The notes below the pieces were generated by a model. That model was given only the letters and a program-made list of their open reading frames with translations, did not search any database and was not told where the DNA came from. The position numbers and the translations under genes are program-made. A DNA stretch of 64,000 nucleotides, taken from the NCBI RefSeq assembly GCF_965657175.1, contig NZ_CBFHNH010000003.1:94155-158154 (forward strand), given 5' to 3'. Below are positions 1-64,000 of the stretch, piece by piece. This stretch comes from Pseudooctadecabacter sp. (lineage in GTDB: Bacteria > Pseudomonadota > Alphaproteobacteria > Rhodobacterales > Rhodobacteraceae). How positions within the stretch are numbered: position 1 is the first letter of the stretch; each line of letters opens with the position of its first letter.

Positions 1-35
1 CCCAGAACTTTGGTCATTGTCATTGTGTCGAACAT
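1..35 (-). CDS. Membrane-anchored cytochrome c family protein, 5' end only (runs off window)
   Basis: Minus strand reads MFDTMTMTKVLG from ATG at 35. This N-terminus is typical of the Rhodobacteraceae cytochrome c encoded divergently from pheA. The heme motif lies outside the window. Confidence 0.6.
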   Translation of the reverse strand, partial: MFDTMTMTKVL

Positions 36-166
36 GTCGCGTTCCATTTTCTTCCTGATTCAAGCGCCATGTATCCGCTTCCCCCGCCAATGATCAAGGT
101 GTAGCACCGCGACGAAATGCCCATTTTTCGCAAACCGCGTCGAATGTGGGTCAGATGGGGGTAAAA

Positions 167-1015
167 ATGTCGAAACGCATCGCATTTCAGGGTGAACCGG
201 GCGCCTACGGCCATCAGGCCTGTGTTGAGGCCCGGCCAGATTTTGAGCCCCTCCCCTGCCCCACATTTGAGGCCGCCATTGATGCCGTGCGCACCGGTGA
301 GGCCGATCTGGGCATGATCGCAGTGGAAAATTCCACCTATGGTCGCGTGGGCGATGTGCACACTTTGTTGCCCAGCAGTGGGCTGCACATCGTGGATGAG
401 GCATTCGTGCGGGTTCATATCAACCTTCTTGGCAAACCTGGTGCGCAGCTTGACCAGATCCGGACCGCCAGCGGCCATGTTGTGATTCTGCCCCAGTGCG
501 GAAAATTCCTACGCAGCCACGGGATTGCGACCCAAGTCAGTCCGGACAATGCCCGTGCCGCCATGGATGTGGCCGATGGCGACGACATGACCGCAGGCGC
601 CTTGGCGTCTGAAATGGCGGCTGAGATTTACGGCCTCAACGTCATCGCGCGCCACATCGAAGACCACGATCGCAACACGACGCGGTTTTTGATTATGGCA
701 CGGGAGCCCGATTTCAACCGACGCGGCAAACACGGCATGGTCACCAGTTTTGTCTTCCGCGTGCGCAACATTCCCGCCGCCTTGTACAAAGCCATGGGCG
801 GGTTTGCGACCAACGGCGTCAACATGACCAAATTGGAAAGCTACATGGTCGGCGGCCAATTCACCGCCACGCAGTTCTACGCCGAAGTCGAAGGCCATCC
901 CGATGACCGCAACGTCAAACTGGCCATGGATGAACTGGATTATTTCACAGACCACATCCGGCTGATGGGTGTCTTCCCCGCAGCCCCGCGCCGTCTGGAA
1001 AAAGGCGACACTTAG
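167..1015 (+). CDS. pheA: Prephenate dehydratase
   Basis: IAFQGEPGAYG start, ENSTYG, NTTRF and ACT-domain LTKLESY-like motif. Start taken at ATG 167 (MSKRIAF). Confidence 0.95.
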   Translation: MSKRIAFQGEPGAYGHQACVEARPDFEPLPCPTFEAAIDAVRTGEADLGMIAVENSTYGRVGDVHTLLPSSGLHIVDEAFVRVHINLLGKPGAQLDQIRTASGHVVILPQCGKFLRSHGIATQVSPDNARAAMDVADGDDMTAGALASEMAAEIYGLNVIARHIEDHDRNTTRFLIMAREPDFNRRGKHGMVTSFVFRVRNIPAALYKAMGGFATNGVNMTKLESYMVGGQFTATQFYAEVEGHPDDRNVKLAMDELDYFTDHIRLMGVFPAAPRRLEKGDT

Positions 1016-1473
1016 GTCCGGTAACGTTTTTCGACGTCTTCAGCGAACCCCGCGACGGCCGCCTTGAACCGGCTTTGCGTCTTTTGCCGCGCGAATTTCA
1101 GGGATTGGAACAACAGTTTCGCGGGAATGGATTTCGCCGTCGCTTCAAACTGGACGTTCAGCCGCGTCCGCGCCCGAGACAGGGCCACCAAGTCAACCCG
1201 CAAGGCCCCGTCTGCACTTTTGGACTTCAAAGTCATTTCCATGGCGTTGGGTTTATCGGCCTGCGTGACCTCGCCCACGATTTTGCGTTCCACCCCACGC
1301 ATCAAGAATTTGACGCGCCATTTCGCGCCCAGCCCGTCGTCGTCGCCCTTTTCAAGCCGTTCAACATCGCCGCCGCGACGCATCACAGATCTTTCGAAGG
1401 TCGCAAAATCAGTGATTTGATCGAAAACAAATGCAATCGGTGCTTCGATATCTTCGTGCGTCGTAAGATCCAT
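1012..1473 (-). CDS. SRPBCC/START-like domain protein
   Basis: 153 aa, N-terminal 'EDIEAPIAFVFDQITDF' pattern and C-terminal helix typical of the SRPBCC fold. Confidence 0.7.
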   Translation of the reverse strand: MDLTTHEDIEAPIAFVFDQITDFATFERSVMRRGGDVERLEKGDDDGLGAKWRVKFLMRGVERKIVGEVTQADKPNAMEMTLKSKSADGALRVDLVALSRARTRLNVQFEATAKSIPAKLLFQSLKFARQKTQSRFKAAVAGFAEDVEKRYRT

Positions 1474-1526
1474 GTGTCACTGCCCATCGTCCGGCCCTTT
1501 ACGAACCTGTTCTACTGTCTAGACCG

Positions 1527-2480
1527 TTAATCTAGCGTGTCCGCCAACCAATTCTCTAGCAGAAAATGCGCGATCGCGCCTTTTCGGGCCGGTTTGATCG
1601 TCGGGTGTTGTCCCTGCGCCGCTTTGGCCATGTCTTCGCGGCTGACCCAGATCGCGTCTTCCAACTCAACAGGGTCCAGTGTGATTGTCGTTGACGTCGC
1701 CTCCCCGCGGCAGCCAATCATCAAGGACGATGGAAAGGCCCAGGGCTGGCTTGCCAGATAACTGACCGCCCCCACACGCACACCTGCTTCTTCGAATACC
1801 TCACGCCGGACGGCGGCCTCGATCGTCTCGCCGGGTTCAACGAAGCCCGCGAGCAGGGAGTACATCCCTTCCGGCCAACCAGGGGAGCGCCCAACCAGCA
1901 CATCATCGCCTGACGTGATCAACATAATCACCACTGGGTCTGTGCGCGGAAAGTGGGGCGTCCCACAGGCGGGACAAGACCTGCGCCAGCCTGCGTCGGC
2001 GGCTTCGCTCTGCGCGCCACAGGCCGAACAAAACCGATGGCTTTGGTGCCATCCCAAAACCGCCTTGGCGGTGGCCGCCAGTTCCGCGTCACGCGGTGTA
2101 AGCCCCATCATGATCGCGCGCAATTCGGCAAAGACCGCGTTGCCCGTTGCGGGGTGCTGCTGCAAGGTTGGGTCCAGAAAACTGCCCATCTGATCGGCCT
2201 CTGGCAGGTCGGGGTCCCAATGGTCCAGCGATACCGCAAAGACCGGCCCCGCGTCATCGACCCCCAAAAACAGGCGCACCTCGCCCGCGTCCGCCATCAC
2301 CGGATGGTCCAGCGGCACCCGCAACAGCGGCCCGCCATCCCCATCAGTCAACACCTTACCGCGCCAGATCACGATGCACCGCGCTGCCAAGTCCGCCGCC
2401 GTCGCCGCAATATCGCCCCGCAACTGCGCTGCACGATCAAGGCCGGAGCCCCCGAAGGTCACTGTCTCTGCATGTTTCAT
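1527..2480 (-). CDS. nudC: NADH pyrophosphatase (NAD-cap decapping Nudix hydrolase)
   Basis: CSACG...CPAC zinc ribbon, FPRTDPVVI, Nudix box GFVEPGETIEAAVRREVFEEAG, SQPWAFPSSLM. Start at MKHAETVTF (2480). Confidence 0.95.
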   Translation of the reverse strand: MKHAETVTFGGSGLDRAAQLRGDIAATAADLAARCIVIWRGKVLTDGDGGPLLRVPLDHPVMADAGEVRLFLGVDDAGPVFAVSLDHWDPDLPEADQMGSFLDPTLQQHPATGNAVFAELRAIMMGLTPRDAELAATAKAVLGWHQSHRFCSACGAQSEAADAGWRRSCPACGTPHFPRTDPVVIMLITSGDDVLVGRSPGWPEGMYSLLAGFVEPGETIEAAVRREVFEEAGVRVGAVSYLASQPWAFPSSLMIGCRGEATSTTITLDPVELEDAIWVSREDMAKAAQGQHPTIKPARKGAIAHFLLENWLADTLD

Positions 2481-2524
2481 ACCTGCCAAGTTGCACGGGA
2501 TATGGCCACGCACAAGACCACCCC

Positions 2525-2553
2525 TTGCATGGCGCCTCTCTCATTCGTATATG
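2525..2553 (+). promoter_or_regulatory. Sigma70-type promoter of SRP RNA
   Basis: TTGCAT-N17-TATATG ending about 6 nt before the 5' stem of the SRP RNA. Confidence 0.7.
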
Positions 2554-2558
2554 ACCGA

Positions 2559-2654
2559 TGAGGGGTTGGCGCGGGCAAGTGCCTCGCCAACCTGGTCAGG
2601 TCCGGAAGGAAGCAGCCACAACGAGCCCCACTTGGGTCGATGTCCAACCTCTCA
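2559..2654 (+). ncRNA. ffs: Signal recognition particle RNA (4.5S, small bacterial SRP)
   Basis: Contains the conserved helix-8 sequence GGTCAGGTCCGGAAGGAAGCAGCC. Terminal stem TGAGGGGTTGG / CCAACCTCTCA. Confidence 0.95.
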
Positions 2655-2724
2655 CCCACGTCGCTTTTTTGCGCAGCAAAAGCCTTGGCTTTCGCGAACG
2701 ACAAAAGAACGCTATCTCCTGCGC

Positions 2725-3747
2725 ATGACCCAAACCCTCACCACCCTCGGCTGGTCCGATCATTTTGCCCGTCAGTTGACGCTGGAGGACACCCAGCGTC
2801 CCGTGCGGATCACCGCCGTGCACCGGTCCCGTCTGGACGGGCTGACAGCGGACGGCACACCGTCGCTGTCCCCCACAGTTGAGGCGGGGCGCTATGCCGT
2901 GGGCGATTGGGTCATCGCCACCGGTGCCTCCGCGTCCGAGCCGTTGGAGCGTACAACTGAAATCACCCGCCGCGCCGCAGGCGAAGAATCAAAACCACAG
3001 CTGATCGCGGCCAACGTCGACACCCTTGGCATTGTCACCAGCTGCAACGCCGATTTCAACGTGGCCCGTCTGGAACGGTATCTGTCAATGTGTGCGGCAT
3101 CCGGTTGTTTGCCGCTGGTGATCCTGACGAAAGCCGATCTGACCGACGATGTGTCGGACTACATCAAACAGGCCGAAAGTCTGTCGCCTGTGCTGACGGC
3201 CATCGCGATCAATGCCAAAGATGACGACGACGTGGCGCGCCTTGGACCGTGGTGCAACAAGGGCCAGACGCTGGCCTTGGTGGGATCGTCCGGCGTGGGC
3301 AAAACCACGATCCAGAACCGCCTGACGGGCCAGATTGATGCTACCCAAGACATCCGCGAAGACGACGCCAAAGGCCGCCACACCACAACCAACCGCAACC
3401 TGCGCGCCACCACCGCGGGCGGCTGGCTAATCGACACACCGGGCATGCGCGAATTGCGTCTGGTCGACGCAGAAGACGGTGTGGATGAGGTCTTTGCCGA
3501 CATCACAGACTTGGCCGTGCAGTGTAAATTCAACGATTGCGCCCACCGCACTGAACCGGGCTGCAAAGTTCGCGCCGCGATTGAGGCCGGTGATCTGGAC
3601 GCGGACAGGCTGGAACGTTGGCGCAAGCTGGAACGCGAAAACCGGTTCAACACCGCAACCGTTGGCGAAAATCGCGGCCACCTGAAGCGGCTGCAAAAGA
3701 TGTATAACGAAGGCAAGGAACGTGGGGCGGCCAAAAGGCGGCGGTAA
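2725..3747 (+). CDS. rsgA: Ribosome small subunit-dependent GTPase A (RsgA/YjeQ family)
   Basis: Circularly permuted GTPase: TKAD, GSSGVGKTT, KGRHTT, DTPG, and zinc finger CKFNDCAH..EPGC. Start at MTQTLTTLGW (2725). Confidence 0.92.
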   Translation: MTQTLTTLGWSDHFARQLTLEDTQRPVRITAVHRSRLDGLTADGTPSLSPTVEAGRYAVGDWVIATGASASEPLERTTEITRRAAGEESKPQLIAANVDTLGIVTSCNADFNVARLERYLSMCAASGCLPLVILTKADLTDDVSDYIKQAESLSPVLTAIAINAKDDDDVARLGPWCNKGQTLALVGSSGVGKTTIQNRLTGQIDATQDIREDDAKGRHTTTNRNLRATTAGGWLIDTPGMRELRLVDAEDGVDEVFADITDLAVQCKFNDCAHRTEPGCKVRAAIEAGDLDADRLERWRKLERENRFNTATVGENRGHLKRLQKMYNEGKERGAAKRRR

Positions 3748-4227
3748 CTACCCCGCCGCCCAGTCAAACTGCGCGTCCCGTTCCACCGCACAGGGCCGCA
3801 CGGCCCGCAGCCGCGCCAGCGCCTGATCGGCAGGCTCCCCCGCCTCGACCATCAGCCGCAGGGCGACCATGCCCGACCGACCACAGCCCCCAAAACAATG
3901 CACCAGAATTTTGCCGCCCCGCGCCAAAACCTCCGCCGCGTGTCCGCTGACATCGGCCCAAAGGGCGCGGACAGGTGGCCGCGGTGCGCCAAAATCTTCA
4001 ACCGGTAAATGCAGCCAAGTGACGCCAGCCGCCGAGAGGTCATCGCCAAACCCTGCGGCCCCCATGCGGTCCAACTCAGCCCCGGTGGTCATGGTCAAAA
4101 CCATGTCCGGCCCCCAATGCAACACGGTGGACAGGTCGTTTTCATAGGACCCCGACCGGCCCGGAATGGGCGACAACGCCACCTGCCCTTGGGCCACATC
4201 CACCGCAAAAATCCCAAACTCTGCCAT
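3748..4227 (-). CDS. Dual-specificity/protein-tyrosine phosphatase family protein
   Basis: CX5R loop HCFGGCGRSG, HLPVEDFGAP acid loop, AVE..AQ Q-loop. Confidence 0.85.
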   Translation of the reverse strand: MAEFGIFAVDVAQGQVALSPIPGRSGSYENDLSTVLHWGPDMVLTMTTGAELDRMGAAGFGDDLSAAGVTWLHLPVEDFGAPRPPVRALWADVSGHAAEVLARGGKILVHCFGGCGRSGMVALRLMVEAGEPADQALARLRAVRPCAVERDAQFDWAAG

Positions 4228-4271
4228 TGGCGCGCCCTCGCTTTTGTCGCGGTCTCCGCTATATCTGGGTC

Positions 4272-4634
4272 ATGGGAAAATCAGAAGACCTTGCCGAAAA
4301 CCGCACCGATTGGGCCGAAGACCGCACGTTGATGGCCAATGAACGTACCTTTGCCAGCTGGACCGGCGGCGGCATGGGCGCGATTGGTCTGGCGCTGGCC
4401 TTTAAAGCCGTCTTTGGCGATTTTGAGCCGCTGATTGTGGCCCGCGTGGTGGCCCAAATCCCGCTGATTGCCGCAATCGTTCTGTTCTGGTCGGCCCGCC
4501 GCAAAGCCTGCCACACGATTGAACGCCTGAACGAACGCACCGTAGAGTCGGCCTCGACCACGACGCTGACGATCATCACGGTGCTGATGACTGCCACAGC
4601 CATCGGCGCGGGCTTCATTCTTTGGTTTGTCTAG
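4272..4634 (+). CDS. YidH/DUF202 family membrane protein
   Basis: 'RTDWAEDRTLMANERTFASW' DUF202 signature plus three hydrophobic segments. Start at ATG 4272. Confidence 0.85.
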   Translation: MGKSEDLAENRTDWAEDRTLMANERTFASWTGGGMGAIGLALAFKAVFGDFEPLIVARVVAQIPLIAAIVLFWSARRKACHTIERLNERTVESASTTTLTIITVLMTATAIGAGFILWFV

Positions 4635-4663
4635 TGGACGCCCCGCACCCCCGCGCATAGTCT
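4635..4663 (+). promoter_or_regulatory. Sigma70-type promoter of dnaX (leaderless geometry)
   Basis: TGGACG-N17-TAGTCT, then 6 nt to ATG 4670. No Shine-Dalgarno. Confidence 0.6.
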
Positions 4664-4669
4664 AGCGCA

Positions 4670-6427
4670 ATGACCGAATCCGACAGCACCCAGTACCAAG
4701 TCCTCGCCCGGAAATACCGCCCCGAGACGTTCGCCGACCTCGTCGGTCAAGACGCCATGGTGCGCACCCTGAAAAACGCCTTCGCCGCAGACCGCATCGC
4801 GCAGGCGTTCATCATGACGGGCATTCGGGGAACCGGTAAAACGACGACCGCACGGATCATCGCCAAAGGCATGAATTGCATCGGGCCGGACGGAAATGGC
4901 GGTCCCACAACGGAACCCTGCGGGGTCTGCGAAAACTGCGTGGCGATCATGGAAGGCCGCCACGTCGACGTCATGGAAATGGACGCCGCATCGCGCACCG
5001 GCGTGGGCGACATCCGCGAAATTATCGAAAGTGTGCATTACCGCGCGGCCTCTGCCCGCTATAAAATCTACATCATCGACGAAGTTCACATGCTGTCGAC
5101 ATCTGCGTTCAACGCACTTCTCAAGACGCTCGAAGAACCGCCCGCCCATGTGAAATTCATCTTTGCCACCACCGAAATCCGCAAGGTGCCGGTGACGGTC
5201 CTGTCCCGCTGTCAGCGCTTTGATTTGCGCCGGATCGAACCCGAAGACCAGATCGCCCTGCTGCGCCGCATCGCCACCGCCGAAGGGGCCGAGATCACTG
5301 ACGACGCTTTGGCGCTGATCACCCGCGCCGCCGAAGGATCGGCCCGTGATGCGCAATCGCTGCTGGATCAGGCCATTTCCCACGGGGCTGGCGAAACCAC
5401 CGCCGAACAGGTGCGCGCCATGCTGGGTTTGGCGGATCGGGGCCGTGTGCTGGACCTGTTTGACATGATCCTCAAAGGTCATGCGGCTGAGGCCCTGACC
5501 GAACTGTCCAGCCAATACGCCGATGGCGCGGACCCCATGGCGATCCTGCGCGATCTGGCCGAAATCGCCCATTGGGTCAGCGTGATCAAGATCACCCCCG
5601 ACGCTGCCGAAGACCCCACCGTGGGACCCGATGAACGCACCCGCGGCGCCGACATGGCCGAGGCGCTGCCCATGCGCGTCCTGACCCGATTGTGGCAGAT
5701 GCTGTTGAAAGCATTGGAAGAAGTCTCCATGGCGCCCAACGCGATGATGGCTGCCGAAATGGCGGTGATCCGCCTGACCCATGTGGCCGACCTGCCCAGC
5801 CCCGAAGAACTCGTGCGCAAACTGGACGGTCAAACACCGCCGCCCCCCACCACAGGCGGCGGCGCCCCCCGCCCTGCGCAATCCGCCCCGCCCGACGCGC
5901 GCGGTGCACCGGCCCCCACCCATTCCGGCCCGTCCGGCACGTCCATGTCCGCAGGTGGCGCGGCGGTGGCCATTGCCACGCAAGAAGCGCTGCAACACTA
6001 CCCGACTTTCGATCATGTGGCCGAACTCATCCGCCGCCACCGCGATGTCAAATTGCTGGTTGAGGTTGAGACCGGCGTGCGACTGGCCGCCTATCAACCG
6101 GGCCGGATCGAATTTGAACCGGCCCCCAACGCCCCGCAGGATTTGGCCCAACGGCTCGGCTCTCGTTTGCAGGCGTGGACAGGCAACCGCTGGGCCGTAA
6201 CCGTGGTCAACGACGGTGGCGCACCCACCATCGCGGAAGTCCGCGACGCCGAAATGAACGCCCTGCGCGACCGCGCCACAACGCACCCCGTGGTGCAGGC
6301 CGTGCTGTCCCAATTCCCCGGCGCCAAGATCACCGAAATCCGCAGCCCCAAAGAGCTTGAGGCCGAAGCCCAGCAAGACGCCTTGCAAGAGGTCGAAGAC
6401 GAATGGGACCCCTTCGAAGACAGCTAA
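4670..6427 (+). CDS. dnaX: DNA polymerase III subunit gamma/tau
   Basis: YQVLARKYRP, GIRGTGKTT, CGVCENC, IIDEVHMLS, LSRCQRF. Confidence 0.98.
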   Translation: MTESDSTQYQVLARKYRPETFADLVGQDAMVRTLKNAFAADRIAQAFIMTGIRGTGKTTTARIIAKGMNCIGPDGNGGPTTEPCGVCENCVAIMEGRHVDVMEMDAASRTGVGDIREIIESVHYRAASARYKIYIIDEVHMLSTSAFNALLKTLEEPPAHVKFIFATTEIRKVPVTVLSRCQRFDLRRIEPEDQIALLRRIATAEGAEITDDALALITRAAEGSARDAQSLLDQAISHGAGETTAEQVRAMLGLADRGRVLDLFDMILKGHAAEALTELSSQYADGADPMAILRDLAEIAHWVSVIKITPDAAEDPTVGPDERTRGADMAEALPMRVLTRLWQMLLKALEEVSMAPNAMMAAEMAVIRLTHVADLPSPEELVRKLDGQTPPPPTTGGGAPRPAQSAPPDARGAPAPTHSGPSGTSMSAGGAAVAIATQEALQHYPTFDHVAELIRRHRDVKLLVEVETGVRLAAYQPGRIEFEPAPNAPQDLAQRLGSRLQAWTGNRWAVTVVNDGGAPTIAEVRDAEMNALRDRATTHPVVQAVLSQFPGAKITEIRSPKELEAEAQQDALQEVEDEWDPFEDS

Positions 6428-6456
6428 CTTGCGGCACCCCGCGCCCCCGCCTATCT
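6428..6456 (+). promoter_or_regulatory. RpoH (sigma32)-type promoter for ybaB-recR
   Basis: CTTGCG-N16-CCTATCT matches the alphaproteobacterial RpoH consensus CTTG..-N15/16-CCTAT(A/C)T. Confidence 0.55.
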
Positions 6457-6486
6457 AAGGGGCAACACATGAATAGGAGACGACAG

Positions 6487-6831
6487 ATGTTCAAAGGACT
6501 TGGCGGGCTTGGCGATATGGCCGGCATGATGAAAAAAGCCCAGCAGATGCAAACCGAGATGGCCGCCCTGCAGGAAGAACTGCACAACGTCATGGTCGTG
6601 GGCGAAAGCGGCGCGGGTCTGGTAAAGGCCACGGCCTCTGCCAAAGGTGAACTCAAAGCGCTCGACATTGATCCATCCATCTTCAACGGCGACGACAAAG
6701 AAGTGGTCGAAGACCTGATCCTCGCGGCGATCAAAGACGCCCAAGGCAAAGCCTCGGACAAAGCGCAGGAAGAGATGGCGAAGCTGACCGAAAGCCTCGG
6801 CCTGCCCGCCGATATGAAGCTGCCTTTCTAA
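6487..6831 (+). CDS. ybaB: YbaB/EbfC nucleoid-associated protein
   Basis: MMKKAQQMQ...GESGAGLVKAT...EDLILAAIKDA, located between dnaX and recR. AGGAG RBS before ATG 6487. Confidence 0.93.
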   Translation: MFKGLGGLGDMAGMMKKAQQMQTEMAALQEELHNVMVVGESGAGLVKATASAKGELKALDIDPSIFNGDDKEVVEDLILAAIKDAQGKASDKAQEEMAKLTESLGLPADMKLPF

Positions 6832-6834
6832 AAC

Positions 6835-7428
6835 GTGTCCCAAGCGCCCAAGGACATCGACGCGCTGATCGACCTCATGGCCCGCTTGCCGGGCCTTGGG
6901 CCGCGATCTGCCCGTCGTGCGGTCCTGCATCTGATCAAAAAACGCGGACAACTTCTCAACCCGCTGGCAGACGCCATGGCTACGGTCGGTGCGACGGCGC
7001 GCGAATGCCTCAACTGCGGCAACATCGGAACATCCGACATCTGCGAAATCTGTGACAGTGAAAAACGGGCGACGGGCCAAATCTGCGTGGTTGAAGACGT
7101 GGCTGACCTATGGGCCATGGAACGCGCAGGCGTCTTTAAGGGCCGTTATCACGTGCTGGGCGGCACATTGTCGGCCCTTGATGACATCGGCCCCGATGAA
7201 TTGCGCATCCCCAAACTGCGTGACCGGATCACCACGGAAAACGTGACCGAAGTCATCCTCGCTTTGGGTGCAACAATCGATGGGCAGACAACGGCCCACT
7301 ACATTGCCGACGAATTGCAAGGCATCCAAGTCACATCACTGGCCCAAGGCGTCCCCGTGGGCGGTGAACTTGATTACCTCGACGATGGCACAATCACCGC
7401 AGCGATCAACGCGCGCAAAGCCCTCTGA
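6835..7428 (+). CDS. recR: Recombination mediator RecR
   Basis: [11 protein letters not shown] HhH, C4 zinc finger, TOPRIM ([23 protein letters not shown]), LDYLDDGT. Confidence 0.98.
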
Positions 7429-7479
7429 CCGCATTCTCGCCTGAAACCCTCCACTGGAGGCTTTACGAGACGGCTCGAA

Positions 7480-7514
7480 CTCTCTGGTTCCCAAATACCT
7501 CCGCCGGAGGCTCC
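7480..7514 (+). repeat. Intergenic repeat family, copy A
   Basis: CTCTCTGGTTCCCAAATACCTCCGCCGGAGGCTCC is near-identical to the reverse complement of 27023-27053. Confidence 0.8.
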
Positions 7515-7586
7515 AACACCGCCACGTTCGCCCACGTCTGGCACGGCACACACCAGAACCTCAAACGCACCCAATCAAACAAAACA

Positions 7587-7619
7587 AAACCGCCCCTGCC
7601 GTCAGGCGGGGCGGTTTTT
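7587..7619. terminator. Bidirectional intrinsic terminator (recR / DUF1013)
   Basis: AAAACCGCCCC...GGGGCGGTTTTT GC stem with A and T tails between convergent genes. Confidence 0.8.
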
Positions 7620-7648
7620 CAATTCACCAAATGATGCGTGACGCCGGA

Positions 7649-8398
7649 TCAATCCTCGTCGTCGCTGCCGTCATCGTCGGGCAGGTTAAAGAACGTATCC
7701 GCATCCGGCACCGATGTATCTTCCTCGGGCTCGGGCGCGTCAGACAACGTAAACGTCTCAAGACCGGCCATGCCAGCTGGGATCTTGGGCTCATCAGGGT
7801 CCGCGCCCAAGCTTTGCTCCGTCGATACCAGTTTGCGACGTTCATCGTCCGTCATAACGCCGCCTTCTTCGGCTTTCTTGGCGTTGGCCTTTTGCACAGC
7901 GGCATCCAGTTCGGACTGTTTGCACAGACCCAAGGCCACCGGATCAATCGGTTCGATATTGTTGATGTTCCAGTGGGTCCGTTCACGGATGGCCTGAATG
8001 GTGGGCTTCGTGGTGCCTACCAGTTTGGACACCTGACCGTCGGACAGTTCGGGGTGGAACTTCACCAACCAATAGATCGACGCAGGCCGATCCTGACGTT
8101 TGGACAGGGGTGTGTACCGCGGCCCACGGCGCTTTTCTTCGCCGGCAGACGCAGGATTATACAGAAGCTTCAGCTTGTGGGACGGATCAGCCTCGGCCTT
8201 GTCAATCTCGTCTTGGGTCAGCTGTTTGTTGGCAATGGGGTCAAAGCCCTTAACGCCTTGGGCCACGTCGCCATCAGCGATGCCCTGCACTTCCAATTCA
8301 TGCAAGCCACAGAAATCCGCGATCTGCTTGAAGGTCATTGTTGTGTTGTCACACAGCCAGACGGCTGTGGCTTTTGCCATAATTGGTGTGCCGCTCAT
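7649..8398 (-). CDS. DUF1013 domain-containing protein
   Basis: 'PIMAKATAVWLCDNTTMTFKQIADFCGLHELEVQGIADG' and 'RGPRYTPLSKRQDRP' conserved blocks. Start MSGTPIM (8398) after AGGAGA. Confidence 0.9.
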   Translation of the reverse strand: MSGTPIMAKATAVWLCDNTTMTFKQIADFCGLHELEVQGIADGDVAQGVKGFDPIANKQLTQDEIDKAEADPSHKLKLLYNPASAGEEKRRGPRYTPLSKRQDRPASIYWLVKFHPELSDGQVSKLVGTTKPTIQAIRERTHWNINNIEPIDPVALGLCKQSELDAAVQKANAKKAEEGGVMTDDERRKLVSTEQSLGADPDEPKIPAGMAGLETFTLSDAPEPEEDTSVPDADTFFNLPDDDGSDDED

Positions 8399-8530
8399 CG
8401 CATCTCTCCTTGTCAATTCGACACGCCTCTCCCGCGCCCTTGAAGGGGCAGACCGTTTCAGGCCGGGTTCACGTTGTCGGGGAACTTGAAGTGTATATAG
8501 TCGCGCAAACGATTTATGGAAAGACCCGAA

Positions 8531-9160
8531 ATGCTGCGCGCCTTTGCCCTGTTGATGATCCTTGCCCTTCCCGCCAAAGCCCAAGACGTGGCGGGTGAAT
8601 TCGACTACTACGTTTTGTCCCTGTCATGGTCCCCCAACTGGTGCGCGCTGGAGGGTGATTCCCGTGGATCACCCCAATGCGACGACGACCGCGATTTTGG
8701 CTGGGTGCTGCACGGCCTTTGGCCGCAATACGAACGCGGCTGGCCCGCCGATTGCCGCCACACCTTCCGCAACCCGTCCCGCGCGGACACCGCCGCCATG
8801 GCCGACATCATGGGCACCAGTGGTCTGGCGTGGTACCAGTGGAACAAACACGGATCCTGCAGCGGGCTGTCGCCGGACGACTATTACGCCTTGTCACGCG
8901 AAGCCTACGGGCAGTTCACCCGGCCCGAGGTGTTCCGCCGTCTGACCGACCCGGTGACCCTTCCAGCATCCCTTATCGAAGAGGCTTTCATGCGCGACAA
9001 CGAAGGCTTGGACGCCGATGAAATCACGATCACCTGCAGGTCTGGCCGCATACAGGAGGCGCGCATCTGCCTGACCCGTGATCTGGAACCGCGCCGCTGC
9101 GGGTCTGACGTGATCCGCGATTGCACGCTGGATGACGCGCTGTTCGATCCGGTCCGGTAG
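8531..9160 (+). CDS. Ribonuclease T2 family protein, secreted
   Basis: Signal peptide, FDYYVLSLSWSPNWC, CAS I HGLWPQ, CAS II QWNKHGSC. Confidence 0.92.
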   Translation: MLRAFALLMILALPAKAQDVAGEFDYYVLSLSWSPNWCALEGDSRGSPQCDDDRDFGWVLHGLWPQYERGWPADCRHTFRNPSRADTAAMADIMGTSGLAWYQWNKHGSCSGLSPDDYYALSREAYGQFTRPEVFRRLTDPVTLPASLIEEAFMRDNEGLDADEITITCRSGRIQEARICLTRDLEPRRCGSDVIRDCTLDDALFDPVR

Positions 9161-9161
9161 C

Positions 9162-10403
9162 GTGCCCCAACACCTTCAATACCTGTTGAGGGGGGCAATC
9201 GCTGCGGCTCTCTTCGCAGGATTCGTCACCACCTATTGGAACACTTGGGCGGTGGATCTGAGCGCGATCTACTTTGCCGCACGGTCCTTTGCACTGGACC
9301 AATTCGATCTGATCTATCTGTCCCAGCCGCAATTCTTCGGAACATCGGCCTCGGTCGAATGGCAACGCATGGCAGCGGAGCTAGGCCATGACGGCGTCGT
9401 CGTCCTGCCCTACGTCTATGCCCCCATATGGGCGGCAGTTCTGGCACCTGTGGCCGCGGCGATTGGGCCGATAGCGTTCTACAACGCGGTGCTGTGTCTT
9501 CATGCGGCGGCCTTGGTTGGATCGATCTGGGCAACTCTGCGTTTGGTGCGACTGCCAAAGGCTGTCGTGCCGTGGGCATGGGCCGCAATGGCGGCGATGG
9601 TTTGGGCGCTGCAACCCTATCACCTCGCCTTTTGGCTCAACCAGCCGCACATTCTGGTGACCTTTCTGATCCTTGCAGGCTTTGAACGATATCACGCGGG
9701 CCATGCCAAATGGGCGGGTGTAATTCTGGGCCTCGCCACGGCGCTGAAACTTAGCCCGATTATCTTTGGCCTGATCTTTCTGATGGACCGCAGATGGGAT
9801 GCGGCAGCCGCGATGGCGGTGTCGGGTTTGGCCCTGTTGGGGGTCAGTATCGGCCTGAGCGGTGTGCCGCTTCACCTCGCGTTCTTGGATCAGCTGGCAC
9901 GGGTTGGCGACAACGTTCTGGTGAACCAGCTGAACCTTGGGCTGGATGCCATTATCATCCGTGCGGCAGACCTGTGGTCCGGTGCGCCGACGTTGCCCCT
10001 TGCGGAGATCGATGTGCACGACGCCAACGGCGGCATTGCCGCCATCCGGTTGATCGTTCTGGTGCTGGGCGTGCTGGCCATCTGGCGGCTGCGCATATCG
10101 GGCCAAGCAACACGGAATGGTAGCCTGTTGTCCCTCTGGTCCCTCAGCATTCTGTGCGGCCCCTTGGGCTGGAGCCATTATCTGATCGGGCCGCTGATCT
10201 TGGCCTTGGCCCTTTGCATCAGCCGTCCGGCACCGCGCCCGATCTTGTGGTTCGGAATTGCCGCGATCCTCGTCTCAACCCCGTTGCGGCGGGTGTTTGA
10301 AGGGCGCGATGTTGATCCCATTTGGGTCATGGCAACAGGCGGGCTTTGCCTGTTGATCCTCATCGCCCTCGGCCTGCGGCGCGGCCAGCCTAACCGACCT
10401 TGA
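9162..10403 (+). CDS. Glycosyltransferase family 87 (DUF2029, GT-C fold) membrane protein
   Basis: 'VDLSAIY', 'PYVYAP', 'WLNQPHIL', 'LATALKLSP', 'PLGWSHY' motifs and many TM segments. GTG start assumed. Confidence 0.75.
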   Translation: MPQHLQYLLRGAIAAALFAGFVTTYWNTWAVDLSAIYFAARSFALDQFDLIYLSQPQFFGTSASVEWQRMAAELGHDGVVVLPYVYAPIWAAVLAPVAAAIGPIAFYNAVLCLHAAALVGSIWATLRLVRLPKAVVPWAWAAMAAMVWALQPYHLAFWLNQPHILVTFLILAGFERYHAGHAKWAGVILGLATALKLSPIIFGLIFLMDRRWDAAAAMAVSGLALLGVSIGLSGVPLHLAFLDQLARVGDNVLVNQLNLGLDAIIIRAADLWSGAPTLPLAEIDVHDANGGIAAIRLIVLVLGVLAIWRLRISGQATRNGSLLSLWSLSILCGPLGWSHYLIGPLILALALCISRPAPRPILWFGIAAILVSTPLRRVFEGRDVDPIWVMATGGLCLLILIALGLRRGQPNRP

Positions 10404-11376
10404 GGACGATTTTACCGATGTGTGTGCTGCTCTCCATCCGCGCATGGGCGTCGGCGGCATCGGCCAGATCAAACGTCTGATCCATCACAGGCGCCACACG
10501 GCCTGAGGCGAGCATGGGCCAAACATGTTGCCGGAGATCATCCGCAATGGCCGCCTTTGCCAAATCGGATTGCGGGCGCAGGGTCGATCCAGTGATCGTT
10601 AAGCGCCGCATCATCACTTGGGCGAAGTTCAATTCAACCTTCGGGCCTTGCAAGAATGCGATTTGAACAAGGCGACCGTCATCGGCCAATGCGCGCACGT
10701 TGCGCGGCAGATAATCCCCGCCCACCATATCAAGGATAAGATTTGCGCCGCCTTGGGCCTTCATGACCTCCACAAAATCATCCTCGCGGTAATTCACCGC
10801 GATTTCCGCGCCCAGATCACGACAGACCGCGCATTTGGCGTCACTCCCCGCCGTGGTAAAAACCCGCGCGCCAAAGGCATGGGCCAGCTGGATCGCTGTC
10901 GTGCCGATGCCCGACGACCCGCCATGGATCAACACCCTTTCCCCCGCCTTCAAGCCACCGCGCACAAAGACGTTGGACCAGACGGTAAAGAACGTCTCAG
11001 GCAGGCAGGCGGCCTGTTTCAGGGTCAGGCCCTCCGGCACGGGCAAGCAATGGGCCGCAGGTGTCACGACCTCTTGCGCATAGCCGCCACCGGGCAAAAG
11101 CGCGCAAACCGCATCGCCCACGGCCCAGTCGGTCACGCCGGGGCCAATCGCACTGATGGTGCCAGCGGCCTCCAACCCCGGCAGGGGGCTGGCCCCTTTG
11201 GGCGGATTATAAAGCCCCGCACGCTGCAAGGCATCGGGCCGGTTCACACCGGCATAGGCCACCTTGATCCGGACCTGCCCGTGGGCAGGCTCTGGCGTTG
11301 GGACGTCGGTCAGTTTCAGAACCTCGGGGCCACCCGCCGTCGTGATTTCGACCGCCTTCATCGTGGGGTCCGCCAT
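10390..11376 (-). CDS. NAD(P)H-quinone oxidoreductase (PIG3-type zeta-crystallin family)
   Basis: AGVNRPD..QR.G.Y, PGLEAAG, HGGSSGIGTTAIQ, GSTLRPQS, HIGKIVL. An alternative start at 11361 overlaps the COQ9 stop (ATGA). Confidence 0.92.
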   Translation of the reverse strand: MADPTMKAVEITTAGGPEVLKLTDVPTPEPAHGQVRIKVAYAGVNRPDALQRAGLYNPPKGASPLPGLEAAGTISAIGPGVTDWAVGDAVCALLPGGGYAQEVVTPAAHCLPVPEGLTLKQAACLPETFFTVWSNVFVRGGLKAGERVLIHGGSSGIGTTAIQLAHAFGARVFTTAGSDAKCAVCRDLGAEIAVNYREDDFVEVMKAQGGANLILDMVGGDYLPRNVRALADDGRLVQIAFLQGPKVELNFAQVMMRRLTITGSTLRPQSDLAKAAIADDLRQHVWPMLASGRVAPVMDQTFDLADAADAHARMESSTHIGKIVLKVG

Positions 11377-12050
11377 GATCCTGGCAAATCGGATGGCGGC
11401 GCACCAGGCGCTGTGATCCGCGACGTCAGCTGGCCCAGAACCGATGCAAAAGGCTTGGTGAAGGGGTTGGCATTAACCGATGCCTTGAACTTTTCGAACT
11501 GCATCACATTGTCGATCCGCCGGTCAATGAAAGCCGACGTTGCCTGACCATCCAGACTGTCATCCCCCAACCAATACAGAACCACCGACGCATAGACCGC
11601 CGACAGCGTGGCGCGTTTTGTGTACCAGTTCACATCGTCTGATTGGTCGCCCAGGGCCGTCCAAATCGCATCCGCCGTCCCCCAAATAAGCTTCGACCCT
11701 TCAGGCGCCATATGCGGCAACGCGAACAAGACCGATCCGCGGCGTACGGCCTCTTTGTCGTCGACAGCATCCAACCGTAGGCGGATCGCATGGGCGACCC
11801 TGTCGCGGAACCGCATATCGCCAAGGTCCGCGGCCTCAAGGGCCGCGACCATCGCGCGATCGCCTTCTTTGTGAAACAGGATCGCCAGATCAACAGCCCC
11901 GCGTGGGCAGGCGGCGCGGGCCTCATCCGCTGTGAGGTCACTGTCCCCCACAGCCGCGCGGAAGGCGTCATCGGTCCAGCCATCGAAGGCCACATGGGGC
12001 AGAATCGCATCCAGCAATTCCAATTGACGGGGGTCAGTTTGGGACGTCAT
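11358..12050 (-). CDS. COQ9 family (rpsU-divergent) ubiquinone biosynthesis protein
   Basis: HVAFDGW, WYTKRATLSAVY, FIDRRIDNVMQFEK. Divergent from rpsU. Confidence 0.92.
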   Translation of the reverse strand: MTSQTDPRQLELLDAILPHVAFDGWTDDAFRAAVGDSDLTADEARAACPRGAVDLAILFHKEGDRAMVAALEAADLGDMRFRDRVAHAIRLRLDAVDDKEAVRRGSVLFALPHMAPEGSKLIWGTADAIWTALGDQSDDVNWYTKRATLSAVYASVVLYWLGDDSLDGQATSAFIDRRIDNVMQFEKFKASVNANPFTKPFASVLGQLTSRITAPGAPPSDLPGSWRTPR

Positions 12051-12082
12051 GTCAGCTTGCCTTTCAGGGGTTTGCGGTACTC

Positions 12083-12111
12083 TAGACAAGATAGAACCCC
12101 TTTGCTATACG
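12083..12111 (+). promoter_or_regulatory. Sigma70-type promoter of rpsU
   Basis: TAGACA-N17-TATACG. Confidence 0.65.
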
Positions 12112-12164
12112 GCCACTTCCTGCAATTCCTTGCAAATCAAACTTAGAAAGGTGGTGAAAACCAC

Positions 12165-12371
12165 ATGCAGGTTAGTGTTCGTGACAACAACGTCGATCAG
12201 GCGCTTCGTGCCCTGAAGAAAAAGCTCCAGCGTGAGGGCGTTTTTCGTGAAATGAAGCTCAAGCAGCATTTCGAAAAGCCGTCCGAGAAAAAGGCGCGCG
12301 AGAAGGCCGAGGCCATTCGCCGTCAGCGCAAGCTGGCTCGGAAGAAAGCACAGCGTGAGGGGATGCTCTAA
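12165..12371 (+). CDS. rpsU: 30S ribosomal protein S21
   Basis: [25 protein letters not shown]...HFEKPSEK. Confidence 0.99.
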
Positions 12372-12397
12372 GCACCTCTGAACACGTTAAGAATAAG

Positions 12398-12434
12398 AAA
12401 GCCCCCGCACCGATTACCGGCGCGGGGGCTTTTT
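12398..12434. terminator. Bidirectional intrinsic terminator after rpsU
   Basis: AAAGCCCCCGC...GCGGGGGCTTTTT. Confidence 0.85.
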
Positions 12435-12456
12435 CGTTTCGCGATCGGCGGTCGGT

Positions 12457-12531
12457 TTAAGCGATGCCTGCAAGACGCAGGATCACGACAACAACGACGA
12501 TCAGGCCAATGATGTAAAGAATGTTGCGCAT
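12457..12531 (-). CDS. 24-aa single-pass membrane microprotein (MRNILYIIGLIVVVVVILRLAGIA)
   Basis: ATG 4 nt after the stop of a paralogous microprotein. One hydrophobic helix, followed by the bidirectional terminator. Confidence 0.65.
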   Translation of the reverse strand: MRNILYIIGLIVVVVVILRLAGIA

Positions 12532-12535
12532 GTCG

Positions 12536-12601
12536 TTACACCAGATTGATGATTGCAACGACGACAACAACGAGGCCGATAAGGCTGAGAATTCCGCGCA
12601 T
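12536..12601 (-). CDS. 21-aa single-pass membrane microprotein (MRGILSLIGLVVVVVAIINLV)
   Basis: Strong RBS AGAAAGGGA upstream of the ATG. Aligns with the downstream 24-aa ORF (MR.IL..IGL.VVVV.I..L). Confidence 0.65.
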   Translation of the reverse strand: MRGILSLIGLVVVVVAIINLV

Positions 12602-12634
12602 GGTATGTCCCTTTCTAGGTTTGGTTGTATCCAT

Positions 12635-12660
12635 AACCCCCAAAGCGCCGCTTTGGTTCC
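12635..12660 (-). promoter_or_regulatory. Candidate EcfG/sigmaT (general stress) promoter
   Basis: GGAAC-N17-GGTT on the minus strand, about 35 nt upstream of the first microprotein ATG. Confidence 0.5.
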
Positions 12661-12667
12661 GCCGCCC

Positions 12668-13129
12668 TTAAACCGGCAGGGCCGTCGTCTGCCGGACGGT
12701 GCGCAATGCGAAAGACGATTGCATCCCCTGCACACCGGGCAGGCTGGCCAGATAACGCCGGTGGATGCGCGCGAAATCTTCGGCGTCTTCGGCGACGACT
12801 TTTAACAGATAATCCGCCTGCCCCGCCATAAGATGACATTCCAACACGTCCGGCACCAAGGCCACGGATTTCTCAAACGCCGCCAAAACATCATCCGCCT
12901 GTGCACGCAGGGTGATTTCCACGAACACGGTCGTCTTGCGGTCTACTTTGCGTGGATTGACCAAGGCCACATAGCCACTGATAAAGCCGTCCTTTTCCAG
13001 CCGTTGAACCCGTCTGTGGCAGGCCGATGGGGACAGGTTCACCTTTTCAGACAGCTCCGCGTTGGACAGACGGCCTTCGCGTTGAAGGGCGGAAAGGAGG
13101 CGACGATCCGTCTCATCAAGGTCAGACAT
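12668..13129 (-). CDS. Lrp/AsnC family transcriptional regulator
   Basis: LDETDRRLLSALQREGRLSNAELSEKVNLSPSACHRRVQRLE HTH and ECHLMAGQADYLLKV RAM domain. Confidence 0.95.
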   Translation of the reverse strand: MSDLDETDRRLLSALQREGRLSNAELSEKVNLSPSACHRRVQRLEKDGFISGYVALVNPRKVDRKTTVFVEITLRAQADDVLAAFEKSVALVPDVLECHLMAGQADYLLKVVAEDAEDFARIHRRYLASLPGVQGMQSSFALRTVRQTTALPV

Positions 13130-13223
13130 GCACTATCTTTCGAAAGTTGGGGCGCAAGGCGCAATAATCTCGCCCAAAGATTACGACCAACATTCCCACA
13201 AAGACCAGCCCTGCTGGCCGTTG

Positions 13224-13257
13224 AAAACACAAAGGCCCGCCGGAAAACCGACGGGCC
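13224..13257 (-). terminator. Intrinsic terminator of mscL
   Basis: Minus strand GGCCCGTCGG-TTTT-CCGGCGGGCC followed by TTTGTGTTTT. Confidence 0.8.
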
Positions 13258-13282
13258 AGACCTAAAAGTCTTAGGGTTTTTT

Positions 13283-13672
13283 TTACTTCTGCGCGCGCAG
13301 GGCGTCGCGGATTTCCATCAGAAGCTCTTCTTGCGTTGGACCAGCAGGTGCTTCGGGCTCTGCCTCTGGCTCTGGGCCTTTGGCTTTGTTCACGGCTTTG
13401 ACGAGCATGAACACAACGAACGCAATGATCAGGAAGTTGATCAGGGCCATGATGAAGTTACCATACGCGAAGACAGCACCGTCTTCACCTTCGGACAAGC
13501 GATATCCCAGCGACGAGAAATCGATACCACCCATGAACAAGCTGATGATCGGGTTGATCAAGTCAGCAACAAGGCTGGATACGATGGCCGTAAAGGCCGC
13601 GCCGATGATGATACCAACGGCCATGTCCATGACATTGCCCTTGGCGATGAAGTCTTTGAATTCTTTAATCAT
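13283..13672 (-). CDS. mscL: Large-conductance mechanosensitive channel
   Basis: [47 protein letters not shown]. Confidence 0.97.
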
Positions 13673-13820
13673 TTTAGTTCCCACTGTTTGGCTACCACGC
13701 ATTACAATTGTGCACATGCGCTCACGCGCACAGTGTTAACGCATTTTTCGCACACCACCAAAGGGTTATAATCTGTGACATTCCCCCCAAATTCAGTCGG
13801 GCAACACGAAAGGAAACCCC

Positions 13821-14522
13821 GTGACTGACCTGTCGAATTTCCCCATCACCGCCCGTTGGGCCCCGCAGAACCCCGACGTCATTCAACTGTATTCGTACCC
13901 CACGCCCAATGGCGTAAAAGTGTCGATCGCGCTTGAGGAAATGGGGCTGGCGTATGAACCCCACCTCGTGACCTTGTCGGACGCCGATGTGAAGTCTGAC
14001 GCCTTCCTCAGCCTGAACCCCAACAACAAGATCCCCGCAATCATTGACCCCAACGGGCCAGACGGCGCGCCATTGGGGTTGTTCGAAAGCGGCGCGATCC
14101 TGATCTATCTGGCAGAAAAGTCCGGCAAGCTGCTGGGCAAAACGGCCTCTGAGAAAGCCAAGATCATCCAGTGGGTGATGTTCCAGATGGGCGGCCTTGG
14201 GCCGATGTTCGGGCAGATGGGCTATTTCGTCAAATTCGCGGGTTCCGAGATCGAAGACCCCCGTCCGCGTCAACGCTACATTGACGAAGCCAAGCGCCTG
14301 CTGGCCGTTCTGGAAAAAGAACTGGACGGCAAAGACTGGATTGCCGGTGATTTCTCTATCGCGGATATCGCGATTGCCCCATGGCTGAGCGCGCTGGAAT
14401 TCTACGGCACCAAAGGTGTGGTCGGGTTCAACGATCTGACCAACGTGCCCGCCTACCTTGACCGTTTTATGGCCCGTCCGGCGGTTGAAAAAGGCAAGAC
14501 GATCCCGGACCCGAAGGGCTAA
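13821..14522 (+). CDS. Glutathione S-transferase family protein (YfcG/YghU-like)
   Basis: LYSYPTPNGVKV, LNPNNKIPAI, LFESGAIL, QWVMFQMGGLGPM, SIADIA. Confidence 0.92.
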   Translation: MTDLSNFPITARWAPQNPDVIQLYSYPTPNGVKVSIALEEMGLAYEPHLVTLSDADVKSDAFLSLNPNNKIPAIIDPNGPDGAPLGLFESGAILIYLAEKSGKLLGKTASEKAKIIQWVMFQMGGLGPMFGQMGYFVKFAGSEIEDPRPRQRYIDEAKRLLAVLEKELDGKDWIAGDFSIADIAIAPWLSALEFYGTKGVVGFNDLTNVPAYLDRFMARPAVEKGKTIPDPKG

Positions 14523-14536
14523 ACCCCGCCCAGATT

Positions 14537-14562
14537 GGCCCGCAGCGTTTCGTCTGCGGGCC
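14537..14562. terminator. Hairpin between convergent GST and YtoQ genes
   Basis: GGCCCGCAG-N8-CTGCGGGCC, with no clear U tail. Confidence 0.55.
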
Positions 14563-14568
14563 GACTGG

Positions 14569-15015
14569 CTAGCCTGGAAGCGTTCCGGTCAAAACATACC
14601 GCAGGATTTGGACAACCTGTGACGGCTCCCGCGCAACGGCGAGGGCTGCGGCATCAACCTCCTTCAAGGCATGGTCGTGATCGGGTTGCTGCAACACGAT
14701 CAGGGATTTCCCCAAAGCCGCCGCATAGCCCGCGTCAAACGCCGCATTCCATTGGCGGTACTTTTCGCCAAATCGCACAACAACCACGTCTGCATCCGCG
14801 ATCCCCTTACGGGTGCGGATCGCGTTGACCATGGCACCCTTATGGTCATGCCAATACTTGTCATCCTCCGCCCCAAGGATCGCGACCCCGCAATCGTCCG
14901 ACGCGCCGTGATCGGTCACGGGGCTGTGGAACGCAATCTCAAGGCCCTTGGCACCCTCAATAATCTGATCGCGCCAATCCGTGTGGATTTCACCGGATAG
15001 GTAAACGTTAAGCAT
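14569..15015 (-). CDS. YtoQ family protein
   Basis: VYLSGEIHTDWR, VRFGEKYRQWNAAFDAGYA, HALKEVDAAA. Confidence 0.9.
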   Translation of the reverse strand: MLNVYLSGEIHTDWRDQIIEGAKGLEIAFHSPVTDHGASDDCGVAILGAEDDKYWHDHKGAMVNAIRTRKGIADADVVVVRFGEKYRQWNAAFDAGYAAALGKSLIVLQQPDHDHALKEVDAAALAVAREPSQVVQILRYVLTGTLPG

Positions 15016-15048
15016 GTGTCGCCTCCTCTTTGGCGACCACTTAGCACG

Positions 15049-15672
15049 TCACTGTTTGCGCGCCACGATGTAGCGGGACATGGCGGGGAAATTTCCGGCC
15101 TCCACAATGTCGAAGCCTGCAAATGTCAGGCTGTCCTCAAAGTACTTCTGCGTGAAAAACCGCACGTCAGGCGCTTTGCCCAGCATCTTCATCGGCGGGA
15201 TCATGGCGCGGATCAGATGACGTTTGAACCCGATGACGGGATCGGCAAGGCAGGGCGTTTTGCTGATCAGATAGCCCCCTTTCGGCAATTGGCGGTGAAT
15301 GTCGGCAAGGATGTCTTCGAACTTGGCGACCAGATGGAACAGGTTGAAGGCGAGGACCACCTCGAAGGGACCGGGCAGTTTGACGGCTTCTTCCGCGGAC
15401 ATCGCCTCAAACCGGACGTCACCGGTCGTGGGGCGGGCGCGTGCGATGTCGATCATTGCGGGCGAAATGTCCGTACCGGTGATCTGCCCCACATGGGGCG
15501 CGATCTGCGTCGCGGTGTTGCCCGTTCCGCAGCCAACCTCAAGAACGCGGTCCATCGACATTAAATACGACAACGTGCGGCCCAAGGTGTATTCATAGGA
15601 CTCCATATCCTTGATCGGGTCGGTGGCGTATTTGGGCGCGATCTTGTCCCAGAATGATGCGGCGTTTGTCAT
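15049..15672 (-). CDS. Class I SAM-dependent methyltransferase
   Basis: FWDKIAPKYA, VLEVGCGTG, GTDISPAMI. Divergent from a LysR gene. Confidence 0.9.
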   Translation of the reverse strand: MTNAASFWDKIAPKYATDPIKDMESYEYTLGRTLSYLMSMDRVLEVGCGTGNTATQIAPHVGQITGTDISPAMIDIARARPTTGDVRFEAMSAEEAVKLPGPFEVVLAFNLFHLVAKFEDILADIHRQLPKGGYLISKTPCLADPVIGFKRHLIRAMIPPMKMLGKAPDVRFFTQKYFEDSLTFAGFDIVEAGNFPAMSRYIVARKQ

Positions 15673-15722
15673 GGGTCTCTCCTTACTGGGGTATGTATAA
15701 CCCAATGACCTGACCCAAGGAA

Positions 15723-15763
15723 TTGACGAAAAACGCAAGACATCTATACGTTTACGTATGGAT
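15723..15763 (+). promoter_or_regulatory. LysR gene promoter (leaderless geometry) with overlapping dyad
   Basis: TTGACG-N16-TATACG, 7 nt before ATG 15758. Dyad ATC-T-ATACGT-TT-ACGTAT-G-GAT spans the -10 and the start codon. Confidence 0.55.
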
Positions 15764-16648
15764 ATTGATGCCAACCGGTTGGACTGGAACCACCTGCGCG
15801 CGTTTCTGGCCGCCGCAGAGGCGGGGTCCTTGTCGGGTGCCGCCAAGACACTGACCCTAACGCAACCCACGCTCAGCCGCCAGATTGCGGCGCTTGAAGA
15901 CAGTTTGGGGCTGCTGCTTTTTGAACGGGTCGGGCGCGGTCTGGCGATCACCCAAGCGGGGCGTGAATTGCTGTCCCATGTTCAAGATATGGGGGCCGCG
16001 GCCCAACGTGCAGGCCTGACCGCAAGCGGCCAACGGTCTGACCTCAGCGGGTGGGTCACCATCACCGCCAGCGATATCATGGCCGCCAACCTATTGCCGG
16101 GAATTGTGGTCGATCTGCGCAAAGTCGCCCCTCAGTTGGCGATTGAGGTGGTGGCCACCAACGACATTTCCGATCTAATGCGCCGTGAGGCGGATATCGC
16201 CATCCGCCACATGCGCCCCGAAGAACCCGAACTTGTCGCACGACTGGTGCGTGAGGCCGTGGGGTATTTCTACGCCAGTACGGAGTTTCTGGACCGCGTC
16301 GGGCGGCCGCGAACACTCGAAGATATCAACGTCATGGATTGGGTCAGCTACGGCAACACCGACCGGATGATTGATTATATGACGGGCCTTGGACTGACCC
16401 TGACGCCGGCCAATTTCCGTGCCTCATCCGAGGACGGATTGGTGGCGTGGGAAATGGCCAAGGCGGGTCTTGGCGTTTGCCCCATCGACGATGTGGTGGG
16501 CAGCGCGACGCCGGGTATGGAAAAGGTCCTGCCCGACGTTCTGAAAGTCGCCTTCCCCATTTGGCTTGTCGCCCATCGGGAGCTTCACACCAGCCCGAAA
16601 ATCAGGCTGGTGTTTGATCTGGTCGCCAAAGCGCTAAAGGACCGTTAA
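15758..16648 (+). CDS. LysR family transcriptional regulator
   Basis: LRAFLAAAEAGSLSGAAKTL.LTQPTLSRQIAALE...LFER, READIAIR. Confidence 0.95.
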   Translation: MDIDANRLDWNHLRAFLAAAEAGSLSGAAKTLTLTQPTLSRQIAALEDSLGLLLFERVGRGLAITQAGRELLSHVQDMGAAAQRAGLTASGQRSDLSGWVTITASDIMAANLLPGIVVDLRKVAPQLAIEVVATNDISDLMRREADIAIRHMRPEEPELVARLVREAVGYFYASTEFLDRVGRPRTLEDINVMDWVSYGNTDRMIDYMTGLGLTLTPANFRASSEDGLVAWEMAKAGLGVCPIDDVVGSATPGMEKVLPDVLKVAFPIWLVAHRELHTSPKIRLVFDLVAKALKDR

Positions 16649-19044
16649 CCGCGCAAAGTGCCGCCGGTGGCCTTTGTCACCTTGTCGATAATCTTGGCGC
16701 TGACGGCCTCAATATCGGCATCTTTCAACGTGGCATCCACGGGCTGCAAACGCACCGTCATAGCGAGGGATTTTTTACCCTCACCCAGACTACCACCGAT
16801 GAATTCGTCAAAGACGCGCACATCATCGATCAGCGCCTTGTCGGCCCCCACGGCGGCGTTGACAGCCGTCAACGCATCCACGGTCGTGTCCATGACAAAG
16901 GCAAAATCCCGTTCAACCGCTTGAAGATCAGGAATGTAGGCCGCACCACGGTTGGCGGTTTGTTTCTTCGGCAACGGGATCTCAGCGGGGAACAGGGTAA
17001 AGCCCACGACCGGCCCTTTCACGTTCAGCGCGTTTAGGATCTTGGGGTGAATTTCACCGAAAATCCCAAGCATCTTCTTTGGGCCCAGACAGATTTTACC
17101 GTGACGGCCCGGATGCCATTCTGGCCCCGCATCCCGCAGGATCTGCACCTTCGCTGGCGCACCCATGGCGGACAGGATTGCCTCGGCGTCGGCCTTGGCA
17201 TCGTAGATATCGACGTCACGGGATGCCCCGTGCACGTCCTTGGCGGTGGTTTTACCGACCAAGATACCGGTCACGCGGGTGTGCTGTTCGCCGGGCTCAC
17301 CGCCCTGAAAAACATCGCCAGCCTCAAACAGGGCCATGTTGTTGAGGCCACGGGCCTGATTGCGGGCTGCGGCCTGCAACAGACCGGGCAACAAGGCGGG
17401 CCGCATGTGCGACATTTCAGAACTGATGGGATTGGCCAGCATGGTCGCGTCGGTGCCGCCACCGAACAATTCAGCCGCCGCTTTGTCGATAAAGCTGTAG
17501 GTCACGCATTCGTTGTACCCCAAGGCCGCCGTGGTCCGGCGTGCCATGGACAGACGTTTTTGCATAGGTGTCAACACGGGCGCAGGCACGCCGGCGCGCT
17601 GGCGGGCCATAGGCTGGGGTTTGAGGTTGGTGAGCGACGCCATGCGCGCGACTTCCTCGACCAGATCAGCCTCCCCCATGACGTCAGGGCGCCAAGACGG
17701 CACCTGCGCCATATCGCCATCCATGACAAAGCCAAGGGCAGTCAATGTGGCGCGCTGTTGATCGGCAGGGATGTCCATGCCCACAAGCGATGAACACCGC
17801 GCCGTATCGAGTTTGTAGGCACGTGAGGTGTCGGGGATTTCACCGGCCTGCACGACCTCAGACGCGTCACCGCCTGCGATATCCACGATCATGCGCACGG
17901 CATGTTCCAGACCCTCAGGCGTGAACGCGGGGTCAATGCCCCGTTCGAAACGGTACCGCGCATCGGAATTGATCTTCATCGCGCGGCCCGTGTAGGCCGT
18001 GCGAATGGTGTCGAAATAAGCGGCCTCCACAAAGACATTCACCGTGTCTTCGGTCACGCCTGTGCGCAGCCCACCCATGACACCGGCAATGGATTCCGGA
18101 CCTTCGGCATCGGAAATCACGGTGGCGCCTTCAGGGAAGGTGTAGTCTTTTTCGTCAAGTCCGGTCAGGGCCTCGCCCCCTTCGGCACGGTGCAAACGCA
18201 GGGCGTTGCCGGTGATCTTGTCGGCGTCAAAAACGTGCAACGGACGGTTCAGATCATAGGTGAACCAGTTGGTCACATCCACGAGGAACGAAATCGGACG
18301 CAAGCCAATGGCGCGCAACTGCTGTTGCAGCCAATCAGGGCTGGGGCCGTTTTTCACACCCTTAATCAGGCGGCCAAAAAACACAGGCGCTTGGCCAAGG
18401 GTGTCTGCGTCAATCGTCACCGACACAGGGCACGGGAAAGACGCCTCAACCGGATCAACGGTCAGCGGTTTTAACGTGCCCAGACCACGGGCGGCCAAAT
18501 CACGGGCCACACCGCGCACGCCCAATGCATCGGGACGGTTGGGGGTGATCGCGATCTCGATCACAGGGTCGACCTTGGCCGCATCATGTTCGGCCAGATA
18601 GTCGGCAAAGCTTTGGCCGATCTCTCCGGCGGGGAGTTCGATGATGCCGTCGTGTTCCTCGCTCAGCTCCAGTTCACGCTCGGACGCCATCATGCCGTGG
18701 CTTTCGATACCGCGGATTTTGCCCACGGAAATGGTGATGTCGAGGCCGGGGATATAGGTGCCGGGGCGGGCCACAACGACGGTAATCCCTTCGCGCGCAT
18801 TGGGTGCGCCACAGATGATTTGCGTTGGCCCTTCGCCATACTCCACCGTGCAGACGCGCAGCTTGTCCGCGTCGGGGTGTTTTTCCGCCGCTGTCACCTT
18901 ACCGATGATAAAATCGCTGAGTTTCGCAGCAGGGTTTTCGATCCCTTCAACCTCAAGCCCGAGATCGGTGAGGGCCTCTGCAATAGCATCCACAGAGGCA
19001 TCCGTGTCGAGGTGGTTTTTGAGCCAAGAGAGGGTGAATTTCAT
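16645..19044 (-). CDS. pheT: Phenylalanine--tRNA ligase beta subunit
   Basis: MKFTLSWLK, HPDADKLRVC, ITPNRPDALGVRG, RFERGIDP, VPSWRPDV, C-terminal FDX-ACB. Confidence 0.98.
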   Translation of the reverse strand: MKFTLSWLKNHLDTDASVDAIAEALTDLGLEVEGIENPAAKLSDFIIGKVTAAEKHPDADKLRVCTVEYGEGPTQIICGAPNAREGITVVVARPGTYIPGLDITISVGKIRGIESHGMMASERELELSEEHDGIIELPAGEIGQSFADYLAEHDAAKVDPVIEIAITPNRPDALGVRGVARDLAARGLGTLKPLTVDPVEASFPCPVSVTIDADTLGQAPVFFGRLIKGVKNGPSPDWLQQQLRAIGLRPISFLVDVTNWFTYDLNRPLHVFDADKITGNALRLHRAEGGEALTGLDEKDYTFPEGATVISDAEGPESIAGVMGGLRTGVTEDTVNVFVEAAYFDTIRTAYTGRAMKINSDARYRFERGIDPAFTPEGLEHAVRMIVDIAGGDASEVVQAGEIPDTSRAYKLDTARCSSLVGMDIPADQQRATLTALGFVMDGDMAQVPSWRPDVMGEADLVEEVARMASLTNLKPQPMARQRAGVPAPVLTPMQKRLSMARRTTAALGYNECVTYSFIDKAAAELFGGGTDATMLANPISSEMSHMRPALLPGLLQAAARNQARGLNNMALFEAGDVFQGGEPGEQHTRVTGILVGKTTAKDVHGASRDVDIYDAKADAEAILSAMGAPAKVQILRDAGPEWHPGRHGKICLGPKKMLGIFGEIHPKILNALNVKGPVVGFTLFPAEIPLPKKQTANRGAAYIPDLQAVERDFAFVMDTTVDALTAVNAAVGADKALIDDVRVFDEFIGGSLGEGKKSLAMTVRLQPVDATLKDADIEAVSAKIIDKVTKATGGTLRG

Positions 19045-19104
19045 CGCGTCAGGTCCTGCCAAATAAGGTGTTGGCGGGGGTTTAACGGAAAGGCCCAGCG
19101 GGGG

Positions 19105-19305
19105 CTAGTCCTTGCGGGTCTTCGCCTTGAGCCATTGGTTCACCGCAAAGACCGGCAGAATGATCACCGCCCAGCCCAGTGCGTTAAGACCGGTCAGCCG
19201 ACGCTTGGCCTCTAACGGAATATCGGGGTCACGCCACAACCCGATATGGGCGACCACGATCAACGTCACGAGGACGGCTAACCCAAGTTTTGACCGCTTT
19301 GTCAT
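19105..19305 (-). CDS. Small two-helix membrane protein, function unknown
   Basis: 66 aa, two hydrophobic segments. ATG overlaps the upstream stop (ATGA), GAGG RBS. Confidence 0.7.
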   Translation of the reverse strand: MTKRSKLGLAVLVTLIVVAHIGLWRDPDIPLEAKRRLTGLNALGWAVIILPVFAVNQWLKAKTRKD

Positions 19306-20504
19306 GTTGCCCTCGCGATGAAGCCCACGCGCAAAAAACGGCGCAGCAGGTCGGTCACGGTGTCGCGCAGTGCGGAACGCTCCACATCCGGCAGAGCATC
19401 AGCCAGAAGGTCAATGAGGTCGCTGGGCGAAATTGCCTCCTCAAGCAGGTCCAGAACATGTGCCGCGATTGCGTCAAACTGCAGCATCCGTTCCCCGTCA
19501 CAGCTGGCCCCGACCCAAACGTCGCCAGCGGGGTACAGGACTGCAAAACGTGTGCGCTGGTAGGCGCGCATAAAATCCAAAGCGGAGCGATCGGGGTGCG
19601 GTCCGGGGTGTGGGAACTGCACGTCCTGTCTGGGGGCCGGCAGCAGATGGTCAAGGCCAGACATCACAAGGTCTGCTGCCTCGCCAACATCACTGTAGGT
19701 CAGGCGCACCGCTGGGGCGGTCTGGGTCAATGTGATCAATGCGCTCAGCGCTTCGCCCGCTGGCAAGCCACGGGAGAAATTCTGCTTGGCCAGTGCGGCT
19801 AGAACGTCCCCCGAAGGCACCTCCGACAGGGTCGTGGGCCCATCGTCTGCACGGTCCAGCAGCACAATTGACCGGATGGGGGCCACCATGCCGTGCGCAG
19901 CAACAGTCTGTCCGCCGACATAGCGATACTGCTTGTTTTCAGGACCGGGGTTCGCGCCAACAAAGGTCAGCACCTCGGGCGGCAGCCCCTCTGGCAAAGG
20001 CAAACGCAGGCGCGCAGCGATCCCTGTGGCATGCCCAATCAACGCCCCGCTGGGACCGCGGTCAACCAGCAGATAATCATCGGTAAACAATCGCGCCCCA
20101 CGGGCCATCAGTGCCACAGACAGGGTCGATTTCCCCGCCCGTCGCAAGGCCGGGAACAGTGTCAGCCCGCCATCGCCCTCAACAGCGGCGGCGTGAAAAC
20201 ACAACCTGTCCGGCGATTGCGCGATCAACGCCGAGGCGAGAATGCTCAGCAGATCGCAGATGACATTCACCTGAGTCTTGTGGATGCGGGGTTCAGTGGT
20301 GTGAGGGGACTGGATCAACCATGCGGTGCCATTAAAGGCCAGCACGGCGCAAGGAACCTCGGGGCCGTATTCGGCCGGTACGGTCCGTTTTACAGTAAAG
20401 GGCCAGCAGGGAACGTACCCCGCCAGCCCTGTCACCAGATCATCGCAATCAACGCAGCGGACTGGGGCCGAAAGCCCCTGAAACCAGATATCGTGAACGG
20501 TCAC
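19302..20504 (-). CDS. HPr kinase-like P-loop protein fused to a C-terminal PqqD/RRE-like domain
   Basis: LCFHAAAV (HprK-type His), PALRRAGKSTL Walker A, LFTDD acidic pair. The last ~90 aa have the beta-beta-beta/alpha-alpha-alpha PqqD-like pattern (FDAIAAHVLDLLEEAIS.SDLIDLLAD....DTV.DLLRRF...GFI). Confidence 0.7.
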   Translation of the reverse strand: MTVHDIWFQGLSAPVRCVDCDDLVTGLAGYVPCWPFTVKRTVPAEYGPEVPCAVLAFNGTAWLIQSPHTTEPRIHKTQVNVICDLLSILASALIAQSPDRLCFHAAAVEGDGGLTLFPALRRAGKSTLSVALMARGARLFTDDYLLVDRGPSGALIGHATGIAARLRLPLPEGLPPEVLTFVGANPGPENKQYRYVGGQTVAAHGMVAPIRSIVLLDRADDGPTTLSEVPSGDVLAALAKQNFSRGLPAGEALSALITLTQTAPAVRLTYSDVGEAADLVMSGLDHLLPAPRQDVQFPHPGPHPDRSALDFMRAYQRTRFAVLYPAGDVWVGASCDGERMLQFDAIAAHVLDLLEEAISPSDLIDLLADALPDVERSALRDTVTDLLRRFLRVGFIARAT

Positions 20505-20520
20505 TGCACCGATGGGTCAA

Positions 20521-20913
20521 TTAGTTTGCGATGCGCAGACCGGCATCGGACAGACAGGATTCAAAACTGCTCTGGCTGGTGCTGGACGACTGGCAGTTGC
20601 CAATGGACGCATCAATATTGGCATCGCCCGTAGACGCGATGGACGGTGCGCTCCAATCGGAGGCCTCAGAGGCGGAGGGTGCTGATGCAGCAGAATAGGC
20701 CGACGACGCGGAGGATACCGAAGACGCCGACGAAACCGACGATGCGGGCGAAACCGATGAAGCGGACGAAACCGATGAAGCGGACGATGCTGAAGACGTG
20801 CCAGAGCTATGACTGGCCGCCATGACCGACATGGTCGGAGCGAAGACACCGGCTGTGGTAAGTCCAGCAAGACGCGTCAGCGCCGCACGACGGGACAGGG
20901 TTTTGGTTGTCAT
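20521..20913 (-). CDS. Tat-signal, serine-rich repeat peptide (putative kinase substrate/precursor)
   Basis: LSRRAAL twin-arginine motif plus hydrophobic stretch, (SSA/SSV)n core, C-terminal C-x12-C. AAGGGA RBS. Confidence 0.75.
   Translation of the reverse strand: MTTKTLSRRAALTRLAGLTTAGVFAPTMSVMAASHSSGTSSASSASSVSSASSVSPASSVSSASSVSSASSAYSAASAPSASEASDWSAPSIASTGDANIDASIGNCQSSSTSQSSFESCLSDAGLRIAN
20697..20800 (-). repeat. Degenerate 18-bp tandem repeat encoding SSASSV units
   Basis: TCGTCCGCTTCATCGGTT appears twice exactly on the minus strand, followed by diverged units. Confidence 0.8.
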
Positions 20914-20960
20914 GATTTAATCCCTTAAGACTGATTAGGCCAAAACATGGCTTCTGCCTA

Positions 20961-20976
20961 GTTATTAGGCAATTAA
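20961..20976 (-). promoter_or_regulatory. Candidate CtrA box upstream of the Ser-rich peptide gene
   Basis: Minus strand TTAA-TTGCCTA-ATAAC versus consensus TTAA-N7-TTAAC (one mismatch), in an AT-rich spacer. Confidence 0.45.
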
Positions 20977-21020
20977 GTCCTAAAGATGGCATCAATCATG
21001 GCGGACTTTCGCCGGCGGTT

Positions 21021-22085
21021 TCAGGTGCCGCCATGCACTGTTGGGACCTGCAACGCGCTAAACCCGTAGTGTTTCAGCCAACGTAGATCGCTTTCAAAGA
21101 AGGCGCGCAGGTCGGGGATGCCGTATTTCAGCATCGCGATCCGGTCGATCCCCATCCCGAAGGCAAACCCCTGCCATTCATTGGGGTCGATGCCGCCCGC
21201 TTGCAGGACTTTGGGATGCACCATGCCGGACCCCAAAACCTCAAGCCAATCGTCGCCTTCGCCCACTTTCACAGTACCGCCTGAGAAATCGCACTGGATG
21301 TCGACCTCGGCGCTGGGTTCGGTGAACGGGAAATGCGACGCACGGAAACGGGTTTTCACCTTGGTGCCGAAGTAAGCGGTGAAGAATTCCTCTAGCGTCC
21401 ATTTCAGGTTCGCCATTGAGATGTCTTTGTCGATGGCCAGACCTTCGACCTGATGGAACATAGGCGTGTGGGTCTGGTCATAATCGGCACGGTACACGCG
21501 GCCGGGGCAGATGATGCGGATGGGTGCACCCTGTTCTTCCATAGACCGGATTTGTACGGGGCTGGTGTGGGTCCGCAGCACGTGGGGCGGGCGGTTATCG
21601 CCTTCGGCGCGGTGGGTGTAGAACGTATCCATCTCGGCCCGCGCGGGGTGGTGGCCGGGGATGTTCAGCGCGTCGAAATTGTACCAGTCGGATTCGATTT
21701 GCGGGCCTTCGGCAGTGGCAAAACCCATGTCCGCGAAGATAGCTGTGCATTCTTCCCAAACCTGACTTACCGGATGGATCGTGCCCTGACGCCGGTCCCG
21801 TCCGGGCAAGGTCACATCCAACCATTCCGCCTTCAGCCGTTCATCAAGGGCGGCATCGGCAAGGCCAGCCTTCTTGGCGGACAGCGCGGCGTTAATCTCA
21901 TCCTTCAGCGCATTCAAAGCGGGGCCGGCGACCTGCCGTTCCTCCGGCGTCATCTTGCCCAGTTCACGCATCTTGAGGCTGATTTCGCCCTTTTTGCCGA
22001 CAGCCTGCACGCGCAAGTCTTCGAGCGTGGATTCGTCCGCAGCGTTCCCGATAAGGTCGAGGTATTTGGATTTCAGATCGTCCAT
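21021..22085 (-). CDS. pheS: Phenylalanine--tRNA ligase alpha subunit
   Basis: [66 protein letters not shown]. Confidence 0.98.
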
Positions 22086-22112
22086 GAGGCTGGCCCTTCG
22101 TCATTTGATGCC

Positions 22113-22141
22113 CTGCTACCGTGCAGCCGCCCGTTCTGCAA
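22113..22141 (-). promoter_or_regulatory. Sigma70-type promoter of pheS
   Basis: TTGCAG-N17-TAGCAG. The -35 sits in the loop of a CCGCCCGT/ACGGGCGG inverted repeat. Confidence 0.5.
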
Positions 22142-22152
22142 GACGGGCGGGC

Positions 22153-22168
22153 GTTAACGCGATCTTAG
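22153..22168. promoter_or_regulatory. Candidate CtrA box upstream of the diguanylate cyclase
   Basis: GTTAA-CGCGATC-TTAG (minus strand CTAA-N7-TTAAC), one mismatch from consensus. Confidence 0.45.
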
Positions 22169-22211
22169 GGGCCGACCATTTAAGGACCTTCGAAACCTTT
22201 AGGCCGACCTT

Positions 22212-23291
22212 ATGACCGATCTGAACGATGTCCTTGACCCTCTGTTTGCGGCGTCCCATCCCGATGTGATGGCGCGCACCACGATGGAGGCCACACTACC
22301 GATTGCCTTTTTAACGGATGTGTACGCAGCAGAAGAAAACTCGGATATCCTTGCCGCCTATGCCCGTTGGACCCGGCGGATCATCGGGTCCGAAAACTGT
22401 TCAATTTCCCTGATCCAACCGGACACATCCCTCAAGATGTTGGCGATTTCAGGCGAAGAAACGATCGAAACCGATACGGTCCGCGCGCTGACGGCCTCAG
22501 CCGTCGGGGCGGTGGTGATGCGCAGGACGGGCCTGTTCGTTCCCTGTTTGGGCGATATACCCGTCGCTGCGGCCCAGACGGCGGCCAATAACGGGTTCCA
22601 ATGTTCCTACGTGGCCCCGATCCTCGCAGGTGAGACATGTTTTGGCACCCTCACGGCGAGTTTTCGGGTCGAAAGCGTGCGCCCCGCACGCGTTCTGACT
22701 GTGATTGAGGCTATGGCCCTGTGCATGGGGTCGCAGATGCTCCTCGTTGAACAGATGACGCGGCTGCGTGATGTCGCGTTAACCGACCCGCTGACCGGCA
22801 CAAACAACCGCCGCGCGTTGGACGAAGCGACACCTTTGACGTGGGAAAAGTGGGAGAAGGAAAAGGTGCCCTTCGCCATCCTCGCCCTCGATATTGATCA
22901 CTTCAAATCCGTCAACGACACCCACGGTCATACTGTAGGGGATGAAATCCTCAAACAAATGGCTCAGCGGATCATGGATCAGGTGCGCGAAGACGATATG
23001 GTGGTGCGTTTGGGGGGCGAAGAATTCGGCGTGCTGTTGCCGCGCACGAAATACGACACGTCCTTGCAAGTCGCCGAACGCATTCACGCGGCCATCCGGT
23101 CTGCGCCCTTTCGAGTGGGGGACCTTGTCTTGCCCGTCACGGCAAGTTTTGGCGTGACCGAGATTGCCTCTGACGATGTGTGCGCCGAAGATGTCTTGGA
23201 ACGCGCGGATCAGGCACTTTATGCGGCCAAACGGTCAGGACGCGACCGCGTGATCCGGTTCGATCACACCCGGTCCATATCGGCGGCCTAG
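22212..23291 (+). CDS. GAF + GGDEF diguanylate cyclase
   Basis: TDPLTGTNNRR, DIDHFKSVNDTHGH..GD, REDD I-site (RxxD) five residues before GGEEF, ADQALYAAKRSGRD. Confidence 0.93.
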   Translation: MTDLNDVLDPLFAASHPDVMARTTMEATLPIAFLTDVYAAEENSDILAAYARWTRRIIGSENCSISLIQPDTSLKMLAISGEETIETDTVRALTASAVGAVVMRRTGLFVPCLGDIPVAAAQTAANNGFQCSYVAPILAGETCFGTLTASFRVESVRPARVLTVIEAMALCMGSQMLLVEQMTRLRDVALTDPLTGTNNRRALDEATPLTWEKWEKEKVPFAILALDIDHFKSVNDTHGHTVGDEILKQMAQRIMDQVREDDMVVRLGGEEFGVLLPRTKYDTSLQVAERIHAAIRSAPFRVGDLVLPVTASFGVTEIASDDVCAEDVLERADQALYAAKRSGRDRVIRFDHTRSISAA

Positions 23292-23318
23292 CGGGGCGCA
23301 GCAGGGGCTCAGAAACGC

Positions 23319-23348
23319 AAAAGGCCGCCCCGAGAGGAGCGGCCTTTC
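23319..23348. terminator. Bidirectional intrinsic terminator (DGC / rplT)
   Basis: AAAAGGCCGC...GCGGCCTTTC. Confidence 0.8.
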
Positions 23349-23369
23349 TCAATTCATATCGCATCTGGC

Positions 23370-23732
23370 TTAGGCCATAGCAGCCTTTGCTTTTTCGACG
23401 ATCGCGCCGAATGCTTCAGGCTCGTTCACAGCCAGATCGGCCAGAACTTTGCGGTCCACTTCGATCCCAGCCAGGTTCAGGCCGTTGATGAAACGGGAAT
23501 ATGTGAGAGTTTCGTCAAGCGAGCGCACAGCCGCGTTGATCCGCTGGATCCACAATGCGCGGAAGTTGCGCTTACGGTTGTGACGGTCACGTGTTGCATA
23601 CTGGTTGGCCTTATCAACGGCCTGACGTGCAACTTTGAAGGTGTTGGAACGACGGCCATAATAGCCTTTCGCTGCATCCGTGACCTTCTTGTGACGACGA
23701 TGAGTAACGGTTCCGCCTTTGGTACGAGACAT
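23370..23732 (-). CDS. rplT: 50S ribosomal protein L20
   Basis: MSRTKGG...AKGYYGRR...[11 protein letters not shown]. Confidence 0.99.
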
Positions 23733-23746
23733 GGTCTACCCTCCTC

Positions 23747-23947
23747 TTAGCGTGCGTAGGGCATCATGGACTTGACGATTTTCTCGTCAGCCGCACAAAG
23801 CGTTGTGGTGCCGCGCGCATTGCGCAGGAATTTGTTGGTGCGTTTGATCATGCCGTGGCGCTTACCGGCCTGACCGGCCAGAACGCGGCCAGAGGCCGTC
23901 ACTTTGAACCGCTTTTTGCAGCTCGATTTGGTCTTCATCTTAGGCAT
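23747..23947 (-). CDS. rpmI: 50S ribosomal protein L35
   Basis: [20 protein letters not shown]. Confidence 0.99.
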
Positions 23948-24023
23948 TTCCGTCTCCTCTTAGGTGCGGTCATGAAACGCGACTCGGCATGCCAAACTGG
24001 CCGGTCGCGCGGGTGGAGTGGGG

Positions 24024-24052
24024 CGTGTAGCCCGCGTTTGCATGTATGGCAA
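24024..24052 (-). promoter_or_regulatory. Sigma70-type promoter of rpmI-rplT
   Basis: TTGCCA-N17-TACACG, giving a leader of about 70 nt. Confidence 0.6.
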
Positions 24053-24081
24053 GAGGATTCGCGCAAAAGTCGGGCGCGATA

Positions 24082-24306
24082 TCAGTTCACGAAGCGGCCA
24101 ACCACTGACACGAAAACATCCGGTATATCGGCGATGGAATAGCCCCCCGGATTGTCCCGAATGGCCAATACGATCAAACCGCCCGCGATCATCACCGCAA
24201 TCGACGCAGCACGGGGCACACGTCCATCGGACAACGACCCCATGATTGACGGAATCGAAAACGCACCGACCACAAGGCCGATCACCAACATCAGATCCGG
24301 ATCCAT
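24082..24306 (-). CDS. Small membrane protein, function unknown
   Basis: 74 aa with two TM segments (MDPDLMLVIG...DGRVPRAA...), between pyk and rpmI. Confidence 0.75.
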   Translation of the reverse strand: MDPDLMLVIGLVVGAFSIPSIMGSLSDGRVPRAASIAVMIAGGLIVLAIRDNPGGYSIADIPDVFVSVVGRFVN

Positions 24307-24336
24307 ACCCTACCCTCAACTTACCGTTAAAGAACG

Positions 24337-25788
24337 TTACTCCGAAGACCCAGCCAAAATCAAACTTTCGTCGCAGGGGGCAACCCGCAGGATATTCGTG
24401 CTGCCCGGCGTGTTGAACGGAACACCGGCGGTCACCACGATCATATCGGATTTTCCGGCGATACCGGTTCCGGTCGCAGCGCGGACTGCTTCGATCACAG
24501 CGGTCTTGAAACGGTCCACGACTTTCACCGATTTCACGCACGTGGTCCCCCAGCTGAGGCACAAACGGCGGATCGTATTCTGGTCACTGCTCAGCACAAC
24601 AATCGGCACCCGAGGCCGTTCACGTGACGTCAAAAGTGCCGTGGTGCCGGACTGCGAATAACAACAAATCGCTTTGATGTCGGCCGTTTCCGCAATTTCA
24701 CGGGCGGCGGCCACGATGCCGTCGGCCACGGTGCGGCCATCGGATTTGCGGCTGGCGGCGATGATGTCGGTGTAGGTTGGATCGGCCTCAACCTCGACTG
24801 CGACGTTGTTCATTGTCGTCACGGCCTCAATCGGGAAATCACCGGCGGCGGATTCAGCGGACAACATGATGGCATCGGTGCCTTCGTAGATGGCCGTGGC
24901 AACATCGGACACTTCGGCCCGCGTGGGCATTGGGCTTTCGATCATGCTTTCCAACATTTGGGTGGCAACGATCACGGGCTTGGCCGCGGCACGACACTTG
25001 CGGATCAGCTGTTTCTGGATCGGCGGCACGTTCTGGACAGGCAATTCCACGCCCAGATCACCACGGGCCACCATAATGCCATCGCTGACGGCAAGGATAT
25101 CGTCGAAGGATTTTACGGCCGCGGGCTTTTCGATCTTGGACAGGATCGCCGCACGGCCCTTGGCCAGCGCGCGCGCCTCATCCACATCGGCGGGACGCTG
25201 CACAAAAGACAAGGCCAGCCAGTCAACACCCAGATCACAGACAAATTCGAGGTCCTTGCGGTCCTTTTCGGACAAAGCCGCCAGGGGCAGCACAACGTCG
25301 GGAACGTTCACACCCTTACGGTTGGAAATCGTGCCTGCGACGACGACTTCGCAATCAGCAAAATCGCGGCCGCAGTCTTTGACGCGCAGCTTGATCTTGC
25401 CGTCGTTGACCAACAGATGCGCGCCAGGTTCCAGCGCGTCGAAGATTTCTTTGTGGGGCAATTGCACCCGATCTTTTGTGCCGGGCGCATCATCCAGATC
25501 CAGTCGGAACGCCTGACCAACCACAAGATCTTCGCCATCATCATTGGCAAAAACACCAACGCGCAGCTTGGGCCCTTGCAGGTCAGCCAAGATCGAAATC
25601 GGACTATCAAGGTCCTTTTCAACCTGCCGGATAATCGCGTGCCGCACTTTGATTTCAGCATGGTCGCCGTGGCTCATGTTCAGGCGGAACACGTCAGCGC
25701 CCGCTTCATGGAGCGCGCGGATCATCTGGTAGTCGTCGGAGGCCGGGCCAAGGGTGGCAACAATCTTGACGTTGCGATCGCGTTTCAT
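24337..25788 (-). CDS. pyk: Pyruvate kinase
   Basis: KIVATLGPAS, FRLNMSHG, DLQGPKLR, SKIEKP, MVARGDLGVE, ATQMLESM, PTRAEVSDVA. Confidence 0.98.
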   Translation of the reverse strand: MKRDRNVKIVATLGPASDDYQMIRALHEAGADVFRLNMSHGDHAEIKVRHAIIRQVEKDLDSPISILADLQGPKLRVGVFANDDGEDLVVGQAFRLDLDDAPGTKDRVQLPHKEIFDALEPGAHLLVNDGKIKLRVKDCGRDFADCEVVVAGTISNRKGVNVPDVVLPLAALSEKDRKDLEFVCDLGVDWLALSFVQRPADVDEARALAKGRAAILSKIEKPAAVKSFDDILAVSDGIMVARGDLGVELPVQNVPPIQKQLIRKCRAAAKPVIVATQMLESMIESPMPTRAEVSDVATAIYEGTDAIMLSAESAAGDFPIEAVTTMNNVAVEVEADPTYTDIIAASRKSDGRTVADGIVAAAREIAETADIKAICCYSQSGTTALLTSRERPRVPIVVLSSDQNTIRRLCLSWGTTCVKSVKVVDRFKTAVIEAVRAATGTGIAGKSDMIVVTAGVPFNTPGSTNILRVAPCDESLILAGSSE

Positions 25789-25900
25789 GGTGGTATTCCT
25801 CTGGGTCTGCGGCGGAAGGCGGTTCAGTTACCGCTAACGTTGGCGGTCTTATAGCGGAAATCAGGCAGGCTACAACTGCCCTCAGAAGGTTGACAATCAG

Positions 25901-26659
25901 ATGACGGATGCAGGGTTTCAGCCGGTCTATATTCATGGCGAAGATCGGTCATCACGCTGGCTGATCACGTGCGATCATGCCACCAACACTGTGCCGCCTT
26001 GCGTGAATGGCGGTGACCTTGGGCTGCCCGCAGCAGACATGGCCCGCCACATCGCCTATGATATCGGGGCTGCAGGCGTCACATGCGCGTTGGCAGACAC
26101 ATTGGGGGCACCGGCGGTTCTGTCGAATTTTTCGCGGATGGTCATTGACCCCAATCGCGGCCTGCATGACCCAACTTTGTTGATGAAGCTTTATGACGGA
26201 TCGGTCATACCGGCAAACCGGCATGCGGACGCGGATGAAAAAGCGCGGCGCGCCGATGCGTTCTATGCGCCCTATCATGATGCCATCGCGCAGCTGGCCG
26301 CCCGTCAGGATGATACGGTCATTGTGGCTGTGCATTCGTTCACCCGCCAACTGCGCGCCCGCCCACCGCGCCCTTGGCATATTGGCATTCTCTACGCGTC
26401 AGACAGACGCTTGTCAGACCCGTTGATGGATATCTTGCGGGCCGAAGATGATCTTTGCGTCGGCGACAACGAACCCTATGTCGGGCATTTACCTGGTGAC
26501 AGTATTGATCAGCACGGATTAAAAATGGGCCGTCCCAATACATTGATCGAACTGCGCAACGACCTGATTGAAGACCCCGACGCACAGCACGCGTGGGGGG
26601 CGAGACTGGCCCCCCTTTTGGAACGTGCCCTACAGCAGATGGAGACGACACATGCCTAA
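25901..26659 (+). CDS. N-formylglutamate amidohydrolase family protein
   Basis: CDHATN, HIAYDIGA, FSRMVIDPNR, YHDAI, VHSFT, DNEPY, IELRNDLI. Confidence 0.88.
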   Translation: MTDAGFQPVYIHGEDRSSRWLITCDHATNTVPPCVNGGDLGLPAADMARHIAYDIGAAGVTCALADTLGAPAVLSNFSRMVIDPNRGLHDPTLLMKLYDGSVIPANRHADADEKARRADAFYAPYHDAIAQLAARQDDTVIVAVHSFTRQLRARPPRPWHIGILYASDRRLSDPLMDILRAEDDLCVGDNEPYVGHLPGDSIDQHGLKMGRPNTLIELRNDLIEDPDAQHAWGARLAPLLERALQQMETTHA

Positions 26660-26978
26660 ACTGGACGCCCAGACCCAGATCGAACTTGAGGCGGCAGCCT
26701 TCCGCCGCTTGCAACGGCATCTGATGGAAGACCGCACGGATGTGCAGAACATCGATATGATGAACCTTGCGGGGTTTTGCCGGAACTGCCTGAGCCGCTG
26801 GTATCAGGAAGCCGCCGTAGAGCGGGGCATCGAGATGTCCAAAGACGAGGGCCGGGAGGCTTTTTACGGCATGACAATGGACGACTGGAAGGCCAACTTC
26901 CAAACCGATGCGACGGCAGCGCAAGGGGCGGCATTTGAAAAATCGTTTGAGGAAAACGTAACTTCAAAACACAGGTGA
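26652..26978 (+). CDS. DUF1244 domain-containing protein
   Basis: IELEAAAFRRL..HL..RTDVQNIDMMNLAGFCRNCLSRWY. Confidence 0.9.
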   Translation: MPKLDAQTQIELEAAAFRRLQRHLMEDRTDVQNIDMMNLAGFCRNCLSRWYQEAAVERGIEMSKDEGREAFYGMTMDDWKANFQTDATAAQGAAFEKSFEENVTSKHR

Positions 26979-27000
26979 TATCGCCTGCGGCGGGCGGGCG

Positions 27001-27060
27001 AACAAAATTCCGGAATTTTGTTGCCTCCGGCGGAGGTATTTTTGAACCAGAGAAACAGGG
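27001..27060. repeat. Intergenic repeat family, copy B (palindrome plus core)
   Basis: Perfect palindrome AACAAAATTCCGGAATTTTGTT joined to GCCTCCGGCGGAGGTATTTTTGAACCAGAGAAACAGGG. Confidence 0.85.
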
Positions 27061-27064
27061 CGCG

Positions 27065-27655
27065 TTAACGGCGACGCAGGAATGTCGGCAAATCGTTGGT
27101 CGCCAAGGCCTTGGCCTGTCCTACCCAATTGTCACGGGTAACCCGACCTTTGAACCCTTCGAGGTTGTCATCCACCCACGCGATTTCGTCATCGGTCCAT
27201 GCCGCGATCTGGTCGTAGTGGTAGAACCCGAGGTCGTTGCACAGCACCGCAAGCTTGGGTCCGATGCCGCTGATCTTCGTCAGATCGTCAGGAATGCCGT
27301 CGCGCGGCGCGTCTAGCCCTGTGGGCATTGTGGACGCGGGAGTTGGGTCTGCCTGTTGCGGGGGCAGTGTTTGCACGGCGTCCGTGGCCACGGTTGGAAA
27401 GGACACCGGCGGCGGCGTTGGCCTGCGGTAGCCTCCCCCTTCCATCGGCGGGATGTTTGTGTCCGGGCCTGCGAGGGCTGCTTTCGTGCGGGCACGTTCG
27501 CGGTCGAGTTGGGTTTGGAGACGGAACATTTCATCGGCGCTGGCCCGTCCTGCGCCCCCACCCCAGATCAGCTTACCGGCAACCAATCCAACCAAAGCCG
27601 CAAGCGCCAGAAGCACCCAGATTTCGGCCAGCAGAAAGCCCCATTCCTCAAACAT
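27065..27655 (-). CDS. Membrane-anchored protein with C-terminal HhH-like (COG3743-type) domain
   Basis: N-terminal TM, Pro-rich linker, DDLTKISGIGPKL...LGFYHYDQIAAWT...GRVTRDNWVGQAKALA. Confidence 0.8.
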   Translation of the reverse strand: MFEEWGFLLAEIWVLLALAALVGLVAGKLIWGGGAGRASADEMFRLQTQLDRERARTKAALAGPDTNIPPMEGGGYRRPTPPPVSFPTVATDAVQTLPPQQADPTPASTMPTGLDAPRDGIPDDLTKISGIGPKLAVLCNDLGFYHYDQIAAWTDDEIAWVDDNLEGFKGRVTRDNWVGQAKALATNDLPTFLRRR

Positions 27656-27676
27656 ATCTCGGTCCTTTGATCTGCA

Positions 27677-29827
27677 TTACGGATCGCGCAGTGCGCCTTT
27701 TTCGAACCAATCGATCTCGGTCCGTCGGTTGAGGGTCCGACCCTCGGGTGTATCATTGCTGGCCACGGGCCTTTGTGCGCCAAATCCAATTGCGGTGATC
27801 GCGCGGGCGGGCACGCCACGATCAACAAGGGCGGCACGCACCGCGGCGGCACGGTCCTGGCTTAGAATTTGGTTTTGGTCCGCGTCACCAGAGGCATCAG
27901 TATGGCCGGACACCTCAAGATCAAGATCGGCCTCGACACAAGGTTTGGCGACAGCCGCCAAGGCGTTGATCGTTCGAATGGACGTCGCATCAAGCCGCGC
28001 GGAGCCGGACAGGAAGTTGATTTGCCCCGCCTCCAAGATCGCGCGCGATTGCGCGCTGCAGCCATCCAAGGTGGTGGAAAAATCGAGGTCGGGAATCCAG
28101 AATCCGTCCAGAAACACCTCGGCCAAGCCCGTGGCCGCATTGATCCGCGCACTGCCTTGTTGCGGCAAGGGCGCCACCGGTTGGATTGAGAACGCGACGT
28201 CTGGGGGCAGCCGTTGGGCCAGATCAGTCGCCAACAAATCGATATCGACCGAAGGGGACGTCACCAGATCAAGGGCCATGCCCGCACCATCAGCGGAAAG
28301 GGTCAGCCGTTCCAGTTCGGGCAACACGTCCGCAGCGATGGTCAAAATGTCGGAAGCTGCTGTGGGATTATCATCCTCAGCCGCGACGGTTGGGGATCCG
28401 AGAACCCGTACGCCCAGCGCCGCGGTCAGGTCATCCGCCGACAGTGTCGTCGGCAAACGCCCCTCAACCGAAGCGCCCGTTTCTGCTGAATAGGTGAGGG
28501 ACCACGCAGCCGGTGAGCCGTCGTCGATATAGGTTATATCCCGCGTGATGGTGGCCGGGGCGCCGTCCAGCAACCCATCAATCACGCTGCCGATTTGGGG
28601 GGACGCCGCCTGACCTGTAAGGGTGATGGTCTCTTCGGTGACGACCAGCGTTCCATTTTGAAGTTGGCCGAGTGCCGCCACACCTGCGTCTGCATTGGCC
28701 GCGAATGTTTCGCTGGATACAAAGCTGCCCCGTCCCGTGTCGGTCAGCGGCAGCCCCAAGGGGCTGCGGGGTGTGAAATCTGCGGGGTATTTGCCGGATG
28801 CTGTGACAGTTGTGCCAGTAAAATCGATCGTCAGTCGCAAAGGCGCCCCGTCATCCGTGACGTCGAGCGACGGCGCGACCGTGTATGTCGACGGCACATC
28901 GCCCAACATCGCAGTCACTTGCGACAGTGCGTCAGGTGTCCCACGTCCGCTGATGTTGATCGTCTGGCCTTCGATCTGCAACCGCCCTTCGTCCAGCAGC
29001 GCCAAAGCATCCAATCCTGTGCTGGCCATGGTTGGCCAATCTGTTTGCGCTGCCGGAATGCGTGCTTGATCGATGTCCAAGGCCGCTGTTGGAAACCGGT
29101 CCGTCACCTCCGCCAGCGCCATATCTGAGGGCAATTTGCCCGTTGCACGTATGATTTCACCGGACCGCCGCACATCAAGGCTCGGGGGGCGACCATCATC
29201 CAGGACGTCGATGCGGTCCTCAAACACAAAGCCAGCTGGCAAGGCCTGCATCACCCCGATAAGCGCATCCCGTTCGAGGGGCCCTGCAACCGTTCCATCA
29301 AGGGTGACTGTCCGGTCGCTCACCGTCAAAGCACCGGATGGCAGCGCCGAAAGCCCGTCCAACCCTGTCACGAGAGCTTGCGTCCAGTCCCCATCGGGGG
29401 CGCCAGCGGCTAAGGCCAGATCTGCAAAGGCCTGCCCGTCGATGCCGCCCAACACACGTCTGGCGTCTTCGTTGGGCAAGACACCCTCTGCGACCAATTC
29501 ACCCGTGTCGTCTTTCAGAACGCTCACCACAAAGGGAGATACAACGGGCAGTAAATCCACGCCGGACACGTCCAAAACCCGCAAGCCGTCGATTGCGCCA
29601 AAGACGGTGGTGATGGTGTCCAACTGGCCCGACGTCTCAACCACGCCCGTCACTGTCACGTCACGGCCAGACACGGCGACCGTTAAGGGCGGCTGCATTT
29701 CCCCTGCCAAAACGTCAGCCTGCGCAGTGATAGCGCGTTCGATCCGCACGGCATGATCCATGCTCGCCCAATAGGCCAACCCGCCTGTTCCTGCGATCAA
29801 CAGCAAAACGCCGATCAGCTTGCGCAC
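27677..29827 (-). CDS. OmpA-family peptidoglycan-binding protein with BON-like repeats
   Basis: N-terminal TM, three repeated units (G.DAL..L..G.L......I.L.G), C-terminal OmpA domain (INF..GSA.L, SGHTD, NQILSQDRA.AV, NRRTEI). Confidence 0.85.
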   Translation of the reverse strand: MRKLIGVLLLIAGTGGLAYWASMDHAVRIERAITAQADVLAGEMQPPLTVAVSGRDVTVTGVVETSGQLDTITTVFGAIDGLRVLDVSGVDLLPVVSPFVVSVLKDDTGELVAEGVLPNEDARRVLGGIDGQAFADLALAAGAPDGDWTQALVTGLDGLSALPSGALTVSDRTVTLDGTVAGPLERDALIGVMQALPAGFVFEDRIDVLDDGRPPSLDVRRSGEIIRATGKLPSDMALAEVTDRFPTAALDIDQARIPAAQTDWPTMASTGLDALALLDEGRLQIEGQTINISGRGTPDALSQVTAMLGDVPSTYTVAPSLDVTDDGAPLRLTIDFTGTTVTASGKYPADFTPRSPLGLPLTDTGRGSFVSSETFAANADAGVAALGQLQNGTLVVTEETITLTGQAASPQIGSVIDGLLDGAPATITRDITYIDDGSPAAWSLTYSAETGASVEGRLPTTLSADDLTAALGVRVLGSPTVAAEDDNPTAASDILTIAADVLPELERLTLSADGAGMALDLVTSPSVDIDLLATDLAQRLPPDVAFSIQPVAPLPQQGSARINAATGLAEVFLDGFWIPDLDFSTTLDGCSAQSRAILEAGQINFLSGSARLDATSIRTINALAAVAKPCVEADLDLEVSGHTDASGDADQNQILSQDRAAAVRAALVDRGVPARAITAIGFGAQRPVASNDTPEGRTLNRRTEIDWFEKGALRDP

Positions 29828-29923
29828 GATGCTCTCCAGCCTGATAGGGCCTTATGCCGACCCTTTGTCGGAGTATGGCTGCCTCAAAGCCGCTATGGCA
29901 AGCGACACGGGGACAAAGAGGGC

Positions 29924-30784
29924 TTAAACGGCGGCTTTGCGGCTTTCTTCGAGGTAGATTTCGCGCAGACGGGTCGCGATGGGGCCCGGTGCGCCAGACC
30001 CGATCTGATCGCCATCAATCTCAACCACCGGCATCACAAAGGTGGAGGCAGAGGTGATAAACGCCTCATCGGCGTCTTGGGCTTCTTCGATGGTGAACGA
30101 CCGTTCTTCAACCTTCATCTGCGCTTCTTTGGCGAACCGCAAAACAGCGGCACGGGTGATCCCATGCAAGATATCATTGCTCAGCTGACGGGTGATGATG
30201 CTGTTGCCTTTGACGATATAGGCGTTGTTGGACGTGCCTTCGGTGACTTTGCCGTCCTGCACCATCCACGCATCGTCACAGCCTGCGGCCTTCGCCATCA
30301 TCTTGCCCATCGACGGATACAACAGCTGGACGGTCTTGATGTCACGGCGCCCCCAACGCTGATCTTCGATGGAGATGACTTTCATCCCTTTTTTGGCCGC
30401 AGGGCTATCCGCCAGACCGGGCTTGTTCTGGGTGAACAACACCAATGTCGGCTTCACATCCTCGGACGGATAAGCAAAGTCGCGATCCCCCGCGCTGCCA
30501 CGGCTGACCTGCAGATAGATCATCCCTTCGTTGATGTCGTTGATGCGGACCAACTCACGGTGGATCTCCAGCAAGTCATCAAATGCCTCGGGCTTTTGCA
30601 TCTCAAGCTCGTTCAAGGACCGCTCCAACCGGACCCTGTGACCTTCGAAATCAATCAGCTTTCCGTCCAGAACCGACGTGACCTCATATACCCCGTCAGC
30701 CATCAGAAACGACCGGTCAAAGATCGAAATCTTGGCGTCTTCTTCGGGCAAATACTCTCCGTTGACGTAGACGGTGCGGCTCAT
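29924..30784 (-). CDS. dat: D-amino-acid transaminase (class IV PLP)
   Basis: VYVNGEYL, FDRSFLMADGVYEV, YLQVSRG, RDIKTVQLL, TEGTSNN, ILHGITR. Start at MSRTVY (30784). Confidence 0.92.
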   Translation of the reverse strand: MSRTVYVNGEYLPEEDAKISIFDRSFLMADGVYEVTSVLDGKLIDFEGHRVRLERSLNELEMQKPEAFDDLLEIHRELVRINDINEGMIYLQVSRGSAGDRDFAYPSEDVKPTLVLFTQNKPGLADSPAAKKGMKVISIEDQRWGRRDIKTVQLLYPSMGKMMAKAAGCDDAWMVQDGKVTEGTSNNAYIVKGNSIITRQLSNDILHGITRAAVLRFAKEAQMKVEERSFTIEEAQDADEAFITSASTFVMPVVEIDGDQIGSGAPGPIATRLREIYLEESRKAAV

Positions 30785-30875
30785 GTGGGTCTCCTTTGGG
30801 CATAGCGGATGTTGACTTGGGGGCGGTCCCTCTTTCCACTGATGCGGTAGCGCGGATGGGATGCGAGGGGAAGAG

Positions 30876-31325
30876 ATGTTTTCAAATGGAACAGCGGCAA
30901 CGGTGATGTTGGTCGCAGGGATCGGCATTCCCGTTCTGGCGGCCATGAACGCCAATCTGGGCCAACGGTTGGGGTCGCCCGCGTCGGCGGCGCTGGTGCT
31001 GTTTGCTGTGGCAGGCGTCACGGCTCTTGTTGCGGTGCTGGTGTTTGGTGGGCGGTTCACAGGTGTGGGGGCTGCGCCAAAGCATCTGTTTCTCGCAGGG
31101 GCGTTGATCGCGTTTTATGTGCTGTCGATCACGTGGATCGCGCCCAGTTTCGGGGTGGGAAATGCGGTGTTCTTTGTGCTGCTGGGGCAACTGGTCTCTG
31201 CGGCGCTGATTGACCACTTCGGCCTGCTTGGGGCGCAAGTCACACCGATTACACTGACCCGACTGGCCGGGCTGGCCGTCATGGGCGCAGGCGTATTCCT
31301 GACCCAGATCGCAGGCCGCGCCTAG
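30876..31325 (+). CDS. DMT family (YdcZ/DUF606-like) transporter
   Basis: PVLAAMNANLG, LFLAGALIAFYV, LGQLVSAALIDHFGLLG. Start 30861 or 30876. Confidence 0.85.
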   Translation: MFSNGTAATVMLVAGIGIPVLAAMNANLGQRLGSPASAALVLFAVAGVTALVAVLVFGGRFTGVGAAPKHLFLAGALIAFYVLSITWIAPSFGVGNAVFFVLLGQLVSAALIDHFGLLGAQVTPITLTRLAGLAVMGAGVFLTQIAGRA

Positions 31326-32287
31326 CCCCATAGATCGACCAAAGGCGGATGAACCCCCTGCCCGTCAAAGGCAAGCGGCACATCGCGGTCTTCAGCCAAC
31401 AAGAGCGGCCCATCAAGGTCCACAACCTCCGCTCCCTGCGCCACTATTGTGGCAGGGGCCATGGCTAAAGACGACCCGACCATACAACCCACCATCACCT
31501 GGTATCCGGCATCGCGTGCGGCCGCATTCAGCCGCAAGGCCTCAGTCAATCCGCCGGTCTTATCCAGCTTGATGTTGACCATATCGTACTTGCCCGCCAG
31601 CCCCGCCAAAGTCGCCGTGTCATGACAGCTTTCGTCGGCACAAACCGGCAAAGGCCGTGCAATTTCGGCCAACATGTCATCCTGTCCTGCGGGCAAAGGC
31701 TGTTCCACCATGGTAACACCCAGCCGCAACAGATGCGGCGCCAGATCGGAATAGACCTCCGCTGTCCATCCCTCATTGGCATCCACAATGATCGTGCTGT
31801 CCGGCGCACCGGCCCGAACGGCCTCAAGACGCGCCATATCATCAGGCGTGCCAAGCTTGATCTTCAACAAAGGCCGATGGGCATGTTTGGCCGCCGACAC
31901 CTTCATGTTTTCGGGCGTGTCCAAAGACAGGGTAAAGGCTGTGATACAAGGCGCAGGCGCGGGCACGCCGATCATCTCCCACACACGTTGGCCCGCGGTT
32001 TTGGCCTCCAGATCCCACAACGCGCAATCCACGGCATTGCGCGCGGCCCCTGCGTTCAAATGATCATACAGCCCCTCACGGGTCACATCCTCAGGCAGGG
32101 CCGCAATCTGTGCGGCCACAGAACTCATCGTTTCGTCATAACGGGCGTAGGGCACACATTCGCCCCAACCTGTCACACCGTCCCGCGTGATCCGAACCGT
32201 CAGCACCTTCGCCTCCGTCCGCGATCCACGTGAGATCGTGAAAACCTCAGCCAGTTTGAACACATCTTGCGCGACGGTGATGGTCAT
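31322..32287 (-). CDS. dgcA: N-acetyl-D-Glu racemase / dipeptide epimerase (enolase superfamily)
   Basis: FTISRGSR, GWGECVPYARY, AARNAVDCALWDL, LKIKLG, VDANEGW, CADES, IKLDKTGG, DLDGP. Adjacent to a DUF1611 gene. Confidence 0.8.
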   Translation of the reverse strand: MTITVAQDVFKLAEVFTISRGSRTEAKVLTVRITRDGVTGWGECVPYARYDETMSSVAAQIAALPEDVTREGLYDHLNAGAARNAVDCALWDLEAKTAGQRVWEMIGVPAPAPCITAFTLSLDTPENMKVSAAKHAHRPLLKIKLGTPDDMARLEAVRAGAPDSTIIVDANEGWTAEVYSDLAPHLLRLGVTMVEQPLPAGQDDMLAEIARPLPVCADESCHDTATLAGLAGKYDMVNIKLDKTGGLTEALRLNAAARDAGYQVMVGCMVGSSLAMAPATIVAQGAEVVDLDGPLLLAEDRDVPLAFDGQGVHPPLVDLWG

Positions 32288-32294
32288 AGGCGAC

Positions 32295-32334
32295 CCCTGT
32301 TTCGTTTTGCCAAAAATACTCCCGCCGGAGGCTC
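32295..32334 (+). repeat. Intergenic repeat family, copy C
   Basis: CCCTGTTTCGTTTTGCCAAAAATACTCCCGCCGGAGGCTCC, between dgcN and dgcA. Confidence 0.8.
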
Positions 32335-32354
32335 CGACGACAGCCACTCAACGC

Positions 32355-33356
32355 CTACAGTGCGGCAAGCGCATCCACCAGCCGCCCCGCCCCATGACGG
32401 AACGGATCAACCGCCGGAAGGCCCATTCGGTCCTCCACCTCTTGCAGATAGGCATTGGATTCATCTTCGGACAAATGCTGCGTGTTCACGGAAATGCCGA
32501 TCACCTGACACGCAGGGTTCGCCACGCGCGCCATCGCAAGGGCGGTGTCGCGCAGGTCTTCAAGGCTGGGCTGTTGATAATCGGGCAATCCGCGCATGTG
32601 TTTGCGGGTCGGTTCATGGGACAACACCAGGGCATCAGGCTGACCGCCATGGACCAGCGCCATCGTCACTCCCGAATAGCTGACGTGATATAGGCTGCCC
32701 TGCCCTTCGATGTGATCCCAATGATCATCATCGTTGTCAGGGGTCAAATACTCCACCGCCCCGGCCATAAAATCCGCCACAACAGCATCCAGCGGCACAC
32801 CGCCACCGGTGATCAGAATGCCCGTCTGGCCGGTGGGCCGGAACGTTGATTTCATCCCGCGCTTGCGCATCTCTGCATCCATCGCAAGTCCGGTGTACAT
32901 CTTGCCCACGGAGCAATCCGTGCCCACCGCCAAACAGCGCTTCCCGCTGCGCTTGACGCCATTGGCAATCGGATAGGCCGTCGATGGAATCCGCACATCA
33001 TGGAGGGACCGGCCATTGACCTTGGCCGCCGCCACCAGATCGTCCTCATCACGCAGCAGATTGTGCAAACCCGACGCGATGTCGAAGCCCATCTTCAGGG
33101 CCTCGATCAGGACCTCTTTCCATGCCTGCGAAATCACGCCGCCACGGTTGGCCACGCCGATCACAAGGGTTTGTGCACCGGCTGCTTTGGCCTCTTCCAA
33201 CGACAGATCGTCAAGACCCACATCCGCACCACATCCGGGCAACCGAATTTGCCCCACGGCATTTTCAGGACGCCAGTCCTTGATGCCTTGCGCCACTTTC
33301 GCAGCAAGTTGATCCGGCGCGTCGCCGAGGAAAAGAAGATATGGGGTGGGAATCAT
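32355..33356 (-). CDS. dgcN: DUF1611 protein, D-glutamate N-acetyltransferase
   Basis: MIPTPYLLFLGD, ASGLHN, VGTDCSVGKMYT, TGQTGILI, IEGQGSL, VHGGQPD. Confidence 0.82.
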   Translation of the reverse strand: MIPTPYLLFLGDAPDQLAAKVAQGIKDWRPENAVGQIRLPGCGADVGLDDLSLEEAKAAGAQTLVIGVANRGGVISQAWKEVLIEALKMGFDIASGLHNLLRDEDDLVAAAKVNGRSLHDVRIPSTAYPIANGVKRSGKRCLAVGTDCSVGKMYTGLAMDAEMRKRGMKSTFRPTGQTGILITGGGVPLDAVVADFMAGAVEYLTPDNDDDHWDHIEGQGSLYHVSYSGVTMALVHGGQPDALVLSHEPTRKHMRGLPDYQQPSLEDLRDTALAMARVANPACQVIGISVNTQHLSEDESNAYLQEVEDRMGLPAVDPFRHGAGRLVDALAAL

Positions 33357-33428
33357 GTTGGCCTCCAGGTGCTTTCGCGCAGACTGCGGCGGGACGGACG
33401 GGAATTGATGCCGAAATGTCGCCGCAAA

Positions 33429-33452
33429 CAACAAAATTCCGGAATTTTGTTG
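33429..33452. repeat. Isolated palindrome of the repeat family, copy E
   Basis: CAACAAAATTCCGGAATTTTGTTG (24-bp perfect palindrome) in the dgcN/mcl divergent region. Confidence 0.85.
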
Positions 33453-33590
33453 CGCCAAATGATGCTAACGCACGAAACTTTACTGTCACGCCCTTCGTCC
33501 CTTTCGCACTTGCAGCACGTCGCGCAATAATCTACCCGTCCGATCAGCAGAAAACGCAACATCATTACCCGCCCGATGAAAGGTGCCCCC

Positions 33591-34550
33591 ATGTCCTTCC
33601 GCCTCCAGCCCGCCCCGCTTGCCCGTCCAAACCGCTGTCAGCTGTTTGGCCCAGGCTCGAACACCAAGCTGTTCGAAAAGATGGCGGCCTCGGCTGCGGA
33701 TGTGGTCAATCTTGACCTTGAGGACTCTGTCAGCCCCACAGACAAAGACATCGCCCGCGCCAATGTGATTGAGGCCATCAACGCCGTCGACTGGGGCACA
33801 AAGACGGTCAGCGTCCGGATCAACGGGCTCGACACACCCTATTGGTATCGCGACGTGGTCGATGTAATGGAACAAGCCGGCGACCGATTGGATCAGATCA
33901 TGATCCCGAAAGTCGGCTGCGCCGCTGATGTCTACGCCGTTGATGCACTGGTCACCGCGATTGAGGCCGCCAAGGGCCGCACCAAGCCGATCACCTTTGA
34001 GGTCATCATCGAAAGTGCCGCAGGCATCGCCCATGTTGGGGAAATCGCCGCCGCCTCCCCCCGTATGGCCGCCATGTCGCTGGGGGCTGCGGACTTTGCC
34101 GCGTCCATGGGGATGCAGACAACCGGCATCGGCGGCACGCAGGACAACTACTACATGTTGCACGGCAACACACGCCACTATTCCGACCCATGGCACTGGG
34201 CGCAGACCGCAATTGTCGCGGCCTGCCGGACCCACGGGGTGCTGCCCGTAGACGGCCCCTTTGGCGATTTCAGCGACGACGAAGGCTACCGCGCGCAGGC
34301 GCGCCGGTCCGCCACCCTTGGCATGGTCGGCAAATGGGCAATCCATCCCAAACAGATTGCGCTGGCCAATGAGGTCTTCACCCCGTCGGACGAGGCCGTC
34401 ACCGAAGCGCGTGAGATTTTGGCCGCCATGGAAGAGGCCAAAGCACGCGGCGAAGGGGCCACCGTGTACAAGGGCCGTCTGGTCGATATCGCCAGCATCA
34501 AGCAGGCTGAGGTCATCGTGAAACAGTCCGAAATGATCGCCAAAGCCTAG
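33591..34550 (+). CDS. mcl1: L-malyl-CoA/beta-methylmalyl-CoA lyase
   Basis: [59 protein letters not shown]-terminus characteristic of Rhodobacter Mcl1. Confidence 0.85.
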
Positions 34551-34680
34551 ACCGGGGCCAAGCCCACACCGATCAAGACCAAACCGCGGCAATGTGCTCA
34601 CATTGCCGCTTGGTCAAGCGCGCCGTTGCAAACCTGTGTCGACAGGCCTTATATCGCGGGAAAGAACCGGAAGGGCCGAC

Positions 34681-35643
34681 ATGACCAACTACCTCGACTT
34701 TGAAAAACCGCTGGCGGAAATTGAAGGCAAAGCAGCAGAGCTGCGCGCCATGGCCCGCGCCAATGAGGAGATGGACGTCGAGGCTGAAGCAAAGGCGCTG
34801 GATAAAAAAGCCGCCGATCTGCTCGTACAGCTCTACACCGACATGACCCCATGGCGGAAATGTCAGGTGGCCCGTCACCCCGACCGCCCCCATTGCAAAG
34901 ACTATATCGAGGCGTTGTTTGCCGAATACACACCGCTCGCCGGTGACCGGAATTTTGCCGACGACCACGCCGTTATGGGCGGTCTGGCGCGGTTCAACGG
35001 CCAGCCCGTGATGGTGATCGGCCATGAAAAGGGCAACGACACCAAATCCCGGATCGAGCGCAACTTTGGCATGGCTCGGCCCGAAGGCTACCGTAAGGCG
35101 ATCCGCCTGATGGACATGGCCGACCGGTTTGGCCTGCCTGTCATCACGCTGGTCGACACCCCCGGTGCCTACCCTGGCAAAGGAGCCGAAGAACGCGGCC
35201 AGTCCGAGGCAATCGCCCGGTCGACCCAGAAATGTCTGCAACTGCAAGTACCGCTTGTCAGCGTCATCATCGGCGAAGGCGGGTCCGGCGGGGCTGTGGC
35301 CTTTGCCACCGCCGACCGCGTCGCGATGTTGCAGCACAGCGTCTACTCCGTCATCTCACCCGAAGGCTGCGCGTCGATCTTGTGGAAGGACGCCGAAAAG
35401 ATGCGCGAAGCCGCAGAGGCGCTGCGTCTCACCGCGCAGGAGCTGCACCAGCTGGGTGTCTGCGACCGCATCATCGACGAACCGGTGGGTGGCGCGCACC
35501 GTCACAAAAAAGAAACCATCGCAAATGTGGGTGGGGTCATCGGATCAATGCTGGCTGAACTGTCTGGCAAATCCGCAGGGGGTCTGTCGACGGCACGGCG
35601 TCAAAAGTACCTCGATCTGGGCAAGCGCGGGTTGGCTGCGTGA
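34681..35643 (+). CDS. accA: Acetyl-CoA carboxylase carboxyltransferase alpha subunit
   Basis: [57 protein letters not shown]. Confidence 0.98.
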
Positions 35644-36134
35644 TCCGCCTCGCCCTTGCCTTTGCGTTCTGCGGGCAAGCGGCCGCGGCAGGCGGTCTGA
35701 TGGACCGCACGGTGACCTTCGGCGCATTGGCCTATGACGACCGCGATGCTCCCATCTATGTGGGCGAACGCCACCCCGCACAGGTCGGCCCCGGTATCGA
35801 ATACGGGCTTGGGCCAGAGGGTATGCAAAACGGCTGGGATATCGTGCCGTCGATCATCGACATTCAGGACCAAGCGGTCGTTCTGACCTACCCCGAAGGC
35901 GTGTCGGGGGAATTCCCCGAACCTGCGTTCAACGGCTATGTCCTCGATTTTCTGACAGAATGTGTGTTGTTCAACGGTGCGGAACTGGACGTCGAAAATT
36001 CGACCGTCACCTTGGATCACGATGCGATTTTCGTCGAAGGATCGCGTCTATTTGTGGACGTGGGTGGGGTCACCTTTGGGCCGGATGTCTTTGTGGTGGT
36101 CAACGTCGACGTGGCCGACTGCCCGCTGAGTTAG
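35640..36134 (+). CDS. Secreted beta-rich hypothetical protein
   Basis: Signal peptide (AAAA), acidic beta-strand pattern, GTG overlapping the accA stop. Confidence 0.7.
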
Positions 36135-36847
36135 TGGGAAGGGATGTCCGTGTACCGTTCGCGGTGCCATGTGACATAGGTCTGTGCTGCCGTAAGGTTG
36201 AGCCGCTGGATCAGCGACCACAAAACGTGATCATCATCATCAACCTCGACCGTTGCTTTCGACCAGCCCATGGCGGTGGCGCGACGCAGGCACGCAGCCA
36301 GCGTCGCGGGCAACAGCGCGGGATCCCCACCGATCCACCCCAATTCCTGCCCCTCCCGTAGGCTGGCAAAGGCCCGCGTGCGCCCTTGGGGGCCGTCGCG
36401 CAGGGCCAGACCCTCCACCAGATCATCCCCGATGAACACATCCCGAAGGCCGCCTTTTGGCACGCGGGGCGGGTTGCTGTGATGGGTGGTCTGATAATGC
36501 CGCCAATGGGCCTGCACCCAGCCGTCCCAAGGGGCGCGTTCGCCGGGGCGAAACCAATGGGTGGCAATGTGATCCGGCGGCGGGGCCGCCAGAACGGGAT
36601 CGCACTGCGCAGACAGCGGCAGGTCAATCAGTTGCGTGATGCGGTTGGGGGCAAAGCCGTTGGCGGACAGCGCGTCGCAGGCCTGCCCGCGCAGGGCCAC
36701 GACACGGTAACGGTGGATGATGTCGGGCGGGTTAAAAGTATCCAAATCCTCGGCCAAGGCCTGTGCCAGATCAGGGTGGTCCAGCCCGTCCTCCATCACG
36801 GACAACGCGTGGGGATGCAGGTCAGATTGCTGCCATGGCAGGTTCAT
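36131..36847 (-). CDS. Hypothetical protein, possibly degenerate tandem GNAT fold
   Basis: 238 aa, ATGA-coupled to the upstream gene. C-terminal 'ATVEVDDDD...LIQRLNL...TYVTW' resembles GNAT motif B. Confidence 0.5.
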   Translation of the reverse strand: MNLPWQQSDLHPHALSVMEDGLDHPDLAQALAEDLDTFNPPDIIHRYRVVALRGQACDALSANGFAPNRITQLIDLPLSAQCDPVLAAPPPDHIATHWFRPGERAPWDGWVQAHWRHYQTTHHSNPPRVPKGGLRDVFIGDDLVEGLALRDGPQGRTRAFASLREGQELGWIGGDPALLPATLAACLRRATAMGWSKATVEVDDDDHVLWSLIQRLNLTAAQTYVTWHRERYTDIPSH

Positions 36848-37380
36848 TCGTCCGGCAGGTCGTCCATGACAACGACGTTGGATACGATACCGTCACCGGC
36901 GATCATGACGACACGCAAGCCACGGTCCTGTTGGGTCGGGTCTTCGTACCATCCGGCAATATTGGGGGCCGTGTTCTGCTCGGCCACAAGGCCCAGCAGA
37001 TCGGCGTAGCGGGCCGTAAAGCCATCCGCGCGGACCTCAAACGCGGGCGTGCGGCGTTCGGTATAGATGGGGGAGATTTCGCAAATACGAGAGGCGCGAC
37101 CCACCCCGTCAATCGTGCCCCATTGGGCCGAAAACCGGCCGTCATAAATCAGCCGCGCACCGCCATCCGACACGGCGTCGCGCAGGGGGACGTCATCAAA
37201 CACACCTGGCGTGCGTCCCATGTCTGAAAATGGCGCATCGCCGGTCTGAACGTAAGGCACGCAGTGATCGGTGAGGACACTGGCCAGCCGGTCATCATCG
37301 GACACACCTGTCAGCGCATAGAACGCCCAGACACCGATCGCGGCCAACAGCGCACCGGTCAGAAAGCCCCAGCGTTTCAT
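36844..37380 (-). CDS. Membrane-anchored hypothetical protein
   Basis: 178 aa, N-terminal TM, two Cys, compact spacing with both neighbours. Confidence 0.6.
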   Translation of the reverse strand: MKRWGFLTGALLAAIGVWAFYALTGVSDDDRLASVLTDHCVPYVQTGDAPFSDMGRTPGVFDDVPLRDAVSDGGARLIYDGRFSAQWGTIDGVGRASRICEISPIYTERRTPAFEVRADGFTARYADLLGLVAEQNTAPNIAGWYEDPTQQDRGLRVVMIAGDGIVSNVVVMDDLPDE

Positions 37381-37980
37381 TCACCACATCCTTGTCTTGG
37401 CGTATTCGGCATAGCCGTCGTCATAGCTGCGGGCGTCGAATTCAGCCTTTTGTTCTTTGATCATCTGCCCTGCAGTTGGCAGGTCGACGTCCTGATCCGC
37501 TGTCCACAACTCAGATCGCATGATCGCCTTGGCGCATTGGAAATACGCCTCCCCCATGGTGACGACGATCACGGATTTGGGGTGGGTGCCGCGCTGATCG
37601 AAGGTCTGCGTGACAGCGGGGTCCGCCGTCAGGCTCGCCGTGCCGTTGATGCGGATCACATTGCTGGCGCCGGGCACCATGAACATCAGGCTGATCCGCC
37701 CGTCGCGCACGATGTTGCGCAAACTGTCGAGGCGGTTGTTGCCGCGCCAGTCAGGCAGATGCAGCGTGGTGTCATCCACCACACGCACAACGGGGCCGGT
37801 GTCGCCACGGGGTGACCCATCTGTGCCCTCGGGGCCCACCGTGGTGACCACGCAAAACCGCGCCGCCTCTAGCCATTTGGCATAAAGCGGCGTGATCCGG
37901 CGCACCACTTTATCGAGGGACGCAGGCACGGGCACGTCATAAAGCGTCTCAAGGTCTTCGATGGTGGTGATCTGTGTCAT
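37381..37980 (-). CDS. Pyridoxamine 5'-phosphate oxidase-like FMN-binding protein
   Basis: DGSPRGD, LPDWRGNNRLDSLRNI, SLMFMVPG, IRING.A, EAYFQCAKAIMRS.LW. Confidence 0.88.
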   Translation of the reverse strand: MTQITTIEDLETLYDVPVPASLDKVVRRITPLYAKWLEAARFCVVTTVGPEGTDGSPRGDTGPVVRVVDDTTLHLPDWRGNNRLDSLRNIVRDGRISLMFMVPGASNVIRINGTASLTADPAVTQTFDQRGTHPKSVIVVTMGEAYFQCAKAIMRSELWTADQDVDLPTAGQMIKEQKAEFDARSYDDGYAEYAKTRMW

Positions 37981-38714
37981 TGCTCAATCGCGGTAAATCC
38001 CGCCTCCCGCATCAGCGCGTTTGACCGCGCCTCGACCGAGTGTTCCAGCTGTTCCATGAACGGTTCAAGCTCCATCCCCGGTTTGATGGGGTCCATGAAA
38101 TCCACCACAGCCACCCCCGGTGCGCGGTAGATGCCGCGCTTTGGCCAGAAGACGCCGACGTTGGCGGCCACAGGCACGCAATCCTGCCCCAGTTCTTTGT
38201 ACAAAACACCTGTCCCGATCTTGTAGGGCGCCTTCACGCCCGGCGCGATGCGGGTGCCTTGGGAATAGATAATCAACTGACCGGGAAACAGGCGTCCGGC
38301 TTCAACGTCTGCGACCATCTTTTTGATCGCGCTGCCGCGCTTGCCCCGTTTGACAGGGATGCAGCCCACGCGCAGGCCGAATTGGCCGACAATAGGCGCG
38401 AATTTCAGGACGTCTTTCATGATAAAGCGTCCCGCCGGAATGGCCGAATAGATCATCAGCACGTCCAAGAACGACTGGTGTTTGGCGGCGATCAAGCAGG
38501 CATATTGGGGCGGCGTGCCGCGCACCTGACATTTCAGGCCAATGAGCCAACCGGCGAGCCACATGATGAACCAGCAATAAGACCGGCAACACAGGATCGC
38601 GGCCTTGCGCGAAAAGACCGCAGGGATCGCAAAGACAAGGCTCCACGGCAGCATGACCGCATACATGATGACGATAAACACAAAGGATCGGATCCATTGG
38701 ACGGCATAGGTCAT
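37977..38714 (-). CDS. plsC: 1-acyl-sn-glycerol-3-phosphate acyltransferase
   Basis: KHQSFLD (HX4D), IPVKRG, YSQGTR, VPVA.N. Downstream of ftsEX. Confidence 0.85.
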   Translation of the reverse strand: MTYAVQWIRSFVFIVIMYAVMLPWSLVFAIPAVFSRKAAILCCRSYCWFIMWLAGWLIGLKCQVRGTPPQYACLIAAKHQSFLDVLMIYSAIPAGRFIMKDVLKFAPIVGQFGLRVGCIPVKRGKRGSAIKKMVADVEAGRLFPGQLIIYSQGTRIAPGVKAPYKIGTGVLYKELGQDCVPVAANVGVFWPKRGIYRAPGVAVVDFMDPIKPGMELEPFMEQLEHSVEARSNALMREAGFTAIEQ

Positions 38715-39616
38715 GATTGTTCCTTCAAGGTGCGCAAGGCGGCGTGCCGCGTGGCGGCAAAGGCCACAACAGCGGCCAGTATGGGGATGATCAGCGGCCA
38801 AAGCCAGTGCCAGCCCTGAAAGCCAAGCCCGGTCAGAAACCCGCCTGCCACATCCGTTCGCGGCAACAACAAGACCGCCAGGGTTCCGGCCAGCGTGCCT
38901 GCGGCGGCCCCTGTCAGCGCACGCAGGGTGAACCGGCGGATGAAGGCGCGGGCGATGTAGATGTCCTGCGCGCCCACAAGACGCATCACGCGGATAACTT
39001 GCGCATTGGCCGCCAGCGCCGCATTGGCGGCCAGCGTGATCATCGCCGCCGTTGCACCTGCGATCAGGATCATCGACACAATGCCCAACAGGCGCAAACG
39101 GGACGCGGCCTCAACCAAAGGGGCGCGCCAGCGGGTATGGTCATCCAGAACCGCGCCGGGCACTTCGGCCTGAAGCCGCGCGCGCAGGCCCGTGGCATCA
39201 AACCCCGCATCGCCTTCGACAATCTCGATCAGTTGCGGCACTGGCAGCGTTTCAATAGGCAGATCGGGGCCGAACCACGGGGCCAGAAGGGCGCGTTGTT
39301 CATCATCCGTCAGCGCGCGAGCTGAGGCCACACCGGGTGTAGTTTGCAACACGGCCAATGCCGCGTCGCGCTGTGCAACAACCTGACCCGCCGGTGCAGA
39401 AATCCGCAAGGTCGATGTCTTGGCCAGTTCAGACGACCAACGATCCGCCAGGCGCCCAGTCGCCAAAGACAGGGCCAGCGCAAAGACGGCCAGAAACGCC
39501 ATGGCAAAGGCCGACAACACGGTCAGACGTGCGGTAAATCCCGTGGGCGGCACCGCACGATCGGCTTGCGGATCACCCGCCAGAATATCCAGCCATCGGC
39601 GCAACATATCCATCAC
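38711..39616 (-). CDS. ftsX: Cell division permease FtsX
   Basis: Four-TM ABC permease pattern, 'VMRLVGAQD.YIA..F', coupled to ftsE. Confidence 0.9.
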   Translation of the reverse strand: MMDMLRRWLDILAGDPQADRAVPPTGFTARLTVLSAFAMAFLAVFALALSLATGRLADRWSSELAKTSTLRISAPAGQVVAQRDAALAVLQTTPGVASARALTDDEQRALLAPWFGPDLPIETLPVPQLIEIVEGDAGFDATGLRARLQAEVPGAVLDDHTRWRAPLVEAASRLRLLGIVSMILIAGATAAMITLAANAALAANAQVIRVMRLVGAQDIYIARAFIRRFTLRALTGAAAGTLAGTLAVLLLPRTDVAGGFLTGLGFQGWHWLWPLIIPILAAVVAFAATRHAALRTLKEQS

Positions 39617-40284
39617 AGATCCGCCCCCGCCAGCTGCAACTTGCGGTCCTTCAGGCGCAACACACGGGCGCTGACCTGCGCCTTTGCGGTACGGATCAGG
39701 CTTAGATCGTGGGTGGCAATCAAGATCGTCTTGCCCATTTTATTGAGCTCCAACAGCAGCGCCATCAACCGCTGTGACATCTCAGCATCCACATTGCCTG
39801 TGGGTTCATCCGCGAGGATCACATCAGGCGACATGATCACCGCACGGGCCAATGCCGCACGCTGACGTTCACCGCCCGACAGCTCCGGCGGGGTCTGGGC
39901 GGCTTGGCGCGTCAGGCCAACCCACCCCAGAAGGTCCGTCACATCACTGGGCTGCGCGCTGCGACCTGAAACGGTCAACGGCAGCGCGATGTTTTCAGCC
40001 ACAGACAAATGGTCGAGGAACTGGCAATCTTGGTGCACGACACCAATACGCCGCCGGATTTGGGCCACGGCATTGCGATCCATGGCGCGCGCGTCTTCTC
40101 CAAACAGCCGGACTTGCCCGCCGGTCGCGATCAATTCGCCATAACACAATTTTAACAGAGTGGTTTTTCCGGCACCCGACGGTCCGGTGAGAAAATGGAA
40201 CGATCCGGGCGCCAAAGACAGGTTCAGCGCGGAGAAAAGCTCTGCCCCGCCATAGGAATAAGCGACATTGTCCAGCTCGATCAC
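39613..40284 (-). CDS. ftsE: Cell division ATP-binding protein FtsE
   Basis: GPSGAGKTTLL, RRRIGVVHQD, LSGGERQR, LADEPTGNVD, LIATHD. Confidence 0.92.
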   Translation of the reverse strand: MIELDNVAYSYGGAELFSALNLSLAPGSFHFLTGPSGAGKTTLLKLCYGELIATGGQVRLFGEDARAMDRNAVAQIRRRIGVVHQDCQFLDHLSVAENIALPLTVSGRSAQPSDVTDLLGWVGLTRQAAQTPPELSGGERQRAALARAVIMSPDVILADEPTGNVDAEMSQRLMALLLELNKMGKTILIATHDLSLIRTAKAQVSARVLRLKDRKLQLAGADL

Positions 40285-40449
40285 GGTTGCCCCCGTTCGT
40301 TACATCGGTTTTGGCGCAAAGAAGCGTTACATGCAATCAACAGACCCATTGATTTTATTGCCAAACCTACCCGAGGGGACTTTTCGCCCGTTAAGAATTA
40401 GGAAACAATGACACAGTAACCCATTCGATTAAGGCAAGGGAACACAACA

Positions 40450-41343
40450 ATGCGGCTGATCTGCCCGAATTGCGGTGCGCAATATGAGGTCGCGGATGAT
40501 GTCATCCCGCAGGCCGGTCGTGACGTGCAATGTTCCAACTGCGGGCATACCTGGTTTGAAACGCCCGGCGCATCCGTGGCCGATGAACACCCGACGCCAG
40601 TCGCGACCGACCTGCCAGAGCCAGCCCCAGAGGCTGACCCCGCGCCCGAGCCAACGCCAGAGCCTGACCCCGAACCAACGCCAGAGCCTGAACCAACGCC
40701 AGAGCCTGAACCCGATCCGGAACCAGAGCCTGAACCCGAAGCGCCAGAACCTGAGCCGGAACCCGAACTGCAGCGCCGTGAACTGGACCCGGGCGTCGCC
40801 GACATCCTGCGTGAGGAGGCCGAATTCGAAAAGGCCGCCCGCGCCGCTGAGGCGGACCCGATTGAAACCCAGCCGGAAATGGACCTATCCCAAGACCCCG
40901 ACGAAGACCGCCGCAGCCGTGAGGCCCGTGACCGTCTGGCGCGTCTGCGCGGCGAACAGGACACCACGACCAACGCGGCAACGGCGGCAGCCGTGGGGGC
41001 GACGATGGCCAGCCAAACCGACGCCCCGCGACGCGAACTGTTGCCCGACATCGAAGAAATCAATTCCACCCTGCGCCCTGACGAAACATCACAGTCTTCT
41101 GACGATGATGTTGAGGTCAGCACAGGCAAAAGTGGTTTCCGCCGTGGCTTTATGTTGATGGTTTTGATCGCCCTGATCGCGCTGGCCGCCTACGTCTTTG
41201 CGCCCCAAATTGCGGCAGCCGTGCCCCAAACCGAAGGGCCGTTGATGGCCTATGTGAATTGGGTCGACGGCATGCGTTTGTGGCTCGATGCCCAGATCGG
41301 CAATCTGGTGGAACAAGCCGGATCCGGTGAGGGCGACAGCTGA
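40450..41343 (+). CDS. MJ0042-type zinc-ribbon protein with Pro-Glu linker and C-terminal TM
   Basis: [12 protein letters not shown]...[10 protein letters not shown], (PE)n tract, hydrophobic segment near the C-terminus. Confidence 0.88.
40615..40767 (+). repeat. Coding tandem repeat (Pro-Glu/Thr/Asp)
   Basis: GAACCAACGCCAGAGCCT-type 18-bp units, some exact. Confidence 0.8.
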
Positions 41344-41344
41344 C

Positions 41345-44023
41345 CTAGAACCGGTCGAGCAAGCGGCGCAGATAATCCAGTTCTTCTTGCGGGCGGGTCT
41401 GTTCTGACGACCGATCCCGCAATTCGCGCAGCAGTTCTTCCGCGCGGCGGTTCAATTCATCCTGCAGCATGGATTCTTCGGACCCGAACTGACCTTGGGT
41501 GCCCATCTGGCGGCCCAATGGGTCGCGACGTTCAGGTTCTGGCCGGCCTTCGGCATTGCCCGTTTGGGTGCCTTGGCCTTCGCGCAATTCGTCCGTTTGG
41601 TTTTCGGCCAGTGCCTGACCAAGGCTGCGCAACCCGTCCCGCAGGGCGTCCAAGGCTTCGGCCTGTTGATCGATCGCACCGGGCAAGTCGCCTTCGCGCA
41701 GGGCATCTTCGGCGTTGTCCATGGCCCCTTCGGCGCGTTCCAGCGACCGCTCCGCGTTGTCGGCGGCATCGCCGGTCAGACCGGGCAGGCCATCGCGCAG
41801 CTGGTTTAGGCCCTGACGCAACGCCTGCTGGCGTTCGGCCAGTGATCCCGCATCCCCACCGCCGCCTTCGCCGCCTTGCCCGCTGTCATCAGTCAAACCA
41901 CCTTGGGTGTTGTCACCCTGACCTTGGCCTTGGCCTTGCTGCTGGCCTTGTTGGCCCCCTTGGCCTTGCTGGCCATCCTGCCCTTGCTGGCCTTGCTGCT
42001 GCCCGGGTTGCTGGCCCTGTTGTTGACCCTGCTGCTGGCCCTGGTCCTGACCTGGTTGTTGTCCTTGTTGCTGGCCGTCCTGCTGGCCCTGATTGAACTG
42101 CTCCTGCAATTCGCGGAACGCTTCATCGGACAGCTGTTGCTGGTCGCGCAACGTTTCGGCGAGGTCTTCCATGCTTTGCTGGCCCGGCGTCTGGGGACCA
42201 CCTTCGCCGCCCTCCCCTTGGGTGACTTGCAGGTTTTCCATCAACTCATTGAGCTGTTCCATCAGCTCCATCGCTTCGGCCATGCGGCCTTCTTCCATCA
42301 GCTCCTGAATACGGTCCATGAGGGCCTGCAATTCGTCTTGGGTGATAGTCTGGCTTTCGCCCTGCTGTGGCTGATCGGTCCCGTCATTCGGTTCCGCATT
42401 CTGCGCCAGCATGTTCATATAATCGTTCATCGCCTCACGCAGTTCCTGCATCAGTTCGGCGATTTCTTCGTCAGAGGCACCATTGCGCATCGCCTCTTCC
42501 AGCCGCTCCTGCGCCCGTTCAAGACGGGCGCGGGCATCGGCGAGGGACCCTTCCTCAAGCTGAACGGCAAGCTCCCACAAGGCATCCACGACCTCATCGC
42601 GGACGTCATCCGTCAAACCGACCTCCTCGATGTTTTCCAAACGACGGATGATGAACCGCAGACGCAAATACGTGGTCTCATCGGGGAAAATATCGTCGGG
42701 GCGGTGGGACACGGCGCGCAAAACCTGTGCCGCGCGGACGGCATTGGTTTTCGACCAAAGGATATCGCGACGCTGTTCCACCACCGCCCGCGCGATGGGT
42801 TGAAAAAAGCGGCGCCCGGGCAAGATGATCGGCTCAGGCTCGGTCGTGCCGGTCTGGCCCAGCGCATCTTCGACCTGCAAGGTGATCGTGACGGGCATGT
42901 TGGCAAACGGGTGTTCGCTGAAATCGTCGATCAACATCTCTTCGAAATCGGCGCGGTCGCCTGAAAACGGCATCGGCAAGTCGATCACCACCGCATCGCG
43001 CGGGTCCGGATCGACCGTCAGACCATAGCGGCGGTCAACGCGCGCCAGATCAAGGGCGATGGTCGCGGTGCCCGCGACAACGGCATAATCATCCATCGCC
43101 AAAAAAGGTTGCGACATCTCGCCATTGGCATCGGCCTCTACGGGACCGGTCAGATCAACCGTGGGCGCTTGGTCGTCCAGCAAAAGGATATTCCAACGGG
43201 CCCCACCGTCCCCATCAATCGAAATCGTGCCGGATTGCGTGACCTCAAACCCCTGCTGTTGATCCGTGGCAGGGGGGATGTCATCTGTCCGGCCGGATAC
43301 GGTTTCGGACACAGTCAGGTCACCCGTGTCGCCATAAAGACGGATGGTCACAAAGGACCCTTGCGGGATTTGCACACGGTTCGCGATGATATCGGCAAGG
43401 TACAGCGTCGGCTTGCCGGTATAGGCGGGCGGTTCGATCCAGCCTTCCCAAACAGGCCCCGTCACCAGCGTGGCATCCGCACCGCTGGCCATATCAGCCA
43501 CGGTGCCAACCCGCCAGATCGACCCAAACAGAAGGGCGACCACCATCACCAGCAACGCCATATAACGAAGGCCGAAGGGGTCCTTGGAAGATACCCGAAG
43601 GTCAGGTTCGACCGCACGGGCGTCACGGGTCTTGGCGGCCATTCTGTCCAGATGCGCAGCCCAAACGGCCTCGGATGCGGGATCACCTGCACCAATGGCC
43701 TGACTGTCGTTCAGCGCGGCAATGGGCCGACCCGGCAGGCGCGCATCCACGCGGGCTATCGCCTCAGCCTCTGACGGCCAGGCGAACACGCGAACACCGC
43801 GATACAACGTATAGAGCAACGTAAGGGCGGCGATAACACCGCTCCCCCATAACACCTCAAGCGGGACGATCTCATGCCACCCCATCATCAGCGGCGCAAA
43901 CACCACAAAGAGAACCGTCCAGACGGGCCAGAACGCCTGCGTCACACGTTCAGCCACAAGGCCGGCACGGGTCAGGGCGATGGGCAGTTTCAGGTGCCGT
44001 GGGACGGGGTGATTGGGGGTCAG
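41345..44023 (-). CDS. TIGR02302/DUF4175 family membrane protein
   Basis: AERVTQAFWP, DPFGLRY, WIEPPAYTGKP, DDYAV, Gln/Gly-rich linker, ELDYLRRLL. Start proposed at CTG 44023 (AGGAG 7 nt upstream); the first canonical start is GTG 43957. Confidence 0.85.
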   Translation of the reverse strand: MTPNHPVPRHLKLPIALTRAGLVAERVTQAFWPVWTVLFVVFAPLMMGWHEIVPLEVLWGSGVIAALTLLYTLYRGVRVFAWPSEAEAIARVDARLPGRPIAALNDSQAIGAGDPASEAVWAAHLDRMAAKTRDARAVEPDLRVSSKDPFGLRYMALLVMVVALLFGSIWRVGTVADMASGADATLVTGPVWEGWIEPPAYTGKPTLYLADIIANRVQIPQGSFVTIRLYGDTGDLTVSETVSGRTDDIPPATDQQQGFEVTQSGTISIDGDGGARWNILLLDDQAPTVDLTGPVEADANGEMSQPFLAMDDYAVVAGTATIALDLARVDRRYGLTVDPDPRDAVVIDLPMPFSGDRADFEEMLIDDFSEHPFANMPVTITLQVEDALGQTGTTEPEPIILPGRRFFQPIARAVVEQRRDILWSKTNAVRAAQVLRAVSHRPDDIFPDETTYLRLRFIIRRLENIEEVGLTDDVRDEVVDALWELAVQLEEGSLADARARLERAQERLEEAMRNGASDEEIAELMQELREAMNDYMNMLAQNAEPNDGTDQPQQGESQTITQDELQALMDRIQELMEEGRMAEAMELMEQLNELMENLQVTQGEGGEGGPQTPGQQSMEDLAETLRDQQQLSDEAFRELQEQFNQGQQDGQQQGQQPGQDQGQQQGQQQGQQPGQQQGQQGQDGQQGQGGQQGQQQGQGQGQGDNTQGGLTDDSGQGGEGGGGDAGSLAERQQALRQGLNQLRDGLPGLTGDAADNAERSLERAEGAMDNAEDALREGDLPGAIDQQAEALDALRDGLRSLGQALAENQTDELREGQGTQTGNAEGRPEPERRDPLGRQMGTQGQFGSEESMLQDELNRRAEELLRELRDRSSEQTRPQEELDYLRRLLDRF
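41930..42100 (-). repeat. Coding low-complexity repeat (QQGQ)n
   Basis: Repeated CAGCAAGGCCAG/CAGGGCCAG units in the Gln/Gly linker. Confidence 0.75.
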
Positions 44024-44059
44024 ATGCCCTCTCCTGCTGATTTGGCTACGTCGAAACGA

Positions 44060-45325
44060 TCATAGCCATTCAGGTATGGTATCTCGATTGATCATCTCGT
44101 CAAAGGTGGGACGTCGGCGGATAACCGCGAATTGATCCCCTTTCACCAAAACTTCAGGGATCAAGGGGCGCGAATTGTATTCGCTCGACATCACCGCGCC
44201 ATAGGCCCCGGCGGAGCGAAAGCCGACCAGATCACCGGCAGACAGCGTGGGCATCAGGCGTTCCTTGGCAAAGGTATCGCCGGATTCGCAGACAGGGCCG
44301 ACAATATCATAGGGGGTAAAATCGTGGCCCGGCGCGGGTTCAACAACGGGAATGATGTCGTGCCAGGCTTCATACATGGCAGGACGGATCAGGTCATTCA
44401 TCGCCGCATCAAGGATCAGAAATTTGCGCCCCTCACCGGATTTCACATAAATGACGCCAGCCACCAAAAGCCCCGCATTGCCCGAAATCAAACGGCCCGG
44501 TTCAATCTCAATCTCACATCCCAAATGGCCGACTTCTTCTTGCACCATGGCGCCATAATCGGTGGGCAAAGGTGGGGCGGAATTGTCGCGGGCATAGGGA
44601 ATGCCCAGACCGCCCCCCAGATCAAGGCGCGTAATCTCGTGCCCGTCGGCACGCAGTTGTTCAGTCAGCTCCGCAACCTTGCGATAGGCCAGACGGAAAG
44701 GCTCCAACTCGGTCAACTGGCTGCCGATATGCACATCAATGCCAATCACCTTCAGCCCCGGAAGGGCAGCTGCCATGGCATAGACCTCACGGGCGCGCGA
44801 AATCGGGATGCCGAACTTGTCTTCCTTTTTGCCGGTCGAGATTTTGGCGTGGGTTTTGGCGTCCACATCCGGGTTGACGCGAACGGTGATCGGCGCCTGC
44901 ACGCCCAAACCCACCGCCACGTCGGACAGGGCTTCCATCTCAGGCTCGGATTCGACGTTGAACTGACGGATGCCACCCTCAAGCGCTATGCGCATTTCCT
45001 CGCGCGTTTTACCGATACCGGAAAAGACGATCCGGTCGCCGGAAATGCCCGCCGCCCGCGCCCTGCGGTATTCTCCGCCAGACACCACATCCATTCCAGC
45101 GCCCGCGTCGCCCAACAGCGTCAACACCGCCTGATTGGACAGCGATTTCATCGCAAAGCACACAAGGTGGTCTGTCCAAGCCAAGGCCTCATCAAACAGT
45201 TTGAAATGCCGCAGCAAGGTGGCCGACGAATAGACGTAGAATGGCGTGCCCACCTCAGCCGCGATCTGCGCAATCGCCACGTCCTCAGCCATCAACTGGC
45301 CGTCCCGATACAGAAAATGATCCAC
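44060..45325 (-). CDS. lysA: Diaminopimelate decarboxylase
   Basis: TPFYVYS, FAMKS (PLP Lys), DVVSGGE, HIGSQ, DLGGG, EPGR, GPVCESGD, AGAYG, YNSRP. Confidence 0.97.
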   Translation of the reverse strand: MDHFLYRDGQLMAEDVAIAQIAAEVGTPFYVYSSATLLRHFKLFDEALAWTDHLVCFAMKSLSNQAVLTLLGDAGAGMDVVSGGEYRRARAAGISGDRIVFSGIGKTREEMRIALEGGIRQFNVESEPEMEALSDVAVGLGVQAPITVRVNPDVDAKTHAKISTGKKEDKFGIPISRAREVYAMAAALPGLKVIGIDVHIGSQLTELEPFRLAYRKVAELTEQLRADGHEITRLDLGGGLGIPYARDNSAPPLPTDYGAMVQEEVGHLGCEIEIEPGRLISGNAGLLVAGVIYVKSGEGRKFLILDAAMNDLIRPAMYEAWHDIIPVVEPAPGHDFTPYDIVGPVCESGDTFAKERLMPTLSAGDLVGFRSAGAYGAVMSSEYNSRPLIPEVLVKGDQFAVIRRRPTFDEMINRDTIPEWL

Positions 45326-45386
45326 GACATGACCCTCCGGATTCGCGTCTCCCGTTGACCTAACAGATTACGCGCGCGGTCCAACC

Positions 45387-45440
45387 TTCATCTGGCCCGA
45401 AAAACTCCCGCCGGAGGCAACAAAATTCCGGAATTTTGTT
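45387..45440 (+). repeat. Intergenic repeat family, copy D (core plus palindrome)
   Basis: TTCATCTGGCCCGAAAAACTCCCGCCGGAGGC joined to AACAAAATTCCGGAATTTTGTT, abutting the DUF2834 stop. Confidence 0.85.
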
Positions 45441-45760
45441 TACCCGCCCGCGGCACGCGCCTTGGTCATCCGGATAAAAATGTACAAGGGCAGCCCGCAA
45501 CTGACGCCAATTCCAAAGGTCGCGGGGATCGCAACAAGCCGCACCCATTGGCGGGTCTGCACGGCTTCGTAAATCACCCAAACGGTCAGGGCGACCGCCG
45601 CCACTGTCAGGTCCCAAACCAAACCCGACGACGCATCATTGGCATGCCACGCATCGACCATCGCCATGATGTCCCATGTATTCGCCTGAAACCACGCGAT
45701 AAAATAGGACATCGGATGGATCGTCCCCCACACGGCCAGCGCCGCGAACACCCAACGCAT
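45440..45760 (-). CDS. DUF2834-like membrane protein
   Basis: LAVWGTIHPM.YF..W, ASSGLVWDL, IPATFGIGVSCGLPLYIF. Confidence 0.75.
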   Translation of the reverse strand: MRWVFAALAVWGTIHPMSYFIAWFQANTWDIMAMVDAWHANDASSGLVWDLTVAAVALTVWVIYEAVQTRQWVRLVAIPATFGIGVSCGLPLYIFIRMTKARAAGG

Positions 45761-45929
45761 CAAAGCGACAGCCCCACGTTGAAGGTGCCGTTCGTGGCAC
45801 CCACGCCCACATTCGGCGTCACACCATTGGGTCCAACAGACACGCCTACATTGCCGGTCGGGCGAAACGGCGGATCATCCGCTCCACAGGCGGCAACCAC
45901 GGTCAAAGCGACGAGGGCGAAAACAATCT

Positions 45930-45933
<4 letters not shown>
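45760..45933 (-). CDS. 57-aa predicted lipoprotein (not in ORF track)
   Basis: [16 protein letters not shown] lipobox. ATG overlaps the argH stop (ATGA) and its TGA overlaps the next ATG. Confidence 0.8.
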
Positions 45934-47324
<1,391 letters not shown>

Positions 47325-47354
47325 GAATTGCGTCCTTAAGCACGGGTGTCCCGA

Positions 47355-47942
47355 ATGAGAAAACAGCTGATCCTTGCCGCTGCCGCCGTCATCGGTGTTG
47401 CCGGTGGGCTATACCTAGCGAGCGAGACCGAGGGAACCCCCGGCCTGCCAGAGATAGATTTTGCCGCCGTCGAAGCGATGCGCGAAGGCGACATGCAAAA
47501 GCTGCAGTTCGGCGTCGATCGCGGGTCGGACGTGGTGTTTGTGAACGAAGACGGGTCAGACATGACCTTGGCCGCGTTCCAAGGCAAACATGTGGTGCTG
47601 AATTTCTGGGCCACGTGGTGTGCGCCCTGTCGCAAAGAAATGCCGCATCTGTCGGACCTGCAAAGTGAGTTGGGCAGCGACACCTTTGAAGTCGTGACCG
47701 TTGCCACCGGCCTCAACCAGCGGCCTGCGATGGAACGGTTTCTGGATGAAATTGGCGTGGACAACCTGCCGCTACACACCGACCCCAACTCCGCCCTCGC
47801 CCGCGACTTCGGCGTTGTCGGCCTGCCGGTCACGCTCATCCTCAACCCCGAAGGTTACGAAATCGCCCGACTGATCGGAGATGCCGACTGGGCGAGCGAA
47901 CCTGCAATGAAAATTCTGCGGGCGTTGGTGGCAGGCGAGTAA
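47355..47942 (+). CDS. TlpA-family thioredoxin-like disulfide reductase
   Basis: N-terminal [23 protein letters not shown]. Confidence 0.9.
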
Positions 47943-48026
47943 GGACGATACTTAAGAACCGCAACAAATGCCCGCTTCGAGCCCAACCTTGCGTGTTGTT
48001 GCATCGAAGCGAATGTCGGCTATCGG

Positions 48027-48059
48027 TAGACAGGGTGAAAATTGGTTGTATGATACAAC
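48027..48059 (+). promoter_or_regulatory. Promoter and operator of the MarR-GNAT gene
   Basis: TAGACA-N16-TATGAT. Perfect dyad GTTGTAT-G-ATACAAC (48045-48059) overlaps the -10 and ends 1 nt before ATG 48061. Confidence 0.65.
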
Positions 48060-48060
48060 T

Positions 48061-49011
48061 ATGGGCCAACTCGTTTCCACACAGCGTATCGACGAACTGC
48101 GAGCAGCTTCACGTGAGATCGTCCGGCAGCTTGGATTCATGCAGAAAGGGTTAGCTGGGACATCGCTGTCTCCGTCGGCCGTGCATACGATCATTGAGTT
48201 GGGCTACGGCACCGTCAAAAATGCAGGTGATTTGGGCGAGATGCTACATCTGGAGAAGTCGTCGGTCAGTCGGCTCGTCCAAAAGCTCGCTGAAGATGGA
48301 TTGATCGAGGCAAGGTCGAACCCTTCCGACCGGCGATCTCGACAAATCGGCCTCACGAAAGAAGGCAAAGCACTTCTGAAATCGCTTGAGGACTTCGGGC
48401 GCAAACAAATGAAGTCGGCCTTCGTGCATCTTGCGAAGGATGATCTCGCCAAGGTTGAATCAGGTCTGACGCTTTTTGCGAAAGCGCTGCGAGGAGAAAA
48501 AAGCCGCCACATCAACACGAATGCGGTGGAGCTTCGCCAAGGCTATTGCCCCGGAATGATCGCGTCCGTCGTTGGCCTGCATGCCTCGTATTACGCGACT
48601 AACTATGGGTTTGGTGCCGTCTTTGAGCGGAAGGTTGCAACCGAAATGTCAGAGTTCATGGGGCGCATTGCGAACCCTACGAACACGACATTCTCCGCTT
48701 TTCTTGGCGAAACACTTCTCGGCTCGGTATCTCTTGATGGAGAAGACCTCGAAGAAAGTGTCAGTCATCTAAGATGGTTCATCGTCAGTCCCGAGTCGCA
48801 AGGCATGGGTATCGGTAATCTGCTTCTTGAAGCGGCGACCTCATTTGTGGACTCGGCAGGTTTCGAGAAGACGCGGCTCTGGACATTCAAAGGGCTCGAT
48901 GCAGCCCGCCACTTGTATGAAAAGCACGGCTTTGAGTTGGTCCATGAAAACCGTGGCAGCCAATGGGGTACGGAAGTTGTTGAACAAGAGTTCGAACGAA
49001 AACGGACGTAA
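48061..49011 (+). CDS. Bifunctional MarR-type HTH / GNAT N-acetyltransferase
   Basis: LEKSSVSRLVQKL..DGLI......DRRS..I.LT.EG, then LRWFIVSPESQGMGIG..LL...RLWTF.GL.AARHLYEK.GF. Confidence 0.9.
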   Translation: MGQLVSTQRIDELRAASREIVRQLGFMQKGLAGTSLSPSAVHTIIELGYGTVKNAGDLGEMLHLEKSSVSRLVQKLAEDGLIEARSNPSDRRSRQIGLTKEGKALLKSLEDFGRKQMKSAFVHLAKDDLAKVESGLTLFAKALRGEKSRHINTNAVELRQGYCPGMIASVVGLHASYYATNYGFGAVFERKVATEMSEFMGRIANPTNTTFSAFLGETLLGSVSLDGEDLEESVSHLRWFIVSPESQGMGIGNLLLEAATSFVDSAGFEKTRLWTFKGLDAARHLYEKHGFELVHENRGSQWGTEVVEQEFERKRT

Positions 49012-49061
49012 TCCATCTGGACTTGAACGGCGGCAAAGTCCGCAGAACGACCTCCGCTTGC

Positions 49062-49376
49062 TTATCCCTGCAACTGACCGCGCAGGTGTTCGGCCTCTTG
49101 TCTGGCGTCGCGCAATCCGTCCATCGCGGCGCGCAACTCGGCCTCGGTCTGGCTCAGCTGGTTGGTAATCTCGGCTTCGCGTTGTTGCAGATAGGTGATC
49201 GCCTGATCGCGGGTTTCTTCGGCCTCGTGCAGGGCTTGCGCCATCCGGTCCAATTCACCCACTTCGGCTTTGGACACGCGGGTGAAGCGGTTGATCAGCC
49301 AACTGGCAAACCAGCCCAGACAAAACGCAACAAAGAGGATGATCGCTGTGGCGACGATGAATTCGGTTCTGTTCAT
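49062..49376 (-). CDS. Small TM plus coiled-coil protein
   Basis: 104 aa, one N-terminal TM, heptad-rich tail, coupled to the upstream OmpA gene. Confidence 0.8.
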   Translation of the reverse strand: MNRTEFIVATAIILFVAFCLGWFASWLINRFTRVSKAEVGELDRMAQALHEAEETRDQAITYLQQREAEITNQLSQTEAELRAAMDGLRDARQEAEHLRGQLQG

Positions 49377-51265
49377 TCGGTGGCCTCGTCCCCGGTCTCT
49401 TGTTCGGCGGCTTCTGCTTCGATCTGCTCAAGCGCTGTAAGTTCTTCGGTACTTTCTGGCACGATCAATGTAAACTCAATCCGGCGGTTCGCCTCACGGC
49501 CCGCTTCGGTTTCATTGTCGGCGATGGGGTTTTCTTCGCCGTATCCCACGGACCGGAAACTAGACACCGGCACACGGCGCACACGCAACGCATCAAGCAC
49601 CGCATCGGCACGCTGCTGGCTCAGACGTTGGTTGCCTTCTTCAGACCCTTGGCTGTCGGTGTAGCCCGCAATTTCCAGACGCAAATCGGAACAACGGCGC
49701 AGAATTTCCGCGATGTCGTCGATGATGCTTGCACCTTCACCCGCGATATTGGCGGAACCGGGGTCAAATGTGATCTTACGCGCAGTCGTCACAGCCGTGA
49801 TCTGATCAAGGCATTCTTCCTCGGTCGGCAGCGCTGCAATCGGGTCGAGCGCTTCGACATAGGTCACATCGACCTCAAATTCAGCCGAACTGCCCAGCTT
49901 ATCCACCAGCAACCGTGTAATGACGCCATTTGCGTCTTCGATACCGGAATTGCCGCGCACGACAACAGTGTCCGGCTGCACCGTGACCGACCCGTTGGAC
50001 AGCGATGACAGGGCCTCAACCCCAGCCAGAACGCGCATGGGCCATGTGCCAGGCAGGCCATCGGACACGCGCGTGGCCATGGAAATGTCGTTGGATCCGA
50101 ACTTGGCACGGGCGAAGTTTTCGGCAGTGGTGTTCAACAATTCATCGGACACCCGTCCGCGCAATTGTACCAGACCTTCGGGGCTCAACGTAGCGACAAA
50201 CTGCGGCGGCCCTTCTTGGCCGGATGTCGGTGCGGCGGGCAAAATCGCCTCAAGCGCGAAGGCCTCCGGCAGGGTGTTTTCCAGCTCCCCCGCGATGCGA
50301 TCAAACAGCCCCTGGACTGCGCCTTGCTGCCCCACAAGGGTAACTTCGGTGTCGGACACCGTGACGGTGCCGCCGCCCAATTCATCGACTGCCTCAAGCG
50401 CCATTGTCACTGCATCCGCCCAGCGCGCGGTTGGCGCGCCCAAGGCGACGGTGCAGCCCACGCGGCCCTCAACACCGGCAGCTTGCGCTGCGGCAACGAT
50501 GCGGCGTTCGGCGGCAGGGGTATCGGCCACACAGCTGTCAAACCGCGCGCCATCGGCGTCCTTGATAAAGCGCGTCACGAAGGGCGACACCACCTGACGG
50601 GGCGCCATGATGTTCAACGTCACCAACTGACCGGCGGGCGTGATCCGGCGCAGTTCATTTTCGAATCTGGCTTTTTCCTCAGGCGAATCTGAAATCGCCT
50701 CAACCGAAACGCGGCCCGCGCGCACGGAAATCTTCGACCGTGGAAGCTGGCGCAAAGCCCGCAGGGCAAAATCCACCGAATCGTCCCAGCCCACTGGGGT
50801 TTCATAATCCGCCGTCTCAAGGAAATCCGCGAAGTTGCCATCGCGCCCTGCAAGGCCCGCAAACCGTGCGGTCAGCGCCTCACGGTCCGTGGCAGCGGGG
50901 ATCAGCCCGATCAGCGACACACCGCTGTCATTGCGCAAAATCTCCATCGAGAATTCGGGCGCTTGCAACGCCTCCGAGGCTTTGACGGTCATGTTGTCGA
51001 TCACGCGGCTGGCGTCGACCATGGACCCCGCGGTGGAAATGGCGCGAAAGCGGTTGGCTTCGGTCGGGGCTTCGCCTTCAAGGATCACTTGCAACCCGTC
51101 GCCCAGCACGGTCGCGAAGTCGTGCCCGTTCTCCTGCAAGGCCACCTGCACCGCCTCAACCGACCGCGTCTCTACGGTGGCGACGGCAAAGCGCGCGCCC
51201 ACAACGCAGATGAGGGCTGCGACGGCAAACGCCGCGAGGCGCACAAAAAGTTCTGACAGCCGCAT
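49373..51265 (-). CDS. OmpA-family protein with BON-like repeats
   Basis: N-terminal TM, repeated units, C-terminal ITFDPGSA, AGYTD, NQRLSQQRADAV, NRRIEF. Confidence 0.88.
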   Translation of the reverse strand: MRLSELFVRLAAFAVAALICVVGARFAVATVETRSVEAVQVALQENGHDFATVLGDGLQVILEGEAPTEANRFRAISTAGSMVDASRVIDNMTVKASEALQAPEFSMEILRNDSGVSLIGLIPAATDREALTARFAGLAGRDGNFADFLETADYETPVGWDDSVDFALRALRQLPRSKISVRAGRVSVEAISDSPEEKARFENELRRITPAGQLVTLNIMAPRQVVSPFVTRFIKDADGARFDSCVADTPAAERRIVAAAQAAGVEGRVGCTVALGAPTARWADAVTMALEAVDELGGGTVTVSDTEVTLVGQQGAVQGLFDRIAGELENTLPEAFALEAILPAAPTSGQEGPPQFVATLSPEGLVQLRGRVSDELLNTTAENFARAKFGSNDISMATRVSDGLPGTWPMRVLAGVEALSSLSNGSVTVQPDTVVVRGNSGIEDANGVITRLLVDKLGSSAEFEVDVTYVEALDPIAALPTEEECLDQITAVTTARKITFDPGSANIAGEGASIIDDIAEILRRCSDLRLEIAGYTDSQGSEEGNQRLSQQRADAVLDALRVRRVPVSSFRSVGYGEENPIADNETEAGREANRRIEFTLIVPESTEELTALEQIEAEAAEQETGDEATE

Positions 51266-51322
51266 GGCGGATCCTTTGAAACCTGTGGGGTGTCGTTTAG
51301 GCGGTTCGGGCCTTGGGTTCAA

Positions 51323-52282
51323 TCATAGGAAAAACGCGACGGCGAAAAACGGCAAGGGGATCAGGCCTGCATCGCGGTTGGACCGGAACAGGCGCAGCAG
51401 GTGGGGGCCGTCGTCCGCGTCAAACGTGCGCAGCTGCCACGCCAGATGCCAACCCATGGCCCACGGCCCACCCAGCGCCACCACCAACGCCAGAATAGAC
51501 GCGTTTTGCGCGGCCCAAACGATGGCAAGGCCCAACAGCACAATCGTGTTCATCAAGAACAAACGCAGCCATTTGCGGGTCGCATCGCCAAAGAGCCGTG
51601 CTGTGGATTTGACCCCGATCAACGCGTCATCTTCGGCGTCCTGATGGGCATAGATGGTGTCGTAGAAAAGCGTCCAGGCGATGCCGGCCAGATAAAGGAC
51701 AAAGGCGGGCCATTCCAATGCGCCGGTGTGGGCTGTCCATGCCAGCAGCGCCCCCCAGTTGAAGGCAAGGCCCAAAAACACCTGCGGCCACCACGTGAAC
51801 CGTTTGGCGAAGGGATAAATGGCCACCGGAATGAGAGACGCAAAGCCAAGAAAGACCGCATTGGGGGGGAAGGTCAGCAGAATCAGCAAAGCCACCAGCG
51901 ATTGCGCAGCCATCCAGATCAGCGCGGCCCGCACGCCCACCTGCCCCGATGGAATGGGCCGTTGCGCCGTGCGTTCCACCGATCCGTCGATGTGCCGGTC
52001 GGTGATGTCGTTCCACGTGCACCCCGCACCACGCATGAGAAACGCGCCCAACGCACAGCCAAGCGCGATCCATGCATCATAAAGGCTGGCGCTGCCCGTG
52101 TGCAGCATCGCCAACAGCAACGACCACCAGCAGGGCAGTAACAACAGCCACGTGCCGATCGGCCTGTCCGCACGGCTTAACCGCAGAAAGGGCCGCGTGC
52201 GCGCAGGGGCCCAAGTGTCGACCCAATTGCCGGTCACAGCATCGGCAATCGGCCCCTCTGGTGTCCCGTCTTGATGGGTCAT
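51323..52282 (-). CDS. ubiA: 4-hydroxybenzoate polyprenyltransferase
   Basis: RADRPIGTWLL, GAGCTWNDITDR.ID..V.RT..RP, YPFAKRF, YDTIYAHQD.EDD..IGVKSTA. Confidence 0.95.
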   Translation of the reverse strand: MTHQDGTPEGPIADAVTGNWVDTWAPARTRPFLRLSRADRPIGTWLLLLPCWWSLLLAMLHTGSASLYDAWIALGCALGAFLMRGAGCTWNDITDRHIDGSVERTAQRPIPSGQVGVRAALIWMAAQSLVALLILLTFPPNAVFLGFASLIPVAIYPFAKRFTWWPQVFLGLAFNWGALLAWTAHTGALEWPAFVLYLAGIAWTLFYDTIYAHQDAEDDALIGVKSTARLFGDATRKWLRLFLMNTIVLLGLAIVWAAQNASILALVVALGGPWAMGWHLAWQLRTFDADDGPHLLRLFRSNRDAGLIPLPFFAVAFFL

Positions 52283-52293
52283 ATGGTCCTCAC

Positions 52294-53034
52294 ATGGCAC
52301 GGAAAAACAATCACATTCGGCTCTATGTAGATCATCCTTTGGGGGCGGCGCAAAGGGTCAGCCTGACGCGGGATCAGGCGCATTATCTGTTCGGGGTTAT
52401 GCGGTTGGGGCTGGGCGGCCCCGTAGCCCTGTTCAACGGGCGCGACGGCGAATGGCACGCGCAGGTGAGTGAGACTGGCAAGAAAGGCGGCGTCCTGACC
52501 TGCGTCGACCAGATCCGCCCGCAAACCGCCCCGCCGGATCTGTGGCTGGTCTGTGCGCCGATCCGCCGTGAACGGCTGTCGTTTATGGTGGAAAAGGCGG
52601 TGGAATTAGGGGCCGCGCGGATTGTGTTGATGCAGACTGAGTTCACTCAAGACGCCAAGCGGGTCCGTGTCGACAAATTGCAGGCCACCGCCATCGAAGC
52701 AGCGGAACAATGTGAGGCGCTGGTGGTGCCTGAAGTCACCGAGGTCACCAAGTTCAAAACCCTGATGGACGGCTGGGACACCACCCGCCACATCATGTTC
52801 TGCGATGAGGCCGCCGCCGGGGCCGCCACTGCCCTGCCCGACGCCTCCGCCCCGAATACCACCAACCCGTGGGCCGTATTCATCGGACCCGAGGGGGGGT
52901 TTTCCGACACCGAACGCGCGCGCCTGCGTGAGGTGGCGTCGCCTGTCTCGCTCGGCCCGCGCATCCTGCGTGCAGAAACGGCAGCGATTGCAGCCCTGAC
53001 ACTGTGGCAATCGCGGCTGGGGGACTGGACGTGA
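52294..53034 (+). CDS. rsmE: 16S rRNA m3U1498 methyltransferase
   Basis: HYL..VMR, LFNGRDGEW, EKAVELG, EAAEQC, FIGPEGGFS, LGPRILRAETA. Confidence 0.95.
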   Translation: MARKNNHIRLYVDHPLGAAQRVSLTRDQAHYLFGVMRLGLGGPVALFNGRDGEWHAQVSETGKKGGVLTCVDQIRPQTAPPDLWLVCAPIRRERLSFMVEKAVELGAARIVLMQTEFTQDAKRVRVDKLQATAIEAAEQCEALVVPEVTEVTKFKTLMDGWDTTRHIMFCDEAAAGAATALPDASAPNTTNPWAVFIGPEGGFSDTERARLREVASPVSLGPRILRAETAAIAALTLWQSRLGDWT

Positions 53035-53870
53035 CTTGGCGACGCGTCACGCAGGCCGATGTCCCGCTGGTGGAGGCTTTCTTGAAACGCCACATCGAAA
53101 CGTCCGTTTTTCTGGTGACCAACCTACGCCGCTATGGCCCCGACGGCGGCCCAGAGGCCTACGCTATGACATATTGGATGACCGGCGATCCAGTGTCTGG
53201 CGTGATCGCGCAATCTACGACCGGCACAGTCATGGCGCAATGGCCGGACGCGGGCGATTGGGCTAAGGCCGCAGCCGTTCTGCCTGCCCCTGTCACGGGC
53301 GTCATTGCCGATGGCGATCAGATGCAGGCGTTTTTGGCGGCAACCGGATTGACGACGGCGCCGACGATGCTGGATGCCGACGAAACCCTCTATGCTCTCG
53401 ACCTTGCTGACCTGAACGCGCAGCCCGGGCCTGCGCAATTGCGGGCCCTGACCGACGCGGACCGAGGCATCTTGGTTCCGTGGCGCACAGACTATGCCGT
53501 CCACACATTGGGCGAGCCTGAAAACACCGCCCCCGCCCGTGCTGAAGCCGAGATTACCCATTTCATCGCAGCCAGATCCCACCGTCTTTTGGTAGATGGT
53601 GAAGTGGCATTGTCGATGACCGGCTTCAACGCGGTGGTCGATGATCTGGTGCAGGTCGGCGGAGTGTATACTCCGCCAGCCGAACGCGGGCGTGGACTGG
53701 CGCGGCGTGCGGTGGCTTTGCATCTGGAAGAGGCACGCGCGTCGGGCGGGACCCGTGCGATCCTCTTTGCCAACGATCCGTCAGCGATGGCTGCTTATAA
53801 GGCTGTCGGATTTCACTCCATTGGACGGTTCCGGTTGGTGACTTTCACAAACCCGCAGGTGTTGGCATGA
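53031..53870 (+). CDS. GNAT family N-acetyltransferase
   Basis: VQVGGVYTPPAERGRGLAR, AYKAVGF. GTGA overlap with rsmE. Confidence 0.88.
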   Translation: MTWRRVTQADVPLVEAFLKRHIETSVFLVTNLRRYGPDGGPEAYAMTYWMTGDPVSGVIAQSTTGTVMAQWPDAGDWAKAAAVLPAPVTGVIADGDQMQAFLAATGLTTAPTMLDADETLYALDLADLNAQPGPAQLRALTDADRGILVPWRTDYAVHTLGEPENTAPARAEAEITHFIAARSHRLLVDGEVALSMTGFNAVVDDLVQVGGVYTPPAERGRGLARRAVALHLEEARASGGTRAILFANDPSAMAAYKAVGFHSIGRFRLVTFTNPQVLA

Positions 53871-54376
53871 TCCGCCCCGAAGTCAAAACGCTCGCCTGGA
53901 AATGGCGGGAGGTTCTCTTTGCCGCCGCTGTGGCGGGGCTTGGTTTGTGGTGGGGCGCGGTATCCTTCGGGGTGATGGTCTGGCTGGGCTATGGCGTGGC
54001 GGCAGTGGCAGTGATGCTGGGGATCGCTGCGGCCCAAAAGGTGCGGTTTCGCGGGGACAGCGACGGGCCGGGCGTGGTCGTTCTGGATGAACGGCGCGTG
54101 ACCTATTTGGGGCCTGAGGATGGGGGGGTCGCAGATTTGGACCTGATGGTGCAACTTGATGTGACACCGGCACCTGCGTGGCGGCTTATCAACGGGGATG
54201 GCAACTACATCGACATCCCCACAAATGCCAAAGGGGTTGAGGTTTTGTTCGACGCCTTTACCGCGCTTCCGGGCCTTTCGACGGAACACATGCTGTCGGT
54301 TCTTCAGCGCACAAAGCCTGCGCGCATGACCGTCTGGATGGCACCAGACCACAGACCTTACAAACAGGTGCATTGA
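53867..54376 (+). CDS. Membrane protein, function unknown
   Basis: Two TM segments, then GPGVV..DE..VTY.GP..GG beta-rich domain. ATGA-coupled. Confidence 0.75.
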   Translation: MIRPEVKTLAWKWREVLFAAAVAGLGLWWGAVSFGVMVWLGYGVAAVAVMLGIAAAQKVRFRGDSDGPGVVVLDERRVTYLGPEDGGVADLDLMVQLDVTPAPAWRLINGDGNYIDIPTNAKGVEVLFDAFTALPGLSTEHMLSVLQRTKPARMTVWMAPDHRPYKQVH

Positions 54377-54446
54377 CACCGCCGCCCACAGGGGCCAACG
54401 ATGAAGTCCCAACGCGGAAAACGGCCCAAGTTCAGGAGCGCCCATC

Positions 54447-55817
54447 ATGTCCATTCCACAGTCCGGCGGCGGTCCGATTGAACGCCACGAACAACTTGCC
54501 GAATATCTTGCCGAGGGATGCAAGCCCAAGCAGGATTGGCGCATCGGCACCGAACATGAAAAATTCGGCTACTGTGTTGAGACCCACAAACCCCTGCCAT
54601 TTTCTGGTGAACGATCCATTGAGGCCGTGCTGTCCGGCCTGCGCGATCGCTACGGCTGGGCCCCTGTGACCGAAGGCGGGTTCCTCATCGGGTTGGAAAA
54701 GGACGGCGCCAACGTATCGCTGGAACCCGGCGGCGCGTTGGAGCTGTCAGGCGCACCGGTTGAGACGATCCACCAGACCTGTGACGAAGTGAATTCTCAT
54801 TTGGCCGAGGTCAAATCCATCGCCGATGAGATCGGCGTGGGCTTTATCGGGCTGGGCGCGGCCCCTGAATGGTCCCACGATGAGATGCCCCTGATGCCCA
54901 AGGGCCGCTACAAGCTGATGGATGCCTATATGGATAAGGTGGGCACCAGCGGCAAAATGATGATGCGCCGGACCTGTACGGTTCAGGTGAACCTCGATTT
55001 TTCATCTGAGGCGGACATGGTGCAAAAGATGCGCGTGGCGTTGGCGTTGCAGCCCGTGGCTACGGCGCTCTTTGCCAATTCGCCGTTCTGGGAAGGCAAA
55101 CCCAACGGTCACAAATCATGGCGCAGCCGCGTGTGGCGGCATCTGGATGATGCGCGCACGGGCATGTTGCCTTTTGTGTTTGAGGACGGCTTCGGGTTTG
55201 AACGGTGGGTGGAATACGCCCTCGATGTGCCCATGTATTTTATCTACCGCGATGGGGAATACGTAGATGCGCTGGGTCAGTCATTCCGTGATTTTCTGCG
55301 CGGCGAACTGCCCGCTCTGCCCGGTGAAACGCCGACCCTGTCGGATTGGGCGGACCATCTGACGACAGCCTTCCCCGCAGCGCGGTTGAAGAAATTCATC
55401 GAAATGCGCGGGGCCGATGGCGGGCCATGGCGGCGGTTGTGCGCGTTGCCCGCGTTTTGGGTCGGTCTGACCTATGACCAAGAGGCTTTGGATGCAGCTT
55501 GGGACCTGTGCAAAAATTGGGACGCGGAGACACGCGAGGCGTGGCGCGTCGCAGCTTCGGTCGACGGGTTGCAGGCGCGCGTGGCCGGGCAGTCCATGCA
55601 CGACATCGCCCGCGAGGTTGTGGCGATTGCCGAAACGGGCCTCAGGAACCGCGCGATGCCCGGTGCGGGCGGCTTGGTGCCCGATGAGACCCATTTTCTG
55701 AACGCGTTGAAGGAAAGCATCGAAACCGGCAAGACACCGGCGGACGAATTGCTGGACGATTATAACGGGGACTGGGGCGGCGATCTGAGCAAGATTTACG
55801 CGGCCTATTCTTATTAG
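54447..55817 (+). CDS. gshA: Glutamate--cysteine ligase (alphaproteobacterial/plant type)
   Basis: RIGTEHEKF, SLEPGGALELSG, MPKGRY, TCTVQVNLD, FANSPF, EMRGADGG. Confidence 0.96.
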   Translation: MSIPQSGGGPIERHEQLAEYLAEGCKPKQDWRIGTEHEKFGYCVETHKPLPFSGERSIEAVLSGLRDRYGWAPVTEGGFLIGLEKDGANVSLEPGGALELSGAPVETIHQTCDEVNSHLAEVKSIADEIGVGFIGLGAAPEWSHDEMPLMPKGRYKLMDAYMDKVGTSGKMMMRRTCTVQVNLDFSSEADMVQKMRVALALQPVATALFANSPFWEGKPNGHKSWRSRVWRHLDDARTGMLPFVFEDGFGFERWVEYALDVPMYFIYRDGEYVDALGQSFRDFLRGELPALPGETPTLSDWADHLTTAFPAARLKKFIEMRGADGGPWRRLCALPAFWVGLTYDQEALDAAWDLCKNWDAETREAWRVAASVDGLQARVAGQSMHDIAREVVAIAETGLRNRAMPGAGGLVPDETHFLNALKESIETGKTPADELLDDYNGDWGGDLSKIYAAYSY

Positions 55818-55848
55818 GATCGAATTTGGCTACGCCAAATCCGACCAG

Positions 55849-55901
55849 CTGGGGGTTTCACACCCCCAGACCCCCGTGGAGTATTTGAGGCAAAACGAAA
55901 C
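55849..55901. repeat. Intergenic repeat family, copy F (variant)
   Basis: CTGGGGGTTTCACACCCCCAG hairpin plus GGAGTATTTGAGGCAAAACGAAAC, which shares its tail with the reverse complement of copy C. Confidence 0.7.
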
Positions 55902-55906
55902 GAAAA

Positions 55907-56161
55907 TCAGCCGCGGACGGTGAGGTCATCGACAAAGGCGCGCACTTTGGCCTCCGTCATTTCACACGGTTTGAGAAGGTCGCCTGCGGCAAGGTGATAG
56001 AGGTTGAGGCTGATATAGTCTGATCCGTCCAGCGCCTCGGCCACCAGTTTTTCGCCTTTGCCGTTTGCGACATGGGCGTGGGTGACGATCCAGTCCTTGC
56101 CATGGGCCTGACCGCGAAAGGTGCCCAAGGGCAACTGGGCAAGCTTTTGGGCGAAGCTCAC
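55907..56161 (-). CDS. Small hypothetical protein (84 aa)
   Basis: GTG overlaps the plsY stop. 'KLVAEALDGSDYISLNLY...LKPCEM' block. Confidence 0.7.
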   Translation of the reverse strand: MSFAQKLAQLPLGTFRGQAHGKDWIVTHAHVANGKGEKLVAEALDGSDYISLNLYHLAAGDLLKPCEMTEAKVRAFVDDLTVRG

Positions 56162-56760
56162 TTTTGGCCGATTTTGCTTTCCTCGCCAGACACAAGGCGA
56201 TGAATGTTGGTGCGGTGACGTGCGAAGATCAGCGCCCACAGCGCGGTTGTCAGTACGAAGACACCGGGCCAACCAAAGAACGCCGCAATGGGCGCGCTGA
56301 GGGCGGCCACCAGCGCAGCCAGTGACGAGTACCGCAAGAGTGCGGCAGTCGCGAGCCAAGCAACGGCGGCGACGACGCCCACGGGCCAGAGGACGCCGAA
56401 CAGGACGCCATAGAAGGTGGCGACGCCTTTGCCGCCGTTGAATTTCAGCCAGACGGGAAAGCAATGCCCGATCATTGCCGCAAAACCCGCCAGTTGTGCC
56501 ACATCCGGCCCCGCCACAGCGCGCGCCAACAGGACGGCCACAAGGCCTTTGCCAGCGTCAAAGAGCAACGTCAGCGCCGCTGCCTTTTTGGACCCCGTGC
56601 GCAAGACATTCGTCGCGCCAATGTTGCCCGACCCGATGTCGCGCAGATTGCCCAGCCCCATCACGCGCGCGATGATCACGCCGGACGGAATAGACCCGAT
56701 CAGATAGGCGATCACAGCCCAGAGTGCGAAGGTGGGCAGGGTATTGACGATCTCAGGCAT
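56158..56760 (-). CDS. plsY: Glycerol-3-phosphate acyltransferase PlsY
   Basis: YLIGSIP, GSGNIGATNVLR, DAGKG, GHCFP, FNGGKGVAT, HRTNI.RL..GEE. Confidence 0.97.
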   Translation of the reverse strand: MPEIVNTLPTFALWAVIAYLIGSIPSGVIIARVMGLGNLRDIGSGNIGATNVLRTGSKKAAALTLLFDAGKGLVAVLLARAVAGPDVAQLAGFAAMIGHCFPVWLKFNGGKGVATFYGVLFGVLWPVGVVAAVAWLATAALLRYSSLAALVAALSAPIAAFFGWPGVFVLTTALWALIFARHRTNIHRLVSGEESKIGQK

Positions 56761-58021
56761 CCAGAGCCTCCGTCATATTCACGCCGCCCACGTAAGTGGC
56801 TGTGACCTGACCTTGTAGGATTGCCCCGTCGAAGGGGGTGTTCTTGGATTTTGATTTCAGCGCGAAACGGTCCAGCCGGTGGCTGGCATCGGGATCAAAC
56901 AGCACCAGATCGGCCGGCGCGCCCGGCGTCAGGCGCCCGCAGGTCAGACCCAGCCTGTTGGCGGGGTTCAGCGACAGGGCGCGGAACAAAGTGGGCATAT
57001 CCAGATGGCCGTTGTGCACCAGCCGCAGGGCGGCGGGCAGCAGGGTCTCCAAGGCCACGGCACCGCTGGCGGCCTCCTCATAGGGCAGGCGTTTGGATTC
57101 CTCATCCTGCGGGGTGTGCATGGAGGAAATGATGTCAATCAGGCCGGAGGACACGGCCTCAACCACCGCCAAACGGTCCTCTTCGGCGCGCAGAGGCGGT
57201 TTGAGTTTGAAGAACGTGCGGTAGTCAGCCACGTCCATTTCATTCAACGTCAGGTGGTGGATGCCCACACCTGCGGTGATGTCCAACCCGTTGGCCTTCG
57301 CCCGTTCCAGCGCAGGCAAGGCGCGGGCGGTGGTGATTTGATCCACGTGGTAGGCCGCACCGGTCATTTCCAGCAGCGCCACATCACGGTCGAGCCCCAT
57401 GCGTTCGGCCATGGGCGACACGCCGGACAGCCCCCGTAGGGTGGCGAATTTGCCGGACGTCACGGCCCCGCCAGAGGACAGGCCCGGTTCTTGCACATGG
57501 CCGATGACCAGCGCGCCGCAGGATTTGGCATAGGTCAGCGCGCGGCTAAACACCTTGGTGTCGGTGATCACGCGGTCGCAATCGGTAAAGGCCACGGCAC
57601 CTGCATCCATCAAGAATCCGATTTCGGTCATCTCACGACCCGCGCGGGACTTGGTCAGGGCGGCCATGGGCAGCACGTTGACGGCGGCATCAATGCTGGC
57701 ACGACGTTCGACAAATTCCAACGTCTCAGGCGTGTCGATGGCAGGATCGGTGTCAGGGCGGGTGACAATGGTGGTAATGCCACCAGCCACAGCGGCGCGG
57801 CCTGCTGAGGCGAAGCTTTCTTTATGACGCTCACCAGGTTCGGAGACTTTGACGCCGATGTCGACAATGCCAGGGGCAAGACACTGACCATGGCAATTGA
57901 TCCGCGCGTCCGGTGTATCGCCCGGATCGCCGATCACCCCGCCGTCAATCATCAGCGAACCGATGGTATCGGTGCCGGTTTCAGGATCAATCAGGCGGGC
58001 ATTTTCAAGGAGCGTCTTCAT
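56753..58021 (-). CDS. pyrC: Dihydroorotase (PyrC-type, associated with pyrB)
   Basis: LAPGIVD, EPG, GGITT, KLKPPLR, ADLVLFDP, SKNTPF. The metal-ligand His residues look non-canonical (DIGV, SMHTP), as is common in alphaproteobacterial pyrB-linked copies. Confidence 0.85.
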   Translation of the reverse strand: MKTLLENARLIDPETGTDTIGSLMIDGGVIGDPGDTPDARINCHGQCLAPGIVDIGVKVSEPGERHKESFASAGRAAVAGGITTIVTRPDTDPAIDTPETLEFVERRASIDAAVNVLPMAALTKSRAGREMTEIGFLMDAGAVAFTDCDRVITDTKVFSRALTYAKSCGALVIGHVQEPGLSSGGAVTSGKFATLRGLSGVSPMAERMGLDRDVALLEMTGAAYHVDQITTARALPALERAKANGLDITAGVGIHHLTLNEMDVADYRTFFKLKPPLRAEEDRLAVVEAVSSGLIDIISSMHTPQDEESKRLPYEEAASGAVALETLLPAALRLVHNGHLDMPTLFRALSLNPANRLGLTCGRLTPGAPADLVLFDPDASHRLDRFALKSKSKNTPFDGAILQGQVTATYVGGVNMTEALDA

Positions 58022-58074
58022 GAGGTTCCTTTTGCACCGCATGCAGGCGGCGGTAAATGTATTTGTGCGCCTGT

Positions 58075-58623
58075 CTAGCCTGCAACCCAGATCATCAGCC
58101 AGACCAGCAGGGCCATCAACAGCAAAGCCACAGTGGCAATCCGGCCGGACATGGCCGCGTCCGACGGCTTTTTTTTCTGCGGCGGGTCTTCCAGTACAGC
58201 CTCTGGGTCGGGGTTGGGCAAAGGCTCAAACGCGATGTCAGCCTCTGGTTCACGCAAGGTGGCAACCAATATGGCCTCCCCATCGGTGTTGAGCGTCACG
58301 GGACGGTTTTTGAAGGCACCGGAGCGGATCAACAGCAGCAGACCGTCAAAATCATCCAACCCGTCAAGGGCCGCTTTGTTGGCGGCGATGTCGTCCTCAT
58401 TGACCTCATAGCCTGCGCGCAGAAAGTCGGTGACAGTCATGTCGTCGAGGCTGCGGGTCTGCAGCTGTTGCACATCACTTGCATCAATCACGTCGATGCC
58501 CAAAGCGCGGCACAGCCGGTCATAAACGCCCATGTGGCCGATTTCCATGGCCAGTTGGTAATCCGCTTTGAACACCCGCACGAGGCCATGTTCATGCATG
58601 CTTACTGTAGTGCCGTCGATCAT
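58075..58623 (-). CDS. Hypothetical protein with C-terminal TM anchor
   Basis: Start MIDGTT overlaps the upstream stop (TGATG). Ends KKKPSDAAMSGRIATVALLLMALLVWLMIWVAG. Confidence 0.72.
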   Translation of the reverse strand: MIDGTTVSMHEHGLVRVFKADYQLAMEIGHMGVYDRLCRALGIDVIDASDVQQLQTRSLDDMTVTDFLRAGYEVNEDDIAANKAALDGLDDFDGLLLLIRSGAFKNRPVTLNTDGEAILVATLREPEADIAFEPLPNPDPEAVLEDPPQKKKPSDAAMSGRIATVALLLMALLVWLMIWVAG

Positions 58624-59039
58624 CAGGGGTCCCCTTTGGCGGTCATGATGGCGCGCGCCAAGGCAGCACCATCTTCTGGGTAGAACAACTTCGGACCCTT
58701 GCCGATGTTCCCTGCCAGTTGGAGGCGCACGCCGTTGCCTTCGGCGCGCGTGTTCTCCACGTCGTCCAATGCAATCGAGTGTCCGCCTTGCTGGATGATC
58801 CGCCGGTTGGTGATCCATGCGCGGTGGCGGCCCAAACGCACCCGTTCTTGGGCGAGCAATACGGTCGTGACGAACAGGGGCACCGCGGGCCAGAATGTAT
58901 CCGGAAAGACGATCAAGAAGGCCGCGACCGGAAACAAAGTCAAAACGATCATCAACAGAGCCGTGCGTTTGAACCGACGCAAGGACGGCACGTGATCAAA
59001 GACGACCTGCTCGCCGTCTTCCAGCGGTGGGCCGCTCAT
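58623..59039 (-). CDS. Membrane protein with PH-like soluble domain, function unknown
   Basis: Two TM segments then 'WITNRRII', ATGA-coupled to pyrB. Confidence 0.65.
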
Positions 59040-59998
59040 GCCATGACGCCCGCCGCTTTTGCGCCCCGTGCTGCGCGCAGGTTGCGCGCCAAAAGGTCCA
59101 TGGCCGCCATGCGCACGGCCACCCCCATTTCAACCTGTTCCTGAATGACGCTGCGGTTAATGTCGTCGGCGATCTGCCCGTCGATTTCCACGCCGCGGTT
59201 CATGGGGCCGGGGTGCATGACGATGGCATCATCCTTGGCATAGGACAGCTTTTCGGCGTCCAGCCCGTAGCGGTGGAAATATTCGCGCTCAGACGGGATG
59301 AACCCGCCGTCCATGCGTTCCTTTTGCAGGCGGAGCATCATGACAACGTCCACGTCGCGCAAACCCTCGCGCATGTCGTGGAAAACCTCGACCCCGAACT
59401 CTTCCACCCCGCTGGGCAACAACGTGGGCGGGCCGACCAGACGCACGCGGTTCTCCATCTTGCCGAGCAGCATGATATTTGACCGCGCCACGCGGCTGTG
59501 CGCCACATCGCCACAAATCGCAATCGACAGCCGGTGAAGCCGCCCCTTGGCACGGCGGATGGTCAGGGCATCCAGCAGGGCCTGCGTGGGGTGTTCATGC
59601 CGCCCGTCACCTGCGTTCAAAACAGCGCAATTTACCTTTTGCGCCAGAAGGTCGACTGCACCGGAATTGGGGTGCCGGACGACCAGCAAATCAGGACGCA
59701 TGGCGTTGAGGGTCAACGCCGTATCAATCAACGTCTCCCCCTTTTTGATGGAACTGGCCTGCATCGCCATGTTCATGACATCCGCGCCAAGGCGCTTGCC
59801 CGCGATCTCAAAACTCGCCTGTGTGCGGGTGGAGTTTTCGAAGAACATGTTGATCTGGGTCATTCCCTCCAACACGTCGCGGTGCGGGCGGCCGATGCGA
59901 TTGTGTTCGGCGTATTGGTCCGCCAAATCCAACAGGGTCGTGATTTCCGTCGGGTGAAGGTGTTCGATGCCAAGAAGGTGCGACGCGCGAAAAGACAT
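59036..59998 (-). CDS. pyrB: Aspartate carbamoyltransferase catalytic subunit
   Basis: [65 protein letters not shown]. Confidence 0.98.
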
Positions 59999-60023
59999 GG
60001 GGCCTCCGATCCGGGTTTTGGCG

Positions 60024-60052
60024 GTTATAGGGGTGTGCCGGGGGCGCGGCAA
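60024..60052 (-). promoter_or_regulatory. Sigma70-type promoter of the pyrB operon
   Basis: TTGCCG-N17-TATAAC. Confidence 0.65.
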
Positions 60053-60095
60053 GATCAGCGCGTGAAGTCCCCGTTCCGGCGCGCTAGGATGGGGC

Positions 60096-60875
60096 ATGGA
60101 ATCGGCTGTGGACTATTGGACATCGAAAGCGCTTCTCGACTGGCAGGTTGAGATGGGCGCGGATGAGGCCATTTGCGACACCCCCGTCGACCGTTATGCG
60201 CTTGAGGCGAAAAAGCCCGCACCCAAAGCAGCCCCCGTGGCCGACGCCCCGCCCCCCGTGCCGGAAACCATCGAAGTGGACGCCGTGCAAACCGCCCGTG
60301 AGGCCGCCGCCGCCGCGTCCGACATCGACGGGTTGCAGGCCGCCCTGTTGGCGTTTGAACATTGCGAACTCAAAGACAGTGCCCGAAGCTTTATCTTTGC
60401 CGATGGCGTGCCGGGGTCCGATGTGATGATCGTCACCGACGCGCCAAACCGGACCGACGACCGCGCAGGTCAGATCATGTCAGGGCCTTCGGGCGTTTTG
60501 TTTGACAAGATGATCGGCGCCATTGGCCTGTCCCGCGTGGGCGAAACGTCGGTCTATATCGCGCCGGTCTGCCCGTGGAACCCGCCCCAAAACCGTGACG
60601 CCAATGCAGCAGAACTCGCCATGATGGAGCCGTTTTTGAAACGTCACATCGAACTGGCCGCCCCCAAACTGGTCGTGCTGATGGGCAACGGCCCCTGTCA
60701 GGCCCTGCTAGGCCGCAGCGGCATGACACGGTTGCGCGGCACATGGGCCAATGCGGTGGACCGCCCTGCCCTGCCAATCTTTGCGCCGTCTTTCCTGATG
60801 GCCAACGGGGCGGCAAAACGGGATGCTTGGGCAGACCTCTTGGCGCTGAAAGCGCGGTTGAAAGACGTGACATGA
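60096..60875 (+). CDS. Family-4 uracil-DNA glycosylase homolog with substituted active-site motifs
   Basis: Scaffold [59 protein letters not shown] is retained. Catalytic motifs read TDAPN, IMSG, IAPV and FAPSF. Confidence 0.8.
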
Positions 60876-61411
60876 CCCTTGATATGACCCGCGATTTCAT
60901 TCCCGTGCGCATCGCCATCCTCAGCGTCAGCGACACCCGCAGCCTTGACGAAGACCGGTCCGGCCAGACGCTGGTGGACCGTCTGCAAGACGCAGGCCAC
61001 ATCCTCGCCGATCGTAAAATCCTGCGCGATGAACGCGCCCAGATCGCGGACCAATTGCGCGCATGGTGCGCGAACCCGGATGTTGACGTGATTTTGTCCA
61101 CGGGCGGCACCGGCCTCACGGGGCGCGATGTCACTGTCGAGGCGCACCGCGACGTCTATGAAAAAGAAATCGACGCCTTCGGCACGGTCTTTACCCACGT
61201 GTCCATGGCCAAAATCGGAACATCCGCGGTCCAAAGCCGCGCCACGGGTGGTGTGGCCAACGGGACGTATCTTTTCGCGCTGCCCGGCAGCACCGGTGCA
61301 TGCAAGGATGCGTGGGACGAAATCCTCGTCAAACAGCTCGACTATCGGCACCGGCCCTGCAACTTCGTCGAAATTCTTCCGCGATTGGATGAACACCGGC
61401 GACGGAAATGA
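60872..61411 (+). CDS. moaB: Molybdenum cofactor biosynthesis protein B
   Basis: IAILSVSDTR, DRSG, STGGTGLTGRDVT, SRA..G, ALPGS.GAC, RPCNF. Confidence 0.95.
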   Translation: MTLDMTRDFIPVRIAILSVSDTRSLDEDRSGQTLVDRLQDAGHILADRKILRDERAQIADQLRAWCANPDVDVILSTGGTGLTGRDVTVEAHRDVYEKEIDAFGTVFTHVSMAKIGTSAVQSRATGGVANGTYLFALPGSTGACKDAWDEILVKQLDYRHRPCNFVEILPRLDEHRRRK

Positions 61412-61447
61412 TCTGTCGGCCCGTAAGATCCGTAATACCTACGACTT

Positions 61448-61473
61448 GGAACCGCACAGGTGCGGCCTAAGTT
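61448..61473 (+). promoter_or_regulatory. Candidate ECF (EcfG-like) promoter upstream of the RND operon
   Basis: GGAAC-N18-GTT, same spacing as at 12635-12660. Confidence 0.35.
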
Positions 61474-61498
61474 ATTTGGGGATCATAGGAGAATTCGC

Positions 61499-62956
61499 AT
61501 GCAGTTTCTGAGACGGTCTCTGGTTGGTATCTTTTTGTTGGCGGTCACCTTGGCGCTGTTCGCATGGGCCGGCAACACGGTCCGGCTGGCCGTACAAGAA
61601 CGCATGAACGCCGAACCCCGCAGTTTTCCCCAACGTGAACGGGTGTTGTCGGTGAATGTCGTCGACGTCATCCCGCAGGTGATCGCCCCTGAATTGATTG
61701 TTTTTGGCGAACTGGCCAGCGCCAACACCCTCGACATCCGCGCATTGGCCGGTGGCACCGTGCTTGAGGTCTCTCCCAACTTCGTGGACGGCGGACGTGT
61801 CGCCGAAGGGGAGGTTCTGGCCCGTATTGACCCGCGTGACGCCCAATCCGCCCGTGACAGGCTCGCCGCTGATCTGCGCGATGCCGAGGCCGAATTGCGC
61901 GATGCCGACCGTGCGCTGATCCTCGCCCGTGACGAATTGGCCGCAGCCGAAGATCAGGTCGTGTTGCGGCAACAGGCCTTGACCCGCCAACAGGACCTCG
62001 CGGATCGTGGTGTGGGCACAGCTGCCGCAACGGAAACGGCGGAACTGGCCCTGTCCGGCGCGCAGCAGGCGGTGCTGGCACGGCGCCAAGCGCAAGCACA
62101 GGCGCAAGCGCGCATTGATCAGGCGGCCACGCGGTTGGACCGTGCTAAACTCAACCTCGCGGATGCGGACCGCGCTTTGACCGACACTGAAATCGTGGCA
62201 CCTTTCGCTGGCACTTTGGCGGGCGTATCCGTGGCGCGGGGTGAACGGGTCACCGCCAACGAAACCTTGGGCGAGTTGATCAAGAAAGACGATCTTGAGG
62301 TGTCGTTCCGCCTGTCCACCGCCCAATACGCGCGACTTGTGGGCGAAGACGGCACGCTGAACGCAGCCCCCGTCACTGTCGCCTTGGAAGCACAGGGCCT
62401 GACGTTGATGGCAACGGGTGAAATCACCCGCGAAAGCGCCGTTGTGGGCGAAGGCCAGACGGGCCGATTGCTCTTTGCCAAGATCGACACCACCGCAGCC
62501 CTGCGGCCCGGTGATTTCGTGACCGTCTCAGTGACCGAGCCTGAATTGCGCGGCGTGGCCCGTGTGCCGTCCACCGCTGTGGGGGCCAATGAAACCGTGC
62601 TGATGCTGGGCGACGAAAACCGTCTGGTTGAGGTTTCAGTCGATGTGTTGCGCCGCCAAGGCGACGATGTCCTCATCCGCGCGCCCGAGGCCTATGGCAA
62701 ACAGATCGTGGCCGAACGCTCCCCCCTTCTGGGGCAGGGCATCGCGGTGCAACCGATTGATCCGAATGCCGAACCAGAGGTTCCTGAACAGGTTGAAATG
62801 ATCACGCTTGAAGACGACCGTCGCGCGCGCCTGATCGCCTTTGTCGAAGAAAGCCGCATGCCGCCGCCCGTCAAAACGCGCATCATCGGGCAGTTGGAAC
62901 AAGATGAGGTCCCCTCTGACGTGGTTGCCAATATCGAAGACCGGATGGGGAGCTAG
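61499..62956 (+). CDS. RND efflux periplasmic adaptor (membrane fusion protein)
   Basis: N-terminal TM, GG.V.EVSPNFVDGGRV..GEVL.RIDP, long alpha hairpin, IVAPFAG, LRPGDFV.V. Confidence 0.92.
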   Translation: MQFLRRSLVGIFLLAVTLALFAWAGNTVRLAVQERMNAEPRSFPQRERVLSVNVVDVIPQVIAPELIVFGELASANTLDIRALAGGTVLEVSPNFVDGGRVAEGEVLARIDPRDAQSARDRLAADLRDAEAELRDADRALILARDELAAAEDQVVLRQQALTRQQDLADRGVGTAAATETAELALSGAQQAVLARRQAQAQAQARIDQAATRLDRAKLNLADADRALTDTEIVAPFAGTLAGVSVARGERVTANETLGELIKKDDLEVSFRLSTAQYARLVGEDGTLNAAPVTVALEAQGLTLMATGEITRESAVVGEGQTGRLLFAKIDTTAALRPGDFVTVSVTEPELRGVARVPSTAVGANETVLMLGDENRLVEVSVDVLRRQGDDVLIRAPEAYGKQIVAERSPLLGQGIAVQPIDPNAEPEVPEQVEMITLEDDRRARLIAFVEESRMPPPVKTRIIGQLEQDEVPSDVVANIEDRMGS

Positions 62957-62959
62957 ACC

Positions 62960-64000
62960 ATGCTCAAACCCGGCGGCATTCTGTCCTACCTCACCCGTCA
63001 TCGCACAGCGGCAAACCTGTTGATGGTGGTCCTTCTGGCCGCTGGCATCGCGGCCTACCCCAAGATGCGCGCGCAGTTCTTCCCAGATGTAATCATCGAC
63101 AATGTGACTGTGTCTGTCCAATGGTCCGGCGCAGGCGCAGAAGACGTGGACGCGGCCATCGTTCAGGTCTTGCAGCCTGCGCTTTTGGCGGTTGAGGGGG
63201 TCACGAACACGACCTCGACGTCATCCGAAGGCAGCGCGCGGATTTCGATGGAGTTTGAACCCGGCTGGGATATGGCCAAAGCCACCGAAGACGTGCAACT
63301 GGCCGTGGACGCCACATCCAACCTGCCCGACGACGCAGAAGACCCCAACGTGCGGCGCGGGCAATGGTCGGACCGAGTGACGGATGTGGTTATCACTGGC
63401 CCCGTCGCCCCCGAACAACTGGGCCGGTTTGCCGATGAATTCACCGTGCGGCTGTTCGCCCAAGGCGTCACACGCACCACCATTCGCGGCGTTGCGGCCC
63501 CGTCCACCATCATCGAAGTGCCGTCGCTGGCGCTCATTCGCTACGACGTCACCATGCAGGACATCGCCGCCGCCATCGCGGAGGAGGTCAACGCGGACCC
63601 CGCAGGCGATGTGTCAGGGGCCGCCCGCGTCCGCACCGGTGTCGAAAAACGCACCGCCGATGAGATTGAAGCCATCGCCCTGCGCACAGACGCAAGCGGC
63701 GCGACCTTGACCATTGGCGATGTGGGGCAGGTGTTCGTCGAAGGTGTCGACCGCGAACGCGCGTATTTCGTGGGCGATGATCCGGCCATCACCATCCGCG
63801 TGGATCGCGCTGCGACAGGTGACGCCATTGATGTGCAAAACACCGTGCAACAGGTGGCAGATGCCTATGACGCGACACTGCCCCAAGGGGCCAGCATTGA
63901 ACTGATCCGCGCCCGCGCTGAATTGATCACGGGCCGTTTGAATATCCTGTATGAAAACGCGGCCTTGGGATTGGCCCTCGTTGTGGCGCTGTTGTTTCTG
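62960..64000 (+). CDS. RND efflux permease (AcrB/AcrD/AcrF family), truncated by window end
   Basis: ATG 62960 reads MLKPGGILSYLTRHRTAANLLM...QFFPD...W.GAGAEDV...EGV....STS.EG, and is open to the end of the window. Confidence 0.92.
   Translation, partial: MLKPGGILSYLTRHRTAANLLMVVLLAAGIAAYPKMRAQFFPDVIIDNVTVSVQWSGAGAEDVDAAIVQVLQPALLAVEGVTNTTSTSSEGSARISMEFEPGWDMAKATEDVQLAVDATSNLPDDAEDPNVRRGQWSDRVTDVVITGPVAPEQLGRFADEFTVRLFAQGVTRTTIRGVAAPSTIIEVPSLALIRYDVTMQDIAAAIAEEVNADPAGDVSGAARVRTGVEKRTADEIEAIALRTDASGATLTIGDVGQVFVEGVDRERAYFVGDDPAITIRVDRAATGDAIDVQNTVQQVADAYDATLPQGASIELIRARAELITGRLNILYENAALGLALVVALLFL

Follow-up and report, generated by a model that had tools for sequence, protein, structure and literature searches.

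Two adjacent genes of Pseudooctadecabacter sp., one encoding a small Ser-rich precursor with a twin-arginine-type leader and the other a fusion of an HprK-type kinase with a PqqD-type RiPP recognition element (RRE), make up, as judged from sequence comparison, a real and conserved functional pair that occurs in about 80 species, almost all of them Rhodobacterales. We cautiously favour the view that the pair represents a minimal two-gene RiPP-type peptide-modification cassette, in which the RRE would bind the Tat-like leader, the kinase would phosphorylate Ser and the Tat system would export the product. Most probably the system is a proteobacterial variant, coupled to export, of the recently described phosphorylated ribosomal peptides, with the linear polyphosphorylated peptides (LPPs) as its closest known counterpart. 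All coordinates refer to the window, i.e., the whole stretch of 64,000 nt that was analyzed (Table 1).

The minus strand of the window encloses three genes between pheS and pheT, namely the precursor gene, the kinase-RRE gene and a 66-aa ORF. The cassette begins 107 nt 3' of pheS, and 16 nt separate the stop codon of the precursor from the GTG start of the kinase-RRE gene; the 130-aa RR/Ser-rich ORF, the 400-aa ORF and their placement between pheS and pheT were all found where the original prediction had put them. A promoter/terminator scan detected neither promoter-like nor terminator-like sites between pheS and pheT. Neighbouring genes encode LysR, a methyltransferase, a GGDEF protein, RplT/RpmI and pyruvate kinase, and no cyclase, peptidase, dehydratase, exporter or NTP-transferase is encoded within about 5 kb of the locus, in agreement with the earlier statement that this is neither a lasso nor a lanthipeptide cluster. 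Clear transcript data for the locus were not found, the sequencing runs that hold it looking DNA-like or of unknown kind. The hydrophobic 66-aa ORF and the DNA tandem repeat within the precursor gene had both been overlooked. At this locus the 66-aa ORF is probably co-translated with the kinase-RRE gene; it was rejected as a third component and lies outside the conserved system, because its conservation is limited to the same genus (94% identity in locus L004; neither the remaining loci nor L082-L086 have it).

Table 1. Positions of the cassette genes, their parts and the flanking genes in the window
Feature	Position	Strand	Basis or remark
Precursor gene, 130 aa	20521..20913	(-)	ORF; homologue in the same place in 74-76/79 related loci
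Leader / Tat-like signal, residues 1 to about 36	20806..20913	(-)	family logo, RR regex
Twin arginines R8-R9 of the leader	20887-20892	(-)	
VFAPTM, residues 23-28	20830-20847	(-)	Tyr-less local form of YxxPxΦ
Low-complexity Ser-rich region, residues about 35-100	20614..20811	(-)	SSASSV type; candidate phosphate acceptor or spacer
DNA tandem repeat, period 18, 5.5 copies	20700-20798		inside the Ser-rich region
C-terminal domain, residues about 85-130	20524..20661	(-)	SDWSAPS...IDA...C107-x12-C120-L.DAGL.I; tblastn
Kinase-RRE fusion gene, 400 aa, GTG start	19302..20504	(-)	Pfam, NCBIfam, PDB profile, AlphaFold2, Foldseek
Walker A RRAGKST of the kinase-RRE	20124-20144	(-)	
PqqD-type RRE, residues about 313-400	19305-19568	(-)	
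Hydrophobic membrane ORF, 66 aa	19105..19305	(-)	ATG overlaps the kinase stop codon (ATGA)
pheS	21021..22085	(-)	upstream flank, context only
pheT	16645..19062	(-)	downstream flank, context only

Residues 1-95 of the enzyme form an N-terminal domain and residues 96-285 (approximately) the HprK/PEPCK-type P-loop domain, after which come a linker and the C-terminal RRE; the enzyme lacks a signal peptide, as predicted originally, and both domain assignments of that prediction proved correct. The P-loop domain is of the HprK type, with the catalytic His, the Walker A GKS/T and the DD pair (motifs CFHAAAV, RRAGKST and TDD), and all 35 homologues compared retain, without change, the equivalents of the HprK catalytic set (H104, G124-K125-S126 and D142-D143). 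Its best curated match was TIGR04352 (E 8e-14, mid-protein), the HprK structure 3tqf in the PDB was matched by the family profile at E 1e-4, and Foldseek aligned the AlphaFold2 model of the enzyme (pLDDT 94.4, pTM 0.89) with PEPCK and HprK/P folds. The domain remains far under the cut-offs of all curated HprK-type families, with 51.4 vs 200 bits for TIGR04352 and 13 vs 240 bits for TIGR00679 (true HprK). With HprK/P, the HprK-related kinases A and B (TIGR04352, TIGR04355) and the HPr-rel-A system, which includes a PqqD protein (TIGR04353), it shares the P-loop fold and the motif order H..., G-K-S/T, DD, whereas the window offers no HPr/PTS context and the proposed substrate is a leader-bearing peptide. 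The C-terminus is a PqqD domain, that is, an RRE: residues 337-396 match PF05402 above the Pfam gathering score (25.5 vs 23.4 bits), the model places strands at 315-343 followed by three helices (pLDDT about 95), and the best solved matches of the family RRE profile were TbiB1 (1e-7), LppB (9x8z, 2.9e-6) and TfuB1 (7e-6). At least 634 clusters (50% identity) match the full-length enzyme at E ≤ 1e-30, and distant Alphaproteobacteria harbor split relatives, consisting of a 288-aa kinase and a 94-aa PqqD protein, the latter with a weak match to TIGR04353.

The precursor N-terminus reads MTTKTLSRRAALTRLAGLTTAGVFAPTMSVMAAS and is followed by the disordered Ser-rich region and the C-terminal two-Cys domain with C107 and C120. 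Across the family, the leader consensus is S-RR-x-A-L-x-R-I/L-G...A-A-Y-x-x-P-A-F/L-T-T-L-S-x-A-x-A, with both arginines (100 and 98%), the Tyr (96%), the Pro (100%), the Ser (92%) and the terminal A-x-A (92-93%) nearly universal, and with F, L, M or V at the Φ position two residues after the Pro. The leaders have a median length of 39 aa and an uncharged, moderately hydrophobic stretch of 22 aa (mean Kyte-Doolittle hydropathy about 1.4), and 74 of 76 match the Tat-type regex RR.[FGAVML][LITMVF]. Judged by this sequence pattern (RR, h-region, A-x-A and great length), the family leader has the architecture of a twin-arginine signal; the window leader has an uncharged h-region, and its c-region deviates, with AAS/SHS in place of A-x-A, near which signal-peptidase cleavage is predicted at a site that is not clean in this clade.

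None of the curated Tat-signal profiles in Pfam and NCBIfam matched the leaders, and neither database holds a family for the precursor, the searches giving low-complexity noise and weak leader matches to TIGR02811 (E 0.006-0.014, below its cut-off). The leader might therefore be read as a RiPP leader that only resembles a Tat signal, the modified peptide staying in the cell or being first cleaved and then exported by a peptidase and a transporter that are encoded elsewhere; a clean A-x-A is wanting in the window clade, and an S8 peptidase beside the precursor in locus L087 hints at dedicated processing there. We consider this unlikely, given the invariant n-h-c architecture and the regex matches described above, the lack of an encoded exporter at most loci, and the presence in the family of paired-Cys loops and of a second cargo with a PepSY domain, an extracytoplasmic domain family, both of which fit the periplasm. 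Moreover, the Tat system reportedly accepts small, unstructured, hydrophilic substrates, and export by Tat remains our preferred reading.

Lasso and LPP RREs bind the leader motif [Y/W]xxPx[L/V/I/A/F] (PMC13381572), and a motif of this type, YxxPx(F/L/M), is present in the family leader. Recognition of the leader by the RRE, as proposed originally, is thus plausible, since the motif is conserved and the RRE is nearest to those of TbiB1, LppB and TfuB1, but the window itself carries VFAPTM (Tyr replaced by Val) where sister sequences have YFAPTM or YFAPSM. In a fused-chain AlphaFold2 model, built from the kinase alignment with the window leader appended and read out as pLDDT and secondary structure, leader residues 1-34 reached a pLDDT of 73-79, though the leader had no alignment, and MSVMAA formed a paired strand directly after VFAPT; the Ser-rich segment stayed below 50, and its placement in the active site was not seen. 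An unpaired alignment with short leader peptides was discarded, as MAFFT had put SRRxAL onto the Walker A segment RRAGKSTL. A leader profile search (query of at least 40 aa) returned short peptides of 42-74 aa only and missed the Rhodobacterales precursors, which are evidently seldom called as genes.

The genome scan, for which a 12-sequence subset of the 35-sequence alignment was used as query, recovered 78 loci, almost all in Rhodobacterales. Of 79 loci, 76 by a loose test and 74 by a strict one have a small ORF on the same strand as the kinase-RRE gene and 40-230 nt upstream of it. A lack of such co-occurrence had been named in the original prediction as a ground for its refutation, and the prediction passes this test. 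Among four exceptions that were looked at, L037 and L069 have no upstream sequence, and L019 and L051 have no such ORF. The nearest relatives of the window precursor are those of L004, L083, L085 and L001. In the last three, the kinase is only 41-59% identical, and the leader and the C-terminal 45 aa are nevertheless conserved at the protein level (tblastn identity of the C-terminal domain 87% in L004 and 49% in L001; the domain is also found in L082, L083 and L085). This conservation, spanning systems of 41-90% identity and at least 74 loci, together with a plausible AAGGGA upstream of the ATG, effectively refutes the notion that a GC-rich repeat merely happens to be open over 130 codons here, which could otherwise be suspected from the several overlapping ORFs on both strands of the repeat region.

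The genomic context of the pair varies (pheS/pheT, rplT/pheS, infC, trpS, a TRAP transporter or ptsP). Insertion between pheS and pheT, noted in the original prediction, was rejected as a feature of the system, the location differing in relatives; it is specific to the genus. This mobility bears on whether the small ORF is simply an ordinary secreted or periplasmic low-complexity protein, set beside the kinase by shared regulation or synteny without any enzyme-substrate relation. In favour of this, the mature parts, with a median of 73 aa, exceed what is usual in RiPPs, and in the window the genes are embedded in a housekeeping operon, where no separate promoter was detected for them. We hold this to be very improbable, since the pair stays together while its location changes, and the leader contains an RRE-type motif absent from ordinary signals and is better conserved than the enzyme (mean column identity of 62% vs 41%). 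The same leader type also precedes the split kinase and PqqD genes of distant Alphaproteobacteria, as well as the genes of other fused relatives.

Recurrent neighbours of the pair include a PepSY protein, an OmpR-type regulator and a histidine kinase (22-24 loci), along with clade-specific syntenic genes (ptsP, EcsC). In 22-31 loci there is also a second, different cargo, in which the same type of leader and a Ser-rich linker are joined to a PepSY domain; this points to leader plus linker as the recognised module. In locus L087, belonging to a sister subfamily, a gene for a subtilisin-like S8 peptidase adjoins that of the precursor.

Beyond the leader, little of the precursor sequence is retained. 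The mature regions cannot be aligned between clades and are rich in Ser (27.8%), Gly (18.3%), Pro (10.7%), Ala (9.4%) and Thr (7.6%), with some linkers being Ser/Thr-poor (5-20%). The (SSx)n core of the original prediction is accordingly not conserved as a sequence, and only its Ser/Gly/Pro/Thr/Ala-rich, disordered character is kept. The other conserved part is the C-terminal two-Cys loop, with exactly two Cys spaced 7-16 residues apart in 59 of 75 family precursors; in the mature product, the two Cys are probably joined by a disulfide bond that closes the loop. In nearly all members a Ser occurs within the first 1-5 residues past the A-x-A, 14-18 residues past the motif Tyr, a distance comparable with the 18-19 residues in LPP and Bsf.

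In the mechanism that we infer, the small gene would encode the precursor, and its N-terminal 35-40 residues would double as recognition leader and Tat export signal. The C-terminal RRE would bind the Y/V-x-x-P-x-Φ segment inside the hydrophobic part of the signal, and the first residues of the disordered Ser-rich region would in this way be kept next to the fused kinase domain, which would move phosphate from ATP to serine. The result could be a short phosphate chain on one Ser near the leader junction, comparable to the action of LppK and BsfK on Ser3, or phosphate on several Ser/Thr of the repeat. After release, the modified and still unfolded hydrophilic polypeptide would leave through the housekeeping Tat system and lose its signal to the housekeeping signal peptidase I, which would explain why no peptidase or exporter is encoded. 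In the periplasm, the product would be a disordered phospho-polypeptide of anionic character, with a small disulfide loop at its end. A bolder version of this scheme, possible but doubtful in our estimate, holds that throughout Alphaproteobacteria a Tat signal has been turned into a RiPP leader, the RRE, whether fused to the HprK-type kinase or a separate partner of it, docking on YxxPxΦ in the hydrophobic core and export and cleavage being gated by modification and release, with products that would be multiply phosphorylated, disordered periplasmic polypeptides akin to a bacterial phosvitin or osteopontin. Such products might buffer cations or phosphate, or feed the PepSY/two-component sensor that many marine strains encode in the operon.

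Since the RRE-type motif is situated within the h-region of the signal, binding of the enzyme would necessarily cover the signal, and this would also suit an enzyme acting mainly as an escort or proofreading factor for Tat export, its RRE masking the signal and its P-loop serving as an NTP switch or in another transfer (e.g., nucleotidylation) rather than in Ser O-phosphorylation. Established Tat signal-binding chaperones (TorD, DmsD and NapD) are cytoplasmic, bind a specific Tat signal and delay export until maturation is done, and an RRE that binds the leader would have the same logical role, although the folds are unrelated and these chaperones serve cofactor insertion, not peptide modification. 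The P-loop domain is only distantly related to characterized kinases, and neither a phosphatase nor an NTP-transferase or other tailoring gene is conserved nearby, which is likewise consistent with an escort. However, all HprK/P phosphotransfer residues are invariant, a pure chaperone would have no reason to retain the Walker A and DD motifs, and the characterized HprK-like proteins of RRE-dependent pathways are all Ser kinases. We regard an escort function as decidedly unlikely and retain Ser phosphorylation as the preferred activity of the enzyme.

Homologous HprK-like kinases are known to phosphorylate Ser in RRE-dependent peptide precursors, and LppK, BsfK, ThcoK and SyanK place one or several phosphates on a single Ser, either Ser3 (the acceptor of LppK and BsfK) or the C-terminal one (PMC8498205, PMC10368454, PMC13381572). 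Multiple phosphorylation of the core, as originally put forward, is without precedent among these relatives and is for this reason retained as only one option; the acceptor here cannot be a C-terminal Ser, because the C-termini of the family are not Ser. In BsfA, Ala substitutions in YxxPxL did not abolish phosphorylation, so that, by analogy, RRE binding may not be what directs the kinase. The phosphorylated lasso peptides (paeninodin PadeK/ThcoK, SyanK, BsfK) resemble the present system in their HprK-homologous kinase, linear precursor and YxxPxL-type leader motif; their leaders are bound by B1 RREs, and one phosphate or a phosphate chain is placed on one Ser. Their RRE is discrete, whereas here it is fused to the kinase, and the lasso macrolactam synthetase (C, Asn-synthetase-like) and the B2 cysteine peptidase are absent from the window and from the recurrent neighbour clusters.

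The closest resemblance is to the LPPs (Popov et al., Nat Commun 2026; LppA/K/B/S/D/N), whose biosynthesis relies on an HprK-like kinase and an RRE, with a leader peptidase that resembles signal peptidases, and which are restricted to Bacillota according to these authors (PMC13381572). In both systems, an HprK-like kinase works with a PqqD-type RRE, no cyclase is involved, and a conserved YxxPxΦ leader is joined to a highly variable C-terminus (LPP precursors are of 35-200 aa). Both share leader removal by a signal-peptidase-I-type enzyme, here predicted, and an acceptor Ser just past the leader junction, here a candidate; LppB is also the second-best solved match of the RRE. Unlike in LPPs, the RRE is fused to the kinase, the hosts are Alphaproteobacteria, and the cores are long, disordered and Ser/Gly/Pro-rich, with a two-Cys loop. 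The leader also differs in having all the parts of a Tat-like signal (RR, h-region and A-x-A), for which housekeeping export and cleavage would be used. No SipW-like signal peptidase of the LppS type is encoded near the window locus or forms a shared cluster in the 79 loci (±6 kb), and an MsbA-like exporter and an NTP-transferase are not among the window neighbours or the recurrent neighbour clusters of these loci. The novelty claimed earlier holds in part: the family itself is undescribed, our searches of the literature on Tat-signal RiPPs, HprK-related kinases and HPr kinase/PqqD fusions having found no description of it, but peptides dependent on an HprK-like kinase and an RRE were published in 2026 as LPPs (PMC13381572).

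Bufferins and other MNIO RiPPs (PMC11626156, PMC12452194), as well as lipoprotein-pathway RiPPs (PMC13056109), are similar in that a secretion signal stands in for a classical leader and that a partner with an RRE assists their cytoplasmic modification; some of the precursors are as large as proteins. Their enzyme is an MNIO acting on Cys, and their signal is of the Sec or lipoprotein type, not twin-arginine. Such signals on RiPP precursors are described as highly unusual, and the three papers make no mention of a Tat-type leader.

If the proposed mechanism is true, peptide phosphorylation by HprK-type kinases with RREs would extend beyond lasso peptides and LPPs to a large marine and freshwater group of Alphaproteobacteria, and the leader would be the first twin-arginine signal to double as an RRE-recognised leader, the RiPP signals reported so far being of the Sec and lipoprotein types only. 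It would explain how a two-gene cassette works without its own peptidase or exporter and would offer a simple system in which to study how modification in the cytoplasm is made to precede Tat export. Ser-rich polypeptides that are secreted, disordered and phosphorylated would form a class that is barely known in bacteria, and their frequent association with a two-component system and a PepSY protein would be a starting point for finding the role of the product. Cultured carriers of the pair include Tabrizicola aquatica, T. soli, Shimia biformata, S. aestuarii, Actibacterium pelagium, Marivivens marinus and Defluviimonas aestuarii.

The Ser-rich ORF of 130 aa (the putative precursor) and the adjoining ORF of 400 aa, a fusion of an HprK-type kinase with a PqqD-type peptide-binding domain (RiPP recognition element, RRE), are present between pheS and pheT, as the original prediction had placed them. 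In the window pheS and pheT, usually neighbours, are split (16645-22085) by a three-gene insert of 1.96 kb with unremarkable GC content. A promoter and terminator scan detected neither a sigma-70-like promoter nor an intrinsic terminator between pheS and pheT, so the inserted genes are probably co-transcribed with the pheST operon. Neighbours within ~5 kb are housekeeping or regulatory genes (LysR, methyltransferase, GGDEF protein, rplT/rpmI and pyruvate kinase). The hydrophobic 66-aa ORF is probably a lineage-specific passenger, since the only locus that also has it is the Pseudooctadecabacter MAG locus L004 (94% identity), and it is absent from all others. In related metagenomic contigs the pheS-pheT gap holds different genes, encoding a 197-aa protein and an ASCH protein, and the junction seems tolerant of insertions in the lineage of the window.

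Features of the pheS-pheT region in the window
Feature	Position	Strand	Remarks
GGDEF diguanylate cyclase	22212-23291	+	Divergent, between pheS and rplT; uncharacterised N-terminal sensor region
pheS	21021-22085	-	107-nt gap to the precursor ORF
Precursor, 130-aa ORF	20521-20913	-	16-nt gap before the kinase-RRE gene
Kinase-RRE, 400-aa ORF	19302-20504	-	GTG start
Hydrophobic 66-aa ORF	19105-19305	-	Its ATG overlaps the kinase-RRE stop codon (ATGA); begins MTKRSKLGLAVLVTLIVVAHIGLW
pheT	16645-19062	-	~40 nt beyond the 66-aa ORF

A genome scan of 185,579 species, one genome per species, yielded 78 loci encoding an enzyme relative, nearly all in Rhodobacterales (Tabrizicola, Shimia, Aliiroseovarius, Defluviimonas, Actibacterium, Loktanella, Marivivens, Phaeovulum and others) and a few in gammaproteobacterial MAGs; the nearest relative belongs to Pseudooctadecabacter sp. 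(90% identity). The family is large: when 1.84 billion representative proteins were searched exhaustively with an HMM, 634 matched over the full length at E<=1e-30, and the number rose to 3,809 at E<=1e-10. The loci analysed for pairing number 79 and include the window and two metagenomic loci besides those from the genome scan. In 76 of them a small ORF with an RR leader lies directly upstream of the kinase-RRE gene on the same strand, and in 74 it passes the strict family pattern. Four loci without a precursor were inspected: the upstream sequence is missing in L037 and L069, and no such ORF occurs in L019 and L051. The placement between pheS and pheT, which had been thought meaningful, is confined to the window and its congener; elsewhere the pair is found between rplT and pheS, in the neighbourhood of infC or of trpS, or next to a TRAP transporter or ptsP. 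The two genes move as a unit while their genomic location varies, and the predicted co-occurrence of kinase homologues with such peptides withstood this comparison. The system is real and widespread in Rhodobacterales. Two loci carry tandem precursor genes upstream of a single kinase-RRE gene (L056, 1351-2195; L062, 4787-5796); the leader is common to both copies, but in the additional one the two Cys are much further apart and the tail is rich in Pro. In 18 loci of the Tabrizicola/Rhodobacter clade (including L013, L014, L016, L024, L027, L031-L033, L039, L043 and L047) a convergent ptsP-type Enzyme I gene, with PEP-utilising domains, lies just downstream of the kinase-RRE gene, with genes of the EcsC family and of AMP-ligase-like type on the upstream side; this neighbourhood is probably clade synteny, though the adjacency of PTS and HprK-like genes is curious.

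The predicted PqqD-like nature of the enzyme C-terminus was borne out: it exceeds Pfam's own PqqD threshold, and the RRE part of a profile of 35 homologues matched the solved structures of the lasso RRE TbiB1 (1e-7), LppB (9x8z, 2.9e-6), TfuB1 (7e-6) and PbaB1 (9x90), the identities of 9x8z and 9x90 being taken from PMC13381572. The middle part of the same profile matches HPr kinases (3tqf, 1e-4). Curated models scored well below their cut-offs: the best of them, HprK-related kinase A, reached 51 bits where 200 are required, and true HprK 13 bits where 240 are required. The AlphaFold2 model of the enzyme is confident (pLDDT 94.4, pTM 0.89), with a fold matching PEPCK and HprK/P. Residues H104, G124-K125-S126, D142-D143, R165 and R167 are invariant in the 35-homologue alignment, and since all except the last two are counterparts of HprK/P phosphotransfer residues, the kinase domain is probably catalytically competent. 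The enzyme has no signal peptide.

The window precursor consists of MTTKTLSRRAALTRLAGLTTAGVFAPTMSVMAAS, the Ser-rich stretch and SDWSAPSIASTGDANIDASIGNC-x12-CLSDAGLRIAN. Across the family the leader is better conserved than the enzyme (mean column identity 62% versus 41%), and the mature part is unalignable. Anchored on the invariant Pro, the family logo reads S72-R100-R98-K/R-A75-L86-x-R90-I/L-G89-x-L-A88-x-A-A75-Y96-x-x-P100-A78-F/L/M-T75-T86-L81-S92-M/V-A92-x-A93, followed by Ser or Gly. The leaders are Tat-like in shape (median 39 aa, a 22-residue uncharged, moderately hydrophobic stretch and an A-x-A end), and 74/76 match the Tat-type RR pattern; the clade of the window has no clean A-x-A in its c-region. 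Tat-signal HMMs did not recognise these leaders, and the peptide families have no model in Pfam or NCBIfam. Embedded within the leader is Y-x-x-P-x-(F/L/M/V), which in the window reads VFAPTM, lacking the Tyr, and in sister sequences YFAPTM or YFAPSM. Discrete RREs of lasso and linear polyphosphorylated peptide (LPP) systems bind [Y/W]xxPx[L/V/I/A/F] through two hydrophobic pockets and beta-strand pairing (PMC13381572), and the family leader appears to share this motif with lasso and LPP leaders. In an AlphaFold2 model of the enzyme fused to leader residues 1-60, with the leader unaligned, residues 1-34 were ordered (pLDDT 73-79): RRAALTRL forms a helix, and MSVMAA, which immediately follows VFAPT, forms a strand that DSSP assigns as paired. 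The Ser-rich part was disordered. At the level of pLDDT and secondary structure, this result fits strand addition to the RRE but is no proof of it. In a joint MAFFT alignment, SRRxALxRLG of the leaders fell on LRRAGKSTLS, the Walker A segment of the kinase. The resemblance is almost certainly coincidental, and it illustrates how readily short leaders can corrupt such an alignment.

The mature part (median 73 aa) is composed of S (27.8%), G (18.3%), P (10.7%), A (9.4%) and T (7.6%), and hydrophobic or aromatic residues are nearly absent. In the window the Ser-rich stretch is encoded by a tandem repeat of an 18-nt unit in 5.5 copies, but an (SSx)n core as the conserved target was not supported by the family, in which repeat units vary by clade (SGG, SEP, SNSGP, TGG, SSASSV and others). 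In 59/75 members the end of the chain is a loop between two Cys, the only ones counted, which are spaced by 7-16 residues; these loops fall into several classes, e.g. C-SGPTDDDAG-C and C-GPENLxDPxYxQ-C; the clade of the window has its own conserved 45-aa tail. In locus L082 the precursor (3538-3981) is broken across two reading frames inside the low-complexity region, because of a frameshift or of misassembly of the repeat; in L004 and L020 a region of the same kind contains runs of N.

In 22-31 marine loci further genes of the operon follow, first that of a second leader-bearing protein and then those of a response regulator of OmpR type and a histidine kinase. The window has none of them. 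The second protein, encoded directly downstream of the kinase-RRE gene (e.g. L012, L017, L018, L020, L021, L023, L025, L030, L038, L040 and L041), has the same kind of RR leader (YxxPx[V/I]), a Ser-rich linker and a C-terminal PepSY domain (PF03413 in 7/10 members; PDB 9vy3 at 1.3e-11). The occurrence of a common leader and Ser-rich linker on two unrelated cargoes speaks for this module as the part that the enzyme recognises and modifies, and the operon composition hints that the modified proteins are connected with envelope signalling.

HprK homologues are known to phosphorylate lasso precursors at the C-terminal Ser (ThcoK and SyanK, sometimes with phosphate chains) or at Ser3 (BsfK) (PMC8498205, PMC10368454). 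The system is neither a lasso nor a lanthipeptide one, as predicted, but the claim of absolute novelty is overtaken by the LPPs of Bacillota (Popov et al. 2026, PMC13381572), which use an HprK-like kinase and an RRE. Their precursors of 35-200 aa share the leader YxxPxVLxHQxIxFETxxS but vary at the C-terminus; the RRE, LppB, is discrete, LppK polyphosphorylates Ser3, an RRE-requiring SipW-like signal peptidase I removes the leader, and the clusters also carry an MsbA-like exporter and an NTP-transferase (PMC13381572). Both systems have the kinase, the RRE, the YxxPxΦ motif (Φ, hydrophobic residue; here at family level) and a variable core. Apparently, a signal-peptidase-type enzyme also removes the leader in both, and the spacing between the Tyr and the acceptor Ser is similar. 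However, dedicated peptidase, exporter and NTP-transferase are all absent here, the RRE is fused rather than discrete, the hosts are Alphaproteobacteria, and the leader, unlike those of LPPs, resembles a complete Tat signal; on these grounds the system appears related to LPPs yet outside that family as defined. Bufferins and relatives are RiPP precursors that carry Sec or lipoprotein signals, and such precursors are termed highly unusual (PMC11626156, PMC12452194, PMC13056109); neither these papers nor our literature searches gave a case of a Tat-signal RiPP leader. As far as could be found in the literature, the system is undescribed.

From these comparisons we infer docking, phosphotransfer and Tat routing, in a best-supported reading that we consider moderately probable. 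The RRE would dock on the YxxPxΦ segment inside the signal, and the fused kinase would phosphorylate Ser where the disordered region begins or close to that point, either building a short chain on a single Ser next to the junction (in the manner of LppK and BsfK) or placing phosphates on several Ser/Thr of the repeat. The hydrophilic, unfolded product would be exported through the housekeeping Tat system, which reportedly accepts small, unstructured, hydrophilic substrates; signal peptidase I would then remove the signal, and the Cys loop would oxidise in the periplasm. The weak points of this reading are the Tyr missing from the motif of the window, the silence of the Tat-signal HMMs and, for phosphorylation at multiple sites of the repeat, the lack of precedent; for RRE guidance, a further one may be that mutation of YxxPxL did not stop BsfK (PMC10368454). 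The predicted RRE-guided kinase acting on an exported, leader-bearing precursor stands in outline (domains, motif and pairing), but the (SSx)n core as conserved target, phosphorylation at multiple sites, the meaning of the location and absolute novelty are wrong or not borne out.

A leader profile search also retrieved 46 short alphaproteobacterial peptides (42-74 aa) with Arg-rich or Lys/Gly/Cys-rich cores. Genomic contexts were inspected for three cases with peptides of 65-73 aa (L087/L088, 5001-6478; L089, 5001-6480; L091, 5001-6396). The peptide gene is followed in one by a fused kinase-RRE homologue (35% identity), with a subtilisin-like (S8) peptidase upstream, in another by a TPR-methyltransferase instead, with no RRE, and in a third by an unfused 288-aa kinase homologue (32% identity) and a separate 94-aa PqqD gene. 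The unfused case sits in a sialic-acid/polysaccharide locus (NeuB/CMP-sialic acid/Wzy/glycosyltransferase), and LPP genes likewise sit in capsule loci.

Follow-up and report, generated by a model that had tools for sequence, protein, structure and literature searches.

Serine-rich gene and its genomic setting

The DNA analysed here is a 64,000-nucleotide stretch of a Pseudooctadecabacter contig, which we refer to as the window. It contains a short serine-rich ORF followed by a gene for a 400-aa protein in which an HprK-like kinase is fused to a PqqD/RRE domain. This module is placed between pheS (21021-22085) and a resident gene for a 66-aa protein plus pheT, and these two are the only module genes between pheS and pheT. 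The features are listed below in the direction of reading.

20921..20926, minus strand: Shine-Dalgarno-like AAGGGA, 7 nt 5' of the ATG, read from the sequence
20521..20913, minus strand: putative precursor (substrate) gene, 130 aa, made up of a leader, a Ser-rich, predicted disordered core and a C-terminal two-Cys hairpin
20806..20913, minus strand: leader, residues 1-36, with the twin-arginine motif S7-R8-R9-A-A-L and a hydrophobic region
20836..20847, minus strand: V23-F-A-P26, at the family's Y-x-x-P position, inside the hydrophobic core
20698..20796, minus strand: strict SSx core, residues 40-72, 11 triplets, encoded by an 18-bp tandem repeat
20635..20697, minus strand: decaying S-x-x / x-S-x triplets, residues 73-93
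20545..20622, minus strand: predicted helix-turn-helix hairpin, residues 98-123, with the motif C-x12-C-L-x-D-A-G
19302..20504, minus strand: 400-aa HprK-like kinase fused to a PqqD/RRE domain, starting 16 nt past the precursor stop codon
19635..20222, minus strand: kinase core, residues 95-290, with H104, the P-loop G124-K125-S126 and D142-D143
19311..19562, minus strand: RRE (PqqD-like) peptide-binding domain, residues 315-398
19105-19305, minus strand: 66-aa ORF with two predicted TM helices, whose ATG overlaps the kinase stop codon (ATGA)

The product of the serine-rich ORF contains 43 Ser in 130 residues (33%), the same number as had been estimated in the initial annotation. Residues 40-72 read SSA-SSA-SSV-SSA-SSV-SPA-SSV-SSA-SSV-SSA-SSA, eleven triplets in exactly the order already described, and the decay into S-x-x triplets was recovered as seven looser triplets at residues 73-93 (YSA-ASA-PSA-SEA-SDW-SAP-SIA). 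Two features of the locus are absent from the initial annotation, namely the Tat-like N-terminus of the peptide and the adjoining kinase-RRE gene.

The serine-rich peptide gene is real and conserved. A chance ORF or a wrong reading frame is excluded by 14 database homologues (P0070-P0083) with an architecture like that of the window peptide, by the ribosome-binding site and by the pattern of substitutions. The latter was obtained by comparison with L001, the locus of a 90%-related Pseudooctadecabacter MAG that served as the reference for all dN/dS values; the first 66 precursor codons gave a dN of 0.015, a dS of 0.77 and a dN/dS of ~0.02. By this comparison of window and L001, strong purifying selection acts on the repeat sequence in the window lineage. 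An overlapping 117-aa Arg/Pro ORF was rejected as a repeat artefact, not a gene.

The repeat had been described as an expanding 18-bp repeat. Tandem Repeats Finder detected a period of 18 with 5.5 copies and 80% matches at 20700-20798, so the period was recovered; the expansion was not. The repeat Ser codons are TCN throughout, and the 18-bp units vary mostly at synonymous third positions (TCT/TCA/TCG/TCC), which makes them old duplications. Moreover, the array is identical on contigs from three independent metagenome studies, and both observations stand against a recent expansion or a strain polymorphism. The window array is ~16 residues longer than those of the nearest relatives. In a fourth metagenome (run X12) the contigs merely break at the precursor repeats. 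N runs (assembly gaps) are located exactly in the precursor repeats of L001 (~5640-5740), L017, L056 and L057, and on the P0003 contig the precursor has no gene call. Precursors of this kind are systematically under-annotated; gene callers routinely miss them, and their repeats break assemblies.

The 66-aa ORF was considered as a third gene of the module and rejected, since module-less relatives also have it ahead of pheT, as a resident gene; its label in one source is "phenylalanyl-tRNA synthetase subunit beta". A search for RNA sequencing runs yielded none that could be identified as such. Scans of the DNA near the module gave no sigma-70-like promoter and a single weak terminator-like site, which is inside pheT.

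The pheS-pheT spacer is a variable spot (window 19063-21020; L082 3201-4000; L083 3162-4000). The module occupies it in the window and in L001; L083 and L084 have a gene for an ASCH-domain protein there, and Pseudooctadecabacter jejudonensis (L082) has an unrelated short ORF. Remnants of the module were not found in this spacer in module-less relatives, and flanking repeats were discarded as insertion scars, only short chance matches being seen. In two diverged lineages (P0003 contig; L081 4578-6191) the module is located elsewhere in the infC-rpmI-rplT-pheST region, in the rplT-pheS interval in one and beside infC in the other. Additionally, the rplT-pheS interval of the window carries a GGDEF diguanylate cyclase gene on the opposite strand (22212-23291, plus strand); in relatives this position is taken by unrelated genes for proteins of 291-349 aa.

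The adjoining kinase-RRE protein

The C-terminal domain of the 400-aa protein was assigned to the PqqD family PF05402 with 25.5 bits, above the gathering score. The kinase region gave sub-threshold matches to TIGR04352 (HprK-related kinase A, 8e-14), to Hpr_kinase_C (0.024) and to HprK-related kinase B. TIGR04352 is the best-scoring curated family, but the kinase is not a member of it, because it reaches 51.4 bits versus a cut-off of 200. The cut-offs of the HprK/P families were not reached either (TIGR00679, 13 bits versus 240; PF07475, 14.6 versus 33.3), and the kinase lies under the cut-offs of all curated HprK-type families.

A profile built from 35 sequences was compared with known structures. 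Its RRE region matches TbiB1 (5v1u, 1e-7), TfuB1 (6jx3) and PqqD (3g2b), and the P-loop region matches HprK (3tqf, 1e-4). The AlphaFold2 model of the whole protein (pLDDT 94.4, pTM 0.89) matches PEP carboxykinase (PEPCK) and HprK/P chains in Foldseek, which is the expected superfamily, and its RRE domain is folded as three strands followed by three helices. H104, G124-K125-S126 and D142-D143 are invariant in the 35 sequences. H104, K125, D142 and D143 correspond to the His-Lys-Asp-Asp tetrad that is essential in lasso-peptide kinases by mutagenesis (PMC9266682). Since this catalytic tetrad is invariant and the kinase-RRE protein is under purifying selection (dN/dS 0.09, versus L001), we conclude that catalysis matters.

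Pairing of precursor and kinase genes

Kinase-RRE loci were collected from one genome per species using a 12-sequence alignment as the query, which yielded 80 loci; a single-protein query gave only one locus, and the 35-sequence alignment was too diverse for scanning. Nearly all hosts are Rhodobacterales/Paracoccaceae, joined by a small number of Kiloniellales, Afifella and Hyphomicrobiales MAGs. In 75 of the 80 loci, a small RR-leader ORF is present 45-200 nt upstream of the kinase gene, on the same strand. The five exceptions comprise two loci at contig edges (L036, L075), a coordinate miss (L079), a locus with a downstream leader protein only (L052) and one with none (L016). The linkage of precursor and kinase is not due to a shared neighbourhood, because among the loci only L001 has the pheS/pheT context of the window. 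The partner kinases are ~30% identical to each other, and the precursor leader is conserved far above the core. In a HMMER search of 1.84 billion representatives, 634 cluster representatives were retrieved at E<=1e-30; among the best 150 of the 634, almost all are full-length, ~400 aa.

Some loci depart from the common arrangement. In L057 (1351-2195) and L067 (4787-5796), two tandem precursor genes are located upstream of the kinase gene, and in the extra precursor Cys residues flank an SSSGA repeat and the tail is proline-rich. In L079 (5771-6004), a MAG labelled Enterobacteriaceae, the kinase-RRE gene is accompanied by a very different precursor with a family-type leader, whose core is basic, His/Tyr/Arg-rich (HGHHHSRRHGYSRHSYPSYSRPSYSRPSRPSRPSRW) and contains one Cys.

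A second leader-bearing protein is encoded downstream of the kinase in 41 loci. In this protein an S/P-rich linker connects an SRRxAL...YxxP leader to a PepSY domain; its profile matches PDB 9vy3 at 6e-12, and PF03413 is matched by 9 of 12 members. In ~33 loci the genes next after the PepSY gene encode an OmpR-type response regulator and a histidine kinase. The occurrence of one leader on two unrelated cargos beside an RRE enzyme is the pattern of multi-precursor RiPP clusters, and the link to PepSY and two-component genes suggests a role in envelope signalling or cation buffering. Cultured carriers of the full cassette include Shimia biformata JCM 18818, Tabrizicola aquatica RCRI19, Actibacterium pelagium JN33 and Aliiroseovarius spp. 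Homologues of the PepSY, response-regulator and histidine-kinase genes of this extended cassette are absent from the 64-kb window, and the window lineage has the two-gene core only.

The twin-arginine-like leader

The N-terminus of the window peptide, MTTKTLSRRAALTRLAGLTTAGVFAPTMSVMAASHS, fits the form of a Tat signal, in which an (S/T)-R-R-x-F-L-K-like motif is followed by a moderately hydrophobic region and a small-x-small site. Residues 15-33 are hydrophobic, and V30-M-A32 and S34-H-S36 are candidate signal-peptidase I sites. The Tat-signal models of Pfam and NCBIfam gave no match to the window peptide; a weak match to TIGR02811 (E 0.03) was obtained with another clade member, not with the window peptide.

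The consensus of the ~35-aa family leader is SRRxALxRxGxLAxAAYxxPAxTTLSxAxA/SS, with many positions 80-93% identical, including the Tyr (90%), the Pro (93%) and the A-x-A (~88%). Ser at +1/+2 after the A-x-A is ~60% conserved, and the window has S36/S37. One clade carries the canonical Tat motif RRKFLAKLG. R8, R9, A11 and P26 do not vary in alignment A3, the invariance of RR being partly circular because the leader scan required RR.

The Y-x-x-P site is a candidate RRE recognition sequence by analogy with the lasso and LPP leaders, in which YxxP is the RRE-binding motif (PMC13381572, PMC12710340). It is present in 73 upstream precursors; V replaces Y only in the window and L001, which have V-F-A-P. 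Hydrophobic substitutions at the Tyr position of YxxP have been reported in lasso leaders (PMC12710340), and despite V-F-A-P the RRE domain is still under purifying selection (dN/dS 0.11, window versus L001).

The N-terminus might be only a RiPP leader that resembles a Tat signal, with the peptide staying in the cytoplasm or being served by an unlinked protease and transporter. The failure of the Tat-signal profile models would fit this explanation, as would the conservation of residues in the hydrophobic region (Y, P, TTLS) far above what is normal for signal peptides and the dedicated pumps of the known HprK-type RiPP systems. However, RR, a ~20-residue hydrophobic stretch and small-x-small are found throughout the family, the motif of one clade is canonical, and a pump or protease is linked in none of the 80 loci. 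Moreover, the same leader precedes PepSY, an extracytoplasmic domain type, and the two conserved Cys residues of the precursors suggest an oxidising compartment. We therefore consider this explanation to be quite improbable.

Variable cores and the C-terminal Cys hairpin

The cores of the family are hypervariable and of low complexity, rich in Ser, Thr, Gly and Pro. They have a median length of 74 aa and a Ser content of 9-51% (median 26%), are ~6% hydrophobic and are net acidic. Their repeats are of the SSA/SSV, SEP, SAP, GSS, SGPS, TTPSK and GGT types. In the L081 module, which is 42%-related, the window-like C-terminal hairpin is kept and SEP repeats stand in place of SSx. Because homologous precursors carry other repeats, the SSx periodicity is a trait of the lineage and does not define the family. 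The pLDDT of the SSx core in the AF2 model of the window peptide is 41-45, and the core is therefore predicted to be disordered.

The terminal C-x12-C noted in the initial annotation corresponds to Cys107 and Cys120, with 12 residues between. In the AF2 model of the window peptide these are placed on opposite helices of a hairpin (residues 98-110 and 114-123, pLDDT ~80), and C107, F117, C120 and L121 are invariant in alignment A3. Exactly two Cys residues are present at the ends of 62 of the 75 cores, most often as C-x9-C or C-x12-C. The remaining 13 have none; these form the Gly/Ser/Asp-rich clade with RRKFLAKLG and lack the C-terminal domain. The last residue of the window peptide is Asn, and the C-terminal residue varies across the family.

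These data bear on a reading in which the Ser-rich stretch is an unmodified spacer between an exported or anchored N-terminus and a functional Cys hairpin, and the neighbouring protein is a signal-peptide chaperone or an enzyme for another substrate. It accords with the exchangeable repeat composition across the family, with the hairpin as the only ordered part of the AF2 model, and with the similar S/P-rich linker between leader and PepSY domain in the product of the third gene. Nevertheless, we find it very improbable, since the 13 Cys-less precursors consist of a leader and a low-complexity core alone, the catalytic tetrad of the kinase is invariant and under purifying selection, and the repeat sequence itself is constrained between the window and L001. 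A glycosylated serine-rich adhesin was rejected as well; glycosyltransferase, accessory Sec and anchor genes are not linked.

The initial annotation had proposed a phosphorylated, exported polyanion by analogy with phosvitin, dentin phosphophoryn and caddisfly silk. In these proteins the serines lie in acidic S-x-E or DSS contexts and are modified by secretory-pathway kinases. The window peptide is likewise Ser-rich and of low complexity and may likewise be secreted, but its SSA/SSV repeats have no acidic residues and vary freely among homologues, and no family match was obtained. Homology to these eukaryotic proteins, or to the kinases of phosvitin and phosphophoryn, is absent. Phosphorylation of most or all of the repeat serines would give a polyanion of this type for Ca/Fe storage, chelation, mineral nucleation or adhesion. 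This would agree with the Ser kinase and docking domain encoded next door, with a core that is Ser-rich, predicted disordered and free of basic residues, and with the strong purifying selection on the SSx sequence in the window lineage. We nonetheless regard it as unlikely. The characterised homologous kinases PadeK, ThcoK and LppK stack phosphates on one Ser, not on many (PMC9266682, PMC13381572). Moreover, SSx is not conserved, being replaced by SEP, SAP, GSS or GGT in relatives, and some cores contain 9-12% Ser. The module is also without mineral-, adhesin- or metal-related genes, and neither the sequence nor its surroundings give any hint of mineral nucleation or adhesion. The biomineral and adhesive analogy does not hold, while a phosphorylated, exported peptide gained support from the neighbouring kinase and the predicted twin-arginine-like N-terminus.

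Proposed two-gene pathway

We think it rather probable that the Ser-rich ORF and the next gene form a two-gene, leader-guided peptide-modification module with Ser phosphorylation, Tat export and signal-peptidase cleavage. The LPP and paeninodin systems, in which an HprK-like kinase, an RRE and a YxxP leader likewise occur together and the leader is taken off by a signal-peptidase-type enzyme, provide a precedent. Phosphorylation and export are plausible because the export-signal-like front end of the peptide probably docks it on the adjoining Ser kinase. In the proposed pathway, the PqqD/RRE domain of the 400-aa protein would dock on the precursor leader in the cytoplasm, and the HprK-like kinase domain would move phosphate onto core Ser. 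Phosphate might be placed on a single Ser close to where leader and core meet, by analogy with the characterised relatives, or on several repeat serines. The released precursor would then leave by Tat, a pathway that takes small hydrophilic unstructured and pre-modified cargo. Signal peptidase I would cleave off the leader at the small-x-small site, and the two Cys residues would staple the C-terminal helical hairpin as a disulfide. The product would be an acidic, disordered phosphopeptide, either periplasmic or secreted.

The V-F-A-P of the window, the lack of a Tat-profile match and the scores of the kinase under the curated cut-offs count against this module. The targets of the known kinases are a C-terminal Ser or core Ser3, and neither position is strictly conserved in the family.

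More tentatively, the twin-arginine signal may double as the RiPP leader. The fused RRE would hold the precursor until it is phosphorylated, in the manner of a Tat-proofreading chaperone, and Tat and signal peptidase would replace the pump and the protease. The chaperones in question, the REMPs (TorD, DmsD, NapD), are cytoplasmic and stay bound to the twin-arginine leader until the cargo has matured. The likeness is a functional analogy only; the folds are unrelated, and REMPs serve cofactor insertion, not peptide phosphorylation.

Comparison with known systems

The literature that was searched contained no account of an HprK-PqqD fusion, of "HprK-related kinase" or of RiPPs with a Tat leader. 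The TIGR04352 system, in which an HprK-like kinase is paired with a separate PqqD-family protein, differs from the window module in that the latter has the kinase and PqqD functions fused and an identifiable precursor.

The closest described system is that of the Linear Polyphosphorylated Peptides (LPP) of Bacillota, published in 2026 in Nat Commun. Its named components are LppA, an HprK-like kinase (LppK), a discrete RRE (LppB) and LppS (PMC13381572). The LPP precursors, one to three per cluster, have 35-200 aa, a conserved YxxP leader and hypervariable C-termini, and the clusters encode a SipW-like signal peptidase for leader removal, an MsbA-like pump and an NTP transferase (PMC13381572). 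LppK puts one to four phosphates, stacked, on core Ser3, and YxxP is essential for RRE binding (PMC13381572). The Alphaproteobacterial module resembles this system in its HprK-like kinase, its PqqD-type RRE, the YxxP leader of the family and the combination of a conserved leader with a variable core. The length of the precursors (35-200 aa) and their number per cluster (one to three) also agree, and the leader would likewise be taken off by an enzyme of the signal-peptidase-I type. It differs in that the RRE is fused to the kinase instead of being discrete; in that the leader is built like a Tat signal, with the motif inside the signal, the window motif being VxxP; and in that the cores are low-complexity Ser/Gly/Pro sequences, usually with a two-Cys tail. 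Moreover, none of the SipW-like peptidase, MsbA-like exporter and NTP transferase families is conserved near the kinase in the 80 loci.

The kinases of paeninodin-type lasso peptides (PadeK, ThcoK, SyanK, PsmK) are likewise HprK-related P-loop kinases with an essential His-Lys-Asp-Asp tetrad. Their substrate is the linear precursor with the leader still attached, and the pathway includes a B1 RRE. In contrast, the lasso cyclase and B2 protease are absent from the window module, and the C-terminal Ser that is the target of the lasso kinases is not conserved in the family.

Bufferins (precursor BufA, the MNIO BufB and the RRE protein BufC) are long RiPP-like precursors with a general-secretion signal peptide in place of a classical leader; they are modified in the cytoplasm, exported to the periplasm, cleaved by the housekeeping signal peptidase and contain a disulfide (PMC11626156). 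They are thus a precedent for RiPP precursors that rely on a general signal peptide and a housekeeping peptidase. They differ in having a Sec signal and thiooxazole chemistry, whereas the window family has a Tat-like signal and a proposed phosphorylation. Additionally, bufferins can be modified without their signal peptide, whereas the leader of the window family itself holds the candidate RRE motif.

Implications

The module is widespread in marine and freshwater Rhodobacterales, and ~40% of the loci also have the PepSY protein and the OmpR-type two-component system. If the proposed pathway is correct, leader-guided peptide phosphorylation of the HprK type, so far described only for lasso peptides and LPPs (Bacillota), would reach Alphaproteobacteria, in a minimal version that relies on the cell's general Tat and signal-peptidase machinery. 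If the Tat signal does serve as the leader, no phospho-RiPP pathway smaller than this two-gene one would be known, and the module would be a concrete case of an RRE that reads a signal peptide. It would also define a class of exported bacterial phosphopeptides, which may act in signalling, cation buffering or envelope physiology, and would provide a function for a family with more than 600 sequence clusters whose only annotation is "PqqD family protein".
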